A stretch of 64,000 nt of DNA from Chloroflexota bacterium (GTDB taxonomy: Bacteria > Chloroflexota > Dehalococcoidia > JACPQF01). The translations under genes and the position numbers were made by a program. This document shows positions 1 to 64,000 of the stretch, in pieces. Location of the stretch: positions 7,235-71,234 of the forward strand of contig JACPQF010000008.1 of the NCBI GenBank assembly GCA_016190625.1, in the 5' to 3' direction. How positions within the stretch are numbered: the stretch's first letter is position 1; every line of letters begins with the position of its first letter. Below the pieces are notes generated by a model. The model did not search any database. It was not told where the DNA came from and saw only the letters and a program-made list of their open reading frames with translations.

Positions 1-1
1 C

Positions 2-856
<855 letters not shown>

Positions 857-915
857 GAGGACAGTCGGGCAATGAGGCCCGCCTGAGGCGGTCGAATTGC
901 CCCCTGTTAGAAGGT

Positions 916-1332
916 ATGGCCAACCTGAAGTTTGAGATCGTAACTGCCGAGCGGGTCGTATACTCCGAAGAAGTGAACATGGTTACCGCGCCTGGCGTCG
1001 AGGGAGAACTCGGCGTGCTGCCCCGCCACACGCCCCTGCTGACCACACTGCAGCCGGGAGAAGTGCGGGTGAAAAAGGAGGGAGGCGAGGAAGTTATCAT
1101 GTTTGTCAGCGGCGGCTTCTTAGAGGTAATGCCGGACAAAGTGGTTATCCTTGCCGATACGGCCGAGCGCGCCGAGGAGATCGACGTAGCCCGGGCTGAG
1201 GAGGCCCGAAGACGCGCCGAGACTAGAATCGCCGAAAGAGCCGAAACCATGGACGTTGCCCGTGCAGAAGCTGCCCTTCGTCGCTCGTTGATTCGCCTCA
1301 AAGTGGCCCAACGGCGAAGACGGGAGAGATAG
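916..1332 (+). CDS. atpC: ATP synthase F1 epsilon subunit
   Basis: 138 aa immediately downstream of atpD; beta-sandwich N-terminal region ([18 protein letters not shown]...[18 protein letters not shown]) plus Ala/Arg/Glu-rich helical C-terminus, typical of epsilon. Confidence 0.9.
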
Positions 1333-1337
1333 CATCC

Positions 1338-2705
1338 ATGGTGGAGTCAGAACTTGATAGTGAAACGGGCGATCCTTCCAACGGAAGGACCATTGCTCCC
1401 TTGATCGAGCGAGAAGCACTTGCGCTCGCTGCCAGTTCCGAGTGCTTCGTCATCGACGGCGAACAGCGGCTCGAGGGAGAGGTTGAGATCAGCGGAGCCA
1501 AAAACGCCGCCTTGCCTGCCATGGCGGCGTCTTTGTTGACGGCGGACGAGTGCGTCGTCGATAACGTCCCCGATATCGAAGATGTTCACGTCATGGTCGA
1601 CGTGCTTCGTAGCCTCGGTGCGACTGCCGACCGCTTGAATGCTCACGGCTGGCGAATTTGTGCCGCCAAAGTGAACACCTTCGTCGCTCCCAGCCAGCTT
1701 GTCAAGCGGATGAGAGGCAGTTTTTTGGTCATGGGACCTCTTCTCTCGCGTTTTGGCGAGGCGGCTAGCTGCGCTCCCGGCGGGGACGTCATCGGCCAGC
1801 GTCCCATCGACGTCCATCTCGCGGGCTTCGCGGCCCTCGGAGCGCGCCTCTGGCAGGAGGGTGAGGATTATCACGCCGAGGCCAAGTCGCTGGTTGGCCG
1901 CAAGATCTTCATGGACTATCCCAGCCACATCGGCACGGAGAACCTGCTTATGGCTGCCGTCCTTGCCAAAGGGCGGACCACTCTTCTCAATGCCTCGTGC
2001 GAGCCCGAGGTTGTCGATCTGGCCAAGATGCTGAACGCCATGGGAGCGCGAATTCAGGGGGCTGGCACTAGCAGGGTGGAGATCGACGGAGTCTCCGAGC
2101 TTCATGGGGTCAGTCACCGGGTGATTCCCGACCGGCTGGAAGCAGGCACCTTCGCCATCGCCGCGGCGATTTCGCAGGGCGCAGTGACTGTGAAGAACGT
2201 CGTCTGCGGCCATCTGGAATCCCTCACTTGGAAGCTGGTCGAAACCGGCGCGCAGGCCCACGAAGGAAAGGACCGGCTTACCGTCGTCGGCAAGAGGCCG
2301 CTTCGGGGCGTGGCCATTCAGGCCCTTCCCTACCCCGGCTACGCCACCGACCTGCAGGCAGCGTTGGGAGTCCTCCTCACGCAGGCCGAAGGCAAGAGCA
2401 TGATCCATGAGCGGGTTTACGATAACCGGCTGCTTTACACGCACGAGCTGCGAAAGATGGGCGCCCAGATCGAGCTTATCATGCCCCAACTGGCCGTCAT
2501 TACCGGACCGACGACTTTGACTGGCACCACAGTCAGGTCTCTCGACATCAGGTCCGGGGCGGCGCTGGTTCTCGCCGCACTGGCTGCCCGGGACCAGACG
2601 ACCATTCTGGACATCTACCACCTCGATCGGGGATACGAGGGCTTCGACGCGAAGATGAAGAGCCTTGGAGCCAAGATCAGGCGCAGCCGAGTACCAGTCA
2701 GTTGA
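1338..2705 (+). CDS. murA: UDP-N-acetylglucosamine 1-carboxyvinyltransferase
   Basis: 455 aa with the EPT-family N-terminus (EISGAKNAALPAMAASLL) and full-length similarity to MurA; there is a ~35 aa N-terminal extension relative to typical MurA, so the true start may be downstream. Confidence 0.9.
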   Translation: MVESELDSETGDPSNGRTIAPLIEREALALAASSECFVIDGEQRLEGEVEISGAKNAALPAMAASLLTADECVVDNVPDIEDVHVMVDVLRSLGATADRLNAHGWRICAAKVNTFVAPSQLVKRMRGSFLVMGPLLSRFGEAASCAPGGDVIGQRPIDVHLAGFAALGARLWQEGEDYHAEAKSLVGRKIFMDYPSHIGTENLLMAAVLAKGRTTLLNASCEPEVVDLAKMLNAMGARIQGAGTSRVEIDGVSELHGVSHRVIPDRLEAGTFAIAAAISQGAVTVKNVVCGHLESLTWKLVETGAQAHEGKDRLTVVGKRPLRGVAIQALPYPGYATDLQAALGVLLTQAEGKSMIHERVYDNRLLYTHELRKMGAQIELIMPQLAVITGPTTLTGTTVRSLDIRSGAALVLAALAARDQTTILDIYHLDRGYEGFDAKMKSLGAKIRRSRVPVS

Positions 2706-2710
2706 CGGAC

Positions 2711-2738
2711 TTGACAAACGAGAAAAAACACTTATCAT
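2711..2738 (+). promoter_or_regulatory. sigma70-like promoter candidate (TTGACA-16 nt-TATCAT) in the murA-mreB spacer
   Basis: TTGACA at 2711-2716 and TATCAT at 2733-2738, read directly from the sequence. Confidence 0.35.
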
Positions 2739-2742
2739 GAAG

Positions 2743-2776
2743 GGCGCAGCCAGCTAAGGGCTGCGCCATCTTTCAC
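2743..2776 (+). terminator. GC-rich hairpin (9-bp stem GGCGCAGCC/GGCTGCGCC, 7-nt loop) followed by AUCUUUCA; terminator or attenuator between murA and mreB
   Basis: Perfect inverted repeat at 2743-2751 / 2759-2767 with a downstream T-rich run. Confidence 0.3.
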
Positions 2777-2826
2777 GCCTTGCAGCAGCCAGAGCGCTGC
2801 ACTCCCAAGCCACGATTGGAGGACCA

Positions 2827-3867
2827 ATGTTTACAAAGCGCGTCGGAATCGACCTGGGGACGGCCAACGTCCTCGTCTACGTAAAGGGCAAGGGCATCGT
2901 GCTCAACGAGCCATCCGTGGTGGCACTGGCTACCAACGAAAACCGGATCCTTTCCTTTGGTAACGATGCTCGTAGCATGCTGGGACGGACCCCGGGCAGC
3001 ATCTCCGTCATCCGCCCGATGCGAGACGGGGTGATAGCCGACTACATGATCACGGAGGCCATGCTCCGCCACTACATCGGGCGCGTCTGCGGCGGGCTGC
3101 GTCTGTCCAAACCCGAGGTCATGATCTGCATTCCGGCGGGCGTGACGAGCGTCGAGCAGAGGGCGGTGCGAGATGCCGCAGAACAGGCGGGAGCCAAGCG
3201 TCCAGCCTACTTGATTCCCGAGCCGCTGGCCGCCGCCATCGGCGCCAAGATTCCCATCGCCTCCCCGACCGGCAACATGGTCGTGGATATCGGCGGCGGG
3301 ACTACCGAGGCCGCCGTCATCTCCATGTACGGGATTGTCGTGAGCCAGTCCGTTAGGGTGGCCGGCAACCGCATCGACGAGGCAATCGTGGCGCACGTGC
3401 GGCGCAAGCACAATCTCATGATCGGGGACCGCACGGCAGAGGAGATTAAGATCGAGATCGGCAGCGCTTTGCCCCTGCCGAAGGAGGTAACCGCCGAGGT
3501 CAGAGGACGGGACCAGGTGAGCGGCCTGCCGAAGACCATCACCGTAACCTCGACGGAGGTGGCCCATGCCATTGCCGAGCCTCTCGCCGCCATCGTCGCC
3601 TCCGTGCGCTCGGTTCTGGAACAGACCCCTCCGGAGCTGGCCTCCGACGTGATAGACCGGGGCATGGTGCTTACGGGAGGAGGAGCCTTGCTGCGCAATC
3701 TCGACCGGCTGTTAACTCAGGAGACCGGCGTGCCGAGCCACGTCGCCGACCAGCCCATGAATTGCGTCGCCATCGGCGCCGGCCTCGCCCTCGAGCACCT
3801 GGAGATGATCAAACGCAATCTTCCCACCGACGAGCAGCCGCTGACCTCCGCCTGGGCATCGCAATAG
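2827..3867 (+). CDS. mreB: rod shape-determining protein MreB (actin homologue)
   Basis: 346 aa beginning [33 protein letters not shown] with a full-length actin/Hsp70-fold MreB signature; GGAGGA RBS upstream of the ATG. Confidence 0.93.
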
Positions 3868-3870
3868 GTC

Positions 3871-3886
3871 ATCTCCTCGGGGAGAT
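3871..3886 (+). terminator. small hairpin ATCTCC-TCGG-GGAGAT starting 4 nt after the mreB stop
   Basis: Perfect 6-bp palindrome with a tetraloop, lying between the convergent mreB and rex genes. Confidence 0.3.
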
Positions 3887-3896
3887 CGCGCTATGC

Positions 3897-3934
3897 GTAG
3901 GGGCGAACCCGCCGTCGTATGGATTCGCCCCTAC
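3897..3934. repeat. REP-like palindromic element, family A (GTAGGGGCGAA...TTCGCCCCTAC)
   Basis: 38-bp inverted repeat GTAGGGGCGAACCC...GGATTCGCCCCTAC. Related copies occur at 23643-23680, as the MITE termini at 27840/28041, and as half-sites at ~4713-4745 and ~35650. Confidence 0.6.
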
Positions 3935-4002
3935 GATGTGGTCCCACCCGCACATGTTCAGGAAAACCAACTTCGGCCTGCGCAGGCGATCTATCAACCG
4001 TT

Positions 4003-4695
4003 CTACGGCTCACCGCTCTCGGCGGCCTCCTTCGCTCCAGCGGAGGACTTGAGGTAGTAGGTCAGGCTCTGGAGGGCAACGACCGGATCGATGTGCCGCA
4101 CCTTCACGCCGGCGGGGACTCTTACGGCAATAGGCGCGTAGTTCAGGATGGCGGCGACCCCACAGGACGCCAGCACCTCGATGGTCTTTTGCCCGTGAGA
4201 GCCGGGGACGGCGACGATCGCTATTCTTATGTTCTTCTCGGCAATGGTCTGTTCAAGCTCGCCAACGTGCTGAATCCTCAAGCCGCCTATGAGCTCGCCG
4301 ACCTTGTTGGGATCCACGTCAAAGGCTGCCGCGAGCTTGAAGCCCTGGGTTTCGAAATCCTCGTAAGTGGCAATCGCCCGGCCGAGCTTGCCAACCCCAA
4401 TGAGCGCCATGGGCCATTCCCGGTCCAGCCCCAGGATGCGGCGAATCTCGCCCAGCAGCGATTGGACATTGTAGCCGCTTCCCTGCTTCCCAAACTCGCC
4501 GAAATAACTTAGGTCTTTGCGAATCTGCGCTGGCGTCACTCCCAATCGTCTTCCTAGGTCGAGAGAGCTTATAACCGCGACGTTCTCCTCCTCGAGAAAG
4601 GCGAGCGCCCGCGCGTAGATCGGCAGTCTTCTGATTACGACCTCCGGAATCTCCCAGGCACTGTTGTCCACTTCCTCCTCCTCCTTCATGACCAA
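4003..4695 (-). CDS. rex: redox-sensing transcriptional repressor Rex
   Basis: 230 aa with a winged-helix N-terminus (RRLPIYARALAFLEEENVAVISSLDLGRRLGVTPAQIRKDLSYFGEFGKQGSGYNV) and a Rossmann NADH-sensing domain (ALIGVGKLGRAIA). Confidence 0.9.
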   Translation of the reverse strand: MVMKEEEEVDNSAWEIPEVVIRRLPIYARALAFLEEENVAVISSLDLGRRLGVTPAQIRKDLSYFGEFGKQGSGYNVQSLLGEIRRILGLDREWPMALIGVGKLGRAIATYEDFETQGFKLAAAFDVDPNKVGELIGGLRIQHVGELEQTIAEKNIRIAIVAVPGSHGQKTIEVLASCGVAAILNYAPIAVRVPAGVKVRHIDPVVALQSLTYYLKSSAGAKEAAESGEP

Positions 4696-4930
4696 CCTGT
4701 AAAGCGAATCCTTCGGCGGAAAGATTCGCCCCTACGCTCGCCCCTAGAAATGCAGCCGAAAACTGGCAATATGCAGAGACCCGCGAATTCTGTCCCCACT
4801 AGGAGGTCTGAATTGTTTGCCAGACCTGCTGTTGCCCCCCTCATAGTGCCAAAAAGCGGATGCGATTCCCCACCGCTTGTTCTAAAGGGGCTTGTCGGCT
4901 GCGCGTCTAGGCCTGACAGTGACCATTCCA

Positions 4931-5671
4931 TCACTTGCCCGCCTGGACCCAATGACACACTCTTTTCTCCAACTGATCCAGAAGCACATAGATCGTGAAG
5001 CCGATGGCGCTCATCGCCACCACGGCGCTGTACATCATGGGATAATCGAAGACCTGCCAGGTATCCATGATGTAAAAACCCAATCCTGAGCGGGTGGCGA
5101 AGGACTCGGCCAGGTAGAGCACCGCCACCGCCGTACCGGTGCCAACCCGCAGAGCGGTTAACGTCGCCGGCAGGCAGGCTGGAATATAGACGAACCGTAG
5201 GATCTGCCATTTGCTGGCGCCGAGAGACCTGACCGAATACAGCAGCTCAGGCCTGACGGAATGCGAAGCGTCCCTCACCACCACCAATATCTGGAAGAAC
5301 AGGATCAAGGCGATCAAACATACTTTGCTTACGTCGCCAATGCCCAAAAGCATCACCATCACGGGCAGGAGAACGATCTTGGGCACGGGATAGGTAATGT
5401 AGATCAGCGGCGCGATTAAGCTGTCCAGACGCCGGCTCTGGCCGAGGATCAGCCCCAGCGGCACCGCCGACCCCACTGCCAATATCATGCCGGCGACTAG
5501 CCGCCAACCACTGACTATGATATGGATGCCCAGCGGCCCCCTCAGCCCACCAGCAAAGGCCGCCAACACCACCGCCGGGTCGGGAAGCACGCTGGACCGG
5601 AGAGCCAGGGCCAGAGCCTGCCAGGCAACAAGAAGGACGACCACCGCCAAAAGAACTGATCGTTTGCTCAA
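4931..5671 (-). CDS. ABC transporter permease, NitT/TauT (nitrate/sulfonate/bicarbonate) family
   Basis: 246 aa, six predicted TM segments and a BPD_transp_1-type EAA-like loop; 4-bp overlap with the upstream ATPase gene. Confidence 0.8.
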   Translation of the reverse strand: MSKRSVLLAVVVLLVAWQALALALRSSVLPDPAVVLAAFAGGLRGPLGIHIIVSGWRLVAGMILAVGSAVPLGLILGQSRRLDSLIAPLIYITYPVPKIVLLPVMVMLLGIGDVSKVCLIALILFFQILVVVRDASHSVRPELLYSVRSLGASKWQILRFVYIPACLPATLTALRVGTGTAVAVLYLAESFATRSGLGFYIMDTWQVFDYPMMYSAVVAMSAIGFTIYVLLDQLEKRVCHWVQAGK

Positions 5672-6408
5672 GTTCCGGACTCCCCCACCCTGCGCCTGAC
5701 TTCTTCACAGTTCCGATGAAAAGCCTCTTTTCCCCTGTAGTCGAGAGAGCGAGCTAGCGGATTCTCCAGCAAGTATGCCTTATCGATCGGCGGCTGGCCC
5801 ATAACAAGGATGCGTTTGCCGAGGAACACCGCCTCCTCGATATTGTGAGTCACGAGAACCGTCGTCAGGTCAGCATCATGGCTGAGGGCAACGACCAGAT
5901 TCTGGAGGCTCTCCCGTGTCAGGGCATCCAGCGAGCTAAAGGGCTCGTCCATTAGCAGAACGTGAGGGTCGAGGGCAAGGGTCCGGGCGATAGCCACGCG
6001 CTGCCTCTGCCCACCGCTCAGTTGGGCTGGGTAATGGCCACCGTGCGAGGCCAGACCAAGATCCTCGAGCCATCGCCGAGCCACCGCTCTCCTGACCTTG
6101 CCTCCCATCTGCCGCAGTTCGAGGCCCAATTCGACGTTCCCCAGAGCCGTCGCCCAAGGCAGCAAGCCGTAATCCTGGAGAATCAGTCCAATTGTCGGCC
6201 TCGGCTTCTCTAGAGGCTGGCCATCGACGACTATCCGGCCCGCCACGGGTCGGCGCAACCCGGCGAGAAGATAAAGCAGGGTTGTCTTGCCACAGCCGGA
6301 CGGCCCTATGATCGCCCAGTGTTCGCCCCGCTCGACTCGCCAGCCGAAACTCTGGAAGACTAGCGGGTGGTTTGGATAGGCAAACGACAGATCGTGAACC
6401 TCGATCAA
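5668..6408 (-). CDS. ABC transporter ATP-binding protein, NitT/TauT family
   Basis: Walker A GPSGCGKTT, ABC signature LSGGQRQRVAIARTLA and Walker B LLMDEPFSSLD. Confidence 0.85.
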   Translation of the reverse strand: MIEVHDLSFAYPNHPLVFQSFGWRVERGEHWAIIGPSGCGKTTLLYLLAGLRRPVAGRIVVDGQPLEKPRPTIGLILQDYGLLPWATALGNVELGLELRQMGGKVRRAVARRWLEDLGLASHGGHYPAQLSGGQRQRVAIARTLALDPHVLLMDEPFSSLDALTRESLQNLVVALSHDADLTTVLVTHNIEEAVFLGKRILVMGQPPIDKAYLLENPLARSLDYRGKEAFHRNCEEVRRRVGESGT

Positions 6409-6436
6409 TTAGGTGAAACTTCCAGTGACTAGTTCT

Positions 6437-7051
6437 TCAGTCGCCACTGCGGCGGTAACGATAGCTATTCTCCAGTCCGGTCGCGATCCCCAACGCGCCC
6501 AGAGCGCGACTGGCGATGTGCTCTACGACGTCGTCCACCGTCTTTGGCTCGGCGTAGAAAGCGGGAACTGGCAGCACGATTCTAACACCTGCCCTCGCCA
6601 GCGTCAACATGTTGGTCAAGTGTATTACGGACAGGGGAGACTCACGCGGAACGATGACGAGCGGTCTGGCCTCTTTGATCGTGACGTCGGCGGCCCGCTG
6701 AAGCAGATTTACCGATAGTCCGTGAGCGATCGCCGCCGCCGTGCCCATACTGCAGGGCACCACCACCATCCCTTTCGTTTCCGTCGTCCCGCTGGCTACC
6801 GGCGCTCCGACATCTCTTATGTCAACCATCATCACGCCCGCCGAAGACGCCCACGCGTCTATCGCGCCACCCATCTCGTGCTTCCACACCTCCGCCCCCG
6901 CATCGGTGCATACTAGGATAGGTCGCTCCCCCGCGTCGATCAATAGCTCGACGCTCCGCTTCGCCAGCACAGACCCGCTGGCGCCAGTTACCCCGACTAT
7001 GACAGGCTTCGGTTCTCCGGTCAAAACGTCCTCCCTGATTGCTCTCAGCAA
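6437..7051 (-). CDS. ubiX: flavin prenyltransferase UbiX family (flavoprotein)
   Basis: 204 aa; IVGVTGASGSVLAKRSVELL...VVVPCSMGTAAAIAHGLSVNLLQRAADVTIKEARPLVIVPRESPL matches UbiX/Pad1 along its length. Confidence 0.85.
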   Translation of the reverse strand: MLRAIREDVLTGEPKPVIVGVTGASGSVLAKRSVELLIDAGERPILVCTDAGAEVWKHEMGGAIDAWASSAGVMMVDIRDVGAPVASGTTETKGMVVVPCSMGTAAAIAHGLSVNLLQRAADVTIKEARPLVIVPRESPLSVIHLTNMLTLARAGVRIVLPVPAFYAEPKTVDDVVEHIASRALGALGIATGLENSYRYRRSGD

Positions 7052-7150
7052 TCAGCCATCAGCTTTCAGCTTCGGGTCAGGGGAAACACAACGGCACGAA
7101 TGCCAGCAAAATGTGTATTCCCTTCCTTCACCATGTCCTTCTCGGAAGGG

Positions 7151-7177
7151 CTGATGGTCCTTCTTGGAAGGACTGAG
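7151..7177. repeat. REP-like hairpin, family B (CTGATGGTCCTTC-N-GGAAGGACTGA)
   Basis: Palindrome CTGATGGTCCTTCTTGGAAGGACTGAG in the ubiX / next-gene divergent spacer. A second palindrome, CTGATTGCTCTCAGCAATCAG, lies just upstream at ~7047-7067. Confidence 0.5.
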
Positions 7178-7241
7178 CGCTGACAGTTACCCATTTTACA
7201 CGCGGCGAGGGCGCAGCACAAGGATGGGACCAATATAGGGG

Positions 7242-8525
7242 TTGACTACGCCTCATCTGGGCAGCTATAATCGACGCCGCTGGCTCTCGATGCAGCCGGA
7301 GGACGGGCAAATGGCAACAAGACCGAGACGCATTTCAATCTTACGACCAGTGGCGATCACCGTATTGGCGCTCGCCCTCGCCCTGATTCTCGAACGCCTC
7401 TCCTTCCCGTCGATCCCATTCTCCCTCTCGGCGGGGAACTCCGAGTTCAAGGCGGTCTACAGCGAGCTAAAAGGCTCTGAGAGCACGCTTTGGGCGGCAG
7501 ACCCGACCGAACCTCTGGGCCGTCGAAAAGCCATTCTGACCGTCAGCCACGCCTCCGGGTACGGCGTGCTCGCCAGCCTATCCCCTGACGGCGCCGGTCT
7601 AGCTTACGGGCTACTTCCAGAGGGACGGCGAGACGCTTTCTCCGACGGTCAGTTGTGGGTCGCTTCGGCCGACGGTCGTGGATCACGACTGATTGCCGGC
7701 AAGATGGACCTTCACTTCCCTCCCCTCTGGAGTCCCGATAGCAAGAGCCTTCTGTTCAAGACCATCGAGGTCGCGCCAGGCGGAAACCCGGACACTCGCC
7801 CTGTGTCCGACGGTGGGAAGCCCGACCAAAGGCCATACGATCTCAACTTCAGGAGCAGTCTCGTGGTTGTCTCGCCTGATGGCCCGGCAAGAGTGCGAGC
7901 CATCGTTTCATCGTCGGATCCGAATCTCTACCCCATCGGTTGGTCGACTGATGGCAAGAGCACGTATTACTACACGGTCGAGGCCGACGGCTCGCAGGCT
8001 CACCTCGTCGACGTCGCTACTGCCGAGACGAGAAGGCTCGGACTGCTGTCCGGCGGGCCAGTTTGGAGTGTAAAGCTTTCTCCCGACCGGCGCCGGCTTC
8101 TTTTCCTTGCGGTACAAGCAAGCGACTCGGCAACACGTGGCACCGTCTGGGTATTCGACCAAGATACGGGGCATTCCTTTCAGGTCGGGGCCACGCAACC
8201 GGGACCGCTTGGCGCCATCTGGCATCCTTCCGGCGACCAGGTCACCAGTAACACAAGCCAAGGACCTTCTCGGCCTGGCCAAACGCTTCTTAACACGAAC
8301 ATGGCGAGCGGCGCAACTCAGACTTTCGGCGAGAACGGCGAAGGAACAATTGCCGTTCCTCTTTCTTGGTCACCAGATTCCAACTTCCTCGCCGTCCGGC
8401 GACGGTCCACGGCAACGAATGACCCGCCGGATGTCCTCGCCGTTCTCGACACGAGGTCGGGCCAACTGAAAGAGATCAAGGGCGGATATGCAGAATTCGT
8501 GGGGTGGACGACTTCTTCAAGATGA
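7242..8525 (+). CDS. membrane-anchored or secreted protein with TolB/WD40-like beta-propeller repeats
   Basis: Hydrophobic N-terminal segment (ISILRPVAITVLALALALIL), then repeated WSPDG/WSTDG/WSPDS blades typical of TolB-like propellers; the start is uncertain. Confidence 0.5.
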   Translation: MTTPHLGSYNRRRWLSMQPEDGQMATRPRRISILRPVAITVLALALALILERLSFPSIPFSLSAGNSEFKAVYSELKGSESTLWAADPTEPLGRRKAILTVSHASGYGVLASLSPDGAGLAYGLLPEGRRDAFSDGQLWVASADGRGSRLIAGKMDLHFPPLWSPDSKSLLFKTIEVAPGGNPDTRPVSDGGKPDQRPYDLNFRSSLVVVSPDGPARVRAIVSSSDPNLYPIGWSTDGKSTYYYTVEADGSQAHLVDVATAETRRLGLLSGGPVWSVKLSPDRRRLLFLAVQASDSATRGTVWVFDQDTGHSFQVGATQPGPLGAIWHPSGDQVTSNTSQGPSRPGQTLLNTNMASGATQTFGENGEGTIAVPLSWSPDSNFLAVRRRSTATNDPPDVLAVLDTRSGQLKEIKGGYAEFVGWTTSSR

Positions 8526-9789
8526 AAAGTGGCGCCGGAAAGCAATTCGACTGGCCGTCGACCTCGTCTCGCTGGCCCTCCTGACCCTGCTCTTCCGGTC
8601 GGCACTGGCCCTGGCCATCGGTGGAGATTCGGGTTGCGCCAATACTGGCGTACAAGATGCTTACCAACCGCGGGTTATGGAGCTTTCCAACGCGCTCGCT
8701 TCTGCAGCGAGTGGCAACCTGGGCACCAACTACGAGCCCATCGGCAGTCTCTGGTCGGGCTATCCGAATCAGAGTCTGGTACCCGCTTCGATTCCCTGCA
8801 CCATACTGAAATCGATCGCTTACATCGAAAGCGGCTGGCGCCAAGCAAGTACAGCACCGCGAGGTTCGTCTGGTGAGCCTCTGGTTTCATACAGTTGTGG
8901 GTACGGCGTCATGCAGATAACCTCGCCCATGACGGCTCCCGGACCGGGCAGTGGATTGCTCGATCCTGCCAGGCAACAACGCGTTGCCCGTGAATACACG
9001 TTCAACGTTAGCTACGGCGCCAAGATGCTTGTCGACAAATGGAATTGGACACCAGTCATCGGCGGCAACAATCCCGCCATCCTCGAGAATTGGTATTATG
9101 CCGTCTGGGCCTACAACGGATGGACGTGGAAAAACAATCCGAATAACCCATCCTACGATCCATTCCGTCCGCAATACAATGGCAGCCCGGGACAGAGCTA
9201 TCTGCAATATCCTTATCAAGAGTTGGTCTGGGGCCGGGCGGCCAATCCACCGACCATCGACGGGATTGTCGCATGGACGCGGGCAGACATCACTCTACCA
9301 CCGAGCAACCAGATAACGAACCCACCTGGTCAAATCGCAGACCCACAGCTTACGCATACCGAGACCTGCTCGAGCACGCCACCGCCGACGCTCACCCCTA
9401 CACCAACTCGTACAGCCACGCCCACCTACACGCCCACGCCGACGGCTATGCCCCTGCCGCTGCTGCAGGCCTCCACCAATTACATCGGCTTCCTTGCCGA
9501 ACCCGGGCAGACCCCAGGGCCGCAGACTCTCACCCTAACCGGCAACCGATCCAGCATCGTTTGGTCTGTTCAATCGCCCCCTCCTTGGATTACCGCCGTT
9601 CCCACCGGTGGAGAAAGCCTGCCTGCCAGCGTGAGGATCTCGGCCGGCCCTTGGAGCACCCCAGATTCCCGTTCGGGGTCGATCCGCATCCAGAATGCGC
9701 ACAACCCGAGCCAGAACAACCTGCTGGTGAGCATCTACCAATATCTAGGCTCCCTCAGCAAGCTGCGCTTTCCGCTGGTGTACAGGTAG
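8488..9789 (+). CDS. secreted lytic-transglycosylase (SLT/lysozyme-like) domain protein with a Pro/Thr linker and a C-terminal beta-sandwich domain
   Basis: Signal/TM region (LAVDLVSLALLTLLFRSALALAIG). SLT-like motifs: ILKSIAYIESGW (catalytic E-S), GYGVMQIT, NVSYGAKML, AYNGW. PT-rich linker TPTPTRTATPTYTPTPTA. Ends with the tail LSKLRFPLVYR; the start overlaps the previous ORF and is uncertain. Confidence 0.55.
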   Translation: MQNSWGGRLLQDEKWRRKAIRLAVDLVSLALLTLLFRSALALAIGGDSGCANTGVQDAYQPRVMELSNALASAASGNLGTNYEPIGSLWSGYPNQSLVPASIPCTILKSIAYIESGWRQASTAPRGSSGEPLVSYSCGYGVMQITSPMTAPGPGSGLLDPARQQRVAREYTFNVSYGAKMLVDKWNWTPVIGGNNPAILENWYYAVWAYNGWTWKNNPNNPSYDPFRPQYNGSPGQSYLQYPYQELVWGRAANPPTIDGIVAWTRADITLPPSNQITNPPGQIADPQLTHTETCSSTPPPTLTPTPTRTATPTYTPTPTAMPLPLLQASTNYIGFLAEPGQTPGPQTLTLTGNRSSIVWSVQSPPPWITAVPTGGESLPASVRISAGPWSTPDSRSGSIRIQNAHNPSQNNLLVSIYQYLGSLSKLRFPLVYR

Positions 9790-9879
9790 CGGAGGGCTTG
9801 GGGTTTCGCGGCCTAGCATCCGGCCTGAGGGGCGTGCTGTCACCCGATTGGAGAACGGATTGTACGGAAAGAGCTAGTA

Positions 9880-9917
9880 TCCGTTCAATCCGATCCCGAA
9901 TCCGTTGACAGCAGACC
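9880..9917 (+). promoter_or_regulatory. conserved 38-bp element (TCCGTTCAATCCGATCCCGAATCCGTTGACAGCAGACC) upstream of hicBA; second copy at 31336-31373
   Basis: 34/38 nt identical to the copy upstream of vapBC. Contains an embedded TTGACA; further TTGACA hexamers and an AAGAATC direct repeat follow before hicB. Confidence 0.5.
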
Positions 9918-10052
9918 TGCGTGGGGCAGGCGCCGTGAAATCTTGATGCCCATCTTGACAGAGCCAATCCTTGACAACGGTAGCTCACGCCGATTATCCT
10001 AAGAATCGTAAGAATCTCGCGGTTCCTGGCGCGCAGAAGGGGGGCCTGGACT

Positions 10053-10268
10053 ATGCATAATGAGTTTACCGCCATCCTTGAGCGCGATGGCGAGTGGTTC
10101 GTCGCCTATTGTCCCGAGATTCCTGGGGCAAACGGACAAGGTCACACGAAGAAAGAGGCTCTGGACAACTTGGCCGATGCAATCGAGCTCATATTGGAAG
10201 ACCGGCGCGAAGATGGTCTGAGGGGTGCGCCGGAAGGTGCTATTCGAGAAATCGTGACCATTGGATGA
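10053..10268 (+). CDS. hicB: HicB-family antitoxin (UPF0150, RNase H-like fold)
   Basis: 71 aa MHNEFTAILERDGEWFVAYCPEIPGANGQGHTKKEALDNLADAIELILEDRRE is a typical short HicB; its stop TGA overlaps the hicA ATG (ATGA). Confidence 0.85.
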   Translation: MHNEFTAILERDGEWFVAYCPEIPGANGQGHTKKEALDNLADAIELILEDRREDGLRGAPEGAIREIVTIG

Positions 10269-10459
10269 AACGCCATGAGCTCCTACAGCATTTGCGAACG
10301 AATGGCTGCTATCTGAAACGCGAAGGCCGTTCGCACTCGCTCTGGACCAATCCGCAAACAGGGCAAGTCGAGGCGATTCCACGCCACGTAGAGATCGCCG
10401 ATAAGTTGGCCGTGAAGATCTGTCGAAGGCTGTCGGTCCCCAACGTCAAGAAAACGTAA
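10265..10459 (+). CDS. hicA: HicA-family mRNA interferase toxin
   Basis: 64 aa MKRHELLQHLRTNGCYLKREGRSHSLWTNPQTGQVEAIPRHVEIADKLAVKICRRLSV (YcfA/HicA dsRBD-like fold). This frame is embedded in six-frame ORF 10094..10459; the start was chosen at the ATG overlapping the hicB stop. Confidence 0.85.
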   Translation: MKRHELLQHLRTNGCYLKREGRSHSLWTNPQTGQVEAIPRHVEIADKLAVKICRRLSVPNVKKT

Positions 10460-10592
10460 GAGAGGACCACGCAGGTCCGGCGAGCGTGGGACAGTGCCAG
10501 CCCCCTTGTCTTGTCTGACGCAGTCGCTCTTGCTACCATCACATGCCAAACACCGATCCCGGCGCTCTGCCCGGACGGATCGGCTGTCTGCA

Positions 10593-10622
10593 TTGACAGA
10601 CACACCCTTCCTCGCCTATAAT
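10593..10622 (+). promoter_or_regulatory. near-consensus sigma70 promoter (TTGACA-18 nt-TATAAT) for comB
   Basis: TTGACA at 10593-10598 and TATAAT at 10617-10622; a G-rich SD (GGGGGAGGGGGGAAG) then the ATG at 10643. Confidence 0.6.
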
Positions 10623-10642
10623 CCGCAGGGGGAGGGGGGAAG

Positions 10643-11449
10643 ATGATTGTCGAAGTGGCCGTGCTTCCTCAGATGCTTCGTGGCGTCGAGCGGAAGACCT
10701 GCATCATCGTCGACGTGCTGCGGGCTAGCACCACGCTGGTGACGATGCTGGAGCGCGGGGCGGAGACGATTCGCCTGGCGGCTGGCGTCGACGAGGCGCG
10801 GGATCTCTTCCGAAGCCGACCCGGCGCCCTGCTCTGCGGCGAACACGGCGGCCTTGCCCCCGCCGGGTTTCACCACGGGAACTCCCCCGTCGAGTACTGC
10901 TCCCTCGATCTGAGGGGAAAAGAGGTCGTCTTCGCCACAAGCAATGGGACAAAGGCGCTGACCGCCGTGGCTGGCTCGCCTGGCGTTCTCATCGGCTGCT
11001 TTCGCAACGCTTCGGCGGTGATCGACACTGCTCTGGCGGCCGGGCGGGATATCGCCCTAGTATGCTCGGGTCGGGCCAGCGGCACAGCCTACGGCCTCGA
11101 CGACGTCTTCTGCGCTGGCTACTTGGTAGGCAGGATAATGGCGCACGTCGAGATCAACGATGCATCGCCGTCCGAAGCGGACATCGCCCGGCTGGTTTCC
11201 AGCGGCGAGTTCGAGACAGAGGGCTGGTACCTCGACGAGTCAGCTATGGCGGCCCACCGCCTGTGCACGACCTATCGAGACGACGTTTTGGCGGCGTTCA
11301 GAGACAGCGGCAACGGGAAACATCTGATTCAACTGGGATTGGAAAGCGATTTGCATTTCTGCGGAGAAGTGGATACCAGCCGGGTGGTGCCAATGCTGGC
11401 TGGCTCAGAAGGCGGGCTTCGGGTCGTCAAGAGGGCTGAAGTTGCCTGA
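10643..11449 (+). CDS. comB: 2-phosphosulfolactate phosphatase (ComB) family protein
   Basis: 268 aa; CIIVDVLRASTTLVTMLERGA...FATSNGTKAL...DDVFCAGYLV matches the ComB family fold and motifs. Confidence 0.8.
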   Translation: MIVEVAVLPQMLRGVERKTCIIVDVLRASTTLVTMLERGAETIRLAAGVDEARDLFRSRPGALLCGEHGGLAPAGFHHGNSPVEYCSLDLRGKEVVFATSNGTKALTAVAGSPGVLIGCFRNASAVIDTALAAGRDIALVCSGRASGTAYGLDDVFCAGYLVGRIMAHVEINDASPSEADIARLVSSGEFETEGWYLDESAMAAHRLCTTYRDDVLAAFRDSGNGKHLIQLGLESDLHFCGEVDTSRVVPMLAGSEGGLRVVKRAEVA

Positions 11450-11863
11450 TTCGAAGGGGTCGAGAGCCTTCGCATCAGCCATTTTCAGCCCCCTTCACCC
11501 GCAGCTTGAGATAGCTACCGAGTAGTGCGGGTTATGATGTCGTAGGAGCGGTGTCCTTCCGCAGAAGGATGACCGCCCCCTTGGCCGCCACGGAGGGACG
11601 GCCACCACGGCATCAACAAGACCCAAATTACTCGGTACGAGCTAGTCAGCGTTCTTCAAAAAGGACGCTAGCACGCCTCCCCGGCAATCTCCATGTGCCT
11701 GTTAGGCTACCAAGAAGAACATTACCACTATGTGGCCACACCGGGCTGGCATGCGCCGGCAGGGCCGTCTTGCCGCGGGGTTTTGGCACGCGTCCTGCAT
11801 CGGATAGAGGACTCTTTCCGGAAGGCCAGCCAGTAGGGCTACAGTCTCATTAAGGATAATGCG

Positions 11864-13105
11864 ATGTTGTACTTATCTCAAATCATCGGGCGATCGATAC
11901 GCGATCGCCAGAACGAGGCCATCGCCACCATCAAAGACCTCATCGTCCGCCTTGGCGAGGAGGCTTATCCTCCCGTGGTCGGACTGATCGCGAGAACCGG
12001 GGCCAGGGATTTCTTTGTCCCCTGGGTGCAGGTTGCCGAGCTGACGGAGCGGGGCGCCAAGTTGTCCACGTTCAAAGTCAACCTTGAGCCTTTTGCCCGT
12101 CGCGACGGAGAGGTTCTCCTCACGAGGGACGTGTTGGACAAACAGCTTGTGGATGTGAACGGCCGGCGGGTAGTTAGAGTCAACGACCTTCAGTTGGCGC
12201 CTGTCGACAGCGAGGTAAGAGTAGTGGGAGTAGACGTAAGTCCCCAGGCCATCCTCCGGAGGCTCGGACCAGCCTCGTTGTTTGGTAAGCTGCAAAGCCG
12301 CGAGATAATCGATTGGGCTAACGTCGAGTACCTTGTCACCCACGCGCCAGCCGTGCGCCTGAAGATGTCTCACGAGCGCCTGTCCAAGCTCCACCCGGTC
12401 GATATCGCCAGGATCATCGATTCCCTGTCCTATCATCAGGGCGCCGAGATCGTCGGATCGCTGGACACAGCCACTGCCGCCGACACCATCGAGGAGATGA
12501 GTCCCGAACGACAGGTCGATATCGTCGAGGGCATGGAAGAGGAGAAGGCAGCCGACATCCTGGAGGAGATGGCGCCCGACGAGGCCGCAGACATCCTCGC
12601 CGAGCTTTCCGAAGAGAAAGCCGAGGACCTGCTCGAGCTCATGGACGAGGAAGAGGCCGATGACGTCAGAGAGCTCATGGAATATGAGGAGGATACCGCC
12701 GGTGGAATCATGACGACCGACTTCGCGGCAATCCCCTCTTCGTCCACCGTGGGCGAGGCCATCGAGCACATTCGGCGGCTGGAGGAGAAGCCTGATTTCC
12801 TCTTCTACGTCTATGTGGTCGAGAGCGAAACAGATGGCCGCCTGGTTGGGGCCGTCTCATTGAGGGACCTCCTATTGGCGGAGCCAACGGAGCTAATTGT
12901 CGACGTCATGCAACGCGAACTGAGGGTCGGCAACGCCGACGACTCCGCTCGCGATGTCGCTCGCAAGATCGCCGAATACAACCTGCAGGCTCTTCCCGTG
13001 GTGGACGACAAAGAAGAGATCCTCGGCGTCGTCACCTTGGACGATGCGATGGAGATCATTTTGCCAGAGCCGTGGCGACGGCGTCTCCCCAAGGTTTTCC
13101 GATGA
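11864..13105 (+). CDS. soluble PRC-barrel + MgtE-N + tandem CBS domain protein (MgtE-like cytoplasmic Mg2+-sensing module lacking the transmembrane domain)
   Basis: N-terminal PRC-barrel-like region (DVNGRRVVRVNDLQLAPVDSEVRVVGVDV). Acidic helical MgtE-N region (IARIIDSLSYHQGAEIVGSLDTATAADTIEEMSPERQVDIVEGMEEEKAADILEEMAPDEAADILAEL). CBS pair (AGGIMTTDFAAIPSSSTVGEAIEHIRR...AVSLRDLL...LPVVDDKEEILGVVTLDDAM). No hydrophobic segments. Confidence 0.8.
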   Translation: MLYLSQIIGRSIRDRQNEAIATIKDLIVRLGEEAYPPVVGLIARTGARDFFVPWVQVAELTERGAKLSTFKVNLEPFARRDGEVLLTRDVLDKQLVDVNGRRVVRVNDLQLAPVDSEVRVVGVDVSPQAILRRLGPASLFGKLQSREIIDWANVEYLVTHAPAVRLKMSHERLSKLHPVDIARIIDSLSYHQGAEIVGSLDTATAADTIEEMSPERQVDIVEGMEEEKAADILEEMAPDEAADILAELSEEKAEDLLELMDEEEADDVRELMEYEEDTAGGIMTTDFAAIPSSSTVGEAIEHIRRLEEKPDFLFYVYVVESETDGRLVGAVSLRDLLLAEPTELIVDVMQRELRVGNADDSARDVARKIAEYNLQALPVVDDKEEILGVVTLDDAMEIILPEPWRRRLPKVFR

Positions 13106-13125
13106 TCTCTAATCAGGAGAGATAG

Positions 13126-14463
13126 TTGCCGGACGATAGCAAGACCTCTGCGGGCGGGCTGCCCGAAGGAGAGAAAGGGACGAGCGCTGGCCAGCCCGTC
13201 CCGGAGGCACCGGCGCGGCGGCTCGCGGCCACACGACGCGATGTGCTGACGTATCTCGCCATTCTGGGGCCGGGCATTATCGCCGCCGTGGCAGGCAACG
13301 ACGCCGGTGGCATCGCGGTGTACTCTCACGCCGGCGCGGCCTTCGGCTATCAGTTGCTCTGGGCGCTCGCCATCATCACCATCAGCTTGATCGTCGTCCA
13401 GTTGATGAGCGCCCGCATGGGCGCCGTCACCGGCAAGGGATTGGCGGACCTCGTTCGGGAGGAGTTCGGCATCCGTTGGACGGCGCTGGCCATGCTGGCT
13501 CTGCTAGTCGCCAACGGCGGCACCACCATTGCCGAGTTCGCCGGCATCGCCGCTGCCGCCGAGTTGCTGGGTATCAGCCGCTACATCGCCGTTCCCTTGA
13601 TGGGCCTCTTCATCTGGCTAGTGGTTGTCCGCGCTTCCTATCGAACGGCAGAACGGATCTTCTTGACCCTGTCGGCTGTCTTCGCCGTCTACTTCATCGC
13701 CCCCTTTCTTGCCCATCCGGACTGGAACGTAGTCATTAGGTCCACTGCAGTGCCCTCATTCAACGTCAGTGCTGGCTTTCTGACAGCCATCATCACGCTG
13801 GTCGGCACTACCGTAACGCCCTACATGCAGCTCTTCGTCCAGTCGGCGGTCGTGGACAAAGGAGTAACCATCCGTGATTATCGCTTCGCCCGCCTCGACG
13901 TGATCTTCGGCTCGGTTTTCGCTATCTTCGTAGCCTTCTTCATCATCGTAACCACCGGAACAATTCTCCATCCGGAGGGAATTGCCGTGGAAACCGCCGA
14001 GGATGCCGCCAAAGCGCTGGCGCCTCTGGCGGGCGAATACGCTACCATCCTATTCGCCGTCGGTCTGTTTGGCGCCTCGATGCTGGCGGCCAGCATCCTG
14101 CCGCTTTCGACCGCCTACGCTACCTGTGAGGCTTTCGGCTGGGAGAGAGGAGTGTCGAAGGGGTTCGGCGAGGCCCCGGTCTTCAACGGGCTGTACACGG
14201 GGCTGATAGCTCTCTCCGTGCTGGTGGTCCTGCTCCCCGGACTACCACTCATCGGCGCCATCATCCTGAGCCAGTTCATCGACGGCCTCCTGCTTCCCGT
14301 CGTTCTCGTCTTCATGCTCAAGCTGAGCAACAACCGGGAAGTGATGGGCGACCACGTGAACGGCCCCTGGTTCAACCTCATCGCCTGGTCGACGGCAGTT
14401 GTCCTCATCGCCCTGTCAGCCGTCCTGCTGGCAACCTCGCTGGCCGGGATGCTGCCCATCTAG
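13126..14463 (+). CDS. Nramp/SLC11-family transporter with non-canonical metal-site residues
   Basis: 445 aa, about 11 TM segments; TM1 GPGIIAAVAGNDAGGIAVYSHAGAAFGYQLLW and TM6 VGTTVTPYMQLFVQSAVV. TTG start with an AGGAGAG SD 21 nt after the stop of the upstream MgtE-N/CBS gene. Confidence 0.85.
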   Translation: MPDDSKTSAGGLPEGEKGTSAGQPVPEAPARRLAATRRDVLTYLAILGPGIIAAVAGNDAGGIAVYSHAGAAFGYQLLWALAIITISLIVVQLMSARMGAVTGKGLADLVREEFGIRWTALAMLALLVANGGTTIAEFAGIAAAAELLGISRYIAVPLMGLFIWLVVVRASYRTAERIFLTLSAVFAVYFIAPFLAHPDWNVVIRSTAVPSFNVSAGFLTAIITLVGTTVTPYMQLFVQSAVVDKGVTIRDYRFARLDVIFGSVFAIFVAFFIIVTTGTILHPEGIAVETAEDAAKALAPLAGEYATILFAVGLFGASMLAASILPLSTAYATCEAFGWERGVSKGFGEAPVFNGLYTGLIALSVLVVLLPGLPLIGAIILSQFIDGLLLPVVLVFMLKLSNNREVMGDHVNGPWFNLIAWSTAVVLIALSAVLLATSLAGMLPI

Positions 14464-14520
14464 TGCCTGCCCCGACAAGCCCCGCGTCAGCCGGCGAGCG
14501 CAATATTTGCACGGCAGGCC

Positions 14521-15843
14521 CTAGGCCTCATGCAGCACGGTCCTGCTACCTCCTTGCTGTTTCGCGATATACATGGCGGCGTCAGCCTGAGCGAGCACTG
14601 TCGCGGTATCTTGCGAGCCATCGATAACCGCCATCCCGATACTGAGACCCAGCGCAAAGCCAAGTCCATCCACCGAGAAATCGAACTCCTTCACGGCGCG
14701 GCACATTCGCGCCGCCACTAACTCCCCCTGAAGGCTATTCGCTCCCATCAGCAGAACTGCGAATTCATCGCCACCCACGCGGGCCAGTAGGTCCTCGAAG
14801 CGCAATTCCTTTTGCAGCAAACTTGCCAGAGAAATGAGCACCCTGTCTCCAACAACATGGCCGCGAGCATCGTTGACGGCTTTAAAATCGTCCACATCCA
14901 GCAGCAGAACCGTACTGGAGACTCCCCGCCGAGCGCGTGCAACCGCGGTGTCCATCGCCGCTTCCAGCGAGCGACGGTTGAATAGATCGGTCAATGAGTC
15001 GTGGCTAGCCTGGTAAGCAAGTTGTTGTTCGTATTGCTTGCGCTGCGTGATATCCCGCGAGATTCCCATCACGGCGGCCACTTCGCCGGCGGCATCCCTG
15101 AGCGGGGCGAGCCAGGTATCCAGCCATAATGCGTGACCTGGGAACGCCGTGCAGGTCTCGCGGTAGATTGGCTTGCCGGTCCGGAAAACCTCCTGCAAGC
15201 CTTGCTCCTGTCGAGTTGACACTTCAGGCGGGAACAAGGCCTCCCGCCGTTTTCCTATGATTTCCTCTGGTCGCACCTGGAACTGTTCCGCTGCGAACGT
15301 ATTCACGTATTCCATGGTCCCGTCCCGACCCACTATGAAGATCATGTCGCGAGCCGTTTCGGCTAACGCCCGGTACCGCTCTTCGCTCGCCCTCAGCGCT
15401 TCTCCCTCCGCCCGGCGTTCGGAGACCTCGTGCTCTAGGTCTTCGTTGGCCTGTCGTAGCCTCGCCATCAGCCGACCACGTTCCTCATTGATCGCCGCCT
15501 GCGATTTCATTCTGTCAGCTACCATAGCGCTGAGGAAGCCAATAATCGCCAAGGCCAGCACGTACGACACCTCCGTCCTAACCGGCCCACCGAGCATGGC
15601 GAGACGGGGCAACCGAAGCAGGAGAGTGGCAGCGGCGACCAAGGCGACCGTGCGAGGCGAGAGGTAGAAGACTGCCATAATCGAGGGCAGGGCGAACAAG
15701 AGGGCAGGCAACATTCCTCCGCGAGTGAAAAGGAGGTCGAAGATAAACGAGCCGATGGCTATAACTATGACCAAGGCTAGAATAATACGCTGTCGTGTCA
15801 CGTGTCCTATCCTCGCGCGGGATGACGCTGGGCAGCGATCCAA
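14521..15843 (-). CDS. membrane-anchored PAS-GGDEF diguanylate cyclase
   Basis: Three or four N-terminal TM helices, a coiled-coil, a PAS-like region (DMIFIVGRDGTMEYVN), and a GGDEF domain with RxGGDEF (LARVGGDEFAVLL) and an I-site-like RGHVVGD motif. The true start is likely internal to the ORF. Confidence 0.85.
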   Translation of the reverse strand: MDRCPASSRARIGHVTRQRIILALVIVIAIGSFIFDLLFTRGGMLPALLFALPSIMAVFYLSPRTVALVAAATLLLRLPRLAMLGGPVRTEVSYVLALAIIGFLSAMVADRMKSQAAINEERGRLMARLRQANEDLEHEVSERRAEGEALRASEERYRALAETARDMIFIVGRDGTMEYVNTFAAEQFQVRPEEIIGKRREALFPPEVSTRQEQGLQEVFRTGKPIYRETCTAFPGHALWLDTWLAPLRDAAGEVAAVMGISRDITQRKQYEQQLAYQASHDSLTDLFNRRSLEAAMDTAVARARRGVSSTVLLLDVDDFKAVNDARGHVVGDRVLISLASLLQKELRFEDLLARVGGDEFAVLLMGANSLQGELVAARMCRAVKEFDFSVDGLGFALGLSIGMAVIDGSQDTATVLAQADAAMYIAKQQGGSRTVLHEA

Positions 15844-15917
15844 TCATATCACTTTCGTATCAGGGCGTCGAGAGAGCTGAAGGTGGGTTAGAGTGGCCGG
15901 CAAGACCGCTGGGGCGG

Positions 15918-17678
15918 CTACCTTAGCGTCAGCGGGAAATGGAGTTTGCTCAACCCGCCGCCATCCGGTCCGGCGATGGTAGAGGTCCAGGCCGAGGAGC
16001 TGCTGGGGAAGGGCCGGACGTTCCCGGCGTTATCCGTCGCCCTCACACGAAAATAGTAGGTGCGCCCGGCTGTTCCGTCAAGAAACAGGCTGGATGTACT
16101 AGTGGTCCCGGTTAGCCACGAACGCCACGCGCCCGACGAACCCTCCTTGAACTGGAGGTCAGAGGAGGCAATGCCAGAGGGACTATCTGACCCCTGCCAG
16201 GCCACCCTGAACCAGGTGCGGGCCTGCGTCGGCGACAGAGAGACCATAGAGGAAGTCGGGGCGATGGCGTCCACCGTCGTAACCGCATCGCCATTCCCGC
16301 CGGCATAGGTCCCGACGTCGCCGGCGTTATCGGTCGCTCTCGACTGGAAGTAGTAGGTTTGGCCCTGGCCACCAGCAAATGAGGCCGACATGGCCGTGGT
16401 CTGCGTGAGCCAGTCCTGCCAGTTCCCCCCGGCGAGCTTATATTGGACGTCGTAGCTCTGGATGCCGGTCCCGCTCCTGTCGGTCCCGGACCAGCTAACC
16501 GTGAAGGATATCGTCCTCTGATAGGTGGCGAGGCTGGCCACGGCGGCGGTCGGCGGCAGGGATTTCGGCATGCTCTTTAGCGCCGAGTAGGCCAGACGAA
16601 ACTTGATGGCGTTGGTGCCGGGGCTGCAGGGGTTGTCCCGGTAGGTTAGCGAGTAGTAGCGCATGGGATTGCACATGTTGGTATTGCCAGGGCAGCCAGC
16701 CTGATAGTAGTCGGCGCCGAAGTCGAGGTTGAAGACGAACATGGCCCCCATCCAGGACCAGTTGGCAAGCGCATAGTTAAAGGCTCTGACCAGGTAGTCC
16801 GCCTGGGTAGGTTCGCCTACCTTCTGCCAGTTCCGGTCGGGCCAGTCGCAGCCCGTATCGAGCAGCCAGCCAAACTCGGTGGCCCAGATCGGCTTCCCGC
16901 CATCGCCGTTGGCTGCCATCACCGCGTATTGTTGCTCGGCCCGACGGAAAGCCAATCCGGAGGCCGCGCCCGGATCGTACTCCGGGGGATAAGCAAAGCC
17001 ATAGGGATGAGAGCCGAGGACGTCGAAGTAGCCGCGGGCGCCGGCGTTGTACATCTGTTGAATGAAATCCAGATCGTCCAGGGCAAAGCCGCCATGCTCG
17101 CCATTGGTCGCCAGCCCGGCAGTGACCACGAGAGCGTTGGGATCGCCGGCCTTGATTCGCCCGTAAACCGCCTGAAGCATCTGGGCGTAACGCCCGGGGT
17201 CGGGCGCGCCGCCGCCCCATTCCGAGGCGAGGTTTGGCTCGTTCCAGATCTCGTAGGCGGTGACCTTGCCTCGCAAATGGCTCGCCAGGGCGTAGAGAAA
17301 GTCGCCGAAATCGTTCAGGTTGGACGGCGGCGCCGTGCCTCCCACGCCATTTTCCCAGGCAGGCGCACCATCCACGCGAATAAGTAGTTGGAGGTTCCTG
17401 CCTTGCGCCGCATTGGCGATGTTGTCGGCATCGTTAGCACGACCACCGTTCCAGGCATAGTCGCCTTTGGAAAACTCGCTGCGGGCCCAGGACAGGCCTA
17501 CCTTCATGTAGCCAAAGCCCAGATCGGACACATAGGCGGAGTTGGCGAGGTCGGCGACGCTTACGCCGTAGCCGAGGGGGCCGGCTCTAGCAGTGGCGCT
17601 GGCAGCGCGGCGGGCAGACTGAGGCGGCAAGATGGCCATGGCCACTATCAGAACCGGTAAAACCCAGCGCACCAGCAA
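15918..17678 (-). CDS. secreted glycoside hydrolase (clan GH-A, cellulase/GH5-like) with two C-terminal Fn3-like beta-sandwich domains
   Basis: Signal peptide MLVRWVLPVLIVAMAILPPQSARRAAS. Catalytic-acid motif VTAYEIWNEPNL. Two repeated ~90-aa domains ending YYFQSRATDNAGDVG and YYFRVRATDNAGNV. Ends with the tail LSKLHFPLTLR. Confidence 0.75.
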   Translation of the reverse strand: MLVRWVLPVLIVAMAILPPQSARRAASATARAGPLGYGVSVADLANSAYVSDLGFGYMKVGLSWARSEFSKGDYAWNGGRANDADNIANAAQGRNLQLLIRVDGAPAWENGVGGTAPPSNLNDFGDFLYALASHLRGKVTAYEIWNEPNLASEWGGGAPDPGRYAQMLQAVYGRIKAGDPNALVVTAGLATNGEHGGFALDDLDFIQQMYNAGARGYFDVLGSHPYGFAYPPEYDPGAASGLAFRRAEQQYAVMAANGDGGKPIWATEFGWLLDTGCDWPDRNWQKVGEPTQADYLVRAFNYALANWSWMGAMFVFNLDFGADYYQAGCPGNTNMCNPMRYYSLTYRDNPCSPGTNAIKFRLAYSALKSMPKSLPPTAAVASLATYQRTISFTVSWSGTDRSGTGIQSYDVQYKLAGGNWQDWLTQTTAMSASFAGGQGQTYYFQSRATDNAGDVGTYAGGNGDAVTTVDAIAPTSSMVSLSPTQARTWFRVAWQGSDSPSGIASSDLQFKEGSSGAWRSWLTGTTSTSSLFLDGTAGRTYYFRVRATDNAGNVRPFPSSSSAWTSTIAGPDGGGLSKLHFPLTLR

Positions 17679-17756
17679 TCGGAGACCGCCTTTTAGCCAG
17701 AAGGGTGTTCAGAGTAATGTTAGAGGGCAAGTCTCACATTGGCAATAGGAATTTTG

Positions 17757-18919
17757 TCATGGTTGATCGAACGCCCGGTAATCGATATGGGTCCCCGCTC
17801 TGAGTAGACAAAGCGCCCTATCGATGGCGCTGGCGATGTTCTCAAAGGCGCCAGCCATGGCCTCTTCCAGAGAGACCGGGCCGGGCACGGCAACAATGAT
17901 GCCGTCGACGCCGCAGTCGTATACGGCATTATAGCCCTCTCCCAGTCCGCCGGCGACGGTTATCAAGGGCACCTTGGCAGCGGCGGTGGCCCTGGCCACG
18001 CCCGAGACGGTCTTGCCAAACGCCGTCTGGCCGTCTATTCGCCCCTACCCACTGATGACCAGGTCGGCGCCGGCCAGGCGTTGCCGCAAGCGGGCGGCCT
18101 CCAACACGATATCAACCCCGGGCTGGAGCTCGGCCTTCAGAAAGGCGACCAGTCCTGCTGCCAGTCCACCGGCAGCCCCGGCGCCAGGCAGATCCTTCAC
18201 ATCGATGCCAAGGTCCCTCGCCACGATGTCGGCGTATCGCGCCAGCGCCCTATCCAATGTAGCCACCATTGCCGGCGTCGCTCCCTTCTGCGGTCCATAG
18301 ACTGCGGAAGCCCCTCGCGGGCCGCAGAGCGGATTGTCCACGTCCACGGCGGCGATCGCTTCCAATCCGGCAAGCCGGCGATCCAGGGCGTGGACCGTTA
18401 TCCTGTCGAGCTCGGACAGCGCCTGTCCACCCCGGCGATCTCCTCGCCCGTGGCGTTTAGAAGCCGCGCGCCCAGAGCCTGCGCCATGCCCGCACCGCCG
18501 TCGTTGGTAGCGCTGCCGCCCACTCCCACGATGAGCTTCCGACAGCCGGCGTTCAGAGCCGCGAGGATCAGCTCGCCGGTTCCGTAGGTCGTGGTCAATG
18601 AGGGATTTCGTTTCTTCAACGGAACGAGGGAAAGTCCGGAGGCTGCCGCCATTTCGATGACCCCGGTCTTCCCGTCACCCAGCACACCCCAGCGAGCTTT
18701 CACCTGCTCTCCGAGCGGCCCCGTGACCACGGCCTGCCTTAACTGACCGCCGGTCGCCGCCACCAGAGCATCCACGGTCCCATCGCCGCCGTCCGCGAGA
18801 GGAACCAGGTCGACGTTGGCATCTGGAAATACCCTAGCTACACCGGCGGCGATGGCCTCGGCCACCTGCGACGCCGAAAGGCTTTCCTTGAATGCTTGCG
18901 GGGCGATCACTATGCGCAT
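17757..18919 (-). pseudogene. glxK: glycerate kinase (GarK/GlxK family) disrupted by an in-frame TAG and a frameshift
   Basis: Three consecutive minus-strand ORFs encode the N-terminal (18398-18919), middle (18045-18365) and C-terminal (17757-17999) parts of glycerate kinase. The middle and C-terminal ORFs share a frame and are split by TAG at 18045-18047, which replaces Glu in the conserved DLVISGEGRID motif (it reads DLVISG*GRIDGQT). The N-terminal ORF is in a different frame. Confidence 0.75.
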
Positions 18920-18935
18920 GTATCACCGAAGCTGT

Positions 18936-18971
18936 CAGCAATCAGTCCTTCCGTGGAAGGACTGATTGCTG
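18936..18971. repeat. REP-like hairpin, family B: perfect 16-bp stem CAGCAATCAGTCCTTC-CGTG-GAAGGACTGATTGCTG
   Basis: Perfect palindrome between the cinA stop (18980) and the glxK start (18919); related copies at 7151-7177 and 29256-29285. Confidence 0.55.
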
Positions 18972-18979
18972 ATGGCTAC

Positions 18980-20194
18980 TCATCCAAGATTCAGCAGATG
19001 GCGACGAAGCAGGTTCAGGGCGCTAAGGCAAATGAGGCGTTTGTGCTCAGATGAGGCCGCCCGCCTGAGAAAGACCGGCTGGCTCCTGATGCCACCGTGT
19101 CCTTTCAGGCAGACGAAACAATTGCCCGCCTGTCCATCGCCGCTCGCCATTGGCATGGTGGCGAGGCCCAGATCGGCGCCAAAATGAAGGCGCACACCTT
19201 CGGCAACTGCCTCGCCAAGGGCGCTCTCGCCGCCGGACAGGAAGGCTTCGCCGGCCACGGGAAACGGCAGCGTGGTCAAAGACGATGCGACGATCGCCCC
19301 CTTGAAGAAGTCCTCCTTCCTCTCGACACCGGTGACGATATTCGCCAGCCATCCGCCGGTAGCCACCTCGACGAGGGCCAAGGTGAGGTTCGCCGCCAAC
19401 AGGGTCTTGCCGACCACGACCTCGAGAGAGTCGTCGTCGGCCCCGTAAATATAAGTGCCGAGGATGGCCCGTATCGTAGCCTCGACAGGCCCGAGGAGAG
19501 TTTGCGCCTCATCACGGCTGTTGGCCTTTGCGGCAATGCGAACGTGAATGCCGTCCGCCTTGGCGTAGGTCGCGACGCTCGGGTTTGCCGCAGACACGAG
19601 GTCCTTTATGGCTTCCTCGACGGACGACTCTCCCATGCCTAAGACTTTCAAGGTCCTCGTCAGTAAGGTCGTGCTGCCCTGGCGGACTTGCAGCCGGGGC
19701 ACGGCTTCACGCTCCCACATGCGGTACATCTCGAAGGGAACACCGGGCATGGCCACAATCACCTTGCCGTCGTGCTCGACCCACCAGCCCGGCGCCGTTC
19801 CCACCGGATTGGGTAGCGTTTGGGCGGAGGGAATAAGTGTTGCCTGCTTGATGTTCCGCTCCGGCATGGGCAGGCCCCGGCCCTTGAAGAAACCCCTCAG
19901 AGTCTGCTCTAGCTCCGGGGACAAGAACATCTGCTCGCCCAACAGCTCGGCAATGGACTCTCGCGTGAGATCGTCGTCCGTTGGCCCCAGGCCGCCGGTC
20001 ACAACCACCAAATCCGAGCGCCCCATCGCCCGTCGGAAAACTTCAACCAATCTACCTTGATTGTCCCCAACCACGGACACCCAGTAGAGGTCGATGCCCA
20101 GCGTGGCCAGATGCCTGGCGAGGTAAGCGGCGTTGGTATCCACGATCTCGCCGAGAAGCAGCTCGGTTCCCACGGAGATTATCTCTGCCTTCAT
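18980..20194 (-). CDS. cinA: CinA-family protein (N-terminal MoCF-binding domain + C-terminal nicotinamide-nucleotide amidohydrolase PncC domain)
   Basis: MKAEIISVGTELLLGEIVDTNAAYLARHLATLGIDLYWVSVVGDN...VVVTGGLGPTDDDLTRE at the N-terminus, then a CinA C-terminal domain. Confidence 0.85.
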   Translation of the reverse strand: MKAEIISVGTELLLGEIVDTNAAYLARHLATLGIDLYWVSVVGDNQGRLVEVFRRAMGRSDLVVVTGGLGPTDDDLTRESIAELLGEQMFLSPELEQTLRGFFKGRGLPMPERNIKQATLIPSAQTLPNPVGTAPGWWVEHDGKVIVAMPGVPFEMYRMWEREAVPRLQVRQGSTTLLTRTLKVLGMGESSVEEAIKDLVSAANPSVATYAKADGIHVRIAAKANSRDEAQTLLGPVEATIRAILGTYIYGADDDSLEVVVGKTLLAANLTLALVEVATGGWLANIVTGVERKEDFFKGAIVASSLTTLPFPVAGEAFLSGGESALGEAVAEGVRLHFGADLGLATMPMASGDGQAGNCFVCLKGHGGIRSQPVFLRRAASSEHKRLICLSALNLLRRHLLNLG

Positions 20195-20727
20195 GTGTGT
20201 TGAAACCTCGCAACGAATTCTGAGCGAAAGACCTCCATTATCACGAACCGGTAGGTCCCCTCTGCCGTGCGGTTAGCCTCGTGAAAGCCGCAGCGGCGGA
20301 AGCAAGCCTGCGCCCGCAAGTTCCAATCGAGGGTGTAAGGATAGACGCGCAGGGTATCCGTCGTCTCGAAGATGTGCTTTAGTAGCAGAGCGATGGCCTC
20401 CCGGCCATAGCCCTTGTTCCAATAGTCCTTGTCCCCGACGACAATGCCGAGCTCGACCTCTTTCCGCTGGGCGTCGATGTTGAAGTACGTGCAGTTGCCG
20501 ATGTGCCGGCCTTCCAGATCGTCGATGGCGTAGCGGCGGCGGTAAGGGCCGGGGTTCCGCAGCTCCGACTCATACTCGGCCAAGAACTGGTCAAGGGGCG
20601 CCCGCAGAGGCGAAGTAGCGTCAAAGCGAGCTAGCTCGGGATCGCAGCGCCAGGCGTAATCATCCTCGGCGTCCTCAACCGTCTTCTCTCTCAGCCTGAC
20701 GAGCTTCCCTTCTTCGATTACGGTCAT
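20191..20727 (-). CDS. GNAT-family N-acetyltransferase (RimJ/RimL-like)
   Basis: 178 aa; GNAT motif region ELGIVVGDKDYWNKGYGREAIALLLKHIF...CGFHE. 4-bp overlaps with both the gcvT-family gene and cinA. Confidence 0.8.
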   Translation of the reverse strand: MTVIEEGKLVRLREKTVEDAEDDYAWRCDPELARFDATSPLRAPLDQFLAEYESELRNPGPYRRRYAIDDLEGRHIGNCTYFNIDAQRKEVELGIVVGDKDYWNKGYGREAIALLLKHIFETTDTLRVYPYTLDWNLRAQACFRRCGFHEANRTAEGTYRFVIMEVFRSEFVARFQHT

Positions 20728-21824
20728 GCCACCTCCCCTCGGCGATAAAATGGTCTCCGGACGACCTCGGCCTTAACCGGCTTCTCTCGAATGATTATGT
20801 CCAATTGCTGGCCAGGGCGCGCCCAGTCTGTCAAGACATACCCCATTCCAATTCCTTTGTCAAGTGTCGGCGAGAAAGACCCACTCGTGACGAAGCCTAT
20901 GGTGGCGCGATCCTTCGTTATAGGATAACGTTCTCTGGGAATTCCTCTTTCGATCATTTGAAAACAGACTAGCTTTCGCTTGATCTCCTCGTCGGCGATC
21001 TTCTGCAGCGCCGAACGTCCCACGAACCCCCCTTTATCTAGCTTTACGGCCCAGCCCAATCCGGCCTCATAGGGGTTGGTGGTAAGATCGATCTCGTGGC
21101 CATACAGTGGCAAGGCGGCCTCGAGTCGCAGCGTGTCTCTGGCGCCCAGGCCGCAGGGCCTTGCCCCGGCGTCGAGAACCGCCGCCCAGACCTGCGGTGT
21201 ATCCCCGGCCGCCATGAACACCTCGAAGCCGTCCTCTCCAGTGTAGCCGGTGCGGGCCAGTAGCACCTCCACGCCGGCGAGGCGCGTTTGCCGGCACTGC
21301 CTCGGCGGAACGGAGGCAAGATCGACGTCGGCCAGGGGCGCGAGGACCTCCAAGGCCTTCGGACCCTGCACCGCGATGGCCCCCCTCGTCCCCGCCTGCA
21401 GGTCCACTTTGGCCCCCAATCGCGCCTGCTTTGCACGCTCGCCGACCCACTGGTTGTCTCTGTCGGCGTTTACGGCGTTACCGATGAGAAGGTATTCCCG
21501 CGGCCCACAATGGAACAGATACGTATCGTCGACGATCGTTCCCTCCTCCGAGCAAATCAGGTTGTATAGGCCGCGCCCGACGCCCAGCCCGGTTAAGTCG
21601 TTCGACAGCACTCCCTGCAATAGGCTGAAGGCGTCCGGGCCGGTAACCCTAATCTGAGCCATGTGACTTATGTCAAACACACCGGCGGCGGAGCGCACTG
21701 CCAGGTGCTCCTCCACGATGCTCCGAAACTGAACGGGAAGCAGCCAGCCGGCAAACTCGACGACTCGGGCGCCCATTCCCAGGTGGTCGTCATACAGCGG
21801 CGTCTTTTGAGGTTGCTTCTCCAC
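20724..21824 (-). CDS. gcvT: aminomethyltransferase (glycine cleavage T-protein family)
   Basis: 366 aa; KTPLYDDHLGMGARVVEFAGWLLPVQF...GVFDISHMAQIRVTGPDAFSLLQGVLSNDL is the GcvT N-terminal signature. No gcvH or gcvP adjacent, so it may be a T-protein paralogue. Confidence 0.8.
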   Translation of the reverse strand: MEKQPQKTPLYDDHLGMGARVVEFAGWLLPVQFRSIVEEHLAVRSAAGVFDISHMAQIRVTGPDAFSLLQGVLSNDLTGLGVGRGLYNLICSEEGTIVDDTYLFHCGPREYLLIGNAVNADRDNQWVGERAKQARLGAKVDLQAGTRGAIAVQGPKALEVLAPLADVDLASVPPRQCRQTRLAGVEVLLARTGYTGEDGFEVFMAAGDTPQVWAAVLDAGARPCGLGARDTLRLEAALPLYGHEIDLTTNPYEAGLGWAVKLDKGGFVGRSALQKIADEEIKRKLVCFQMIERGIPRERYPITKDRATIGFVTSGSFSPTLDKGIGMGYVLTDWARPGQQLDIIIREKPVKAEVVRRPFYRRGEVA

Positions 21825-22269
21825 GTGGTTCCTCCAACTGCCTCAGGGCATCTCTTGCCTTGAGCAAAATATCTTTCTCGTTATCGTAACTCAGAAGGCG
21901 ATACGCCTCGTCTATGGGAGCCCACTTCACGATGTCGAACTCCCAGTCGTGTTTGGCGATGTCGCCTCCCACCGGCCTCATGAGGAAGTGGTAGACGACC
22001 TTGTGGTAGCGGACGCGCTCGGGCATTCCTACGAACCAATAGTCGATGGCTCCGAGCTCGGTGACTATCTCGACGGCGAGTCCGGTCTCCTCCTCGACCT
22101 CCCGAATAGCCGCCTCCTCGATTCCCTCTCCCGACGATGGCGTGCCCTTCGGCAAAGTCCAGATACCTGTAGAGATCCGTCCGCAGATGATCACTTGACA
22201 AGTGTTCTCGACGAGAGAGTAGACGACGCCGCCGGCAGATTCGGCACGCTTGGCTGGTAGTTTAGCCAA
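21790..22269 (-). CDS. NUDIX hydrolase
   Basis: Nudix box GEGIEEAAIREVEEETGLAVE (GX5EX7REUXEEXGU). Confidence 0.8.
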   Translation of the reverse strand: MAKLPAKRAESAGGVVYSLVENTCQVIICGRISTGIWTLPKGTPSSGEGIEEAAIREVEEETGLAVEIVTELGAIDYWFVGMPERVRYHKVVYHFLMRPVGGDIAKHDWEFDIVKWAPIDEAYRLLSYDNEKDILLKARDALRQLEEPRGEATSKDAAV

Positions 22270-22641
22270 TTCCCTCCGCTCCAGCCCGATGCCGGGCGAA
22301 GATCAGGTTACCAGATGGTATCCGACCTCCCCCGGCATCGCCAGAATTCCCTATCCCTTCCATTTTATGCCGCTGGAAGCCGATAGTCAATCAATCAGTC
22401 AGGAATAACTACCGGCTGGATGATCGATACGAAAGCAGAACGCTGACAGCTACCATGACAACGTGTTAAAATAGATCAAGAGCGGCCAACTGCTTCTGTG
22501 GTAGGGCATCCTGCTTCTATGGTTAGACAGCGATTATGGGGGCGAACGGCGCGCCGTGGTGCCCTCTGGGCCCGCACCCGCCCCTACGCATCGGGCCACA
22601 ATTGCCGAAGGTTGGGACAAACTAACTAGGAGTACGCCGAA

Positions 22642-23604
22642 TTGGACAAAGACCTAGTCATCGCCATCGACCTGGGTGGCACGCGCATTAGGGCGGCGCT
22701 GGTCAACTCGGCCGGGCAGGTTCTGGATAGAAGGTCGACGCTCACGCTGGCGGATGAGGGACGGGACAGAGTCGTAGAGAGAATCATCCTCATCGCGACG
22801 ACAATCATCAAGCGGGTCGGGGTGGAGCATCTATCCGCCGTCGGCATTGGCGCCCCCGGCCCTCTCGACTTCCGCACGGGCGTCATAATTAGCGCCCCAA
22901 ACCTATCCGGCTGGCACGAGGTGCCGCTGAAGGATATCCTGCAAAGCTCGTTGGGACTGCCCGTCGCCGTGGGCAACGACGCCAACCTGGCCGCTCTCGG
23001 CGAGGCCACCTATGGCGGCGGACGGGGATCCAAGAACCTGATCTACATCACAGTGAGCACCGGCATAGGCGGAGGTGTGATAGTCGAGGGCAAGCTTCTG
23101 CTGGGCGAGAGGGGGCTGGCAGCCGAAGTGGGACACATGAGCATCGAAGCCTTTGGCCCAGCCTGCGGCTGCGGCAATCTCGGCTGTCTGGAGGTTCTGG
23201 CCTCCGGAACGGCAATTGCCCGAAAGGCGAAAGAACGCATTGCTGCCGGAGAGGCGACTGCTATGACGTCCATGCTGGCCCGCCAGGGTGGCGAGCTTGG
23301 CGCCGAGATCGTGGTCGACGCCGCCAAAGGAGGTGATGCCATCGCTAGAGAGATCATGTCAGTCGCAGCCACCTATCTTGGCGTCGGCGTGACCAACCTC
23401 TTGCATCTGTATAACCCCGGCATGGTCATAATCGGCGGTGGTGTTTCCAACGCCGGTGACCTTCTCTTTGAGCCGGTTCGGCAGGTCGTGGCCCAGAGGG
23501 CCATGCCCACCTACAGGGAAGGGCTTGCCATTGCGCCTACCGCCCTGGGGGACGATGCCGGCCTCCTCGGCGCCGCCGTTCTGGCGCGGCAACACCCCGA
23601 CTAA
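22642..23604 (+). CDS. ROK-family glucokinase
   Basis: LVIAIDLGGTRIRAALVNSAGQVL (ATP-binding N-terminus), a ROK motif region (VSTGIGGGVIVEGKLLLGERGLAAEVGHM) and the Zn-site CGCGNLGCLE. Confidence 0.85.
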   Translation: MDKDLVIAIDLGGTRIRAALVNSAGQVLDRRSTLTLADEGRDRVVERIILIATTIIKRVGVEHLSAVGIGAPGPLDFRTGVIISAPNLSGWHEVPLKDILQSSLGLPVAVGNDANLAALGEATYGGGRGSKNLIYITVSTGIGGGVIVEGKLLLGERGLAAEVGHMSIEAFGPACGCGNLGCLEVLASGTAIARKAKERIAAGEATAMTSMLARQGGELGAEIVVDAAKGGDAIAREIMSVAATYLGVGVTNLLHLYNPGMVIIGGGVSNAGDLLFEPVRQVVAQRAMPTYREGLAIAPTALGDDAGLLGAAVLARQHPD

Positions 23605-23642
23605 TCTCTACAGGAGAAGTCCACGATGACGGCTTGCAATTG

Positions 23643-23680
23643 GTAGGGGCGAATCCTTCGGCTGAAGGATTCGCCCCTAC
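23643..23680. repeat. REP-like palindromic element, family A (perfect copy)
   Basis: GTAGGGGCGAATCCTTCGGCTGAAGGATTCGCCCCTAC, a 17-bp perfect stem, 39 nt downstream of the glucokinase stop. Confidence 0.65.
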
Positions 23681-23792
23681 GGTGGCTGCGATCAGGGCCT
23701 ATGCCCTTCTCTAACCACGCCGATGCCCATCGGAATTGGCATGAAGTTTGCAATTGTGGTCCTGGAACAACTAGGTGTGGGGAGGAAGATAG

Positions 23793-23882
23793 ATGACCAA
23801 GAACGCTGTAATGTCATTGCTGCCGTGGCTCTTGGTTTTTCTGTTCCTGGGCTGGGCGGTTCTAGGGTTCATTGCCCGCTAG
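23793..23882 (+). CDS. candidate 29-aa single-TM small protein (MTKNAVMSLLPWLLVFLFLGWAVLGFIAR)
   Basis: Not in the ORF track (<60 aa). A strong SD, GGAGGA, lies 6 nt upstream of the ATG; the product is a hydrophobic helix with an Arg terminus. A small-protein gene is not proven. Confidence 0.3.
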   Translation: MTKNAVMSLLPWLLVFLFLGWAVLGFIAR

Positions 23883-23997
23883 AGGCCAAAGTGGCCGACG
23901 ATTGCTAGCACAGTAACTGAGAAATTCCGGCTGGATGAAATAGATGGGGCTAGGATTTCACTCCTAGCCCCCTTTTTTCCGGGAATATCCTCGCCTG

Positions 23998-24654
23998 TTA
24001 CCTGGATTGAAGGAAGTCCGAATAGAAGGGACGGAGATAGGGCGGCAGCGAGTTCAGGTCCCCGTTGGTAACCTCGGTGATTACCGCATAGATTTCGTGT
24101 ACCGGATAAAATGGCAACCGCTCCTTTGCATACCGTCCTGACATTTCAAAGCTTGCCAGCAAGACGCTTCTCGCCCGCTCGTAGCGACCGTCGTTTTCGA
24201 ACCAAAGCCTCAGAAGCGCTATGGCAAACGCGGTCTTCACCCACCGCGGCTTTTGCTCATAGTTTGCATGAGCGTACTCGTGCATGACAACCTGCAAGTA
24301 GGGTTGCCTGATGAACACCACATTCAGACTGCCATCATAGAGGCCAGCAACCGAAGCCATAGGGTATCCCAGCTTCAAGGGAACGTGACCAAGCCTCTCC
24401 TTCGCCTCGTCAGTCACGTTGAAGAGATCGAAGGCGGAGTTCCGGATTTCTTCAGGCGACCCATCAGGCAATCGTTCCATCTCCTGATCGATATCTTGCA
24501 ATGAGCCCGGGGCGACTCCTAGCAGGCTGCCCAGCGATGCATATACCCTACTGGGGACTTGCACACCAGTCGAGAAAACCAGGCTACCAACAAATAGAGC
24601 AACGCCAAGCGTCAACGTTATCCCCGCCAGTGCGGCGACAGCGACCCTAACCAC
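23998..24654 (-). CDS. membrane-anchored hypothetical protein with an HExxH motif (putative zinc-dependent hydrolase)
   Basis: N-terminal TM (VAVAALAGITLTLGVALFVGSLVF) and the motif VVMHEYAHANYE; no confident family assignment. Confidence 0.45.
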   Translation of the reverse strand: MVRVAVAALAGITLTLGVALFVGSLVFSTGVQVPSRVYASLGSLLGVAPGSLQDIDQEMERLPDGSPEEIRNSAFDLFNVTDEAKERLGHVPLKLGYPMASVAGLYDGSLNVVFIRQPYLQVVMHEYAHANYEQKPRWVKTAFAIALLRLWFENDGRYERARSVLLASFEMSGRYAKERLPFYPVHEIYAVITEVTNGDLNSLPPYLRPFYSDFLQSR

Positions 24655-24872
24655 TTGACCAAAGCCATCCTTTCAAGGCATCTCACCCTGCCCTCAGAGT
24701 GGAGAGCAAGGGCAAGATCGCACTGTTATCAATATGAGAGCTCCCGCCGGAATCGGCGAGGCAGACCGGCCAGCCATCACGAAAGTAGACCAGCCAATCT
24801 ATGGTAACTATGCAAGTTAGGGGCCAAGATGGACTTGTCCGGGTGGGAAGGGCCTGGGGTCGTAGCTGCGAG

Positions 24873-26078
24873 CTACCTCTGAATAAGCTCTTGCTTTCGT
24901 GCCGTGTGTACCAGCAAGCGTCCTTGGGGACGGACGCGTTCGCTATCCGGAGCAGGGGCTTTGTAGTCGAAGCCTTTCAGCGTCCGGGGTTCCAGTCTAG
25001 TGTTAAGAGCATGCTCAATATCGCGTACCATGGCTGCGTCTGCGCCTGTCACCAAGGTAAACGCGTCGCCGTTTTGGTGAATGCGCCCCGTACGGCCGAT
25101 TCTATGCGTGTAGGCATCCAAACTCTCCGGCATGTCGTAATTGATGACGTGGGAAATACTCAGCACATCAATGCCACGGGCGGCGATATCGGTCGCCACC
25201 AGGATCTTAAACAAGCCGGTACGGAAGCCATCAAGCGCTGCCTGACGCCTTGACTGAGATAGATTGCCGTGTAACGAGGCGACTCTGAAGCCCGCTCCCT
25301 TGAGCTGTTGGGCAAGCCGCTCGGCGCGATACTTGGTGCGAGCAAAGACAAGCACTGATTCCGTTTCGATTTGGTACAACAGGTCCATCAGCAAAGCGGT
25401 CTTGAGATGCTGCTTGACCGGATACAGAGCGTGGGATACCGAAGCCGCCGGCGCCATGCGATCGACCTGTACACTTACCGGATCGGTCAGGACATCTTGC
25501 ACCAGCCGTCGGATATCCAGGGGCATGGTGGCCGAGAAAAGCAAGGTTTGTCGCGGCTTTATCAAACACCGTAGGATACTCCGAATGTCCGGGAGAAAGC
25601 CCATGTCAAACATCCGGTCTGCCTCGTCGATTACCAGAACTTCCACATCTGATAAGCTAATCGTACCCTTCCAAACGTGGTCTAGAAGGCGCCCGGGGCA
25701 AGCAACTGCTATATCCACTCCACTGCGGAGCATTTGGATTTGCTGGTCCATGTTCGTTCCGCCATACAGGGCGATACTCCGCAGACCCGTTTGTCGTCCT
25801 AGCCCATCGACTGCCTCACATGTTTGCTCAGCCAATTCACGCGTGGGCGAGATTACGAGCGCACGAAGCCGACCCCGCGGGCCCTCCCGCAAACGCTGCA
25901 GGATTGGCAGTACGAAAGCGGCAGTCTTACCAGTCCCGGTCTGGGCCAGGCCAATAACATCACGACCCTGCATGATTGGCGGGATTGACTGTTCCTGAAT
26001 ACGGGTAGGGGTAGTGTAACCAAGCGCCCGGACACCAGCCATAATGTCGGGACTAAAACTGAAGGAATCGAAACTCAC
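24873..26078 (-). CDS. DEAD-box ATP-dependent RNA helicase
   Basis: Q-motif (GYTTPTRIQEQ), motif I AQTGTGKT, a DEAD box (VIDEADRM), SAT, and motif VI HRIGRTGR. Confidence 0.9.
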   Translation of the reverse strand: MSFDSFSFSPDIMAGVRALGYTTPTRIQEQSIPPIMQGRDVIGLAQTGTGKTAAFVLPILQRLREGPRGRLRALVISPTRELAEQTCEAVDGLGRQTGLRSIALYGGTNMDQQIQMLRSGVDIAVACPGRLLDHVWKGTISLSDVEVLVIDEADRMFDMGFLPDIRSILRCLIKPRQTLLFSATMPLDIRRLVQDVLTDPVSVQVDRMAPAASVSHALYPVKQHLKTALLMDLLYQIETESVLVFARTKYRAERLAQQLKGAGFRVASLHGNLSQSRRQAALDGFRTGLFKILVATDIAARGIDVLSISHVINYDMPESLDAYTHRIGRTGRIHQNGDAFTLVTGADAAMVRDIEHALNTRLEPRTLKGFDYKAPAPDSERVRPQGRLLVHTARKQELIQR

Positions 26079-26313
26079 TCTTTGGTGACCTTCTCTCTTT
26101 TTGAATTCTAGTCAGAGTTCGGGTCATCCAATACTCGCTGTAGAATTGGGGCGGATTCTACCGAAGATTGCTTCAACCTAAACTTGAACTACACAGGTAT
26201 TATACACTAGAGCAAGCAATTATGCAAAATGGTTATCGTGACCGCCAGCAACGCCCTCTCCCCTTTTCGATAGGTCGAGCGGTTGAGGCCCGGTCTCGAC
26301 CCAAGCCATAGCC

Positions 26314-27759
26314 TCAGGCGTCCTCGATGCCCGCAAGACGCTTGGCCAGTCTTGTCTTCTGAGGCAGATTGGCCTGGCGCAGAAGCATGATCCGCTGGGC
26401 CTGGGGCGAGCCAGCCCCGTGCATGGACTCGACCAGGGCGGTGCCGGAAGTCATGTTCTCGATGAGGCGGCCGATGCGAATCCGGTTCTCCGTCGGCACG
26501 CCATCCACCCCCGAGAAATACTTCTCTACGTATTTGCCGATCTCCGGATGCTTCAGATCCTTCTCGGAGGGAAGCGTGGCGATGAAGCCGCCGGCAATGT
26601 CGTGAGACAGACGGCAGATCTCGTAGATGAAGCGGGTGGCGTTCTGCTTGACCGTGTTGGCCAAAAGCGGATTGGGGTAGTAGGCACCGCAGGGGAGCCG
26701 GTGTCCCTCCGCCGAGCAGGCAATCGAGCCACAGTACATCGTCTCCGCCAGGTGGATCATCTCCACCACTTTATCGCGCACGTGAGAAGCCGAAGAAGTG
26801 CCGTTGTACTCCGCCACGGCGGTCACGGCGCCGACGATCACATCGCTAACGCCTGTCTTGCAGCCACCGTAATTCTGGCGGTGCATGGTGGCAAACCGCT
26901 CGACCAGTAGGCCGGCGAACTCGACCTCGCCGCACATGAACACCCGCTCCCAGGGCACGAACACGTTCTCGAACACGGCCAGCGCCTCGCCGCCCACTAT
27001 GCCGAACTTCTCGTTACCCTGGTCGATGCACCCCTCCAGGCGGCGAGTGTCGTTGCTCTGGCGGCCGAAGATGTAGACGATGCCCTTTGTGTCGGAAGGT
27101 ACGGCGAAGGCCACGGCGTAGTCCTTCTCTTCTGGACCGAGGGCCGAGGTAGGCATCACGATTATCTCGTGAGAGTTCACGGCGCCGGTCTGGTGGGCCT
27201 TGGCGCCCCTGACTACAATGCCATCTTCCCGTCGCTCGACGACCCGCAGGTACTGGTCGGGATCCGGCTGCTTGCTAGGCGATAGACTGCGATCGCCTTT
27301 GGGATCCGTCATGGCGCCATCCGACATGAGGTCGTTGGTCTGAACGTGCCGCAGAAACTTCAAGAAGCGCTGATGGTAATCGGTGCCGTTTTTGGCGTCC
27401 ATCTCGAAGGTCACCGAGTAGAGCGCATTGAGGCCGTCGAAGCCAACGCAGCGCTGGAAGCAGGTACCGGTATTCTGGCCGATGGCCCGCATCATCTTGA
27501 CCTTCTTGACCAGGTCGTCGGTGCTCTGGTGGATATGGGTGAAGCGGCTCACCCTCTCGCCGGTGAGGTGGGAGGTGGCCGTAACGAGGTCCTCGAACTC
27601 CGGCGCGTGGGCCATCTCGTAGGTCATCGCCGCAGCGTTGATATGGGGCCTGATTAGAGGAGAATCGACCACGCTGGGAATTCGTTCGCCGTAGGCGTAC
27701 ACCTCCAGCTTAAGGTCCCTCAAGCTGTCGATGTACTGCTGTCCCGTCTTCAGCGCCAT
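26314..27759 (-). CDS. abfD: 4-hydroxybutyryl-CoA dehydratase / vinylacetyl-CoA delta-isomerase
   Basis: 481 aa, collinear with the clostridial AbfD type (QQYIDSLR...HQSTDDLVKKVKMMRAIGQNTGTCFQRCVG...MTDPKGDRSLSPSKQPDPDQYLRVVERREDGIVVRGAKAHQTG...SMHGAGSPQAQRIM), including the CxxxC [4Fe-4S] ligand pair. Confidence 0.88.
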   Translation of the reverse strand: MALKTGQQYIDSLRDLKLEVYAYGERIPSVVDSPLIRPHINAAAMTYEMAHAPEFEDLVTATSHLTGERVSRFTHIHQSTDDLVKKVKMMRAIGQNTGTCFQRCVGFDGLNALYSVTFEMDAKNGTDYHQRFLKFLRHVQTNDLMSDGAMTDPKGDRSLSPSKQPDPDQYLRVVERREDGIVVRGAKAHQTGAVNSHEIIVMPTSALGPEEKDYAVAFAVPSDTKGIVYIFGRQSNDTRRLEGCIDQGNEKFGIVGGEALAVFENVFVPWERVFMCGEVEFAGLLVERFATMHRQNYGGCKTGVSDVIVGAVTAVAEYNGTSSASHVRDKVVEMIHLAETMYCGSIACSAEGHRLPCGAYYPNPLLANTVKQNATRFIYEICRLSHDIAGGFIATLPSEKDLKHPEIGKYVEKYFSGVDGVPTENRIRIGRLIENMTSGTALVESMHGAGSPQAQRIMLLRQANLPQKTRLAKRLAGIEDA

Positions 27760-27839
27760 TGCTCCCCCCTTTGATGTGTAGCTGTCATTTCACGAAGGTC
27801 ATGCAGTGCCTTTTCAACGAGTCCGCCCTAAAACCGTCC

Positions 27840-28041
27840 GTAGGGGCGAAGCATTGGCGCTAGGTCTCGGGCACCACGTCACGCATGTTCGCCAATGCTT
27901 CGCCCGCCCCGCGCTTGCAGCACTCCCACGCCTGTTCGTCGCGGGAGAACAGGATGTGGCGTCAATCCCGGGCGGGCGAAGCATTCGCAAACGGGGTTGA
28001 TGGCTCATAACGAACTGGCCTTGCGAATGCTTCGCCCCTAC
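27840..28041. mobile_element. MITE-like ~202-bp element with 16-bp terminal inverted repeats GTAGGGGCGAAGCATT / AATGCTTCGCCCCTAC
   Basis: The termini are a variant of the family A REP sequence. Internal extra inverted copies (CGCCAATGCTTCGCCC ... GGGCGAAGCATTCGC) and no ORF; sits between abfD and the FmdE-like gene. Confidence 0.5.
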
Positions 28042-28156
28042 GATTGAAGGTGCAACGTCCTCGCGCCGCCAGGTACTGCGCATGTGCTATTAGTCAACAT
28101 CGCGCGCCTCGAGCTCTACTTGCAGACATCGGGTCGATTCAGCGGAGATAGCTAAC

Positions 28157-29086
28157 CTAATGAAAGCATCCCAACTGGCAATGCGAGATCTTCACCCGCG
28201 CCTCGTCCGCGGCTTTCCCGATGTCGAGGATGTGTACAGCATTTTCGTCGGCGATCTTATAGGCCATGGCGCAGGAAAGCTTGCCGTCGACCAGCGAGTT
28301 CAACACCTGCTTAACGAGAGCCTCTTCCTTCTTGCTTCGCTTGGGCGGGCGCTGGGCGTGCGAGGGCTTCCGCTCCTCCGGCCGCTGCGCCTCCTCGCGG
28401 ATGGCGAAGAGATCCTCGACCTGCCTGCCTATGACCTCCGAAGCTGAGGCGAAGGCCCTCTCCGTCGGATAGTAAGCCAGACCCTTGTCCCCGCGCACGA
28501 AGCGGTAGATCCGCCCTCCGGGCACTTTGAGCCGTCCGGTGCCGAGGGTGACTCCGGACAGGGCGATGAGAGCGTCGGCAACGCAGCCATCGCTTCCCAG
28601 CCAAAGGCGCAGCCCCTGGTCCTTCTGGCCCACCCGCCAGGTCTTCATCATGTGCAACATGATCTTGGCGCCGAGTACTATTCCCGCGCATCTTTCACCG
28701 TGAAAGCGCGCCGCCTCATCGATCAAGTCGGCGAGAATAGCGGCATCGTCGCGACCGGCGGGAAACCGCAACTCCTCCCCGGTGCGGGCGGAGAACACGC
28801 CGAGGTCGGCCGGAGAGTATCCCTCCAGCGCCAGCACGGGCGTGCCGTCGGGCCAGCCCACAGCGCCGACCGCCAGACGGCCTGAATCCCGACTGAGAAC
28901 CTGCGCCACCGCAGTTTGCAGCCGGGCAGACCCGTCCTCTCCCACCCGGGCGGTGAGCAGCACGTGGCTGTGCTCGCCGAAGCCCGTCCCCTCACCCGCA
29001 CCAGTTTCGATCACTACTAGCGTACTAGCGCCTTCCAGATCGCCTGGCTTCTGATTATAAAGCACACCGATAGGCTTGATCTCCAT
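28157..29086 (-). CDS. FmdE-family domain protein (formylmethanofuran dehydrogenase subunit E-like) with an N-terminal extension
   Basis: Central region FHGERCAGIVLGAKIM and GSDGCVADALIALSGVTLGTGRL resembles the FmdE HGHxCPG / DGCxxDAxQ...GCTxG motifs, with some substitutions. Basic Lys/Arg-rich linker and a C-terminal SCAMAYKIA...HCQLGC segment. Confidence 0.55.
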   Translation of the reverse strand: MEIKPIGVLYNQKPGDLEGASTLVVIETGAGEGTGFGEHSHVLLTARVGEDGSARLQTAVAQVLSRDSGRLAVGAVGWPDGTPVLALEGYSPADLGVFSARTGEELRFPAGRDDAAILADLIDEAARFHGERCAGIVLGAKIMLHMMKTWRVGQKDQGLRLWLGSDGCVADALIALSGVTLGTGRLKVPGGRIYRFVRGDKGLAYYPTERAFASASEVIGRQVEDLFAIREEAQRPEERKPSHAQRPPKRSKKEEALVKQVLNSLVDGKLSCAMAYKIADENAVHILDIGKAADEARVKISHCQLGCFH

Positions 29087-29255
29087 AGCCTAAACCTGAT
29101 CCTCCTCTTGGCAAACCCGCCCTGTGCACAAGACGTCTTCCATCAGCGGCGCAACAAGAGCAAGAACGACGGCACGAAGACGGCAACAGCCGAACGAAGA
29201 ACAGAGGTACCTTGATATCCTTCCGTCCTTGGTGTCTTAGTGTTTAGCCCGTCCC

Positions 29256-29285
29256 CTGATGGTCCTTCCCCAGAAGGACTGATAG
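29256..29285. repeat. REP-like hairpin, family B (CTGATGGTCCTTCC-CCA-GAAGGACTGATAG)
   Basis: Palindrome between the FmdE-like gene start and the ferredoxin gene stop. Confidence 0.5.
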
Positions 29286-29302
29286 TTGACCGCTTTCTAC
29301 AC

Positions 29303-29548
29303 TCACGCCTTGTTTCGAGACGCCTTGGCCAGCAGCTTCTCTTCCGTCTCCACGCGGTCGGGATCGGGAACAGCGGCTTCGACGGCGCAGACGTAGGCGC
29401 ACTGCGGCTCGTCGTGGAACCCTTTGCACTCCGTGCATTTGTCGGGGTCAACTACAAAGGTGCTTTCCCCCTCGCTGATCGCCTGGTTGGGGCACGCCGC
29501 TTCACACGCCGAACAGTTGATGCAGTCATCAGTGATTTTGTACGCCAC
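29303..29548 (-). CDS. yfhL: YfhL-type 2x[4Fe-4S] ferredoxin
   Basis: 81 aa MAYKITDDCINCSACEAACPNQAIS...VDPDKCTECKGFHDEPQCAYVCAVEA...VETEEKL, collinear with the E. coli YfhL-type dicluster ferredoxin. Confidence 0.85.
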   Translation of the reverse strand: MAYKITDDCINCSACEAACPNQAISEGESTFVVDPDKCTECKGFHDEPQCAYVCAVEAAVPDPDRVETEEKLLAKASRNKA

Positions 29549-29789
29549 CGATCTTTCCCTCCTTCAATCTTTCGTAGGCTTCGTCCCCGATGCATTGTCT
29601 CGCGAATTTGCACCAGTCTATGCAAGTTGGAGCCTGTTCCCGGAAGACGTTATGCCCGCAGCTCGGGCATGTCGCCTTCGGCTCGTCGGTCCAGATCTCC
29701 ACCTCGTCGCCGCAATTGAGGCAGGTCACGCTTTCGGGTGTCGGCGTACGTACGTTTGTGCTTCCCGGGCAGAACTTATCCGGCGCCAT
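29529..29789 (-). CDS. Cys-rich zinc-ribbon small protein (7 Cys: CPGS, CLNCG, CPSCG, CIDWC, C)
   Basis: MAPDKFCPGSTNVRTPTPESVTCLNCGDEVEIWTDEPKATCPSCGHNVFREQAPTCIDWCKFARQCIGDEAY; start taken at the internal Met. Its 3' end overlaps the ferredoxin gene by 20 bp. Confidence 0.5.
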   Translation of the reverse strand: MAPDKFCPGSTNVRTPTPESVTCLNCGDEVEIWTDEPKATCPSCGHNVFREQAPTCIDWCKFARQCIGDEAYERLKEGKIGGVQNH

Positions 29790-29980
29790 GACTACTCTCC
29801 TCCCAGCCGGGCTGCATTCCACTCCACAGCAACCAGCACCCTAATGATAACCCCAATTGTGACGAGAGCATATGACCAAAGTCACAGTGCAAGTATACAC
29901 CTAACGGGCCGCGGCATGCAATGACTTTTGATGCCTATGGTATACTTGGTGTGAGATCAAGTGAAGGAGGATTCGGACGA

Positions 29981-30988
29981 ATGAGCACTGAGCAGATGAG
30001 CAGGCGGGAACGGGTGTTTGCCACGCTGGCTGGACAGGACGTTGATCGGCCGGCATGGAGCCTCTGGCGCCATTTCTACGACAAGGAGAACTCAGCCGAA
30101 GACCTCGCCGCAGTCATGCTGTCGTTCCAACGGACGAACGGGTTCGACTTCATGAAGGTGAACCCGCGGGCCCAATATCACGTGGAGGATTGGGGCGTGC
30201 GCTGGGAGTATCCTGGCGGCTCCCGCCGTCCGAGGCTCGTCGAGACTGCCATCAAGAAGCCCGAGGACTGGCGGCGCCTGAAGCCTTTGCCCCCCGATGC
30301 CGGCGCCTTGGGCGAGCAATTGCGGGCTCTGAGCTTGATAAAGCAGGGCCTCAAGGGCGAGGTCCCCTTTGTCGAAACCATCTTCAACCCCATCTCCATC
30401 GCCGGAGACCTGGTAGAGGACGATGCCGCCTTAGTGGACCACCTGCGCCATCACCCCGACGCCCTGCGGGAGGGGCTCGAGGTCATCACTCAGACCTTCG
30501 CCGGCTTCGCCCAAGCCTGTCTCGACCTCGCCGTCGACGGCATCTTCTTCGCCACCACCACCTGGGCCACCCGCAACACGCTGACCGAGGAGGAATACGC
30601 CACCTTCGGCCGGCCCTACGACCTGCGGGTGCTCGCGGCCATTCAAGGCGCCCGCTTCAACATATTGCACGTCTGCCAGAGCAACAATATGCTCTTCCAG
30701 TTGGCCGACTACCCCGTCCCCGCCGTGAACTGGGCCGCCACCGACCTCACCAACCCCACGCTGGCCGCCGCCGGCCTGACGCTCGGCGCCAAGACCCTCA
30801 TCGGCGGCATCAGCGGCTTGTCAATGACCGCCGACAGCCCGGATCCGGCCCTCGACGAGGTTCGCCAAGCCCGCGCTCAGACCCCGGGCCTGCGCTGGAT
30901 GCTCGGCCCCAGTTGCACCATCCCGCCCGAGTCCCGCCAGGCCAATATCGAGGCAGTGGCGAGAGAGGTAGCCAGGCTGAGGCCATAG
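29981..30988 (+). CDS. uroporphyrinogen decarboxylase (URO-D) family protein, MtaA/CmuA-like methyltransferase fold
   Basis: ~335 aa; TIM-barrel URO-D-like sequence (FDFMKVNPRAQYHVEDWGVRWEYPGG...FFATTTWATRNTLTEEEYATFGRPYDLRVLAAI...NILHVC). Start chosen at the ATG (29981) preceded by a GAAGGAGGA SD; the ORF could extend back to 29921. Confidence 0.6.
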   Translation: MSTEQMSRRERVFATLAGQDVDRPAWSLWRHFYDKENSAEDLAAVMLSFQRTNGFDFMKVNPRAQYHVEDWGVRWEYPGGSRRPRLVETAIKKPEDWRRLKPLPPDAGALGEQLRALSLIKQGLKGEVPFVETIFNPISIAGDLVEDDAALVDHLRHHPDALREGLEVITQTFAGFAQACLDLAVDGIFFATTTWATRNTLTEEEYATFGRPYDLRVLAAIQGARFNILHVCQSNNMLFQLADYPVPAVNWAATDLTNPTLAAAGLTLGAKTLIGGISGLSMTADSPDPALDEVRQARAQTPGLRWMLGPSCTIPPESRQANIEAVAREVARLRP

Positions 30989-31069
30989 CGCCGGGCCGCG
31001 TGCTCTTTTCCTTCCGCAGAAGTCAGCTATGCCCTTCGGCAAACCGCCAATCATGAAGGGAGTTAGGTG

Positions 31070-31287
31070 CCCTCACCCTAACCCTCTCCCACTGCGGCGG
31101 GAGAGGGGATGGAACCCTCGCCCCTCGTACAGAGCGAGGGTTAAGGCGGGGGCCGCACTCTGACCATTAGCAGTATCTTTAGGATAGTCATCAGCGCTTC
31201 TCTGAGATGCAGCCACAGGCGAAAATGTGCGAGAGCGAGGTGGCTAGTTCCCTCTCCTGCCGCCGTGGGAGAGGGTTAGGGTGAGGG
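31070..31287. mobile_element. MITE-like 218-bp element with 38-bp near-perfect terminal inverted repeats (CCCTCACCCTAACCCTCTCCCACTGCGGCGGGAGAGGG)
   Basis: The left TIR at 31070-31107 and the reverse-complemented right TIR at 31250-31287 match at 36/38 positions. Each arm is itself a hairpin (CCCTCTCCC...GGGAGAGGG). No ORF; inserted between the URO-D-family gene and the vapBC locus. Confidence 0.5.
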
Positions 31288-31335
31288 CCTCACGATCGCC
31301 TGTCAGATTCTACTCTCAAGTCAGGACACACACCC

Positions 31336-31373
31336 TCCGTTCAATCCGTGCTCGAATCCGTTGACAGCAGCCC
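31336..31373 (+). promoter_or_regulatory. second copy of the conserved 38-bp TA-upstream element (TCCGTTCAATCCGTGCTCGAATCCGTTGACAGCAGCCC)
   Basis: 34/38 identity with 9880-9917; located ~115-150 bp upstream of the vapB start, as the first copy is upstream of hicB. Confidence 0.5.
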
Positions 31374-31439
31374 CGTGGCCGACCAGCGGTCGTGATCTCC
31401 TGACACCCACCCGAGCTAGCTTGAAGACTCGCTGTGATA

Positions 31440-31468
31440 TTGACAGAGTATATATCATGGTATATACT
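31440..31468 (+). promoter_or_regulatory. sigma70 promoter for vapBC (TTGACA-17 nt-TATACT) with an overlapping near-palindromic operator TATATCATGGTATATA
   Basis: TTGACA at 31440-31445 and TATACT at 31463-31468. AGGAGG RBS at 31475-31480, ATG at 31487. The palindromic spacer is a candidate RHH antitoxin binding site. Confidence 0.6.
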
Positions 31469-31486
31469 ACTGCAAGGAGGGCCACG

Positions 31487-31759
31487 ATGCGAAAGGTCAT
31501 GATCACCCTGCCCCAAGATTTCTTGGACGAAATGGACAAAGCGGCATACCGTGAACATCGCAACCGCAGCGAGTTCATCCGCGAAGCCGTGCGCCATTAC
31601 ATGGCGAGGACGGAGGAAAGGGCAGAGGCTCGCAGTGAAGCCATCGGCCGGGCCATGCGGGTTCAGGAGGAAGCACGACAGAGAACAAGAAACGATTCGT
31701 TCGACAGCACGAGGTTCATTCGCGCCTGGCGAGAGGGCTCCGCCAGGCCTAACCCATGA
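31487..31759 (+). CDS. vapB: ribbon-helix-helix (CopG/RHH) antitoxin, VapB-like
   Basis: 90 aa MRKVMITLPQDFLDEMDKAAYREHRNRSEFIREAVRHYM is a canonical RHH N-terminus; the stop TGA overlaps the vapC ATG (ATGA). Confidence 0.8.
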   Translation: MRKVMITLPQDFLDEMDKAAYREHRNRSEFIREAVRHYMARTEERAEARSEAIGRAMRVQEEARQRTRNDSFDSTRFIRAWREGSARPNP

Positions 31760-32196
31760 TAGTTCCTCTTCGCTCTCTTCTCCTCGATAGCTCGGTTGTG
31801 GTGAAGTGGTTTAGAAACGAGACCGATTCCGACAAGGCGCTCGCCATCCAAGAGGAGTTCCTGAAAGGTAACTTGGATGTCCACATTAGCGAGCTGACCT
31901 TGTACGAGACAGCCAATGCCTTGCGGTACTCCGGCGACCATACGGCCGATCAGATCGGCGAGTATCTGGAAAGCATTGTAACGCTGGGCATTGCCGCCTA
32001 CGCCTTTGACTGGGATGTCCTCAAGTTGGCCATCGAAGGCAGTTTCGCCAAGGGCGTGAGCATCTACGACGCCTACTTGGTCTCCCTGGCCAAGTCTCAT
32101 GGTCACATGCTGCTAACGGCGGACGCCAAGCTGCTTGCAAAGGTCGGGGGCTACGGCGACATGCTGCTGCTGCGGTCATGGCGGCTGGCGTATTGA
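31756..32196 (+). CDS. vapC: PIN-domain ribonuclease toxin VapC
   Basis: 146 aa; LLLDSSVVVKWF (first acidic residue), ...YDAYLVSLAKSHGHMLLTADAKL (conserved D in TAD) are PIN-domain signatures. Confidence 0.85.
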   Translation: MIVPLRSLLLDSSVVVKWFRNETDSDKALAIQEEFLKGNLDVHISELTLYETANALRYSGDHTADQIGEYLESIVTLGIAAYAFDWDVLKLAIEGSFAKGVSIYDAYLVSLAKSHGHMLLTADAKLLAKVGGYGDMLLLRSWRLAY

Positions 32197-32354
32197 TCTA
32201 ACTTTTCTCCTTCTGTCCCCTTTCTTCCGCTCTAACGTTGGCCTGCTTTATGCAGTGACGTGGGTTGTCGGATGCATCTCAGACAGCAATCACCACTAGG
32301 CAGAAAGCTGACTGCTGATAGCTGCCTAACTCAATCCAGTCGGGAGGTAAGACC

Positions 32355-33827
32355 ATGCGGTATCAGAACTACATTGACGGCCAGTGGGTCGACGCGGAGA
32401 ACGGGGCCACCTTCACCAGCACCAACCCGGCCACCGGGGAGACCCTCGGCGAGGTGGCGCAATCCACGGCCAAGGACGTGGACGCCGCCGTGGAAGCGGC
32501 GGATAGGGCCTTTCACAAATGGCGCCAGACGCCGGCGCCCAAGCGGGGCGAGATCCTCTTTCGGGCGGGCGAGATCCTCTTGAAACGCAAGGAGGAGTTG
32601 GCCCAGCTCATGACCAGGGAGATGGGGAAGGTGTTGAAAGAGGCCAGGGGCGATGTGCAGGAGGGCATCGACATGGTCTACTACACGGCCGCCGAGGGGA
32701 GACGGCTGTTTGGCGAGACGACGCCGTCGGAGCTGCCCAACAAGTTCGCCATATCCGTGCGCGAACCCATCGGCGTAGTGGCCGCCATCACACCCTGGAA
32801 CTTCCCGCTCGCCATTCCCACCTGGAAGATCATTCCCGCCCTCATTCTGGGGAACACGGTGGTCTTCAAACCGGCGAGCGATACGCCCATCGTGGCTATC
32901 AAGCTGGTGGAGATCCTCGCGGAGGCCGGACTCCCACCTGGCGTGCTCAACATGGTAACCGGTCCAGGCGGAGAAACCGGCGATGCCCTGGTGTCGCATC
33001 CCAAGATTAGCTTGGTCTCTTTTACCGGCTCGACTGTCGCTGGCCATAACGTGGCGGTGAAAGCCACCCAGGCCCTGAAGCGAGTCTCGCTGGAGATGGG
33101 CGGCAAGAACGCCATCATCGTGATGGACGATGCCAATCTTGATCTAGCCATCGAAGGGATCGTTTGGAGCGCCTTCGGCACCTCGGGCCAACGATGCACG
33201 GCCGCTAGCCGCATCCTCGTCCACGAAGACGTGCGAAAAGAGGTCACGGATAGACTAGTCAAGCGGGTCCAGTCCCTGCGCTTGGGCGATGGCCTCCTGG
33301 CGACCACCGACGTCGGCCCCGTGATCAACGCCAGCCAATTGCATCGCATTCACGACTACACCAAGGTCGGCCTCGCCGAGGGCGCCCAGTTGCTGTGCGG
33401 CGGCGACATCGCCGAGGAAGGAGAGTTGGCCAAGGGGTCCTTCTACAAGCCCACCCTGTTCGATGGGGTGAAGCCGGACATGCGCATTGCCCAGGAGGAG
33501 ATCTTTGGGCCGACCACAGCCATTATCCCAATCTGGAGCCTCGAGGAAGCCATCGAGGTGAACAACAACACCAAGTACGGCCTTTCGAGCGCCATCTTCA
33601 CCCGGGACACAAACAAGGCCTTCCGGGCCATGCGCGATATTTCCACGGGCATCGTCTATGTGAACGCCGGCACCATCGGGGCGGAGGTCCATCTGCCCTT
33701 CGGCGGCACCCGTGGCACGGGCAACGGCCACCGGGAAGCCGGCCGGCAAGCGCTGGACATCTTCAGCGAGTGGAAGACCATTTACGTAGACTTCAGCGGC
33801 CAGGTCCAGAAGGCCCAGATGGAATAA
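32355..33827 (+). CDS. NAD(P)+-dependent aldehyde dehydrogenase
   Basis: 490 aa; ALDH glutamate and cysteine active-site regions (LEMGGKNAIIV; FGTSGQRCTAASR) and an NAD-binding GxxxxG (FTGSTVAG). Confidence 0.9.
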   Translation: MRYQNYIDGQWVDAENGATFTSTNPATGETLGEVAQSTAKDVDAAVEAADRAFHKWRQTPAPKRGEILFRAGEILLKRKEELAQLMTREMGKVLKEARGDVQEGIDMVYYTAAEGRRLFGETTPSELPNKFAISVREPIGVVAAITPWNFPLAIPTWKIIPALILGNTVVFKPASDTPIVAIKLVEILAEAGLPPGVLNMVTGPGGETGDALVSHPKISLVSFTGSTVAGHNVAVKATQALKRVSLEMGGKNAIIVMDDANLDLAIEGIVWSAFGTSGQRCTAASRILVHEDVRKEVTDRLVKRVQSLRLGDGLLATTDVGPVINASQLHRIHDYTKVGLAEGAQLLCGGDIAEEGELAKGSFYKPTLFDGVKPDMRIAQEEIFGPTTAIIPIWSLEEAIEVNNNTKYGLSSAIFTRDTNKAFRAMRDISTGIVYVNAGTIGAEVHLPFGGTRGTGNGHREAGRQALDIFSEWKTIYVDFSGQVQKAQME

Positions 33828-33828
33828 A

Positions 33829-33905
33829 TAGGGTACAGGGTATAGGGTATAGGGTATAGGGTATAGGGGTCCCCTCTACCCTCTACCCTCCACCCTCTAC
33901 CCTAA
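33829..33905. repeat. tandem heptamer hairpin / G-quadruplex-type repeat: (AGGGTAT)x5 facing (CTACCCT)x4
   Basis: ATAGGGTACAGGGTATAGGGTATAGGGTATAGGGTATAGGGGTCCCCTCTACCCTCTACCCTCCACCCTCTACCCTAA between the convergent ALDH and OYE genes; a G3N4G3N4G3N4G3 tract on the + strand. Confidence 0.6.
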
Positions 33906-34992
33906 TCCGTAGCTCTTCCCCGCACTCGAGAGGCTCGCCTCTTTCGACCAGGGTCAGGCATTTGGCGCAGGAGATGCATGTGGGTTGACGACGGTCGCCG
34001 CTCAGCCATTGGTTGATCAGATCTGGCTGGCGAATGAGGGGTCTACAGAGGGAAACGAAGTCGGCGTCGCCGGAGGTGACGATGTCCTCCGCTGTTTCCA
34101 GGCGACGAATGCCGCCAACCACGGCGATGGGAATGCTCAGGGCTGCCTTGGCTTTGGCTGCCCTCTCCCGGTAGTAGGCATCTTCGGTGGAGGGATCGGC
34201 TAGCACCCTGATCGGCCCTCGTCGGCCGGTGCCGAGGCCGCCACTGATCTCGGCGGCGTCCAGCCCTGCTGCGGCCATGGCCTGAAGGGCGGCAATTCCC
34301 TCCTCCAGGGGGCTGCCTCCCTCTTTGTCGTCCATGACGCCGAACTTGATCAGAAGGGGAAAGTCGGCGCCGACGGCTGCCCGCACGCGCCGCACGGTTT
34401 CCACGTGGAAGCGGCGCCGATTTTCGGCGCTGCCGCCCCAGCGGTCTTGCCGGCGGTTAGCAACGCTGGAGAAGAACTCGGACATGAGATACCCGTGAGC
34501 CCCGTGCAGTTGGACGGCGTCGAATCCGGCTTCGCGCGCCCGCACTGCTGCCTGCGCGAAATCGCCGATGATCCTCTCGATCTCTTCCTCGGTCAACCCG
34601 CGGCTGGGATATCGGCCTCCACGCTCTGAAGGCCCCAGCGCCACCTGTCCCGTGCGGCCCATGTAGCCGGAGAACGTTCCCGCGTGCACGATCTGGAGGG
34701 CGATCTTGGCCCCATGCCTATGCGCGACCTGAACGAGACGCCGGAGGCCGGGAATCATCTCGTCACTATAGATGCCGTACTGGCCGAAGATGGCCTGTCC
34801 GTGCCGGGAAACGAAAGCGTAGCCGGTCACGATTAGCCCGACGCCGCCAGCAGCCAGAACATCGTAGAGCTCCACCGAGCGGTCAGTCACCGCGCCGGTC
34901 TGGTCGGCCATGCTATCAAAGGCGGCGGAGCGAATAAACCTGTTTCGCAGCTCCAGTCCGGCGAGGTCTGCTGGCTGCAACACTTTGAACAT
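33883..34992 (-). CDS. NADH:flavin oxidoreductase, Old Yellow Enzyme family
   Basis: 369 aa; FMN-binding TIM barrel (LKFGVMDD...HGAHGYLMSEFFSSVANRRQDRWGGSAENRRRF...ALQIVHAG). Confidence 0.85.
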   Translation of the reverse strand: MFKVLQPADLAGLELRNRFIRSAAFDSMADQTGAVTDRSVELYDVLAAGGVGLIVTGYAFVSRHGQAIFGQYGIYSDEMIPGLRRLVQVAHRHGAKIALQIVHAGTFSGYMGRTGQVALGPSERGGRYPSRGLTEEEIERIIGDFAQAAVRAREAGFDAVQLHGAHGYLMSEFFSSVANRRQDRWGGSAENRRRFHVETVRRVRAAVGADFPLLIKFGVMDDKEGGSPLEEGIAALQAMAAAGLDAAEISGGLGTGRRGPIRVLADPSTEDAYYRERAAKAKAALSIPIAVVGGIRRLETAEDIVTSGDADFVSLCRPLIRQPDLINQWLSGDRRQPTCISCAKCLTLVERGEPLECGEELRIRVEGGG

Positions 34993-35161
34993 CTATCTTC
35001 CCTCCCCAATCGAATTAGCACGGCGAAGCTGACATCTCGTGGCTGCTGGGCGAGTGGCGGATAGATATCAGGGGGATAGGCCACTCACGCAGGTCCGCGA
35101 AGCCAAGCCGTGGCGCGAACAGGCGCCAGTATAGCACACTCTAGCTGTGAAGTCTAGCGCT

Positions 35162-35190
35162 GCGAGGGCGTCGGGCTGAAACGCCCTCGC
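35162..35190 (-). terminator. perfect 10-bp-stem hairpin GCGAGGGCGT-N9-ACGCCCTCGC downstream of the Cys-rich small gene
   Basis: Perfect inverted repeat 23 nt past the stop of 35213..35518; no U-tract. Confidence 0.3.
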
Positions 35191-35212
35191 GCCGGGTTAC
35201 CTACCGTGCGGC

Positions 35213-35518
35213 TTAGCTTGCCGCGCCGCGGTTGCAGAAGTAGGTGGAGTTGAGCTCGTTGACCGACCAAACGGGGCAGCCGGGGCAATTGCAGGCCATC
35301 GAAGCGTTGAGGTCGTTGCACTCCGATTTGCCGACCGCCTGGCTACAGAATAACATCTGCACGGCCTGAGGAGCCGGCATCCTCTGCGCGCCGCCCGAAG
35401 AGGATATCTGGCCCAACTCGGCCACTTTGCCGGCGATGCAATTGCTGGATTCTCTAACAGGACAGTTTGAACACCGGCAGCTCTCAAGGTTCTGGATCGT
35501 GTATTCGACTTTTGGCAT
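35213..35518 (-). CDS. Cys-rich small protein (CRCSNC...C...C...CNCPGC...C), possibly DUF2769-like
   Basis: 101 aa MPKVEYTIQNLESCRCSNCPVRESSNCIAGK...MLFCSQAVGKSECNDLNASMACNCPGCPVWSVNELNSTYFCNRG; 11 Cys in paired motifs suggest metal binding. Confidence 0.5.
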   Translation of the reverse strand: MPKVEYTIQNLESCRCSNCPVRESSNCIAGKVAELGQISSSGGAQRMPAPQAVQMLFCSQAVGKSECNDLNASMACNCPGCPVWSVNELNSTYFCNRGAAS

Positions 35519-35710
35519 GCTTCACCCCCCGAAAGAAATCTGATGCCCATGACGTAGCAATTTCCATGCCAGCCGCACCGTCGCCACGCATGCTTTAGGG
35601 ACGGCGTTCGTCCAAGTCGCGGTCGCCACAGGGGCAAATCATTTCCCCAAAGGATTCGCTCCTACGACCGGATTTGGAATCGGTCAATTCATTATGCTAA
35701 ACTGTACAGC

Positions 35711-36577
35711 ATGAATAACCGCAAACCAATACGAACGGCTCACCGCGGAGTTTCCCGTGCGGCGATATTAGCGGCTACCGTCGCATTCTTCGTTTCTCAG
35801 ACGGCCTGTGTCAATCTGAAACCGTCACCTGATCCCATCCCGCCAGCCTCATCTCAGCCACCCCCGTCGACGTTCCCCGTCGGCGGGGCGGAGATGATCC
35901 TGGTTCCAGCCGGAGAGTTCACTATGGGAGACGACGATCAGCACTACGACCAGAGACCCGTCCACCGGCGAACCGTCGACTCGTTCTACATCGACAGATA
36001 CGAGGTCACCAACGCCCAGTACAAGAAGTTCGTGGACGCCACTGGTCATCGCCCGCCTCACTCCGACGAAGCTTTCGCCCGGAACTACAACTGGGTCGGC
36101 GGCACCTATCCCGAAGGCAAAGCCGACTACCCCGTGGTCCTCGTCAACTGGTACGATGCCCAAGCCTACGCGAAATGGGCGGGTAAGCGCCTGCCTTCAG
36201 AGGCCGAGTGGGAGAAGGCGGACCGGGGAACCGACGCCCGCCTGTTTCCCTGGGGCAACGATCCGGATACGGCTCGGATGAACACCTGGGAGCAGGGGCC
36301 GGGACACACCATGCCGGTCGGCAGCTACCTTCAGGGCGCCAGCTTTTACGGCCTGATGGACATGGCGGGCAACGTCTGGGAGTGGGTCGACGACTGGTTC
36401 GAGCGATACCCGGGCAACGATTGGCCAAGCGACAAGTACGGTCAGAAGTACAAGGTCGCCAGGGGAAGCTCCTGGGGAAACGTCATTAAATACGCGCGCG
36501 CCGCCAACCGGCACTGGCTGGAGCCGGAAACCCTCAGCACCCTCATTGGCTTTCGCACCGCCATGAGCACAAAGTGA
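35711..36577 (+). CDS. formylglycine-generating enzyme (FGE/SUMF1) family protein, likely secreted or lipoprotein
   Basis: FGE-sulfatase domain motifs: GEFTMGDDD, RRTVDSFYIDRYEVTNAQYKKFV, RLPSEAEWEKA, GNVWEWVDDW, RGSSW. N-terminal signal with Cys (FVSQTAC). Confidence 0.85.
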   Translation: MNNRKPIRTAHRGVSRAAILAATVAFFVSQTACVNLKPSPDPIPPASSQPPPSTFPVGGAEMILVPAGEFTMGDDDQHYDQRPVHRRTVDSFYIDRYEVTNAQYKKFVDATGHRPPHSDEAFARNYNWVGGTYPEGKADYPVVLVNWYDAQAYAKWAGKRLPSEAEWEKADRGTDARLFPWGNDPDTARMNTWEQGPGHTMPVGSYLQGASFYGLMDMAGNVWEWVDDWFERYPGNDWPSDKYGQKYKVARGSSWGNVIKYARAANRHWLEPETLSTLIGFRTAMSTK

Positions 36578-36765
36578 TTGACTTGCTAACATACCTTTGT
36601 TAGACTTGAATTATCAGCGTTACAGCCCCAGCCCGCTCGTCCTTCCGCAGGAGGACCGGCGACGTGCTGGTAGACATCCCTTCTGACACTGCATCGCTTG
36701 CCTGGATGTCAAGGATTAGCGCACCGGGGACTTCGTAGTTAGATAGATGCAGCAAGGAGATTAGC

Positions 36766-39700
36766 GTGACCACAGTTCCTCTGTCCGCCCAAGAGAACAG
36801 ATTCTCTCTCGACCTCAAATACACCCAAACTGAGGGCCGGATCTATCTTAATGGCATCCATGCCCTCGTCCGTCTTCCTATGGACCAGAGTCGGGCCGAC
36901 AAGGCTCGTGGCCTCAAGACGGCTACGTTCATTTCCGGCTATCCCGGCTCGCCATTGGGTGGCCTCGACATGGAGGTGAAGCGACGGCAGAAGCTGCTGA
37001 GGGACCAAGACGTCCACTTCACTCCCGGGCTCAACGAGGATCTGGCGGCCACGGCTATTCTGGGTAGCCAGTTGATCCACCGTTACCCCGGCCCCAAGTA
37101 CGACGGCGTGCTCGGCATTTGGTTCGGCAAGGGACCCGGCGTCGATCGCTCTGGTGACGCCTTGAGGCACGGCAACATGATGGGCGTCGGCAAGAATGGC
37201 GGCGTCCTAGTATATGCCGGCGACGACCCGACCGCCAAATCCTCGACGCTTCCTAGCGACGCCACTCTCCCGCTTATCAGCGCTGGTATGCCGGTTCTAC
37301 TCCCAGGGAGCGTACAGGACATCCTCGACATGGGCCTGCACGGCTTCCTGCTGTCGCGCACGTCGGGACTTTGGGTGGTAATGAGGATCGTCACCAACGT
37401 GGCTGACGGCTCCGCCACGGCAGAGGTCTCGCCCAAACGCATCACTCCGACAATACCCAGGCTGGAGATCGACGGAAAGCCCTTCGAGCACCAGCTCAAC
37501 GTGGACTATGTGGCCACGCCGATGATCGTGGAGGTGGAGCGACTCCTCTACCGTAGCCGAATGGAGATGGCCCTATTATACGCCCGGGAGAACGGGTTGA
37601 ATCGGATTCTCCTTTCCACGCGGAACGCCTGGCTCGGCATCGTGGCCGCCGGTAAGACCTACTACGATATGCGTCAGGCGCTAGAAGAGCTTGGGCTGGG
37701 CGAAGCGGAGCTGGAGTGCTACGGCATTCGCATTCTCAAGATGGGCATGGTCTATCCTCTCGAACCTCAGATCGTGCGCGAGTTTGCCCAGGGTCTGCAG
37801 GAGATCCTCGTCGTCGAGGAGAAGCGGCCCCTGCTGGAGACGGCCATAAAGGAGGCCCTGTATTCGCTGGCCGAACGACCGAGGGTGGTGGGCAAACTGG
37901 ACGAGGAGGAAAGGCCGCTGTTGCCCAATTATGGCGAGCTCGATTCGGACCTGATCGCACGAGCCATCGCCAGACGGCTGGAGAGAAAGACGACGATACC
38001 ATCGGTTGGGGCGAGGGTCGAGTACCTGGACCAGATGGCGCAGCGAAAGCCGCAGCCGGGGACGCAACGCATTCCCTATTTCTGCTCGGGCTGCCCCCAC
38101 AACACGTCGATTCGACTGCCGGAGGGAAGCACCACTGGCGCCGGCATCGGCTGCCATACCCTGCTCGTCTTCGCGGACAAAGAAATCGCCGGCGAGCACG
38201 TCGGCCTCATGCACATGGGAGCCGAGGGCGCCCACTGGGTCGGAGTTGCCCCGTTCTCCGAGACGGCCCACGTGTTTCAGAACATCGGCGACGGCACCCT
38301 GTTCCATTCCGGCACCCTCTCCATTAGGTACGCCATCTCCGCTGGCGTCAACATCACTTACAAGATACTCTTCAACCACGTGGTGGCCATGACCGGCGGC
38401 CAGGACGCTACCGGCGGACTCTCGGTTCCCGGCCTGACTCGCCTGCTCGAAGCCGAAGGGGTAAAGAAGATCATCATCACCTGCGATGACCTCTCGACCT
38501 ATAAGGGAGTCTCCGTGGCAAAGGTCGCCGAGGTCTGGCACCGGATCAGAATACTGGAGGCGCAGGAAGTCCTCAGGTCTACCCCCGGGGTCACCGTCTT
38601 GATTCACGACCAGCAGTGCGCCCTTGAGAAGCGGCGACGTCGCAAACGCGGGCTTCAGCCCGACCCACCCGGCAGGGTCTACATCAACAGCAGGGTTTGC
38701 GAGGGATGCGGCGACTGCGGCAAGAAGTCGAACTGCCTGAGCGTGCACCCGATCGACACGGAGTTCGGCTCGAAGGTGCGCATTCATCAGTCTTCCTGCA
38801 ACAAGGATTACTCCTGCCTCCTGGGCGACTGCCCGTCGCTCCTCACCGTGGATCCGGAGCCGAGGCCCGCGGGCCAGAAGCGCCACCACCCAGTGCCGGA
38901 GGTGGACCTGCCAAAACCGGTGTTGAAGGTGCCGTCCGACCGGTTCGAGATGTACATGACGGGCATCGGCGGCACAGGAGTGGTTACCACCAATCAGATA
39001 ATGGGGACCGCGGCCCTGCTAGACGGAAAGCACATTCGCGCTCTCGACCAAACCGGACTGGCCCAGAAGGGAGGGCCGGTGGTCTCCCACCTGAAGCTGT
39101 CGACCAATGAGATGAACGCCTCCAATAACGTGTCGATGGGCAGCGCCGACCTCTTTCTTGCTTTCGATATGCTGGTTGCGACCCAGCCCAGCAGTCTCGC
39201 CAAGGCCGACCCCAAGCGCACCATCGCCGTGGTATCGACCAGCGAGATTCCCTCCGGTCGAATGGTCACGGAAAGCAGCGTCCATTTTCCGGACAAGGAC
39301 GCCAAATTGGAGAACATAAGACGAGCAACACGTCAAGGTGAGGAGTTCCATCTGGATGCCGAGGCCACCGCCGAGGCCTTCTTCGGCGACTATATGGCCG
39401 CCAACAACATCGCCCTTGGCGCTGCCTATCAGTCGGGAGCCATTCCGATCTCGCTGGAGTCCATCGAGGAGGCTATCCGGTTGAACGGCGTGGAGATCGA
39501 AATGAACCTCGCCGCCTTTCGCTGGGGAAGGTTGGCCGTGGCTGATCCGGCGCTGTTCGAGGCCGAGATTGAAAAGGCTTCGGCGAGCCCGGTGCCCCCG
39601 CGGGAGCCGAGCCCGGAGGCGAAGCAGCTCGCGGAGCCCGTGAGAGCTACCGGCGAGGTCCAAGAGCTGTTGGAACGCCGGGTCTCCGAGCTCATCGCCT

Positions 39701-40269
39701 ATCAGGACCGCGCCTACGCCGGGCAGTACGTCGACTTCGTGAAGAGAGTGCAGCAGATCGAGGAAGAAAAATGTCCGGGCCGAACGGCGATAACGGCAGC
39801 GGTGTCCCGCTACCTCTTCAAGCTCATGGCCTACAAGGACGAATACGAGGTGGCAAGGCTCATGCTCGACCCCGACTTCCAGACCGAGGTCAAGGCGAAG
39901 TTTGGCGACAAGGCCAAGGTTCACTGGCATCTCCAGCCGCCCAGCTTGAGCATCACAGGCTTGCACTCCAAATTTGCGGTGGGGCCGTGGTTCAGCCCTG
40001 GCTTCCGGATATTGCGGTCCCTGAAGCGACTGCGGGGAACGCCGTTGGATGTTTTCGGCCATAATGCCGTGCGTCGAGAGGAGCGTTCACTCATTCAGGA
40101 GTACCGCCAGATGGTCGAAACGGCGCTGGCAAGGCTGGCATCCCGGAACTACGATACGGCGGTTGCCATCGCGCGACTGCCCGATATGGTCCGCGGCTAC
40201 GAGCGAATCAAGATAGCTACCATCGGCCCATTCCGCGAGAAGGCCAAGAGCCTGCTGGAGCAACTCTAG
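36766..40269 (+). CDS. indolepyruvate/2-oxoacid:ferredoxin oxidoreductase, fused IorA-IorB type (1167 aa)
   Basis: N-terminal TPP-binding pyrimidine/PP domains, a central [4Fe-4S] motif (CEGCGDCGKKSNC...C) and a C-terminal IorB-like domain, collinear with the large fused 'indolepyruvate ferredoxin oxidoreductase family protein'. Confidence 0.85.
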   Translation: MTTVPLSAQENRFSLDLKYTQTEGRIYLNGIHALVRLPMDQSRADKARGLKTATFISGYPGSPLGGLDMEVKRRQKLLRDQDVHFTPGLNEDLAATAILGSQLIHRYPGPKYDGVLGIWFGKGPGVDRSGDALRHGNMMGVGKNGGVLVYAGDDPTAKSSTLPSDATLPLISAGMPVLLPGSVQDILDMGLHGFLLSRTSGLWVVMRIVTNVADGSATAEVSPKRITPTIPRLEIDGKPFEHQLNVDYVATPMIVEVERLLYRSRMEMALLYARENGLNRILLSTRNAWLGIVAAGKTYYDMRQALEELGLGEAELECYGIRILKMGMVYPLEPQIVREFAQGLQEILVVEEKRPLLETAIKEALYSLAERPRVVGKLDEEERPLLPNYGELDSDLIARAIARRLERKTTIPSVGARVEYLDQMAQRKPQPGTQRIPYFCSGCPHNTSIRLPEGSTTGAGIGCHTLLVFADKEIAGEHVGLMHMGAEGAHWVGVAPFSETAHVFQNIGDGTLFHSGTLSIRYAISAGVNITYKILFNHVVAMTGGQDATGGLSVPGLTRLLEAEGVKKIIITCDDLSTYKGVSVAKVAEVWHRIRILEAQEVLRSTPGVTVLIHDQQCALEKRRRRKRGLQPDPPGRVYINSRVCEGCGDCGKKSNCLSVHPIDTEFGSKVRIHQSSCNKDYSCLLGDCPSLLTVDPEPRPAGQKRHHPVPEVDLPKPVLKVPSDRFEMYMTGIGGTGVVTTNQIMGTAALLDGKHIRALDQTGLAQKGGPVVSHLKLSTNEMNASNNVSMGSADLFLAFDMLVATQPSSLAKADPKRTIAVVSTSEIPSGRMVTESSVHFPDKDAKLENIRRATRQGEEFHLDAEATAEAFFGDYMAANNIALGAAYQSGAIPISLESIEEAIRLNGVEIEMNLAAFRWGRLAVADPALFEAEIEKASASPVPPREPSPEAKQLAEPVRATGEVQELLERRVSELIAYQDRAYAGQYVDFVKRVQQIEEEKCPGRTAITAAVSRYLFKLMAYKDEYEVARLMLDPDFQTEVKAKFGDKAKVHWHLQPPSLSITGLHSKFAVGPWFSPGFRILRSLKRLRGTPLDVFGHNAVRREERSLIQEYRQMVETALARLASRNYDTAVAIARLPDMVRGYERIKIATIGPFREKAKSLLEQL

Positions 40270-40391
40270 AAAGCTGGCGGTATTACTCCTGCCACCGGAT
40301 TTTACAGTTTGTTAACCTCTGCATCATAGCTCCTTCATAGCGGAAAGTTATATTCTGAAGATGATGGAGTTAGAACGAGGAGCTGTAGGCT

Positions 40392-41909
40392 ATGGCAGGA
40401 GTATTCACCCAGCAAGGACCCCATGCCGCGGTGAGCCGCGCCCGCACCCGGACTCGAAAGCAGCGACTAGGGGCAACCCATAAGGTAGTTCTGGCGCTGG
40501 CTCTGGTCGCCAGTATTGCGGTTGGCTACGTCGGCTACGAGCGCTATTCGCCCAGCGAAGTCACGGCAGTTCAATTGACCACCACCCCGGTGCGGCGGGG
40601 AACGATAACCGCCTCCGTCAATCTCATGGGCTCGGTGGCCGCCACCTCTCAGGCGAAGCTGACTTTTGAAACCGCTGGCCGCTTGACCCAAGTCCTGGTG
40701 AAAGCTGGGGACAATTTCAAGCAAGGCGACCCCCTGGCCAAAGTCGACACCTCTGACCTCGAGCTCCAGGTGGCCCAGGCCAGTGTGACGCTCGAGCAAG
40801 CGAACTTAAAACTTGCCGATCTCAAGGCGGGCGCCAAGCCAGAAGACGTAGCCGCTGCCCAAGCGGCGATTAGGAACGCCGAGGTGGCGTTGGCCAACGC
40901 TCAGGACAATCTGGTCCTGGCAAACAAGAGCACGGCGGTTACCAAAGACATACGGGACCGACAGTACGAGCATAGTTTCTACGAGGTCAAGTACGGCGAC
41001 GTCCTGAAGCAGTTCAACGATCAACGGGCCAATCAGGAGGACGTCGATAAGGCCTGGGCAGCCTTGCTCACCGCCAAGGAACGGCTGGATAGCGCCAAGC
41101 TAACGGCAGATCTGACCATTCGCAAGTCCGAAAACGACGTCCGGCAGGCCGAAGACAATCTGAGCAAGGCTAGGTCCCAACTGGAGACCATCCAAGCCGG
41201 GACCTCGTCGGCGGACATCAAGTCGCAGGAGGTAGCGGTTCGCCTTGGCGACGCCACGCTAAAGCAGCGGCAGCTCGCTTTCCAAAAGGCCACGCTGGTT
41301 GCCCCCTTCGACGGAACCATAGACTCCATTAGCGCCAACGTAGGTGAGCAGGTATCCACCGCCAAAGAGGTCATGACCATCATCAACTTGCAAAAGTTCC
41401 GCGTGGACGCCCGGGTGGACGAGACCGACGTGAGCCGGCTGGCCGCCGGCCAGACTGCCAGCATCACAGTCGAGGCCCTGGCCGGCGAGCGATTGACAGC
41501 CAAGGTCGTCTCTATCGCCGCCAATCCAACCGTTCAGCAGGGCGTGGTCAACTACCCGGTCACTCTAGAGCTGGACCCCACCAGAGCGCCGGTCCGGCCG
41601 GGAATGACAGCTAGCATCGCCGTAGAAGCAGCCCGGCGGGAAAACGTGGTCTTGGCGCCCAATCGGGCGGTGCGCACTCAGGGCCGGAACCGCACGGTCG
41701 AGGTCATGGTGGACGGAAAGACGGAAACGCGGACGGTCAGCGTGGGAATGAGCAACGACCAGTTTACCGAGATAAGCAGCGGCCTGCAGGAAGGCGATGT
41801 GGTAGTCATCCCCTCCACGACCACTGCCACGCCACGCGTGGGTCAGGCAGGTGGCTTTGGCGGAATGCCGGGTGGTGGTGTCATGGTTCCCGGTGGGTTT
41901 GGACGATAG
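40392..41909 (+). CDS. macA: periplasmic adaptor (HlyD/membrane-fusion family, MacA-like) for a tripartite efflux system
   Basis: N-terminal TM anchor (VVLALALVASIAVGYVGY), long coiled-coil hairpin region, a beta-barrel/lipoyl motif; directly upstream of the MacB-type gene. Confidence 0.8.
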   Translation: MAGVFTQQGPHAAVSRARTRTRKQRLGATHKVVLALALVASIAVGYVGYERYSPSEVTAVQLTTTPVRRGTITASVNLMGSVAATSQAKLTFETAGRLTQVLVKAGDNFKQGDPLAKVDTSDLELQVAQASVTLEQANLKLADLKAGAKPEDVAAAQAAIRNAEVALANAQDNLVLANKSTAVTKDIRDRQYEHSFYEVKYGDVLKQFNDQRANQEDVDKAWAALLTAKERLDSAKLTADLTIRKSENDVRQAEDNLSKARSQLETIQAGTSSADIKSQEVAVRLGDATLKQRQLAFQKATLVAPFDGTIDSISANVGEQVSTAKEVMTIINLQKFRVDARVDETDVSRLAAGQTASITVEALAGERLTAKVVSIAANPTVQQGVVNYPVTLELDPTRAPVRPGMTASIAVEAARRENVVLAPNRAVRTQGRNRTVEVMVDGKTETRTVSVGMSNDQFTEISSGLQEGDVVVIPSTTTATPRVGQAGGFGGMPGGGVMVPGGFGR

Positions 41910-41918
41910 GGGGACGAG

Positions 41919-43937
41919 ATGAACGAAGAGGCGCCGCCTGTCATTCAGGTCCGCGATGTGACGAAAGTGTATTCGATGGGTAGCATTGAGGTGCCAGCCC
42001 TGCAAGGAGTGTCTCTGGAGATCGAGAAGGGCGAGATGGTGGCCATCATGGGACCATCCGGCTCCGGCAAGTCCACTCTGATGAACATCCTCGGCTGCCT
42101 CGACCAGCCGACTTCGGGAAGCTACCTTCTCAACGGCATAGAGGTCGAGGGACTCTCCGAAGAAGAGCTGGCAGAAGTGCGGAACCAGGAAATAGGCTTC
42201 GTCTTCCAGTCCTTCAACCTCCTCCACAGGACGCCGGCCGTCGAGCAGGTGGAGCTACCACTCATCTACTCCACCACCGACAATCGAAGAGAGAGGGCGC
42301 TGGCCGCTCTGGAAGAAGTCGGCCTAGCCGACCGCAGCCACCATCGCCCCACCGAGCTATCAGGGGGCGAGCAGCAGCGGGTCGCCATCGCCCGGGCCAT
42401 AGTCTCTAATCCCAGCATCATCATGGCTGACGAGCCGACCGGTAACCTCGACACGCGGAACAGCAGGGAGATCATGGCCATATTCCAGCGCCTCAACCGA
42501 AAGCACGGCATCACCATCGTCTTCGTGACCCACGAGTCCGACATCGCCGCCTATACCCAACGGATCATTCACGTTCAGGATGGCCTCATCATCAGCGACG
42601 AGCCAGTAGCAGATCCCCAGCCGGCAGGCCAAGATCTGGCAGATCCGACCGATCCGACGGATCCGTCCGATGAAGATCCCCTTTCCGCCGGCGGCCCTAG
42701 GCTCCCCGAGGGTCTGCGTGTCGCCTTGCGGGCCCTTGCCGCCAACAAACTGAGAACCGCCCTCACCACCCTCGGCATCGTGATTGGCGTAAGCGCCGTG
42801 GTAGCCTTGATGTCGATCGGCATGGGCGCTCAGGCTGCCATCACCGGGCAAATCCAAGGAATGGGCACCAATCTGCTCTTCATCAGCCCGGGCGCAGCCC
42901 GGCAGGATGGCGTGCGACAGGGCGCGGGCACCGCACCTACTTTGACCATGGAGGACGCCACCGCCATCGCCGAGGCCGCGGATGTGCCCGGGGTGGTAGC
43001 GGCAGCGCCGGAAAGCCAGATCATGGGACAGGTTGTGGCCGGATCGCAGAACGTGAGGACGCGGGTCGTCGGCACCACTTCGGACTACCAGGAAGTTCGC
43101 AACTTCAGAGCGGCCAGTGGGGACTTCATCTCCCGCCAGCAGCAGGAAGCGCGGTCCCTCGTCGCCGTGCTGGGAAGCTCGGTGGCTAAGGACCTCTTCG
43201 GCGAAATGGACCCTGTAGGCCAGAGCGTTCGCATCAACCAGGTAACCTTTCAGGTTATCGGGGTGATGGAATCAAAGGGCGCTCAGGCCATGGGCAATCA
43301 AGATGACGTCGTCTTTGTGCCCATGTCCACCCTGTTCCAGCGACTCCAGAACCAGCGGACGGCGGGGGGTAGCCGCAACGTCTCCACCATCTACGTCCAA
43401 CTGGAGAGACCGGAGGTAAAGACCTCTGTCGTGGAGCTAATCGGCCAGCTTCTGCGGGAAAGGCACCGGGTCACTCAGGACGACTTCACCGTTCGCAGCC
43501 AGGAAGATATGCTCCAGGCCCTGGGGTCCGTCACCATGACGCTCACCGTGGTTCTGGGCGCTATCGCCGGCATCTCGTTGGTGGTCGGCGGCATCGGGAT
43601 CATGAATATCATGCTGGTTTCCGTCACCGAGCGCACCAAAGAGATCGGCATTCGCAAAGCCGTGGGAGCAAAGCGACGGCACATAATCACCCAGTTCCTC
43701 ATCGAGGCGTCCACGGTAAGCATACTCGGGGGAATTGTGGGAATACTGGTCGGAGTCGGATCCTCCCGCCTTATCAGCGGCCTCAATCTCGGGGGCCAGA
43801 GCCTCCGCACTCAAGCCTCGCCGACGGTTCTGCTTCTCGCCTTCGGGGTGTCGGCGGCGGTGGGCCTCTTTTTCGGCATCTATCCGGCCAACCGGGCGGC
43901 AGGGTTAAATCCCATTGAGGCCCTACGCTACGAGTAA
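41919..43937 (+). CDS. macB: MacB-type ABC transporter, fused ATP-binding and FtsX-like permease domains
   Basis: Walker [10 protein letters not shown], signature [14 protein letters not shown] and Walker [13 protein letters not shown], then a large periplasmic domain and four TM helices. Confidence 0.88.
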
Positions 43938-44121
43938 CTCCTGAGAGGCGACGATCGTGGGATATCATGATTGGAAGACAAGCGGGTGCGGCTGCGTATC
44001 GATAGCCTTGCTTCTCATCGTCTTGGCGATGATTGCAGCCTGGTGGTTTATGGGGAAAGCTCTTGCCTACGTGCCGTAAGTCCGGCGGCTTCACAATGTG
44101 GTTCCGCGGTCGGGGAGTCCT

Positions 44122-45603
44122 CTAACTTGCGGCTATGGGGAGATACACGGCGAACTCCGTTCCGCCGTCGGCGCTGCTGACCTCCACTGTACCACCATGA
44201 GCTTGAACAATCTCCTGTACTATTGCCAGCCCAAGGCCGGCGCCCTCGGCCGACCTGACCCGCGATTTGTCCAGTCGGCAGAAGCGCTCGAAGATTCTCT
44301 CGAACTCTTCCTCGGCGATCAGGGAGCCGGTATTATGGATGGCTACGCGGACCGACGGCGATCGAGCCTTGCCGGTCGGGCCGTCACCAGTCGCTCCCGG
44401 GACGACGTTGCCCGTCACTGTAACTGCTCCGCCGAGGGGCGTGTACTTCAAGGCGTTGTCCACTAGGTTCATGAACACCTGTTCCAGCTTGTCGGCATCT
44501 CCTAGGATGGTAGGGAGTCTGCTTATCCTCACCTCCGTCGTGATCTCCATTTGTTGAGCCCGCGCCTCCATTCTCCGAGCGCACGACATCACTAGCGCCT
44601 GGGGATCCACCGGCATCCGCGCCATCGGTATCTGACCGGACTCGATCTTCGACAGATAGAGGAGGTCCTCTACCAGTCGCCGCATTCGCTCCGACTCCTC
44701 GTAGATAATCTGCCCGGCCAGCGCGAGTCCATCGGCATCCTTGACGGTGCCGTCCACCATCGCCTGCGAAAAGCCTTGAATCGAGGTCAACGGCGTTCTT
44801 AGCTCGTGGGACACGTTGGCGAGGAAATCCCGCAACGTCCGGTGAGAAGCTTCCACTTGCGCCGCCATGGAGTTGAATGCCTGAGCCATCCGCCCGATTT
44901 CGTCTCGACTCCTGACCGCGATCGACTGATCGTAGTTGCCCCTGGCCATCGCCTCGGACGCTCTCGTAACGGCCGAGATGGGTCGGGAAATAGAGCTAGA
45001 CAACAAGAGGCCAACCGCCACCGAAATGACCAGAGAAAGAAGAGCAGCCAGAGAGAGGTAGGGCGCCAACTCCAGCCACGCCGTGGCGACCGTCTGCTCC
45101 GGCACCACCGGAGCGATGTAATAGGCCGGCCCGCTGCTGGCGAATCGCTCGCCAGACGAAGGTACGCCTCTCACGGCGGCGATTATTAGCAGCAGGTTTT
45201 CGCCGCTCCGCTCGTCGTGGTACGCCAGCGAATAGGGACGTATTCCCCGCCGGAAAAGGTCGACGGGCAAATCGATGCGCCGACCCTCCAGCTTGTCCTG
45301 TGAATCCTCCAACACCAGCCCTTGGGGGTCCAACCGGAAGATCCGCACGCCGGATTCGTCCGCTCGCTCGCGCAGGAAGGCCCCGAGTTGATCGGGTGAA
45401 ACCCCAGACCTACCCTGCAGCTCTGCTTGAATGGACATCGACATCGCCAGATCCTGCAACTGCCTGAGCTTGAGCTTGGTCTGGTAATCGCGCAACAGAA
45501 AAACCGCTGCGCCGCTCGCCAAAAGGAGAGAAAGGAGAATGACGAGGATGAACGCGGCGATAAGCCTGAGGCGCAGGCTGGAAATCGATCCTAAGACTTT
45601 CAC
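44122..45603 (-). CDS. sensor histidine kinase (TM-HAMP-HisKA-HATPase_c)
   Basis: H-box LANVSHELRTPLTSIQGF, N/G1/G2 boxes (NLVDNALKYT, GLGLAIV). Start assigned to the GTG at 45603 (VKVLGS...), just downstream of the response-regulator stop; the six-frame ORF extends to 45915, where it would overlap the regulator gene. Confidence 0.75.
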   Translation of the reverse strand: MKVLGSISSLRLRLIAAFILVILLSLLLASGAAVFLLRDYQTKLKLRQLQDLAMSMSIQAELQGRSGVSPDQLGAFLRERADESGVRIFRLDPQGLVLEDSQDKLEGRRIDLPVDLFRRGIRPYSLAYHDERSGENLLLIIAAVRGVPSSGERFASSGPAYYIAPVVPEQTVATAWLELAPYLSLAALLSLVISVAVGLLLSSSISRPISAVTRASEAMARGNYDQSIAVRSRDEIGRMAQAFNSMAAQVEASHRTLRDFLANVSHELRTPLTSIQGFSQAMVDGTVKDADGLALAGQIIYEESERMRRLVEDLLYLSKIESGQIPMARMPVDPQALVMSCARRMEARAQQMEITTEVRISRLPTILGDADKLEQVFMNLVDNALKYTPLGGAVTVTGNVVPGATGDGPTGKARSPSVRVAIHNTGSLIAEEEFERIFERFCRLDKSRVRSAEGAGLGLAIVQEIVQAHGGTVEVSSADGGTEFAVYLPIAAS

Positions 45604-45640
45604 GAGAATCGCACCGTGGCCACCCTTGGTCTTCCCTCTC

Positions 45641-46339
45641 CTATTCGCCGGGACAAACCAGCTTGTAACCAACGCCCCAAACGGTTCTGATCTCGACATC
45701 GGCGCCGGCCAATTTGCCTCGCAGCCAGCCAACGTGGACGTCGACCGTGCGCGTATCGCCGGGGAAGTTATAACCCCACACCTGTTCGAGGAGTTTCTCC
45801 CGGGTGAAAACGGTATCGGGGCTCGCCGCAAGCGTGGCAATAATGTCGAACTCCTTGGGGCGAAGCTTGACCGGAGCGCCGTCGACGGTGACCTCTCGAG
45901 AGCTAAGGTTGACATGCAGCTTGCCTATCGAAACTGCAGTGGCCTGCTTCGCTCCTGCCTGGGTGCGCCTCAGCACTGCTTTGACGCGCACAACCAGCTC
46001 TCTAGGATTGAAGGGCTTGACCAGGTAATCGTCAGCCCCCAATTCGAGGCCGACGATCCTATCGACATCGTCGCCGCGTGCCGACACAATGATGATCGGC
46101 ACGTCCGATTCCTGGCGAATAAGCCGGCAGACCTCCCAGCCGTCGACGTTGGGCAGCATGAGGTCGAGCACGATGAGGCAGGGCCGGAGCTCCCTGGACT
46201 TCTCGATGGCCTGGAAACCATCGAAAGCGCTCTCGACCCGGTACCCTTCGCTGGTGAGATACAGCTTGGCCAGCTCCACGATGTTCTTCTCGTCGTCGAC
46301 CACTAAAATCGTCGGCTCGCTGGGGAGCGGTGCACTCAT
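45641..46339 (-). CDS. OmpR/PhoB-family response regulator (receiver + winged-helix)
   Basis: Receiver domain ILVVDDEKNIV...LDLMLPNVDGWEV and a winged-helix output (VHVGWLRGKL...IRTVWGVGYKL); start taken at Met-11 of the ORF. Confidence 0.85.
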   Translation of the reverse strand: MSAPLPSEPTILVVDDEKNIVELAKLYLTSEGYRVESAFDGFQAIEKSRELRPCLIVLDLMLPNVDGWEVCRLIRQESDVPIIIVSARGDDVDRIVGLELGADDYLVKPFNPRELVVRVKAVLRRTQAGAKQATAVSIGKLHVNLSSREVTVDGAPVKLRPKEFDIIATLAASPDTVFTREKLLEQVWGYNFPGDTRTVDVHVGWLRGKLAGADVEIRTVWGVGYKLVCPGE

Positions 46340-46406
46340 GGGGGAGATTATATCACGCCCCGCTCGCATGCACCAATTACTAACCCGTGCACGGATTACT
46401 AAATCT

Positions 46407-46460
46407 CCGTAGTGGCCGCCCTCTGTCCTTCCGCAGAAGGACGGAGGGCCACCACTACGG
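46407..46460. repeat. long imperfect hairpin built around the family B core GTCCTTCCGCAGAAGGAC (~25-bp stem)
   Basis: CCGTAGTGGCCGCCCTCTGTCCTTCC-GCAG-AAGGACGGAGGGCCACCACTACGG, lying between the response-regulator start and the next minus-strand gene end. Confidence 0.5.
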
Positions 46461-46538
46461 GCTTAGATCTTTATGCAAAGGTCAACATGTTGGGGCGCCC
46501 GGCGGTCGCCCCCACTCATTACCAGACAGGAATCGTCG

Positions 46539-46901
46539 CTAGACCGTCCGCTTGCGGGCTATGCCTTCCGAATCGACTAATAGGTCGGGCATCAGACCCG
46601 GCATACCCTGTGAAAGGTCAAACCCGTGGATGTCCTTCACCTGCTGAACGAACCAGCGAGTAAAATCGTCGGTTCCGCTGCTGAATTGCTCAAAAGCCGC
46701 CTTGGGATCGTTCCCTTCCACGGTGACGATCACGGTGTCACCATGCGGGCTAGTCTGCAGGAAAGCCCTCTCGTGCACTCCCAGGCGCCGCCTGGATTCG
46801 CTGTATTCAGAAAAGCGAGGGCCGGTTAGCTCCTCGGCGAAACGCCGCCATTGGGCTGTTTTGCCGGGAAGGATGGGAACACTTATGGCAAGTAACGCCA
46901 T
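46539..46901 (-). CDS. hypothetical protein (120 aa)
   Basis: ORF with plausible codon usage; no recognisable motif. Confidence 0.4.
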   Translation of the reverse strand: MALLAISVPILPGKTAQWRRFAEELTGPRFSEYSESRRRLGVHERAFLQTSPHGDTVIVTVEGNDPKAAFEQFSSGTDDFTRWFVQQVKDIHGFDLSQGMPGLMPDLLVDSEGIARKRTV

Positions 46902-47081
46902 GGTCAGACTCCTCCTGTGATTTGGTTTTTATGCGATAGCTCCAGCTAATGGCTTGTGGCAACGTAATCGCATAATCCGGACCAGGACTGCCTGAACCGG
47001 GCACGGGTTCTTGATGGTATTCCGGTTTAGGATGTGGAACCTTTCTCCTCGTGGCAGCGTCTACAACACGGGAGAGAAGGA

Positions 47082-47651
47082 ATGATTGGCGCTGGCAAGG
47101 AATCACCGCAAGTGGTCAGGGGCAAAAAAAATAGACTCGCGGTTGCCTTCGCTTTAGCATTTGGCGTGCTCTTCGCGCTGGCCTGTGGTAACAGCTTCAT
47201 TGCCGCCCCCACGCCTACCAGTGCGCCGCCGATCGTGGGAACCGCTATCTTATCCACGGTGCTTCCCGCCAGCACCTTCACCCTGCCGACGGCAACCGCG
47301 GCGGCAACCCGGCCCACCGTCGCGCCTCCATCGGCCACCGAGTACGCCACTCCCTCGCCATTTCGCACCGTCACCAACGCCGATAACGGGAAGACCATCG
47401 AGCTTCAAGTCGGCGAACGATTCCTCCTTACTCTGTCGTCCGGCTACGAGTGGGAGGTAAGCGTAGCAGACCCCGCGATCGTGAGCCAGGTAGTCGGCAT
47501 CCAGGTTCCCTATCGCACGCAGGGCATCTACGAAGCCAGGCAACCCGGCCGGACGACCATCGAGGCCGTCGGAGATCTTCCCTGCCGGAAGGCCAAGCCC
47601 CCCTGCCTTGCTCCATCCCTCCTGCTTCGGATCGACCTAGTGGTGCGATGA
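47082..47651 (+). CDS. lipoprotein with a C-terminal chagasin/I42-like protease-inhibitor domain
   Basis: Lipobox LAFGVLFALACGNS, a Pro/Thr/Ala-rich linker, and a C-terminal domain (GKTIELQVGERFLLTLSSGYEWEV...YRTQGIYEARQPGRTTIEAV) resembling the chagasin (I42) TGYxW and GxxTxxF motifs. Confidence 0.5.
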   Translation: MIGAGKESPQVVRGKKNRLAVAFALAFGVLFALACGNSFIAAPTPTSAPPIVGTAILSTVLPASTFTLPTATAAATRPTVAPPSATEYATPSPFRTVTNADNGKTIELQVGERFLLTLSSGYEWEVSVADPAIVSQVVGIQVPYRTQGIYEARQPGRTTIEAVGDLPCRKAKPPCLAPSLLLRIDLVVR

Positions 47652-47750
47652 GCCCGCATATCGAATCGGAGCTTTGACAACCCATCGATCTTCCACTACA
47701 ATCCCCCCAAGAGACAAGCATGATTTCAGCCATAGTAGGAGGCACCAAGC

Positions 47751-48521
47751 ATGGCCTACGTCGATCGCGATGGCGTGAAGATCTACTTTGAAGTGCATGG
47801 CAGCGGGACGCCAATCCTGCTCAGCCACGGCTATTCCGCCACGGCCCATATGTGGAAAGGCCAGGTGGCCTATTTCAGGGACAGCTATGAGATTATCGTC
47901 TGGGACATGAGGGGCCACGGCCGGAGTGACAGCCCGGAGGAACAGTCGCCGTACTCGGAGGCCGCCACCGTCGACGATATGGCGGCGATACTCGGCGAGT
48001 GCGGCGTCTCGAAGGCGATAATCGGCGGCCTTTCCCTCGGCGGGTATATGTCGTTGGCCTTCTACGTCCGCCGGCCGGAAATGGTGGAGGCCCTGATGTT
48101 GTTCGACACCGGCCCCGGCTACCGCAACCCGCAGGCCCGTGAGCGGTGGAACGAGTTCGCAATCAGCCGGGCCAGAGCCTTCGAAGAGCGGGGCATGGCG
48201 GCGCTTGGCGGGGGCGCCGAGGTGCGGGTATCGCAGCACACTTCAGCCGCCGGTCTAGCGCAGGCAGCCCGTGGGATGCTCGCCCAGTTCGATGCCCGCG
48301 TCATCGATTCGCTCGGATCTATCAAAGTCCCGACCCTCGTCCTCGTCGGCGCCAACGACCGGCAGTTTCTCAATGGCACCGACTACATGGCCGCCAAGAT
48401 ACCCGGTTCGACCAAAGTGGTCATCGAACACGCCGGCCACGCTTCGAACATCGACCAGCCAGCGGCCTTCAACCTGGCCATGCAATCATTCCTTGAGAGG
48501 ATAAGCCGTCAACTGCCGTAA
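47751..48521 (+). CDS. alpha/beta-fold hydrolase
   Basis: HGYSAT oxyanion region, nucleophile elbow GLSLGG, and a C-terminal His (GHASN). Confidence 0.8.
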   Translation: MAYVDRDGVKIYFEVHGSGTPILLSHGYSATAHMWKGQVAYFRDSYEIIVWDMRGHGRSDSPEEQSPYSEAATVDDMAAILGECGVSKAIIGGLSLGGYMSLAFYVRRPEMVEALMLFDTGPGYRNPQARERWNEFAISRARAFEERGMAALGGGAEVRVSQHTSAAGLAQAARGMLAQFDARVIDSLGSIKVPTLVLVGANDRQFLNGTDYMAAKIPGSTKVVIEHAGHASNIDQPAAFNLAMQSFLERISRQLP

Positions 48522-49675
48522 CCGAATTCCCTTCCCAACACGACGTTCATCGAGCCGGGAAAGACCGAGCGCAGAAATCGCGCCGTCAACAGCGTGCGAA
48601 GTCTCTCGTCTGGCTCACCAATGCTCTTGAGCCTGACGACGGAATCGTGCTCCAGGCCAGCTATCCTTTCTTCGAGATAGGAGCGCAGCCTGTAGCGATC
48701 GATCGCTGGGTCGACCGGGATATCCACCATCGGCCGGGTTGGAAGTGGCAAGAAAGTCAGCTCACTCACCGCCCATCGCGCCGGCTGATCCGCGCAACTC
48801 AACACGCTCCCGCCAGGGTGCCACGAAAGACGAAGCGGTATGCCGCCCTCTTCCCTCTCCTGCCGCCGCTGGAGAGAGGGTTCTGACCCAGCCAAAGGGC
48901 TGGGTGCCCCGGCGCTAAGACGGCCGCTCCCAGCATCGCCGTTGTGAGGTCGGAACTCGACCTCATAGAACCCTTTGGTTTCATCCTTCTCAGCGAACGA
49001 CGTTCGCTCGATAGACCCAGAATAGACTACAGGAACGTTTGCCCCAGGGGTACACAGAACCTGCCGGCGGTGTATGTGTCCGGTGAGAACAACGGCGCCA
49101 TCCGGGGGAATATCGGACATTCTTACCACGTCCTCACCCCACAGAAACGCGTAGTTGGAAGGCCCGACCTGCGCTCCTTCGACGGCCTGATGCATGCAGA
49201 GCAACTTGACCGGAGCCTGAGTCCTCTCCCAGCCAGTCTCAGCCAGGATCGACCTGAATCGGCCCCTAACGTCATCGCGCACGAATGGGAACCCCGAAAG
49301 GGCGACTGTCGTCCCCGCCGCTGCGACCTCGAACGTCCTGGGCGCATCGAAAACGTGGATGTTGGGCGCCGCTAGCCAGAGAGACTGGGGCAGTTTTGAT
49401 CTCTCGTGGTTTCCCGGCACGATGAAAAGGGGTATGCCGGAGGCGGCAAACCCCACCAGCGCATCATACACCAAGTCCAAGATTCCCTGTGGCACCCGGC
49501 TGCGGAAAAAGAGGTCGCCGCCGTGCACCACCAAATCGGGCCGCGTCCGCCGGGCGTAATCGAGGATGCGCCGGAAATTGTCGAAGAATCCCTGCCCTCT
49601 CCGCCGTCTCTCCACCCTCGGCCTAACAGGGTAGTCAAACCCCAAATGCGTATCGGCAAAGAACAGCACTCTCAA
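48509..49675 (-). CDS. metallophosphoesterase, SbcD/Mre11-like DNA-repair exonuclease family
   Basis: Calcineurin-like motifs FFADTHLG, GGDLF, GNHE, GHIHR; an extended non-homologous C-terminal region; no adjacent SbcC. Confidence 0.75.
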   Translation of the reverse strand: MRVLFFADTHLGFDYPVRPRVERRRRGQGFFDNFRRILDYARRTRPDLVVHGGDLFFRSRVPQGILDLVYDALVGFAASGIPLFIVPGNHERSKLPQSLWLAAPNIHVFDAPRTFEVAAAGTTVALSGFPFVRDDVRGRFRSILAETGWERTQAPVKLLCMHQAVEGAQVGPSNYAFLWGEDVVRMSDIPPDGAVVLTGHIHRRQVLCTPGANVPVVYSGSIERTSFAEKDETKGFYEVEFRPHNGDAGSGRLSAGAPSPLAGSEPSLQRRQEREEGGIPLRLSWHPGGSVLSCADQPARWAVSELTFLPLPTRPMVDIPVDPAIDRYRLRSYLEERIAGLEHDSVVRLKSIGEPDERLRTLLTARFLRSVFPGSMNVVLGREFGYGS

Positions 49676-49691
49676 CCCTCTACCCTCTACC

Positions 49692-50768
49692 CTAGAACAA
49701 GCTGGGCTGCGAATAATAAGCAGGAGTGAGGTCGCTCAGGCCGATGCCTACCAGTCTCACCTTCCACTGCCTATTCCACGCCTGCTGCAACAGCATCAGG
49801 CTGGTCCTAACGATGGCATCGCTGGCGTCCGTGGGGAAGGCGAGCGTTCGACTGCGACTGATAGTGGAGAAATCGGCGTAGCGCAACCTCGTGGTGACCG
49901 TGCGGGCGTGCCAGTTCTTTGTTTTGAGATGGGCGACGGCGCGCTCGCTCAGCTCGAGGAGCTTGGCTTCCGCCTGCTGCACGTCGCCCACGTCGTTCGA
50001 GAAAGTATGGTCGTGGGAGATCGACTTACGCTGGCGATCGATTCGCACCGGGCTGGAATCGGCGCCTCTGGCCCGCTGCCACAGGTATTCGCCCACCCTC
50101 CCGAACTGGGCGCGCAGCACCTCCGGCGAGCGGCTGGCCAAGTCCCCGATGGTGCAGATCCGGCAGACTCGCAAGCGGGCGGCAGTTTTAGGGCCAACAC
50201 CCCAGAGCTTCTCCACTGGCAGCGCGGAGAGGAAACCAGCCTCTTCGCCCGGAGGCACCACGAGAAAGCCGAACGGCTTGCACGCATCGGTGGCTATCTT
50301 CGCCACCAGCTTGTTGGAAGCTATGCCCACGCTGCAGGGAAGGCCGACCTCCGCCTGCACCCGCAGTTGAATCGCCCGCCCCATCTCCTCGACCGCATCG
50401 TCGCTTCCCTTCACGTCGGTGGCGTCCAGAAATGCCTCGTCGATGGACATCTGCTCGACCAGAGGCGCGTACTCCCTCAGGAGGTCCATGACCCTGTCGG
50501 AAAAGACCCGGTAGACGTCGTGCCGCGGGCGAATGAAGACCGCCTGCGGGCACAACCGGACGGCGTGGCCGATGGGCATGGCCGAACGCACGCCAAACCG
50601 GCGGGCGGGATAGGAGGCGGATACCACGACGCCCCGCCCCTGCGGGTCGGCGCCCACGATCACCGGCTTCCCTTTTAGCTCCGGCTTGAGGTGCTCCTCG
50701 ACCGAGCAAAAGAAGGCGTCCAGGTCCACGTGAACTATTCTTCTGGTGAAATCTGACTGCGACACCAA
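49692..50768 (-). CDS. dinB: DNA polymerase IV (Y-family)
   Basis: IVHVDLDAFFCSVE, ...MSIDEAFLD, and little-finger domain; 358 aa. Confidence 0.9.
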   Translation of the reverse strand: MVSQSDFTRRIVHVDLDAFFCSVEEHLKPELKGKPVIVGADPQGRGVVVSASYPARRFGVRSAMPIGHAVRLCPQAVFIRPRHDVYRVFSDRVMDLLREYAPLVEQMSIDEAFLDATDVKGSDDAVEEMGRAIQLRVQAEVGLPCSVGIASNKLVAKIATDACKPFGFLVVPPGEEAGFLSALPVEKLWGVGPKTAARLRVCRICTIGDLASRSPEVLRAQFGRVGEYLWQRARGADSSPVRIDRQRKSISHDHTFSNDVGDVQQAEAKLLELSERAVAHLKTKNWHARTVTTRLRYADFSTISRSRTLAFPTDASDAIVRTSLMLLQQAWNRQWKVRLVGIGLSDLTPAYYSQPSLF

Positions 50769-51013
50769 ACCAGCCCCTCATTCGCCGCCCCGGCCACCTG
50801 CGGCCGCTTGCGTCACGCCTTGGTGTCCGGGCCGTGCGTGCCCATGTCCGCACCCAATATAGCACACATGTTCTGGTCCGTCAAGTGGCGAGGCGCCATT
50901 CGCCGTTCTCTCGCCGCATACTGGCCGTTGGGCACGGTGCTCATCATGGGTCACTCCTGACCGTCAATTCGTCCTCGATAGGGTTGTTGGGAAAAGGATG
51001 CAGGTCGGCGGTA

Positions 51014-52147
51014 TCACTTCTTTGCGGGGGGATTTTTAGCCTGGGCGTATACTCTCTCGAATTCCGCGGTGAACTGATGGGCCAAAGAGGAGTCATCCAC
51101 GATCAGGAGGTTCTCGTCGTTTGACTCGTCGGCATTCCCCGAGAAGTTGAATGACCCGAATACCACGGTCTGCTCGTCGATGATGAATACCTTGTGGTGC
51201 ATCAGGTAGGGATTACCGTCCTGAAGGACGTCGACTCGCTCCGCCTTCAATTTGCCGTACTCGCTGTAGCGCGTTTCCGAGCCGGTATTCTCGAATACCC
51301 CCCGGACCTTCACGCCCGCTTTGGCTCGCGCGACCAATTCGTCTCCCATCTGGTCATCCGTGAAAGAGAACGCCATGAAGTCGATGGTCTTCTCCGCTTT
51401 TTTCAGGCGGGCGACGATCTTGTCCGCCACCTTGTCTTCCGGAGCAAAGTAGTTCCTTACCGAGGCGCCCCCGATGGTGAGCGCAGCGGTGGTGCCCCCG
51501 GCTCTGCGCCGCGGCCCGAACTGGTTGTCCCGCCACATCTTCTCGAAATTGGCCGCGTAGTTTCGGGCCAAGTCCACGCTGCCTATCGAGATCGCGTTGT
51601 TGTTGTAGCGGTACGTGTCGTTTTCCGTGAAGTTCCAGGATCCGGTCCAGACCGCCTCGCCGTCGACTACCACATACTTGTCGTGCATTATGGCGTTTTG
51701 GTTGCCCCCCACGACCGTGATGCCGGCCGCTTGCAGTCGTTTGAAGGAAGGATTCTCTTTGGGATCGTCGAGGATGTCTATATCCGTCACCACCCGCACG
51801 GTCGCGCCGCGCTTCCTGACGTCGACAAGCGCCGCCGTTACGTTCTCCAAATCGAGCTGATAAATGGCCATGTCCACGCTGCTCGTCGCCGTGCGAATGA
51901 ACGAGGTTAGCTGTTCGTCCATGCCCCCCTTATGGTCCGCGGCCTTGTCGGGATACCTGGGGCTGGTGAAGTAGACCTGATACCAGCGCCCGGTCGTGCC
52001 AGCCGTCTTGGATTCCGGGAGTTTGACATTGGACAGAAGATTCCAGGACGCGGCCGCCGCCACGATGAGCACGATGGCAAGCAAGACGACAAGGATACGA
52101 ATCGGCCAGCGTTTGCTATCCATTCTCCGGTCCCTTTGTTGGTTCAC
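51014..52147 (-). CDS. membrane-anchored phospholipase D-family protein with two HKD motifs
   Basis: N-terminal TM (ILVVLLAIVLIVAAAASW); HKD motifs MHDKYVVVDGEAVWTGSWNFTEN and MHHKVFIIDEQTVVFGSFNFSGN. Confidence 0.8.
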   Translation of the reverse strand: MNQQRDRRMDSKRWPIRILVVLLAIVLIVAAAASWNLLSNVKLPESKTAGTTGRWYQVYFTSPRYPDKAADHKGGMDEQLTSFIRTATSSVDMAIYQLDLENVTAALVDVRKRGATVRVVTDIDILDDPKENPSFKRLQAAGITVVGGNQNAIMHDKYVVVDGEAVWTGSWNFTENDTYRYNNNAISIGSVDLARNYAANFEKMWRDNQFGPRRRAGGTTAALTIGGASVRNYFAPEDKVADKIVARLKKAEKTIDFMAFSFTDDQMGDELVARAKAGVKVRGVFENTGSETRYSEYGKLKAERVDVLQDGNPYLMHHKVFIIDEQTVVFGSFNFSGNADESNDENLLIVDDSSLAHQFTAEFERVYAQAKNPPAKK

Positions 52148-52169
52148 TTTTGGCGCCTACGGCCCGGTC

Positions 52170-52610
52170 TCATCGATCGGGGTCTGTCGCGCTTCCTTCC
52201 GGTTCACCAGAGACCAGCTTGACCAGCCTCATCCCAAAATCCTCGGGACACATGCTTCTCCGTTCTGCCCCAAGGCGATCGATCTCTTCCCAATCCGGAC
52301 TCTTGCCGGCAGACTTCGCCAGTTCGGCCAGCTCCGCTCGCGTTTCCTCATCATTCATCCCATCTTTTGCGCCGGTCAAATCATTGATCCGGCGCATGAC
52401 CGAGCGTATCCGGCGAAGTGAATCTTCGAATTGAGATTGCCTATCTTGCGGATTGCTGGCCGTAGCGGCTCGGTCCGCCGCCTCAGCCACTCGAGCTTCG
52501 GCCCACGAGAGGACTAGCTCTGCAACCCTATCGGTGAGCTGCGAGCGAAGCCGCTCGTCGTCCAAGAGTCTTTCCATGCCACGCTCGATCGCCCTATCTC
52601 GTTGAGACAA
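52170..52610 (-). CDS. hypothetical protein (146 aa, acidic/helical)
   Basis: ORF only; no recognisable motif. Confidence 0.4.
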   Translation of the reverse strand: MSQRDRAIERGMERLLDDERLRSQLTDRVAELVLSWAEARVAEAADRAATASNPQDRQSQFEDSLRRIRSVMRRINDLTGAKDGMNDEETRAELAELAKSAGKSPDWEEIDRLGAERRSMCPEDFGMRLVKLVSGEPEGSATDPDR

Positions 52611-52694
52611 TCCAAGCTCCTGCCGGTCCTTAACTCCCTACTGGCGCTGCCCTACAATGATGAGTAACCAGCAACCATACGTATCGCAATAATG

Positions 52695-53453
52695 TCACGT
52701 AGCGGCTAACGCCTCGATAACCCCGGAGCAGCCTCCTTCGCCCAAATACTCGGCATGGTCGCCGATGCCCTCGAACTTCCGTCCGACTATCTTGGCGCAT
52801 ACGAGCCCGTTCTTGGTACATCTTGCTAGTCTGTCAATCGCCTCGAGGGCATTGGGAGACCTATACTTGACCTTACCGCCATTCTTGAGACTGTTCGTTT
52901 CTAGTATCCAAATCGCGGCTCCCAATGCCCCACAGGCGCCCCCGCTCAAGCCGATTCCGCCCGCAAGTCCCGCCGCCATGACCGCGTGCATGTCGTATGC
53001 GCCCATCTTCTTTGCCAATAATGCCGCGCAGCTTACCGGGGCAGGGGGCGCTTCGACACGTATTACGGAAAGAGTGGTCTGTGTCTCAGCGAATGCTATC
53101 TGGGCATATCTTCCGGCCATGCGAAAGCAGCGTACGGCCCCGCCTTTCATCAGGAAGTACCCCGCCATCTGCCTCGCCGATGCTGACTTATGCAACCCGG
53201 TTATGTCGTAGCAGTTCGTAGCGTTGTTGAGAGCATGAAAGGATGCCACGAGCTTTTGTGCTGCCATTACGGCCGCGGTTTCAGCTTGCCGGCCCGTGCC
53301 AAGAAGTCGGTACGCCCGCGCCCCGGCCGCAAGGGCTGCGCCCCAGATCATACCGCACTGGTAACCGTTTCCCGCTATTCCGCCCGCCAATGGCGTGGCG
53401 GCGTGCTCCTCGAATTCCGCTGCATGGTCGAAGGCTCGGTTGAGAACTCTCAA
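52695..53453 (-). CDS. C_GCAxxG_C_C family putative redox-active protein
   Basis: GYQCGMIWGAALAAG and SGGACGALGAAIWI motifs with conserved flanking Cys residues. Confidence 0.6.
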   Translation of the reverse strand: MRVLNRAFDHAAEFEEHAATPLAGGIAGNGYQCGMIWGAALAAGARAYRLLGTGRQAETAAVMAAQKLVASFHALNNATNCYDITGLHKSASARQMAGYFLMKGGAVRCFRMAGRYAQIAFAETQTTLSVIRVEAPPAPVSCAALLAKKMGAYDMHAVMAAGLAGGIGLSGGACGALGAAIWILETNSLKNGGKVKYRSPNALEAIDRLARCTKNGLVCAKIVGRKFEGIGDHAEYLGEGGCSGVIEALAAT

Positions 53454-53582
53454 CAGGGTTTCCGATCAGGTCCCGACTTTGAGAAATGTAGCCATAGTTG
53501 CCAGCGACGACAAACCGCCCTTTGCTTCCGAGTTCATTTCGTCTCCTTAGGTAGACAACCTCTCCATCATCTATCCCACTGG

Positions 53583-54380
53583 TCACCGTTCTGACTTCAT
53601 TTGACGAATGCAGATATCGAGAATGGGTACGGACATGCCGAACTCCTCGGCCATGGCCTTGGCCAGTGGCATGTCCTTCAGCTCCAGCGCCCGCGCCACG
53701 GGCGAAAAGGTCACCGTGTTCCACTGCTCGATCGCCCAGCTCCCGCCTGTGCTTTGTCCGATGACCTGCCGGGCCAGTTCGCGATCGATCCCGGCCGCGC
53801 TGGCCAAATCGAGGCCCTCGCGTGCGACGCGGGCATTGCTGTAGAAGATCATGTTGTTGATTAGCTTCATGCTTTCGCCGGCGCCGATTTCACCGAGGTG
53901 GTAGATGTTGGTGGCGACCTTGTGCAGAACGGGCAGACAGCGCTCGAAGACGGCCCTATCGCCGCCAACCATGATCGTCAAGTTGCCCAGCCCAGCATTG
54001 ATCGTCCCGCCGCTCACCGGGGTATCGAGCACGTGCACGCCCAAGGCCGCCCCTTCGGTTGCCACCCGCTTGCAGAGCGCTGGCGAAATCGTGCTCATCA
54101 ACAGCGCGACGCTCCCCTTCTTCATGACGGCAAGGACGCCATCATCACCCAGCATGACCTCGTTTGTCTGCGCCTCGTCCCTCACAATCACCATCACCAC
54201 GCTAGAGTCCTTGGCGAGCGCCTGCGGTCCAGCCGCGGCCGTCGCGCCGAGCGTGACGAGGTCCTCGACCGGAGCGGTGAGCTTATCGTAAACGACGAGG
54301 TCGACCCCTGTTTCGAGCAGTCGTCGTGCCATCGGCTTTCCCATAGCACCCAGCCCGATGAAGCCAACCTTCTCTCCCAT
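53583..54380 (-). CDS. NAD(P)-dependent 3-hydroxyisobutyrate / 2-hydroxy-3-oxopropionate reductase family dehydrogenase
   Basis: Rossmann GFIGLGAMG N-terminus and a catalytic Lys region (SMKLINN) of the 6PGDH-like beta-hydroxyacid dehydrogenases. Confidence 0.85.
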   Translation of the reverse strand: MGEKVGFIGLGAMGKPMARRLLETGVDLVVYDKLTAPVEDLVTLGATAAAGPQALAKDSSVVMVIVRDEAQTNEVMLGDDGVLAVMKKGSVALLMSTISPALCKRVATEGAALGVHVLDTPVSGGTINAGLGNLTIMVGGDRAVFERCLPVLHKVATNIYHLGEIGAGESMKLINNMIFYSNARVAREGLDLASAAGIDRELARQVIGQSTGGSWAIEQWNTVTFSPVARALELKDMPLAKAMAEEFGMSVPILDICIRQMKSER

Positions 54381-54850
54381 TGCAGACCTCCTTGTGCATT
54401 ACGTGACGCGAGCGGGGTTGCTGCCGCTTGACTTGACAAGACCGAGTCGATCGGCTTAGCCGTGGCCAGACGGACCTGGACAGCGTCCGCAATTGAGAAA
54501 CTCTGATGTCGGCAATTATACTACCACTCCTTGAGGCAGTCTATCCCATCAAGCCGCTGAGTTTCTCAGCCGGTTGATGGACTTCGACTGCGCCCTACCA
54601 CTAAAGTATTCCATGAACCGGCGTTCATCGGCGGCTTAGAAACCCGGCATAATCGCCAGCGTGAATGCTATTTGAGCAGCCTTTGGTATAATAGAGGAAG
54701 AAAACGCATGCGGCAACTGTCTTGAGAACGTCGGGGGTTGGCTCGCTGATTCTCGGCCGGGGTTCGGCTCGCCCAATTGAGTAGGCCGCATCCCGACCGC
54801 GGTGAGAGCAGGACTTGCTGCTTTTCAGGTAGCTGGAAGGGACCAGGTCA

Positions 54851-57800
54851 GTGCTTGCTCTACATGCGCAGTTCCTGAACAATAGGAGCTTCTTTATCTG
54901 GGGCGAGGACTCTGCTAGATGGCAGGCAGCCACCAGCAAACGAGCGCGCTCTTCAGCCAGAACCACCGCCAAATCTCATCCATTCGCTTGCTCTGCCGAC
55001 CAGCTACGCGAGGTCTTGGCGGCGAATAGCGATCTAGACTCGAAGGGACTCTCGGCGGGCAACGCCGTGCTGCGCTTGCCAACTGCCAACCGGCTTCCGG
55101 CCAAATCCCCTTACCTGCTCACCGAGGAGTACGGTCCTGCGGACGATAAGGCAAGTCTGCAGCCGTGGTCGGTCGAAGGGATCCGGTGCAGACACGTAGA
55201 CATCACGAAGCTGCTCGAGGCCTTCGATGGCTTCTCGTCTCACAGCGTTATCTTGGGCGAGTCCTTCCACTATTGGCTCAATGCCGCCCGGCTGGTTCAG
55301 GAATGGGTGGCCCGCGGCTGTGTGCTGCCCGTCCTTCTCGAAAGGATGGAAGCAGACGGGAAGTACCAGGCCCGCTGGAGGTTGCATGCCGTAGAGGACA
55401 AGGACTTCGAGCGACGCCGCCTATTGGCCGAAGCGCTGCCCCCTGTTGGCCGGGCCGAGGCGATAGGCGACAACGCCGAGCCGGATCCGCAGTCGATCCT
55501 CGACGCCTTCTTGGATACGACCGCCGACGGCTTGTGCCGCCTCCTTCTGGCCAGCCGCAAGCCTGCACAACGAGCGAGGGCAGGCGCCAGTCCGTCCGCG
55601 GAAACAGCTTTCGTCGAAGCTCTCACCGGCGAGAACCCGACCGTAGTGGCGGCAAAGAGCGACGTCCGGCGCCTGGCCGGCATTTTGGCTGACTGGAGCA
55701 AGGGTGCGAGCGAGATCGCGGCCGGAGCGTTGCGAACCACTTTCAAGCTCGAAGCGCCGGATGAAGCAGTCCCAACGGCAACCGGCGGTACGCCAGACGG
55801 CTTCTGGCAACTGCATTTCTTGCTGCAGGCCGTCGGCGACAAGAGCTTGCAGATTCCTGCCGAAGATGTCTGGAAGCCGAGAGCGGAAACCGCCCGTTTT
55901 CTCAAACAGAGCTTTGAGCATCCCCAGGAACGGCTGCTGGGCGATCTGGGCCGCGCCACGCGCCTTTACGCCCCCATCGAAGAGGGGCTCAAATGCGCCA
56001 GACCCTCGGGCTTGCGTCTAACAGCCGAGCAGGCCTACGATTTCCTCCGGCACGGGGCGCCTCTGCTGGAACAGGCCGGATTTGGCGTGCTCGTACCAAA
56101 ATGGTGGTCCTTCCACAGAAGGACCCGCCTCGGCGTCCGCCTGAAGGTGAAAAGCAAGGCAGACGGCAGTAAGACCGGTAGCGGGCTTATGGGCATGAAC
56201 GCCCTGGTCGAATACTCGTGGGAGATAGCCATCGGCGAGGAAACGATAACGCCCGAGGAATTCGCCAAGCTGGCTGCCCTCAAAGTGCCGCTGGTCAAGG
56301 TACGGGGGCAGTGGGTAGAGCTCAAACCCGACGAGATCGAGGCGGCAATCGCCTTCTTTGCCAAGAGACAGGCGATGGGCGCCATCACCGTAAGCGACGC
56401 CCTGCATCTGAACAGTGGCATCGAGAACATGGCGGGAGTTCCGGTGACCAACGTCGACTTAGAAGGCTGGTTGTCGAGTCTGCTCGGCGACGGCGGCGAA
56501 GGTAGTCATATGGAGGCGGTCGATCCTCCCGAATCGTTCCACGGCGAGCTAAGGCCCTACCAGAAGCGGGGGCTATCGTGGCTCGCGTTTCTCGGGCAGC
56601 GAGGCTTGGGCGCCTGCCTGGCCGACGATATGGGGCTGGGCAAGACCATCCAATTGATCGCCCTCTTGCTGCGAGAACGGGAGGACGCGGCCGCCAGACC
56701 CCAACCCACGCTGCTGATCTGTCCCATGTCGGTGATGGGTAACTGGCAGCGCGAGGTTCGCAGGTTCGCCCCGAGCCTCGAAGCCCATATTCATCACGGC
56801 GGAGAACGACTGGCCGACGACGAATTCGTCCGCGAAGCGCAGACGAAGGATTTGGTCATCTCCTCGTATGCCATAGCGACCAGGGATGTCGATACCCTCA
56901 AGCGAATAGATTGGCAGCGGGTGGCGCTCGACGAAGCCCAGAACATCAAGAACAGCAACACGAAACAGGCGCAAGCTGCCCGTCAGTTGGCGGCCAGCGA
57001 GAGGGTAGCCTTGACGGGTACGCCGGTTGAGAACCGCCTCTCCGAGCTTTGGTCGATAATGGAGTTTCTCAATCCGGGCTATCTCGGAGGACCTATGGAG
57101 TTTCGCAAGCGGTTCGTCATTCCCATCGAGCGCTATCACGACGATTCCCGGGCTACAGCTCTCAAGCGCCTGGTGGGGCCATTCGTTCTGCGAAGGCTCA
57201 AGACCGACAGATCCATCATCGAGGACCTTCCTGACAAGATCGAAAACAAAGTCTACTGCAACCTAACCCGCGAACAGGCGTCTCTCTATCAGGCTGTCGT
57301 CGACGAGATGATCGACAAGATCGAACAGTCGGAGGGCATCACCCGCAAGGGACTGGTTCTGGCCACGATGCTGCGGCTCAAGCAGGTCTGCAACCACCCT
57401 GCTCACTTCCTGCAGGACCACAGCAGCCTGGTAGGACGCTCGGGTAAGCTGGAGAGATTGACCGAGATGCTCGAGGAGCTAGTCGAAACGGGCGACAAGT
57501 CTCTCGTGTTCACCCAGTTTGCCGAAATGGGCCAGATGCTGAAGGGCTACTTGCAGGAGCGCTTCGGGCAAGAAGTACTTTTCCTTCATGGCGGCACAAG
57601 CCGCAAGGCGCGAGACGCTATGGTCGCCACTTTCCAGTGCACCGGCGCCTCGCCCCTGATATTTATCCTATCCCTGAAGGCGGGCGGCGTTGGCCTGAAC
57701 CTCACGGGGGCGAGCCACGTCTTCCATTTCGATCGCTGGTGGAACCCGGCGGTGGAGAATCAGGCCACGGATAGGGCGTTTCGCATTGGCCAAACGAAGA

Positions 57801-57988
57801 ACGTCCAGGTTCACAAGTACGTCTGCGTGGGTACCCTCGAAGAGCGGATCGACGCCATGATCGAGCAGAAGAAAGAACTGGCCGACAAGATCATCGGCGC
57901 GGGAGAAAACTGGCTCACCGAGCTATCAACCGCCGAGCTACGAGACTTGCTCACCCTCGGAAGCGATGCAGTGGGTGAGGACGGTTAG
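54851..57988 (+). CDS. SNF2-family helicase (SNF2_N + HELICc) with a ~480-aa N-terminal region of unknown function
   Basis: Motif I DDMGLGKTIQ, motif II LDEAQNIKN, SAT-like TGTPVENRL, and helicase C motifs (FILSLKAGGVGLNLT, QATDRAFRIGQ). GTG start. Confidence 0.85.
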   Translation: MLALHAQFLNNRSFFIWGEDSARWQAATSKRARSSARTTAKSHPFACSADQLREVLAANSDLDSKGLSAGNAVLRLPTANRLPAKSPYLLTEEYGPADDKASLQPWSVEGIRCRHVDITKLLEAFDGFSSHSVILGESFHYWLNAARLVQEWVARGCVLPVLLERMEADGKYQARWRLHAVEDKDFERRRLLAEALPPVGRAEAIGDNAEPDPQSILDAFLDTTADGLCRLLLASRKPAQRARAGASPSAETAFVEALTGENPTVVAAKSDVRRLAGILADWSKGASEIAAGALRTTFKLEAPDEAVPTATGGTPDGFWQLHFLLQAVGDKSLQIPAEDVWKPRAETARFLKQSFEHPQERLLGDLGRATRLYAPIEEGLKCARPSGLRLTAEQAYDFLRHGAPLLEQAGFGVLVPKWWSFHRRTRLGVRLKVKSKADGSKTGSGLMGMNALVEYSWEIAIGEETITPEEFAKLAALKVPLVKVRGQWVELKPDEIEAAIAFFAKRQAMGAITVSDALHLNSGIENMAGVPVTNVDLEGWLSSLLGDGGEGSHMEAVDPPESFHGELRPYQKRGLSWLAFLGQRGLGACLADDMGLGKTIQLIALLLREREDAAARPQPTLLICPMSVMGNWQREVRRFAPSLEAHIHHGGERLADDEFVREAQTKDLVISSYAIATRDVDTLKRIDWQRVALDEAQNIKNSNTKQAQAARQLAASERVALTGTPVENRLSELWSIMEFLNPGYLGGPMEFRKRFVIPIERYHDDSRATALKRLVGPFVLRRLKTDRSIIEDLPDKIENKVYCNLTREQASLYQAVVDEMIDKIEQSEGITRKGLVLATMLRLKQVCNHPAHFLQDHSSLVGRSGKLERLTEMLEELVETGDKSLVFTQFAEMGQMLKGYLQERFGQEVLFLHGGTSRKARDAMVATFQCTGASPLIFILSLKAGGVGLNLTGASHVFHFDRWWNPAVENQATDRAFRIGQTKNVQVHKYVCVGTLEERIDAMIEQKKELADKIIGAGENWLTELSTAELRDLLTLGSDAVGEDG

Positions 57989-57997
57989 GAGGGCGTT

Positions 57998-58891
57998 ATG
58001 TCGAGACGATACGATTATTGGGACCACTTCGAGCCGTCCCGCCCTAAGCCGACTACCGAAGGGGTAAAGGCGAAAAGCCAGCGAGGCGCCATCGGCGAGA
58101 CCTGGTGGTCGACCCGCTTCATCAAGCTGTTGGAGTCGTTCGGCATGGGGCCACGTCTGGGCCGCGGCCGTTCGTACGCGCGCTCCGGCCAGGTCCTGCC
58201 ACTGAGCATTGAAGCGGGGCTGGTGAAAACCAAGGTACAGGGAAGCCGTTCAACCCCCTATGCGGTCGAGATCCGCCTCGCGCCCTTGACCGACGGGAAC
58301 TGGGAGAAGGTCTTCGAGAGAATGTCCGAGCAAGCCGTGTTCATGGCCAAGCTGCTTGCGGGAGAGATGCCCGCCAACATCGAGGAAGCGTTTGCCGCAG
58401 CCCAAGTCTCGCTCCTTCCCCAGACCGTGAAGGATTTAGTCACCGAGTGCTCCTGTCCCGACTGGGCCAACCCCTGCAAACACGTGGCCGCGGTATTCTA
58501 CATACTGGCGGAGGCTTTCGACGGCGACCCCTTTTTGATCTTCGCCCTCCGGGGCAGAACCAAGGAGCAAGTCATCGACAAGCTCAGGGGCATGCGCAGT
58601 CCTTCCATAGAAGGACGCCGCGCCGTAACAGAGACCGAAAGCGAAAACCTCGCGGCGCCGGTTGGCGAACAACTGGGACCGCCGCCGCTTGCCGAGTGTC
58701 TCGCCAGTTTCTGGACCGCCGGCGGCCAGCTATCGCAGATCCAAGCCAACCCTGTGCCTGCCGAAGTTCCGGACGCCCTCATCCGCCAGTTGGGACCCTT
58801 GCCTCCCCATTTGCGGAGTGAGGAGCTTCTCCAACAGCTCTCCCATGCCTACGCCGAGCTCGTCAGACGCTCTACGGACGCGGGTGAATAG
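57998..58891 (+). CDS. SWIM zinc-finger protein
   Basis: CSCPDWANPCKHVAAVFY is the SWIM CxCxnCxH motif; the start lies 10 nt after the SNF2 stop. Confidence 0.8.
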   Translation: MSRRYDYWDHFEPSRPKPTTEGVKAKSQRGAIGETWWSTRFIKLLESFGMGPRLGRGRSYARSGQVLPLSIEAGLVKTKVQGSRSTPYAVEIRLAPLTDGNWEKVFERMSEQAVFMAKLLAGEMPANIEEAFAAAQVSLLPQTVKDLVTECSCPDWANPCKHVAAVFYILAEAFDGDPFLIFALRGRTKEQVIDKLRGMRSPSIEGRRAVTETESENLAAPVGEQLGPPPLAECLASFWTAGGQLSQIQANPVPAEVPDALIRQLGPLPPHLRSEELLQQLSHAYAELVRRSTDAGE

Positions 58892-58956
58892 CCAGTCTGC
58901 CGATTAGCTTTTCTAGCCAATTAGGGCCAAGGACGCTTGCTGCCGTCCTCGCCTAA

Positions 58957-60171
58957 TCAAACCACGCCCTTAGCTCGAAGTGCTGCCAATTCGGTCGGTT
59001 TAAGACCGAGCTTGCCACAGTAGACGGCCTCGTTGTGCTCGCCTAGCAGTGGTGCTCTACCCGCCTGCCATGGGGTCTCCGAGAGGCGATAGGGTGCGCC
59101 GGCCATTCGTAAGAGACCTAGGGCCGGGTGTTCTACTTCCGTCCAGTAGTCGCGAGCCACCATATTAGGATCAGCGACGAGGTCGGCCACGGTGTTGACG
59201 GGAGTTATGGTTGCGCCCCGTCTCTGCGCCTCTTCAAACAGGTCTTGTTTGTTGTATTGGGTAGTCAAGGACTCACACCATTCGTCCATGAGATCCTGGA
59301 ATTGATTACGTTGCCTGCCGCTATGCCAAATGGAATCCACTATGCCCTCGACGCCGGTCTTCTCCTTGACCCATTCGGCATAGGCATCCCAATGGCTTGG
59401 ACGCTGTGTGAGCACGGCAGCATATCCGTCCTTGGTGGGGTAGAGCCCAAATGGCCTCGTCGAAAGCCGACGATTGCCGGAGCGTCCTCGGGGCAGCAGG
59501 TCATCAAGGAACACGGGAAGACCATTCTCGTGAGCAGAGCCCAATGCGGCCTCCTGAACCGAAATATCAACTAGTTGCCCCCGACCCTGGCGAGTCCTTG
59601 CCCTCAAAGCTAGCAACGCACCGATTGCCCCGTTGATCGCGGCGAGTATATAGGCCAGCAAGGCTGAGCCTCCGGGAACAACCGGAGGACGATCCAGATC
59701 TCCCGTCATGTAGAGTACTCCGGATGTGGCCCATCCGACCAAATTGGAGCCTTTCCAGTCGCGGTGGGGGCCGGTTTGTCCGAATGGCGTGACTGCCACC
59801 CAAACGAGATATGGGGCCATCTCCTGCAACTGCTCGTACCTGATGCCTCGCTCGGATAGATAGCCCGGCTCAAAGGTTTCATATACAACATCTGTCTGCT
59901 TGACTAGCTCCCGGAAAAGAGCCTGTCCCTCGGGCTCGTCTAGGTTCAGGGTAATACTTTGCTTGTTGGTGTTCATATAAGCGTAGAATAGGCTGTACTC
60001 TGCACCAACCTGGTCTTTGAAGAACGGTGGCAGGCGGCGTGTGGCATCGCCAGTAGGAGGCTCGATCTTGATCACCTCCGCTCCGAGATCCGCCATCAGC
60101 TTGGTTCCGTACACGCCCAATTCGTTCGCCATATCCAAAACTCTATAGCCGCTCAGAGGTCCGATGGCCAT
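58957..60171 (-). CDS. family III CoA-transferase (CaiB/BaiF/Frc family)
   Basis: GYRVLDMANELGVYGTKLMADLGAEVIKIEPP N-terminus, characteristic of family III. Confidence 0.85.
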   Translation of the reverse strand: MAIGPLSGYRVLDMANELGVYGTKLMADLGAEVIKIEPPTGDATRRLPPFFKDQVGAEYSLFYAYMNTNKQSITLNLDEPEGQALFRELVKQTDVVYETFEPGYLSERGIRYEQLQEMAPYLVWVAVTPFGQTGPHRDWKGSNLVGWATSGVLYMTGDLDRPPVVPGGSALLAYILAAINGAIGALLALRARTRQGRGQLVDISVQEAALGSAHENGLPVFLDDLLPRGRSGNRRLSTRPFGLYPTKDGYAAVLTQRPSHWDAYAEWVKEKTGVEGIVDSIWHSGRQRNQFQDLMDEWCESLTTQYNKQDLFEEAQRRGATITPVNTVADLVADPNMVARDYWTEVEHPALGLLRMAGAPYRLSETPWQAGRAPLLGEHNEAVYCGKLGLKPTELAALRAKGVV

Positions 60172-60266
60172 CGCAATGGTCCTCCAAAAACATCAGCGTT
60201 GATTCGCGTTCGTCCTTCCGCAGAAGGATTCAACTTTGGTTTCTCTACCCCCGCACGTCCTGCTTG

Positions 60267-61634
60267 CTACGGCTCATCGTACTCGGTCTCCGGCCAGGGC
60301 AAACGGGGCATCAAATGGCGGATCCAATTGAGGTAAGGGCGCTGCAACTTTGTCTCCGGTGATGCCATCGGCCTAATGGTTCCGTCTTCTGCCATCGCCA
60401 TTATCTCCGATGGGGAATAGCCGCATAGCTCCCCGAGGACGTAGTCGTTATCCTCTCCCTCCGCCGGAGAAGCGCGGTCGACGTACCCGGGTGTTTTGCT
60501 CAGATGGACTGGATTGCCGGTCACAATGTCCTTTCCGAACCGGGCGTGATCGGCCACAACCCAGAAATCCCTCGATTGCAAATGTTCGTCTGCGGCAAGC
60601 GCCATGCTTTCCATCACCGGCGCGGCAGCTACCCCAGCTCGCTGCAATAGTTCTGTGACTTCGGCAGAAGTATGCTGGCTGGTCCATTCGGCGATGACCT
60701 CGTCCAGCTCATCGTGATGGGTAAGCCTGCTCTGGACAGATTGGAAGCGAGGATCTTCGCTCCACTCCTGATGCTCGCTTACCCGGCAAAGAGCCTTCCA
60801 TTCGGCCTCTGTGGAAACGGTAATGGCCACCCATTTGTCGTGGCCAAGACAGGGATATACTCCCTGCGGTGCGAGCCAATCTAGCCGGTTTCCCGTGCGG
60901 GAGATAATCCGGCCATTTATCTGATGGTTAAGGAGCAGCGGGCCTAAAAGAGACACGGTCGCCTCGAATTGAGAGAGATCGACAAACTGTCCCTGTCCAG
61001 TTCGGTCACGGTGGTCGAGGGCGGCGAGGACGGCAAAGGCTGCAAGCATTCCATTGGCGTAGTCCGGATAGGAGCAATTGGCGATTCCTGACGGTTCTCT
61101 GTCCGGCCATCCCGTCAGATCATCCAGGCCAGCGAGCGGCGATTGATTGGGTCCCCAGGCGAGGTAACTGTAATAGGGCGATGAGGTCCCGCCAAAGCCT
61201 GATACGAGTGCGTAGACGATGTCAGGCTTGATGGCCCGGACTGCTTCGTAGTCGAGGCCGAGGCCTGTCACTGCCGGCGCAGAGTAGTTAGCCAGAAAAA
61301 TGTCACACTTGGGAATGAGCCTTCTGGCCGCTTCCGCTCCCTTTGGCTTTTTCAGGTTGATGTCAATGCTCTTCTTTCCGGCTAGCTGCTCGTTGACGGT
61401 GGGGTTGGTATCACCCCAAACCTCCGGTCCGTACTTGTGCTGCCGCAGCCAATGAGCGCCACGACGCGTGCCATCGGGGTATTTTCGACACTCTATTCTT
61501 ATGACTTCGGCGCCAAAATGTGCCAGATAGCGGCCACATTGAGGACCGGCGATGGCAATACCCAACTCGAAAACGCGTACACCGGCGAGGGGACGGTTAT
61601 CAGTCATAGTCTCCTCCTCGAAACGGGGAATCAC
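60267..61634 (-). CDS. family III CoA-transferase (second paralogue)
   Basis: GVRVFELGIAIAGPQCGRYLAHFGAEVIRIE N-terminus. The start may be the internal Met at 61607 (MTDNRPL). Confidence 0.85.
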   Translation of the reverse strand: MIPRFEEETMTDNRPLAGVRVFELGIAIAGPQCGRYLAHFGAEVIRIECRKYPDGTRRGAHWLRQHKYGPEVWGDTNPTVNEQLAGKKSIDINLKKPKGAEAARRLIPKCDIFLANYSAPAVTGLGLDYEAVRAIKPDIVYALVSGFGGTSSPYYSYLAWGPNQSPLAGLDDLTGWPDREPSGIANCSYPDYANGMLAAFAVLAALDHRDRTGQGQFVDLSQFEATVSLLGPLLLNHQINGRIISRTGNRLDWLAPQGVYPCLGHDKWVAITVSTEAEWKALCRVSEHQEWSEDPRFQSVQSRLTHHDELDEVIAEWTSQHTSAEVTELLQRAGVAAAPVMESMALAADEHLQSRDFWVVADHARFGKDIVTGNPVHLSKTPGYVDRASPAEGEDNDYVLGELCGYSPSEIMAMAEDGTIRPMASPETKLQRPYLNWIRHLMPRLPWPETEYDEP

Positions 61635-61894
61635 AACACGGCAGGGTCCAAACGGCGAAGGAGGGAACCAAAGGCATCAACGAGTGGCGCATAGGCCAGC
61701 CCTCTGCCTAGCGAATAGGCGCGTTCTTGGAGCGTTGAAAAGCCACGCTCCTTCGCCAATTGAAGCTCTTCTCGCGCCAAACGCGTATTGCCAATGCCAG
61801 GCTGCCCGGTGAGGAAAATAGCCGCTTCAGCAAGGTCAAACGCCTCGCTGAAGCGATGAAGCTCTTCAACATGACCTACGAACCCGCAGATCAA
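61631..61894 (-). pseudogene. remnant of the N-terminus of a large AAA-ATPase/LuxR-type regulator (degenerate Walker A)
   Basis: 87 aa FVGHVEELHRFSEAFDLAEAAIFLTGQPGIGNTRLAREE...AYAPLVDAFG resembles the N-terminus of MalT/LuxR-type large regulators, but the Walker A Lys is Asn (GIGNT). The ORF stops where the CoA-transferase gene begins. Confidence 0.35.
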
Positions 61895-61933
61895 CGAGGA
61901 CCTCCTCCTTCTTGTGGTCTGGCCCCATCGCGT

Positions 61934-62344
61934 CTACTCCGCCGGCTTGAACTTCGGAATCGTGACCTTTTCGCTCAAGTCTTCGAAGGTCACCTCAAGC
62001 GGCATGTCTGCGCGAAGCTCGGAGTTAGAACAACCTACGACGTTTGTGGTAACTCTAAGTCCCTCGTCCAGCTCGACGACGGCAATGTTGTAGGGTACCT
62101 TGTCGGCAAAGCCCGGATGGAAAACCTGATGCATGATTGCGAATGTATATAGCTTCCCCTTGCCGCTGACCTTGGCCCATTCTAATTCTGTGTTGAGACA
62201 GGAATCGCATCTGAACTTCACGGGCCACAAGACTGCCCCACAGCTTTTGCATTTCTGGAGCACCAACTCGTGACGCTTCGCTCCCTCGAAGAACGGTTTG
62301 GACCTTTCGTCGGGAACCGGCAAAGGCACTTCGGATTCGGCCAT
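61934..62344 (-). CDS. DUF35 Zn-ribbon + OB-fold protein (thiolase partner)
   Basis: CKSCGAVLWPVKFRCDSC Zn-ribbon then an OB-fold (KGKLYTFAIMH...YNIAVVELDEGLRVTTNVV); adjacent to an SCP-x-type thiolase. Confidence 0.8.
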   Translation of the reverse strand: MAESEVPLPVPDERSKPFFEGAKRHELVLQKCKSCGAVLWPVKFRCDSCLNTELEWAKVSGKGKLYTFAIMHQVFHPGFADKVPYNIAVVELDEGLRVTTNVVGCSNSELRADMPLEVTFEDLSEKVTIPKFKPAE

Positions 62345-62379
62345 GTTTCATCTCCCATATCATTAGTCGTCTTGTAAAA

Positions 62380-63543
62380 CTAGGACGGATGAGTGCCCAA
62401 AATCAGGCAGGAATGATATTCGAGGATGCCGCCGTTACCGGTCACGAGAACGAGACCGTGCTTCGGTACCTGCCTCCCCCCTGCCTGTCCACGAGCCTGA
62501 ATGACAGCCTCGGAAAGGGGAGTCATTCCCCACATGTAATAGGAGGATAGCTGGCCACCGCCGGTATTGGTTGGAAACGACCCGTCGGGGCTGAGCTTGC
62601 CATCCTCGACGAACGCTCCCCCTTCACCCTTCTCGCAAAAGCCGTAGTCCTCGAGGGTGACAAGAACCGTATAAGTGTAGCAGTCGTATATCTCGCGGAT
62701 GTCGATATCGGCCAAGGTTACTCCAGCCATCTTGAATGCCGCGTCTTTAGCAATCACCGCGCCAGTTCGCGTTTCCGGATTCAAGCCCGAGCGGTTACTA
62801 AAGCCAGGATGCCCCTGTCCCATCCCTAGAATATACACCGGCGGCTGTCGCAAGGCTCTCGCCCTTTCGGCTGACATGACGACTACCGCTATTCCTCCGT
62901 TGGACACGAGGCAACAGTCGAGCAGATGGAGAGGCTGGACGACGTACCGAGAATTCTGATGGTCCTCAATAGTGATAGGCGTGCGCATCTGGGCCATGGG
63001 GTTCATCACGGCCCATGCCCTCTCTGCCACGGCAATAGCTCCCAACTGGCGGCTGGTCGTGCCGTACTTGAGCATGTGTCGCTGACAGGCTAGGGCGTAA
63101 CCGGTGTTAGGTCCGAAAACACCATAGGTCGAGAATAGGCCGGACATCCCCGGACGCAGAGGTCTGGAAGCAAAGGCTTCGCCCGATGTTTTGGCAGGTG
63201 CCAGCGGCGCGTCGGCGTAGACGCAGGCGACGACATTAACGATCCCGGCGTCGATGGCCATTGAAGCAAACTGAACCATCTGCCCGGCGGTGGATCCGGC
63301 GGCATTCATATGGTTAAGGAGTTTCAGGTCGTGCAGACCAAGAGCGTTCTGAAGATTGAGACTCAACCCAGGCGACACACCGGAATTGACGAGCAAGCCA
63401 TCTAGCTCCTCTTTTTTCAGGCCTGCATCCTCGATAGCCAGCTTAACGGCTTCGGCAGCGAAATCGACAGAGTTTCGTCCGTATATCCGTCCCATTTGTG
63501 TAACGCCGAGGCCTGCAATCGCATACTTGCCCCTCAATGACAT
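62380..63543 (-). CDS. thiolase-fold protein, SCP-x / nonspecific lipid-transfer-type
   Basis: 387 aa; YAIAGLGVTQMGR...MNAAGSTAGQMVQFASMAIDAG...TNTGGGQLS thiolase-like active-site regions. Confidence 0.85.
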   Translation of the reverse strand: MSLRGKYAIAGLGVTQMGRIYGRNSVDFAAEAVKLAIEDAGLKKEELDGLLVNSGVSPGLSLNLQNALGLHDLKLLNHMNAAGSTAGQMVQFASMAIDAGIVNVVACVYADAPLAPAKTSGEAFASRPLRPGMSGLFSTYGVFGPNTGYALACQRHMLKYGTTSRQLGAIAVAERAWAVMNPMAQMRTPITIEDHQNSRYVVQPLHLLDCCLVSNGGIAVVVMSAERARALRQPPVYILGMGQGHPGFSNRSGLNPETRTGAVIAKDAAFKMAGVTLADIDIREIYDCYTYTVLVTLEDYGFCEKGEGGAFVEDGKLSPDGSFPTNTGGGQLSSYYMWGMTPLSEAVIQARGQAGGRQVPKHGLVLVTGNGGILEYHSCLILGTHPS

Positions 63544-64000
63544 CCGGTGAACCTCCTAATGTGGCAATAGTTATCTCTTCAGGCAGGTAAGAGCCATTCT
63601 ATGCCCTGGCTCTAACATTGATCGTATGATCACTGACAAAACTGGGAGTCTCCCCGAGGCATTATAGCAGAAATCACGCGGCAATACATGCCTGCTTTCT
63701 TCCGCCTAAACCACGAGGTTTGCACAAATGAACAGGCTCACCTAAACGATCAGGCGAGCCTGTCATACCAACCTATTGCAGGCGACCCCGAAGGGGATTC
63801 ACCCCGCATGCAATATGTCCCTTCGGGCTGGTTTCCTGTTGACGCTCCCAGAGAGGTGATCGCTCCGCCTGGCGTTGGGAAAGCTCCCAGCCTTACGCCC
63901 GACGAGCGTGCCCAGGTAGCGAGAGAGTATGGAACTTTCAGCTTGCACTGTATCATATCACGCCCAATTGCGCTTTGAGACTTCACATAGCCAGGCTGCA

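Follow-up and report, generated by a model that had tools for sequence, protein, structure and literature searches.

A short C-terminal peptide on unrelated secreted enzymes of Chloroflexota, a plausible sorting or attachment signal

The 64-kb stretch of Chloroflexota DNA analyzed here (the window, with a G+C content of 60%) contains two genes coding for secreted enzymes that end with nearly the same short peptide. Protein 1 (8488..9789, plus strand; 433 aa; HYX94_00605 at NCBI) starts with a hydrophobic signal or anchor (residues ~18-44), followed by a lysozyme/SLT-like catalytic domain (residues ~45-298; nt 8620-9381), a Pro/Thr linker (residues 299-318) and a BACON/Ig-like domain (residues 326-420; nt 9463-9747). 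Pfam recognizes the BACON domain (2.7e-07) and gives a weak SLT match, below the cut-off (0.0032); a 68%-identical orthologue is named “transglycosylase SLT domain” at NCBI. Since the Foldseek matches obtained with the protein 1 model cover the Ig-like domain only, the lysozyme-like label of the catalytic domain is a putative one, taken from the weak Pfam match and from the source annotation. Protein 2 (15918..17678, minus strand; 586 aa), a “cellulase family glycosylhydrolase” according to NCBI, comprises an N-terminal signal peptide, a GH5-type TIM barrel (nt ~16572-17573), two fn3 domains (~16329-16550 and 15975-16286) and a Gly-rich linker between the fn3 domains and the tail, all on the minus strand; the Pfam matches are Cellulase (GH5) at 2.6e-06 and fn3 at 1.4e-05. 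Both proteins have a hydrophobic segment at the N-terminus. In the AlphaFold models (mean pLDDT 86.9 for protein 1 and 82.8 for protein 2), the protein 1 tail has no secondary structure and a pLDDT of ~50-70 after the last Ig-like strand, and the last 14 residues of protein 2 are likewise devoid of secondary structure past the last strand, with pLDDT below 50; as modelled, the window tails are appended flexible peptides, outside the folds.

Protein 1 ends with ...LGSLSKLRFPLVYR-TAG, that is LSKLRFPLVYR followed by the stop, and protein 2 with ...GGGLSKLHFPLTLR-TAG, that is LSKLHFPLTLR and the stop. The protein 1 tail (residues 421-433, GSLSKLRFPLVYR) is encoded by 9748..9786 of the plus strand, with the motif core KLRFPLVYR at 9760-9786 and the stop codon at 9787-9789; the protein 2 tail (residues 574-586, GGLSKLHFPLTLR) is encoded by 15921..15959 of the minus strand, with the stop codon at 15918-15920. 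When the 52 long ORFs of the window were compared, the last 11 residues of these two proteins were identical at 8 positions, against no more than 5/11 in the remaining 1,325 ORF pairs, and the sole similarity detected by BLASTP between them was in the terminal 13 residues (9/13 identical). The DNA coding for the tails is identical at 24/36 nucleotides, synonymous codons are used at four of the eight conserved residues (CTC/TTG, AAG/AAA, CTG/CTC, TTT/TTC), and a repeat finder detected no DNA repeat in the window joining the two sites. For these reasons, the similarity of the two tails is real, is limited to the tail and is kept at the protein level. This agrees with an earlier note on the same DNA, which had described a common 11-residue tail on both ORFs, encoded by differing DNA, selected at the protein level and independent of otherwise unrelated catalytic domains; the start that it gave, 9757, is the Ser codon and is off by three bases, the 11 residues and the stop occupying 9754-9789. 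The note had also considered that a duplicated C-terminal domain could explain the two occurrences, and a similarity confined to 13 residues speaks against it. No further ORF of the window bears the tail, and Rfam identified no RNA family in the window.

Judged from the homologues, the window tail is the local form of a wider Chloroflexota motif, [KR]-x-[YF]-[LFIV]-P-[LFIWY]-hydrophobic-x-[KR], placed 0-10 residues before the stop. The best 120 homologues of protein 1 come nearly all from Chloroflexota metagenome bins, and about one third of them end in such a peptide (for instance KLYLPFIIRD, RSYLPLVPKRAPLPPPR, LYFPLVVR and HKYLPIVWK); 40/120 of these sequences match a strict form of the pattern within their last 20 residues, as compared to 6/1936 internal windows of the same length. 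Similar endings are found among the best 120 GH5 homologues of protein 2, such as GGPKAYLPLAVRNR, GPYKGYLPLVYKGS, RAYLPAVFKNYLSP and FHLYLPLIIKEYN. Logos made separately from the SLT and the GH5 families are concordant: around an invariant Pro (position 0) they show K/R at -4, Y/F at -2, L/F/I/V at -1, L/F/I/W/Y at +1, V/I/L/A/T at +2 and K/R at +4, beyond which 0-10 unconserved residues follow. The nearest relative, a syntenic 16-kb contig (L081), has orthologues of proteins 1 and 2 that end with LRTLRFPLIYKQSTVPAN and LSRMYLPLSLKSSAIY, so that the LSKL prefix and the terminal Arg are local details. The motif proposed in the earlier note is thus to be amended: its conserved C-terminal tail stands, and many proteins of relatives, which the note had considered might be lacking, carry it; the LSKL prefix is specific to the lineage, and the terminal Arg is not obligatory, 0-10 extra residues being common. 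The tail is modular: what precedes it may be a catalytic domain alone, BACON, fn3, CarboxypepD_reg or Pro/Thr linkers.

A proposed “YLPL-type” class of Chloroflexota tails was defined by the pattern [KR]-x-[YFHR]-[LFIVM]-P-[LFIWY]-hydrophobic-x-[KR], located about 15 residues or fewer before the stop, together with an N-terminal signal peptide and a position outside folded domains; proteins 1 and 2 both belong to it. A PSSM built from the tails of the SLT and GH5 query families gives scores of 16.8 and 18.8 to the tails of protein 1 and protein 2, respectively, and a score of 16 or more was reached by none of 15,894 internal windows.

A profile of 10 residues is too short to reach significance in large protein databases; for this reason, a metagenome collection was scanned for the codons of K-x-Y-L-P-L-x-x-R, independently of any protein family, yielding at least 120 matches. 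Among the matches listed, the distance from the motif to the stop has a sharp peak at 0-3 residues and, after de-duplication, 13 of 45 matches in long ORFs lie within 12 residues of the stop versus 1.84 expected (Poisson p 8e-8, with uniform placement as the null). The pattern leaves three positions free; the C-terminal matches listed have hydrophobic residues there (for example KVYLPLVVR, KIYLPLVMR) and the internal ones random residues, which is an independent reproduction of the logo obtained from the two families. The same pattern in viral contigs, used as a negative control, gave 20 matches, 7 of them in long ORFs and none of these near the stop. The carriers retrieved by the scan include a cupredoxin of 147 aa, a subtilase with PA and CHRD domains, another one with NHL repeats and PA14, a beta-helix/DUF11 protein of 1,067 aa and a Sortilin/BNR/PKD protein of 1,373 aa; further carriers are an S8+PPC subtilase (locus L029), two adjacent tailed paralogues (L158) and a beta-helix fragment whose neighbour, in a complete Anaerolineae genome (L222), is a tailed GH5. 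All seven scan-derived carriers having a complete N-terminus display a signal peptide. In the SLT and GH5 families, an N-terminal hydrophobic segment is found in 83 of 102 carriers, the other 19 being probably truncated fragments, and a single carrier of the 102 has a TM-like segment beyond the N-terminus.

Regarding the taxonomic range, a clear tail is present in 17 of the 80 genome loci containing protein 1 homologues, and all 17 are from Chloroflexota (Dehalococcoidia, Anaerolineae, Roseiflexus, Longilinea, Candidatus Aquidulcis and unclassified bins); the tail is missing from each of the ~16 SLT homologues from Myxococcota/“Proteobacteria” in the same 80 loci. The restriction to Chloroflexota is an apparent one, counted over named homologues and loci. 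Most of these tail-less Myxococcota/“Proteobacteria” homologues end with a Cys-rich stretch, then a TM helix and last an Arg cluster, and one of them (P0100) is recognized by the MYXO-CTERM model with 24.4 bits, above the curated cut-off of 20. From the equivalent position that they occupy in protein 1 homologues, MYXO-CTERM and the Chloroflexota tail look interchangeable between phyla. A second exchange is seen in one cupredoxin lineage: five tailed cupredoxins have a Gly at the very position of the lipobox Cys (LA[AT]A-C) of their closest tail-less homologues, from Thermoflexus and others, and the tail directly follows the last cupredoxin strand. The MYXO-CTERM/TM ending of the Myxococcota homologues and the replacement of Cys by Gly in the tailed cupredoxins suggest that the tail stands in for a recognized surface anchor. 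The contrast between lipobox and tail is uninformative in the SLT and GH5 families, and the tail-less GH5 homologues show no obvious alternative anchor.

The tail-bearing proteins examined show none of the standard anchor signals. No Pfam or NCBIfam model matches the tail on the window proteins or on six canonical carriers (E<=10 for NCBIfam, on both sets); this negative result is supported by the detection of P0100 as a positive control. Searches of the searchable literature, literal tail strings included, returned no published description of the tail; the coverage of such searches is incomplete and an earlier mention is possible. The lack of a TM helix and of NCBIfam matches also upholds the view, expressed in the earlier note, that the tail is not an LPXTG, PEP-CTERM or GlyGly-CTERM signal.

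The sortase LPXTG signal is nevertheless similar to the tail in several respects, being C-terminal, modular over unrelated families and carried by Sec-exported surface enzymes and adhesin-like proteins; moreover, both share a Leu/Phe-Pro-x-(Thr/Val/Ile) core (FPLTLR, YLPLTLR) and basic residues after the motif. However, the LPXTG pentapeptide, or its variants LAXTG and NPQTN, is absent, as the window proteins have FPLVY and FPLTL and the fifth position of the wider consensus, [LF]P[LFI][VIAT]x, is not a conserved Gly; sortase signals also contain a TM helix and a basic tail, whereas here 2-3 hydrophobic residues follow the Pro and then come the end or polar residues, and their length is ~35 residues compared to ~10 of the Chloroflexota tail. 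Like the tail, PEP-CTERM, PGF-CTERM, GlyGly-CTERM and MYXO-CTERM are lineage-specific C-terminal tags on many unrelated secreted proteins; the signals of exosortases, archaeosortases, rhombosortases and myxosortases are tripartite, with a signature motif, a TM helix and an Arg cluster, and are read by an intramembrane enzyme, while the Chloroflexota tail, devoid of a TM helix, does not have this organization. The T9SS CTD of Bacteroidota is also C-terminal, restricted to a phylum, present on diverse secreted hydrolases and without a TM helix; however, it is a folded beta-sandwich of ~70-100 residues (Por_Secre_tail models) destined for an outer-membrane translocon, in contrast with a coil of 11-14 aa, modelled with low pLDDT and having no Pfam or NCBIfam match.

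Among shorter signals, the KDEL/HDEL motifs for ER retrieval and the -SKL of PTS1 are very short C-terminal peptides, independent of the fold of the cargo and read by a dedicated receptor, and motifs of this type offer the closest functional analogy for a possible mode of action of the tail; they act, however, at the exact C-terminus and inside eukaryotic cells, while the Chloroflexota tail has 0-10 trailing residues and would act outside the cytoplasmic membrane. The tags read by PDZ domains (Tsp/CtpA, DegS-type) require a free hydrophobic C-terminal residue at a fixed position, unlike the tail, which ends with Arg/Lys or polar residues. The Braun lipoprotein Lpp, whose C-terminal Lys is joined to peptidoglycan by L,D-transpeptidases, resembles the tail in having a very short C-terminal element with a basic end and in needing no TM helix; in Lpp, however, the basic residue must be the last one. 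A basic last residue occurs in both window tails (Arg) and in 10 of the scan matches listed, while most homologues, including the closest orthologues P0002 and P0122, have 1-10 residues beyond it, and conservation lies upstream, in the Tyr-Leu-Pro-Leu core. The variable terminus sets the tail apart from the terminal tags of the PDZ type and, less clearly, from those of the Lpp type. Overall, the tail behaves like the lineage-specific C-terminal sorting signals, yet it lacks the defining features of the LPXTG, CTERM and T9SS CTD classes.

The search for a partner gene was performed by clustering 1,267 ORFs from the 80 genome loci. The sole recurrent neighbour of the SLT-like gene is an upstream PD40/TolB-like propeller, sometimes fused to the SLT-like gene itself and bearing no relation to the tail. 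In 13 loci, the SLT homologues are followed downstream by DUF6391, a small protein with an HxxEH motif; it was considered as a candidate processing enzyme and rejected for this tail, as it is missing from the window and from the syntenic relative and accompanies instead homologues ending with GxPGTSRA. In the neighbourhoods examined, no recurrent sortase-, peptidase- or transpeptidase-like gene was identified near tail-bearing genes, no sortase Pfam family was present in the annotated neighbourhoods of carriers, and no candidate partner was found near the non-SLT carriers.

Chloroflexota are monoderm, often filamentous bacteria that abound in soils, sediments, aquifers and wastewater sludge and play a major part in polymer degradation; to our knowledge, how they keep secreted enzymes on the cell surface is not understood. 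The motif is modular, strongly enriched at the C-terminus, restricted to proteins with signal peptides, present in several Chloroflexota classes and positioned outside folds, and its reading in the earlier note as a sorting or attachment signal is plausible. Of the functions considered, the most likely one is that of a signal for sorting or retention after export, which an envelope factor specific to Chloroflexota would read to keep the protein at the surface; we consider the chances for and against this proposal evenly balanced. After Sec export, the disordered C-terminal tail would be exposed beyond a flexible linker and recognized by a candidate envelope component specific to Chloroflexota, which might be either a docking receptor or an enzyme of a processing or transpeptidase-like type; in this way, the tailed protein would be kept at the cell surface rather than lost by diffusion. 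We infer the action after export, the retention role and the dedicated partner from the distribution of the tail and from the two anchor-swap observations. An invariant Pro and flanking charges in a fixed register favour recognition by a protein over bulk hydrophobicity, and the variability of the trailing residues shows that recognition does not depend on the free carboxylate; these same residues would be compatible with a leaving group, should an enzyme cleave within the motif. Non-covalent docking and covalent processing are both compatible with the tail data. Against retention, the N-terminal helix of protein 1 may stay uncleaved, already holding the protein, as its model would allow, and this would make the tail of protein 1 redundant; in addition, 5-6 hydrophobic residues are too few to span a membrane, and there is no direct analogy with known mechanisms. 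It is a tentative proposal, somewhat doubtful at present, that a tail of ~10 residues without a TM helix could represent a new class of bacterial sorting signals, for which Chloroflexota would have a dedicated machinery acting outside the cytoplasmic membrane; with similar reserve, a receptor or a transpeptidase-like enzyme could be imagined to attach to the cell surface, or retain there, a set of hydrolases, proteases, adhesin-like proteins and electron carriers.

Among the alternatives, the one that best withstands the data, although unlikely, is that the tail is a tag for processing or turnover, clipped by an extracytoplasmic protease (S41/Ctp-, HtrA-type or other) for maturation or activation, or acting as a degron that would shorten the life of possibly harmful hydrolases. 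The unconserved extension of 0-10 residues does resemble a leaving group, the tail is disordered and accessible in the models, and many carriers are lytic or degradative (SLT-like, GH5, subtilases); however, a small electron carrier, the cupredoxin, has the tail in place of a lipid anchor, which fits better with retention, the C-terminus is basic or polar at variable distance, unlike the C-terminal degrons read by PDZ domains, and no protease gene is linked to the carriers in the neighbourhoods examined.

Two other explanations appear still less probable. A hydrophobic core with basic flanks resembles the generic binding motif of DnaK-type chaperones, and Leu/Phe-Pro is a preferred site of FKBP/parvulin prolyl isomerases; on this view, a chaperone or foldase might dock on the tail, maintaining large exported proteins in an export-competent state or helping them to fold outside. 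This is hardly to be expected: the composition (basic, two hydrophobic residues, Pro, two hydrophobic residues, basic) is suitable and, with 600-1400 aa and several domains, many of the carriers are very large, but a generic site needs neither an invariant Pro, nor a fixed register of charges, nor a strict C-terminal location, the tail is present also on a cupredoxin of 140 aa, and the apparent restriction to one phylum favours a dedicated partner. It is equally improbable that the tail works without any partner as a minimal anchor at the membrane interface, its aromatic and aliphatic residues entering the outer leaflet of the cytoplasmic membrane and its flanking Lys/Arg contacting anionic lipid head-groups or wall polymers. 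The basic-hydrophobic-basic layout, the exchange of a lipid anchor for the tail in the cupredoxin lineage and the lack of a partner gene in the neighbourhoods examined would be in keeping with this type of anchor; however, according to interfacial hydrophobicity scales, 5-6 hydrophobic residues interrupted by a Pro would provide weak affinity, and the invariant Pro and the position-specific preferences suggest recognition by a protein.

Finally, although an Ig-like domain (BACON or fn3) immediately precedes the tail in both window proteins, the idea that the tails have a structural element in common (for example the last Ig-like strand or a recently duplicated C-terminal domain), or resemble each other by chance, is effectively refuted by a BLASTP similarity of only 13 residues, by Pfam domains that stop before the tail and a predicted coil past the last strand, by the occurrence of the tail also after bare catalytic domains, the cupredoxin and Pro/Thr linkers, by synonymous codon differences that rule out a recent DNA duplication, and by the lower C-terminal identity of all other ORF pairs.

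If the sorting and retention role of the tail is true, it would allow the surface-retained exoproteome of the whole phylum to be predicted from metagenomes by a sequence rule, and would provide a handle on the machinery through phylogenetic profiling; a signal working without a membrane helix would represent a sorting principle unlike those of sortases and exosortases and could serve as a compact tag for surface display. The number of proteins concerned can be appreciated from the PSSM: in 1.29 Mb of genome loci, where genes were simple longest-ORF calls, a score of 12 or more is obtained by 1.1% of ORF C-termini versus 0.03% of internal windows, and by 0.05% of the C-termini of rejected-frame ORFs; since the query family itself accounts for most of the C-terminal matches, the set of tagged proteins in each genome is small.

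The gene of the SLT-like secreted protein (8488-9789, plus strand) is preceded by a gene (7242-8525, plus strand) for a PD40/TolB-like beta-propeller that carries a membrane segment at its N-terminal end; this upstream gene overlaps the start of the SLT-like one by 38 nt. The two genes are kept together in most Chloroflexota loci and, in four of them (L019, L024, L026 and L030), they are joined into a single fused protein; this conservation, together with the fusions, suggests that the pair forms a two-component wall-remodelling unit.

Downstream, an inverted repeat (9835-9913) whose two 34-nt arms show 82% complementarity starts 46 nt past the stop codon of the SLT-like gene. It has an RNA fold z-score of -2.46, and the Rfam search gave zero matches anywhere in the window, including this repeat, which may be either a hairpin resembling a terminator or a small repeat element. 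A probable hicBA toxin-antitoxin pair (10053-10459, plus strand) separates the SLT-like gene from the next operon, consisting of a UPF0150/HicB-like ORF (10053-10265, plus strand) and of a HicA ORF (10265-10459, plus strand) whose 26.5 bits fall slightly short of the gathering score, 27; the pair is absent from L081, the syntenic nearest relative.

Other C-terminal endings recur among the homologues of the SLT-like protein. A subgroup of short homologues (loci L005, L013 and L014; proteins P0020, P0024, P0026, P0032, P0038, P0044 and P0045) carries a longer, highly conserved variant of the tail, C-x-x-P-D-P-[YF]-[IV]-P-x-[IV]-[AS]-[ED]-R-x-[GP]-L-D-[WY]-R, in which the hydrophobic-hydrophobic-Pro core is followed by a fixed 'GLDWR' terminus. 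More distant Chloroflexota homologues end instead with an alternative peptide, ...F-x-[IV]-G-x-P-G-T-S-R-A-x (L036, L043, L048, L059, L067, L068 and L070-L074). In 13 loci the gene directly downstream of the SLT homologue encodes a DUF6391 protein, about 165 aa long, that has two hydrophobic segments and in which an N-H-x-L-E-H (HxxEH) motif is conserved. The G-x-P-G-T-S-R-A ending and DUF6391, a combination that the window lacks, may represent a second, lineage-specific pairing of a tail with a small membrane protein.

SLT homologues with ends resembling the MYXO-CTERM sorting signal are found on L023, L025, L029 and L058, contigs labelled as 'uncultured Rickettsiales' or 'Hyphomicrobiales'; L029 also encodes a subtilase that ends in the tail of the Chloroflexota type. 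The taxonomic labelling of the bins concerned looks unreliable.

Among the cupredoxins (P0241-P0254; L103:504-947), the tail-bearing proteins carry Gly at the position where their closest homologues have the lipobox Cys. These tail-less lipoprotein homologues have a further C-terminal ending in common, ...KPAPASGYDY. As to GH5, the family of the second tailed enzyme of the window, the gene of the tailed PslG-like member in one metagenome contig (L223:2655-14033) has three PMT_2/STT3-type glycosyltransferase genes on its flanks, a neighbourhood hinting that the enzyme acts on a cell-surface glycan made locally.

Follow-up and report, generated by a model that had tools for sequence, protein, structure and literature searches.

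Two adjacent genes were found on the forward strand of a 64,000-nt stretch of Chloroflexota DNA, called the window here. Both reading frames lie exactly where the first-pass annotation had placed them. The upstream gene encodes a soluble partner protein, and the downstream gene encodes a predicted transporter of the SLC11 family; their features are collected in Table 1. The locus is an ordinary new example of the two-gene NrmT/NRMT-type operon, a kind first described in 2014.

Table 1. Features of the operon and its leader, with positions in the window.
Feature	Position	Strand	Basis
Intergenic leader before the operon, with the presumed promoter and 5' UTR	11450..11863	+	414 nt; no riboswitch found
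Long imperfect hairpin in the leader, cap TCCTTC-CGCA-GAAGGA (11554-11569)	11505..11650	+	MFE -72.9 kcal/mol
Shine-Dalgarno-like AAGGAT before the partner gene	11852..11857	+	read from sequence
Partner gene, 413-aa soluble PRC-barrel, MgtE_N and CBS-pair protein	11864..13105	+	Pfam, PDB, AF2, Foldseek
N-terminal PRC-barrel domain, residues 2-56	11867..12031	+	PF05239, E 1.5e-9; modelled beta-barrel, pLDDT ~90
Second small beta domain, residues 83-134, weakly PRC-like	12110..12265	+	model strands; conservation
MgtE_N helical domain, residues 176-277, with D207, D239 and D243	12389..12694	+	Pfam, TtMgtE alignment, family counts
CBS pair, residues ~282-399, with D394, E397 and N373	12707..13060	+	Pfam, TtMgtE alignment, family counts
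Conserved basic C-terminal tail LPEPWRRRLPKVFR in place of the MgtE acidic plug helix	13064..13102	+	64 homologues
Shine-Dalgarno AGGAGAG before the transporter gene	13115..13121	+	read from sequence
Predicted NRMT-type SLC11 transporter gene	13126..14463	+	PF01566; EleNRMT 7QIA match
Helix-1 binding-site motif D59-A-G-G62 (canonical DPGN)	13300..13311	+	ungapped alignment to EleNRMT D55/G58
Helix-6 binding-site motif T228-T-V-T231-P-Y233 (canonical A-x-x-M-P-H)	13807..13824	+	EleNRMT alignment

The partner is a pore-less form of the MgtE cytoplasmic sensor module (N domain and CBS pair), extended at its N-terminus by a PRC-barrel region. Besides the PRC domain, the Pfam matches are MgtE_N (PF03448) and two CBS domains (PF00571); the MgtE pore domain PF01769 is absent from the protein, and both the five-helix pore and the plug helix are missing. 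The initial description of a soluble PRC, MgtE-N and CBS-pair protein without a pore is borne out. The match to TIGR00400 is confined to profile positions 23-252 of 450, the PDB search matched the cytosolic domain of TtMgtE (2YVY, E 5.5e-36), and an AF2 model (pLDDT 80) had MgtE cytosolic domains as its top Foldseek matches. Residues 83-134 are among the best conserved parts (RDVLDKQLVDVxGxRVVRVND in 120 homologues; invariant columns in alignment A3). A second PRC barrel was considered for this region; the PRC match is sub-threshold (E 0.076), and it is called a weakly PRC-like beta domain here. Homologues of the PRC-bearing form, which is about 413 aa long, number in the thousands. The sequence AGGATAA before the gene is conserved in two related loci (L001 and L002). 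The protein is identical (100%) to the NCBI MAG protein P0001, and the public name of the latter, 'magnesium transporter', is misleading because the protein ends 13 residues past the CBS pair and has no pore domain.

The partner and the cytoplasmic domain of TtMgtE (Thermus thermophilus; 2YVY/2YVX/2ZY9) share the N domain and the CBS pair at about 33% identity. With the sensor sites of TtMgtE defined as in PMC5882242, the alignment equates D207, D239 and D243 of the partner with E59, D91 and D95, and D394, E397 and N373 with D247, D250 and D226. The five acidic residues are conserved among 120 partner homologues. The predicted sensor positions Mg4 (D91/D247), Mg6 (D95) and Mg7 (E59) therefore stay acidic in this sequence mapping; whereas Mg5 is half kept, with E397 acidic at D250 and N373 invariably Asn at D226 in the same homologues. 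The plug-helix positions Mg2 and Mg3 are absent. The Mg2+ affinity and cooperativity of the partner may differ from those of MgtE, because half of Mg5 is Asn and Mg2 and Mg3 are lacking.

Unlike TtMgtE, the partner also carries an extra N-terminal PRC-barrel region of about 170 residues and a basic C-terminal tail with the motif LPxxWRxRLPxxF. Among 64 homologues, the tail residues P401, W404 and R407 never vary and R405, P409 and F412 hardly do; the motif occurs in 46 of 55 distant loci, one of them archaeal. When the partner was modelled in isolation, the tail had low pLDDT. The full-length PRC-MgtE channels P0313 (599 aa) and P0326 (593 aa) have the same PRC, MgtE_N and CBS order and are 40-42% identical to partner residues 1-402. 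They run on into an acidic plug (EEATED) and the pore domain PF01769; whereas the partner stops after its 13-residue basic tail. The tail motif is missing in P0313, which retains EEATED.

The transporter has 445 aa when counted from the TTG at 13126; the NCBI call (P0121) has 434 aa and starts 11 codons later. The TTG start is reasonable, judged from the sequence, because AGGAG lies 6-7 nt upstream and the N-terminal MP[DEN][DE]S is also found in P0122 and P0123. The assignment to Nramp/SLC11 made at first reading holds (PF01566, E 2.6e-93, 356 of 357 profile positions covered). The best PDB match is EleNRMT of Eggerthella lenta (7QIA, E 2e-124; also 7QIC/7QJI/7QJJ), with residues 39-441 aligned to 35-437 without gaps at about 60% identity over 403 residues; the next best PDB match has an E-value of 4e-32.

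Alignment of helices 1 and 6 gave the same motifs that had been read by eye, D59-A60-G61-G62 and T228-T229-V230-T231-P232-Y233. The NRMT signature was reported to be DxxG-TxxA/T, against DxxN on helix 1 and A/CxxM on helix 6 in canonical Nramps (PMC8806188). It is present in the transporter in the TxxT form, which is also found in about 75 of 80 related genome loci. Transporter and EleNRMT share the helix-1 segment AGNDAGGI, Thr at the first helix-6 ligand position, and the conserved Glu and Gln (E137 and Q383; E133 and Q379 in EleNRMT). They differ at the canonical Met position, which is Ala in EleNRMT and Thr here. Both proton-pathway histidines of helix 6b are absent; their positions are taken by Y233 and V238, which correspond to W229 and N234 of EleNRMT, and the loss of these histidines was described for EleNRMT as well (PMC8806188). 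The substitutions named in the first-pass annotation are all present, but its list was incomplete: the change of the first helix-6 ligand from Ala to Thr and the loss of the second proton-pathway histidine (V238) had been missed. In EleNRMT the mutation T224A left Mg2+ transport no longer detectable, and the Thr was the most important residue for Mg2+; that protein carries Mg2+ and Mn2+, not Ca2+, without proton coupling (PMC8806188). On this comparison the transporter is assigned to the NRMT clade of SLC11 and not to the canonical Mn/Fe Nramps, as had been suspected from the motifs, and its binding site is predicted to be enlarged and all-oxygen (Asp59, Gly62, Thr228, Thr231), as in EleNRMT.

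The spacer from the partner stop codon (13103-13105) to the TTG is 20 nt, one less than first counted. A survey of genomes for pore-less MgtE partners beside NRMT genes, which the first-pass annotation had proposed, placed the partner directly upstream of and co-oriented with the NRMT gene in 69 of the 72 testable loci (68 and the overlapping L014). The gap has a median of 9 nt, with 11 overlaps, across 55 loci. The pair is kept, tightly spaced and often overlapping, in Chloroflexota, Actinomycetota, Acidobacteriota, Armatimonadota and one archaeon; in two acidobacterial genomes the reverse check gave the same result, and the locus is syntenic with L001. Because adjacency is conserved in 69 of 72 loci, the two genes are almost certainly co-transcribed, as was originally proposed, and functionally linked. 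On the EleNRMT side, the Eggerthella relative Slackia (L021) has no partner gene in its 7.2-kb locus, which spans 3 kb on each side of the NRMT gene; whereas the transporter described here has one.

The pairing is not new. Most NrmT genes, according to Shin et al. 2014, adjoin a gene encoding the MgtE cytoplasmic domain; the authors proposed cytoplasmic feedback regulation by the MgtE-like partner, or a chaperone activity (PMC4072509). Two systems can be compared with the locus by their descriptions there. In A. capsulatum ACP2976-ACP2977 and C. acetobutylicum Ca_c0685, as here, the MgtE cytoplasmic domain is encoded right upstream of an NRMT-clade gene. An M-box is lacking in the A. capsulatum pair too; Ca_c0685 differs in being M-box controlled and in having its partner split into two genes. 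The PRC-barrel region and the C-terminal tail find no mention in Shin et al. 2014. New here are these specifics: the basic tail, which sensor sites are kept and which are lost, and a probable descent from PRC-MgtE channels. Among the papers searched for later work on the NRMT partner, none characterises it, and none joins NRMT, MgtE and CBS. The NRMTs form the newest class; their partner, nearly universal and noticed in 2014, has had no successful demonstration of its role since.

The locus is a typical Chloroflexota example and leaves the picture of NRMT partner function unchanged. The survey does narrow what deserves testing, namely the surviving MgtE sensor sites in the partner, the conserved tail at the place of the MgtE plug helix, and the PRC-barrel region common to the partner and a subfamily of full-length MgtE channels.

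As a whole, the operon is on balance best explained as encoding an importer of Mg2+ (and Mn2+) that is restrained by a Mg2+-sensing partner; the odds for this explanation are slightly better than even. The membrane potential would drive the import of Mg2+ (and Mn2+) by the transporter. The partner would bind cytoplasmic Mg2+ at the kept inter-domain acidic sites (the Mg4, Mg6 and Mg7 equivalents) and change shape like the MgtE cytosolic domain. When Mg2+ is sufficient, it would restrain the transporter, probably by docking on its cytoplasmic face, and the basic tail replacing the plug helix is a candidate contact. Since most lineages, this one included, have no riboswitch, feedback of whatever kind must work on the proteins themselves; here such feedback would therefore be the main control of the operon. 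What we infer is the regulation in trans by the partner and the preference of the transporter between Mg2+ and Mn2+.

A more specific version is put forward tentatively, and it may well prove wrong. A detachable MgtE-type sensor, derived from a PRC-bearing MgtE by loss of plug and pore, might gate in trans an unrelated carrier of the LeuT fold, the SLC11 protein, and dock by its tail motif and perhaps the PRC region. If this is true, one regulatory module would be common to a channel and a carrier. The term 'split Mg2+ transporter', used at first, is misleading, for NRMTs transport by themselves: EleNRMT is active alone in liposomes (PMC8806188), the C. acetobutylicum NrmT complemented without its partner, and complementation was the same when the A. 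capsulatum partner was co-expressed (PMC4072509).

The leading alternative, which we regard as unlikely but worth serious attention, keeps the same two proteins and makes Mn2+ or another transition metal the physiological substrate, with the partner responding to Mn2+, ATP or another ligand. The A. capsulatum pair, the sole tested riboswitch-less example, acted mainly as an importer of Mn2+: with it, a mutant defective in Mn2+ uptake recovered fully, and a Mg2+ mutant recovered only when Mg2+ was millimolar (PMC4072509). The nearest partner homologues outside Chloroflexota are acidobacterial. EleNRMT carries Mn2+ too, and the CBS domains of MgtE also bind ATP (PDB 5X9H is among the Foldseek matches). 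No M-box (RF00380) was found in the window or in 38 of the 40 related loci scanned, including all scanned Chloroflexota and Acidobacteriota relatives. However, the transporter lacks the soft Met ligand, which favours transition metals, it has the Thr critical for Mg2+ in EleNRMT, and the acidic positions kept in the partner are those binding Mg2+ in MgtE. Moreover, one of the two loci with an M-box (L024) has the same TxxT variant and lies under this Mg2+ riboswitch. The original proposal of Mg2+ uptake stands as to the NRMT type of the transporter; Mg2+ specificity is not assured, given the Mn2+ transport by EleNRMT, the mainly Mn2+ transport by the A. capsulatum pair and the lack of an M-box.

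The M-box was detected by the same method (134 bits) directly upstream of the partner gene in two actinobacterial relatives (L005 and L024). These two loci, together with the same association in Shin et al. 2014, connect the pair with magnesium. In that study an M-box upstream of NrmT was taken as an indicator of Mg2+ specificity, though not an obligatory one (PMC4072509).

It is rather improbable, more so than the Mn2+ alternative, that the partner has no gating role and is co-expressed as a metal buffer or chaperone for the imported ion, or as a Mg2+ or nucleotide sensor whose PRC-barrel region addresses other targets. Co-expression of the A. capsulatum partner, the only such test, changed nothing, and a chaperone activity was also suggested by the same authors (PMC4072509). 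The PRC and second beta domains equal the sensor domains in conservation, and nothing in classical MgtE gating corresponds to them. Among the best 150 matches to a concatenated query, searched in 1.84 billion representatives, there was no full-length natural fusion of partner and NRMT; therefore direct contact has no Rosetta-stone support. Two junction-spanning matches (P0334 and P0387) were rejected as fusions, since they look like frameshifted or over-extended gene calls. Against a non-gating partner stands the tight and phylogenetically broad coupling with overlapping stop and start codons, which is typical of subunits acting together. The same PRC N-terminus also occurs on full-length MgtE, where the module is physically joined to a transport domain.

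The leader is a real gap of 414 nt, in agreement with the roughly 410 bp of non-coding sequence first estimated; its sole ORF (11551-11853, 100 aa, Arg/Pro-rich) looks non-coding by composition. That it carries a new metal-sensing RNA controlling the operon is very improbable. The length of the gap and the fold z-score of -4.6 for 11500-11870 might suggest such an element; however, the leader values of -4.6 and -5.3 are due to one hairpin, and the 300 nt adjoining the partner start codon are no more stably folded than shuffled sequence (z -1.05). Rfam at gathering score gave no family in the whole window, and the sensitive mode found nothing credible in 11300-12000. Past its first ~70 nt and the ribosome-binding site, the leader is not conserved against L001 and L002, where the partner protein is 85% identical, and the leader of syntenic L001 has a z-score of +0.72. 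From these comparisons the long leader is judged not to be a conserved regulatory element. The hairpin belongs to a repeat family that is specific to this genome: its apex motif TCCTTCNNNNGAAGGA occurs exactly at 8 sites in the window, where 0.01 would be expected, and at none in 84 related loci, L001 included.

An ordinary MntH-type Mn2+/Fe2+ Nramp with misread motifs, to which the public name 'Nramp family divalent metal transporter' and sub-threshold or generic NCBIfam MntH/Nramp matches might point, is refuted by the MntH model score of 147 bits against a cut-off of 430, by E-values of 1e-26 to 4e-32 for canonical Nramps against 2e-124 for EleNRMT, and by the absence of the DPGN and MPH residues when the protein is aligned, without gaps, to a solved NRMT. 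Public annotation already lists both genes, under imprecise names.

Judged from its sequence, the locus encodes a transporter of the Nramp-related Mg2+ transporter (NRMT) clade, with a binding site like that of the Eggerthella lenta member EleNRMT, together with a pore-less MgtE sensor module, the partner. Both ORFs of the first-pass annotation are present, the partner (413 aa) at 11864-13105 and the transporter (445 aa) at 13126-14463. The assignment of the latter to Nramp/SLC11 was borne out by an end-to-end Pfam Nramp match (E 2.6e-93); its score against the MntH model (147 bits) was far under the cut-off of 430. Among all PDB sequences, the best match is EleNRMT (7QIA; E 2e-124, 403 residues ungapped, about 60% identity), an Nramp-related Mg2+ transporter characterised in structure and function (PMC8806188), and the canonical Nramps all gave E 4e-32 or worse. 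The NRMT clade is defined by the signature DxxG-TxxA/T, replacing DxxN-A/CxxM (Ramanadane et al. 2022, PMC8806188); the transporter carries its 'T' variant (D59-A-G-G62 and T228-T-V-T231). Alignment with EleNRMT showed that the TM1 and TM6 motifs (DAGG, TTVTPY) had been read correctly, and the helix-6 changes listed with them stand; a further change, Ala to Thr at the first position of the helix-6 motif, was overlooked. The EleNRMT mutation T224A at this position abolished detectable Mg2+ transport (PMC8806188). The equivalents of EleNRMT E133 and Q379 are kept as E137 and Q383, while Y233 and V238 correspond to EleNRMT W229 and N234, at the positions of two histidines in proton-coupled Nramps. 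The commonest motif pairs in 80 related loci were DAGG/TTITPW (56) and DAGG/TTITPY (16), and TTVTPY reads as a trivial variant of this common type. The window stems from a public Chloroflexota MAG, in which the entry P0121 ('Nramp family divalent metal transporter') is 100% identical and starts at 13159, 11 codons downstream of a TTG at 13126. A good Shine-Dalgarno sequence precedes this TTG, and MP[DEN][DE]S at the N-terminus is also kept in P0122 and P0123, so the public start is probably too short.

The partner was also described correctly as a PRC-barrel, MgtE_N and CBS-pair protein: Pfam found these domains, including two CBS domains, and no MgtE pore domain. The MgtE equivalog TIGR00400 matched at positions 23-252 of 450 only, which is the cytoplasmic part, with a score under the cut-off. 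The identical public entry (P0001, 100%) is named 'magnesium transporter'. An AF2 model (mean pLDDT 80) gave the boundaries in the table, and MgtE cytosolic domains rank top in its Foldseek search. The second beta domain contains one of the best conserved stretches of the family, RDVLDKQLVDVxGxRVVRVND. A partner of about 413 aa with the PRC region is the norm, seen in all of the best 120 among more than 7,600 matches.

The Mg2+ sites defined by Maruyama et al. 2018 (PMC5882242) were mapped by aligning 120 homologues with Thermus thermophilus MgtE (TtMgtE). The C-terminus, LPEPWRRRLPKVFR, lies at the expected start of the MgtE plug; across 64 homologues, P401, W404 and R407 do not vary at all, and R405, P409 and F412 hardly vary. 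This tail motif is kept in 46/55 distant loci, including the archaeal one.

Features of the partner and sites of the repeated hairpin apex (family counts, n=120)
Feature	Position	Source or family residues
PRC-barrel	partner 2-56	Pfam
MgtE_N	partner 176-277	Pfam
Beta-barrel, confident	partner 1-70	AF2 model
Second small beta domain	partner 83-134	AF2 model; weakly PRC-like by sequence
MgtE_N helical repeat	partner 178-273	AF2 model
CBS pair	partner 288-399	AF2 model
Tail, low confidence	partner 403-413	AF2 model
Mg7, TtMgtE E59	D207	E 108, D 11
Mg4, TtMgtE D91	D239	D 114
Mg6, TtMgtE D95	D243	D 120
Mg4, TtMgtE D247	D394	D 120
Mg5, TtMgtE D250	E397	E 110, D 8
Mg5, TtMgtE D226	N373	N 120
Mg2 and Mg3, TtMgtE E258, D259 (plug helix)	absent	absent
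Exact apex	window 11554, 18946, 23654, 29263, 46426, 56108, 58600, 60213	
Apex with 1-2 mismatches	window 4709, 31009, 36640	

A concatenated partner and transporter query against 1.84 billion representative proteins revealed no genuine fusion among the best 150 matches. The search also returned proteins of about 600 aa with a partner-like PRC, MgtE_N and CBS region (P0313, P0326, P0331, P0341, P0344, P0349, P0358 and P0368), 40-42% identical to partner residues 1-402. The two checked, P0313 and P0326, also have the MgtE pore domain, and P0313 retains the acidic plug EEATED; the PRC region thus marks a subfamily of full-length MgtE channels. By this comparison, the partner looks like the cytoplasmic part of a PRC-bearing MgtE channel, with a short basic tail replacing the plug and pore.

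The pairing of an NrmT gene with an MgtE-like cytoplasmic protein gene was already published by Shin et al. 2014, who reported it for most NrmT genes (PMC4072509), and the locus, which is real and correctly identified, is a typical further example of that system. The co-occurrence survey proposed in the first-pass annotation found the pairing to be general, with the partner adjoining the transporter in 69/72 testable loci. A genome scan with the transporter as query gave 80 loci, chiefly from Chloroflexota, and also from Actinomycetota, Armatimonadota, Methylomirabilota and one Methanobacteriaceae archaeon; in 72 the sequence extends 1.3 kb or more upstream. The partner is directly upstream on the same strand in 68, and overlaps the transporter gene in another (L014); the exceptions are L021 (Slackia, an Eggerthella relative), L073 and L074. 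The median spacer is 9 nt, with 11 overlapping pairs, in the 55 loci where both genes are complete. The two-gene conservation is tight and phylogenetically broad. In the reverse check, two acidobacterial genomes again had an Nramp gene behind pore-less PRC-MgtE_N-CBS genes. There the gene behind the pair, on the same strand, encodes an MscS-family channel that carries a cyclic-nucleotide-binding domain (L083:6970-8430, L084:6981-8411), unlike the convergent PAS-GGDEF diguanylate cyclase downstream in the window and in the related locus L001. L001 keeps the entire order of ComB (2-phosphosulfolactate phosphatase-like), partner, NRMT and GGDEF genes, and its partner is 85% identical.

The MgtE cytosolic domain is reported to close when Mg2+ binds its inter-domain acidic sites. 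The partner may likewise use its retained Mg4/Mg6/Mg7-type sites to sense Mg2+ in the cytoplasm, and then restrain the transporter through direct contact, with the conserved tail as a candidate docking element. EleNRMT is active alone; it transports both Mg2+ and Mn2+, and this transport is not coupled to protons (PMC8806188). Such a brake is attractive because an uncoupled, membrane-potential-driven Mg2+ carrier would need one; the sole published co-expression experiment was negative. In the one riboswitch-less pair tested by Shin et al. 2014, Acidobacterium capsulatum ACP2976/ACP2977, the transporter fully rescued a Mn2+-uptake mutant but needed millimolar Mg2+ to rescue a Mg2+ mutant, and co-expression of the partner changed nothing (PMC4072509). 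In riboswitch-less lineages such as this one, the main substrate may be either Mg2+ or Mn2+. Those authors speculated on cytoplasmic feedback regulation or chaperone activity (PMC4072509), and our literature search found no later paper characterising the partner. For the regulation in trans proposed earlier, the gene link holds, and the mechanism restates the 2014 speculation. The family-level details (sensor sites, tail and PRC-MgtE ancestry) are modest increments, chiefly useful for designing experiments on partner function.

The locus adds two minor features of its own: it has no riboswitch, and its leader contains a repeated hairpin. No Rfam family was found in the gap 11450-11863, and the M-box was not found in gathering or sensitive mode. 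The detection works, since M-boxes (RF00380, 134 bits each) were found at L005:789-959 and L024:1456-1632, immediately before the partner gene of PRC-MgtE_N-CBS and NRMT operons in actinobacterial relatives (one Anaerosomatales and one Actinobacteria MAG); L024 has the TxxT variant, as in the window. A further 38 related loci yielded none. Compared with L001 and L002, only a hairpin at the ComB 3' end and the RBS are conserved. This hairpin (11425-11499; long, near-perfect, -36 kcal/mol, without a T-run) spans the stop codon of the ComB gene (10643-11449), and is probably a terminator or mRNA-stabilising stem. The unusually stable fold of the leader (z -4.6) is due to a single long hairpin spanning 11505-11650. 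A z of -1.05 was obtained for the 300 nt adjoining the partner start codon (window controls, mean -0.03), and of +0.72 for the L001 leader. The hairpin is a copy of a lineage-specific repeated element and was rejected as a regulator specific to the operon.

Its apex reads TCCTTC-CGCA-GAAGGA, and that of the family TCCTTC-NNNN-GAAGGA. The window has 8 exact TCCTTCNNNNGAAGGA sites (0.01 expected); allowing up to 2 mismatches gives 11. Every site tops a different longer stem of site-specific sequence, e.g. GTAGGGGCGAA...TTCGCCCCTAC at 23654. Most copies lie between large ORFs; those at 56108 and 58600 are within them. None of the 84 related loci, the syntenic L001 among them, contains the motif, and the family has the look of a lineage-specific element, either REP-like or terminator-like.

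An overlapping pair, a HicB-like antitoxin (10053-10268, +) and a HicA toxin (10262-10459, +), lies immediately before the ComB-like gene; the Pfam matches are weak (E 7e-6 for HicA, which narrowly misses the cut-off; E 1.7e-3 for HicB-like). Two secreted-looking proteins flank the operon, one with BACON and weak SLT domains (8488-9789, +) and one GH5-like with fn3 (15918-17678, -). Their C-termini, ...GSLSKLRFPLVYR and ...GGLSKLHFPLTLR respectively, are nearly alike, and among window ORFs of at least 150 aa solely these two end in FP[LIVM]xx[RK]; the shared peptide may be a sorting or anchoring tag.
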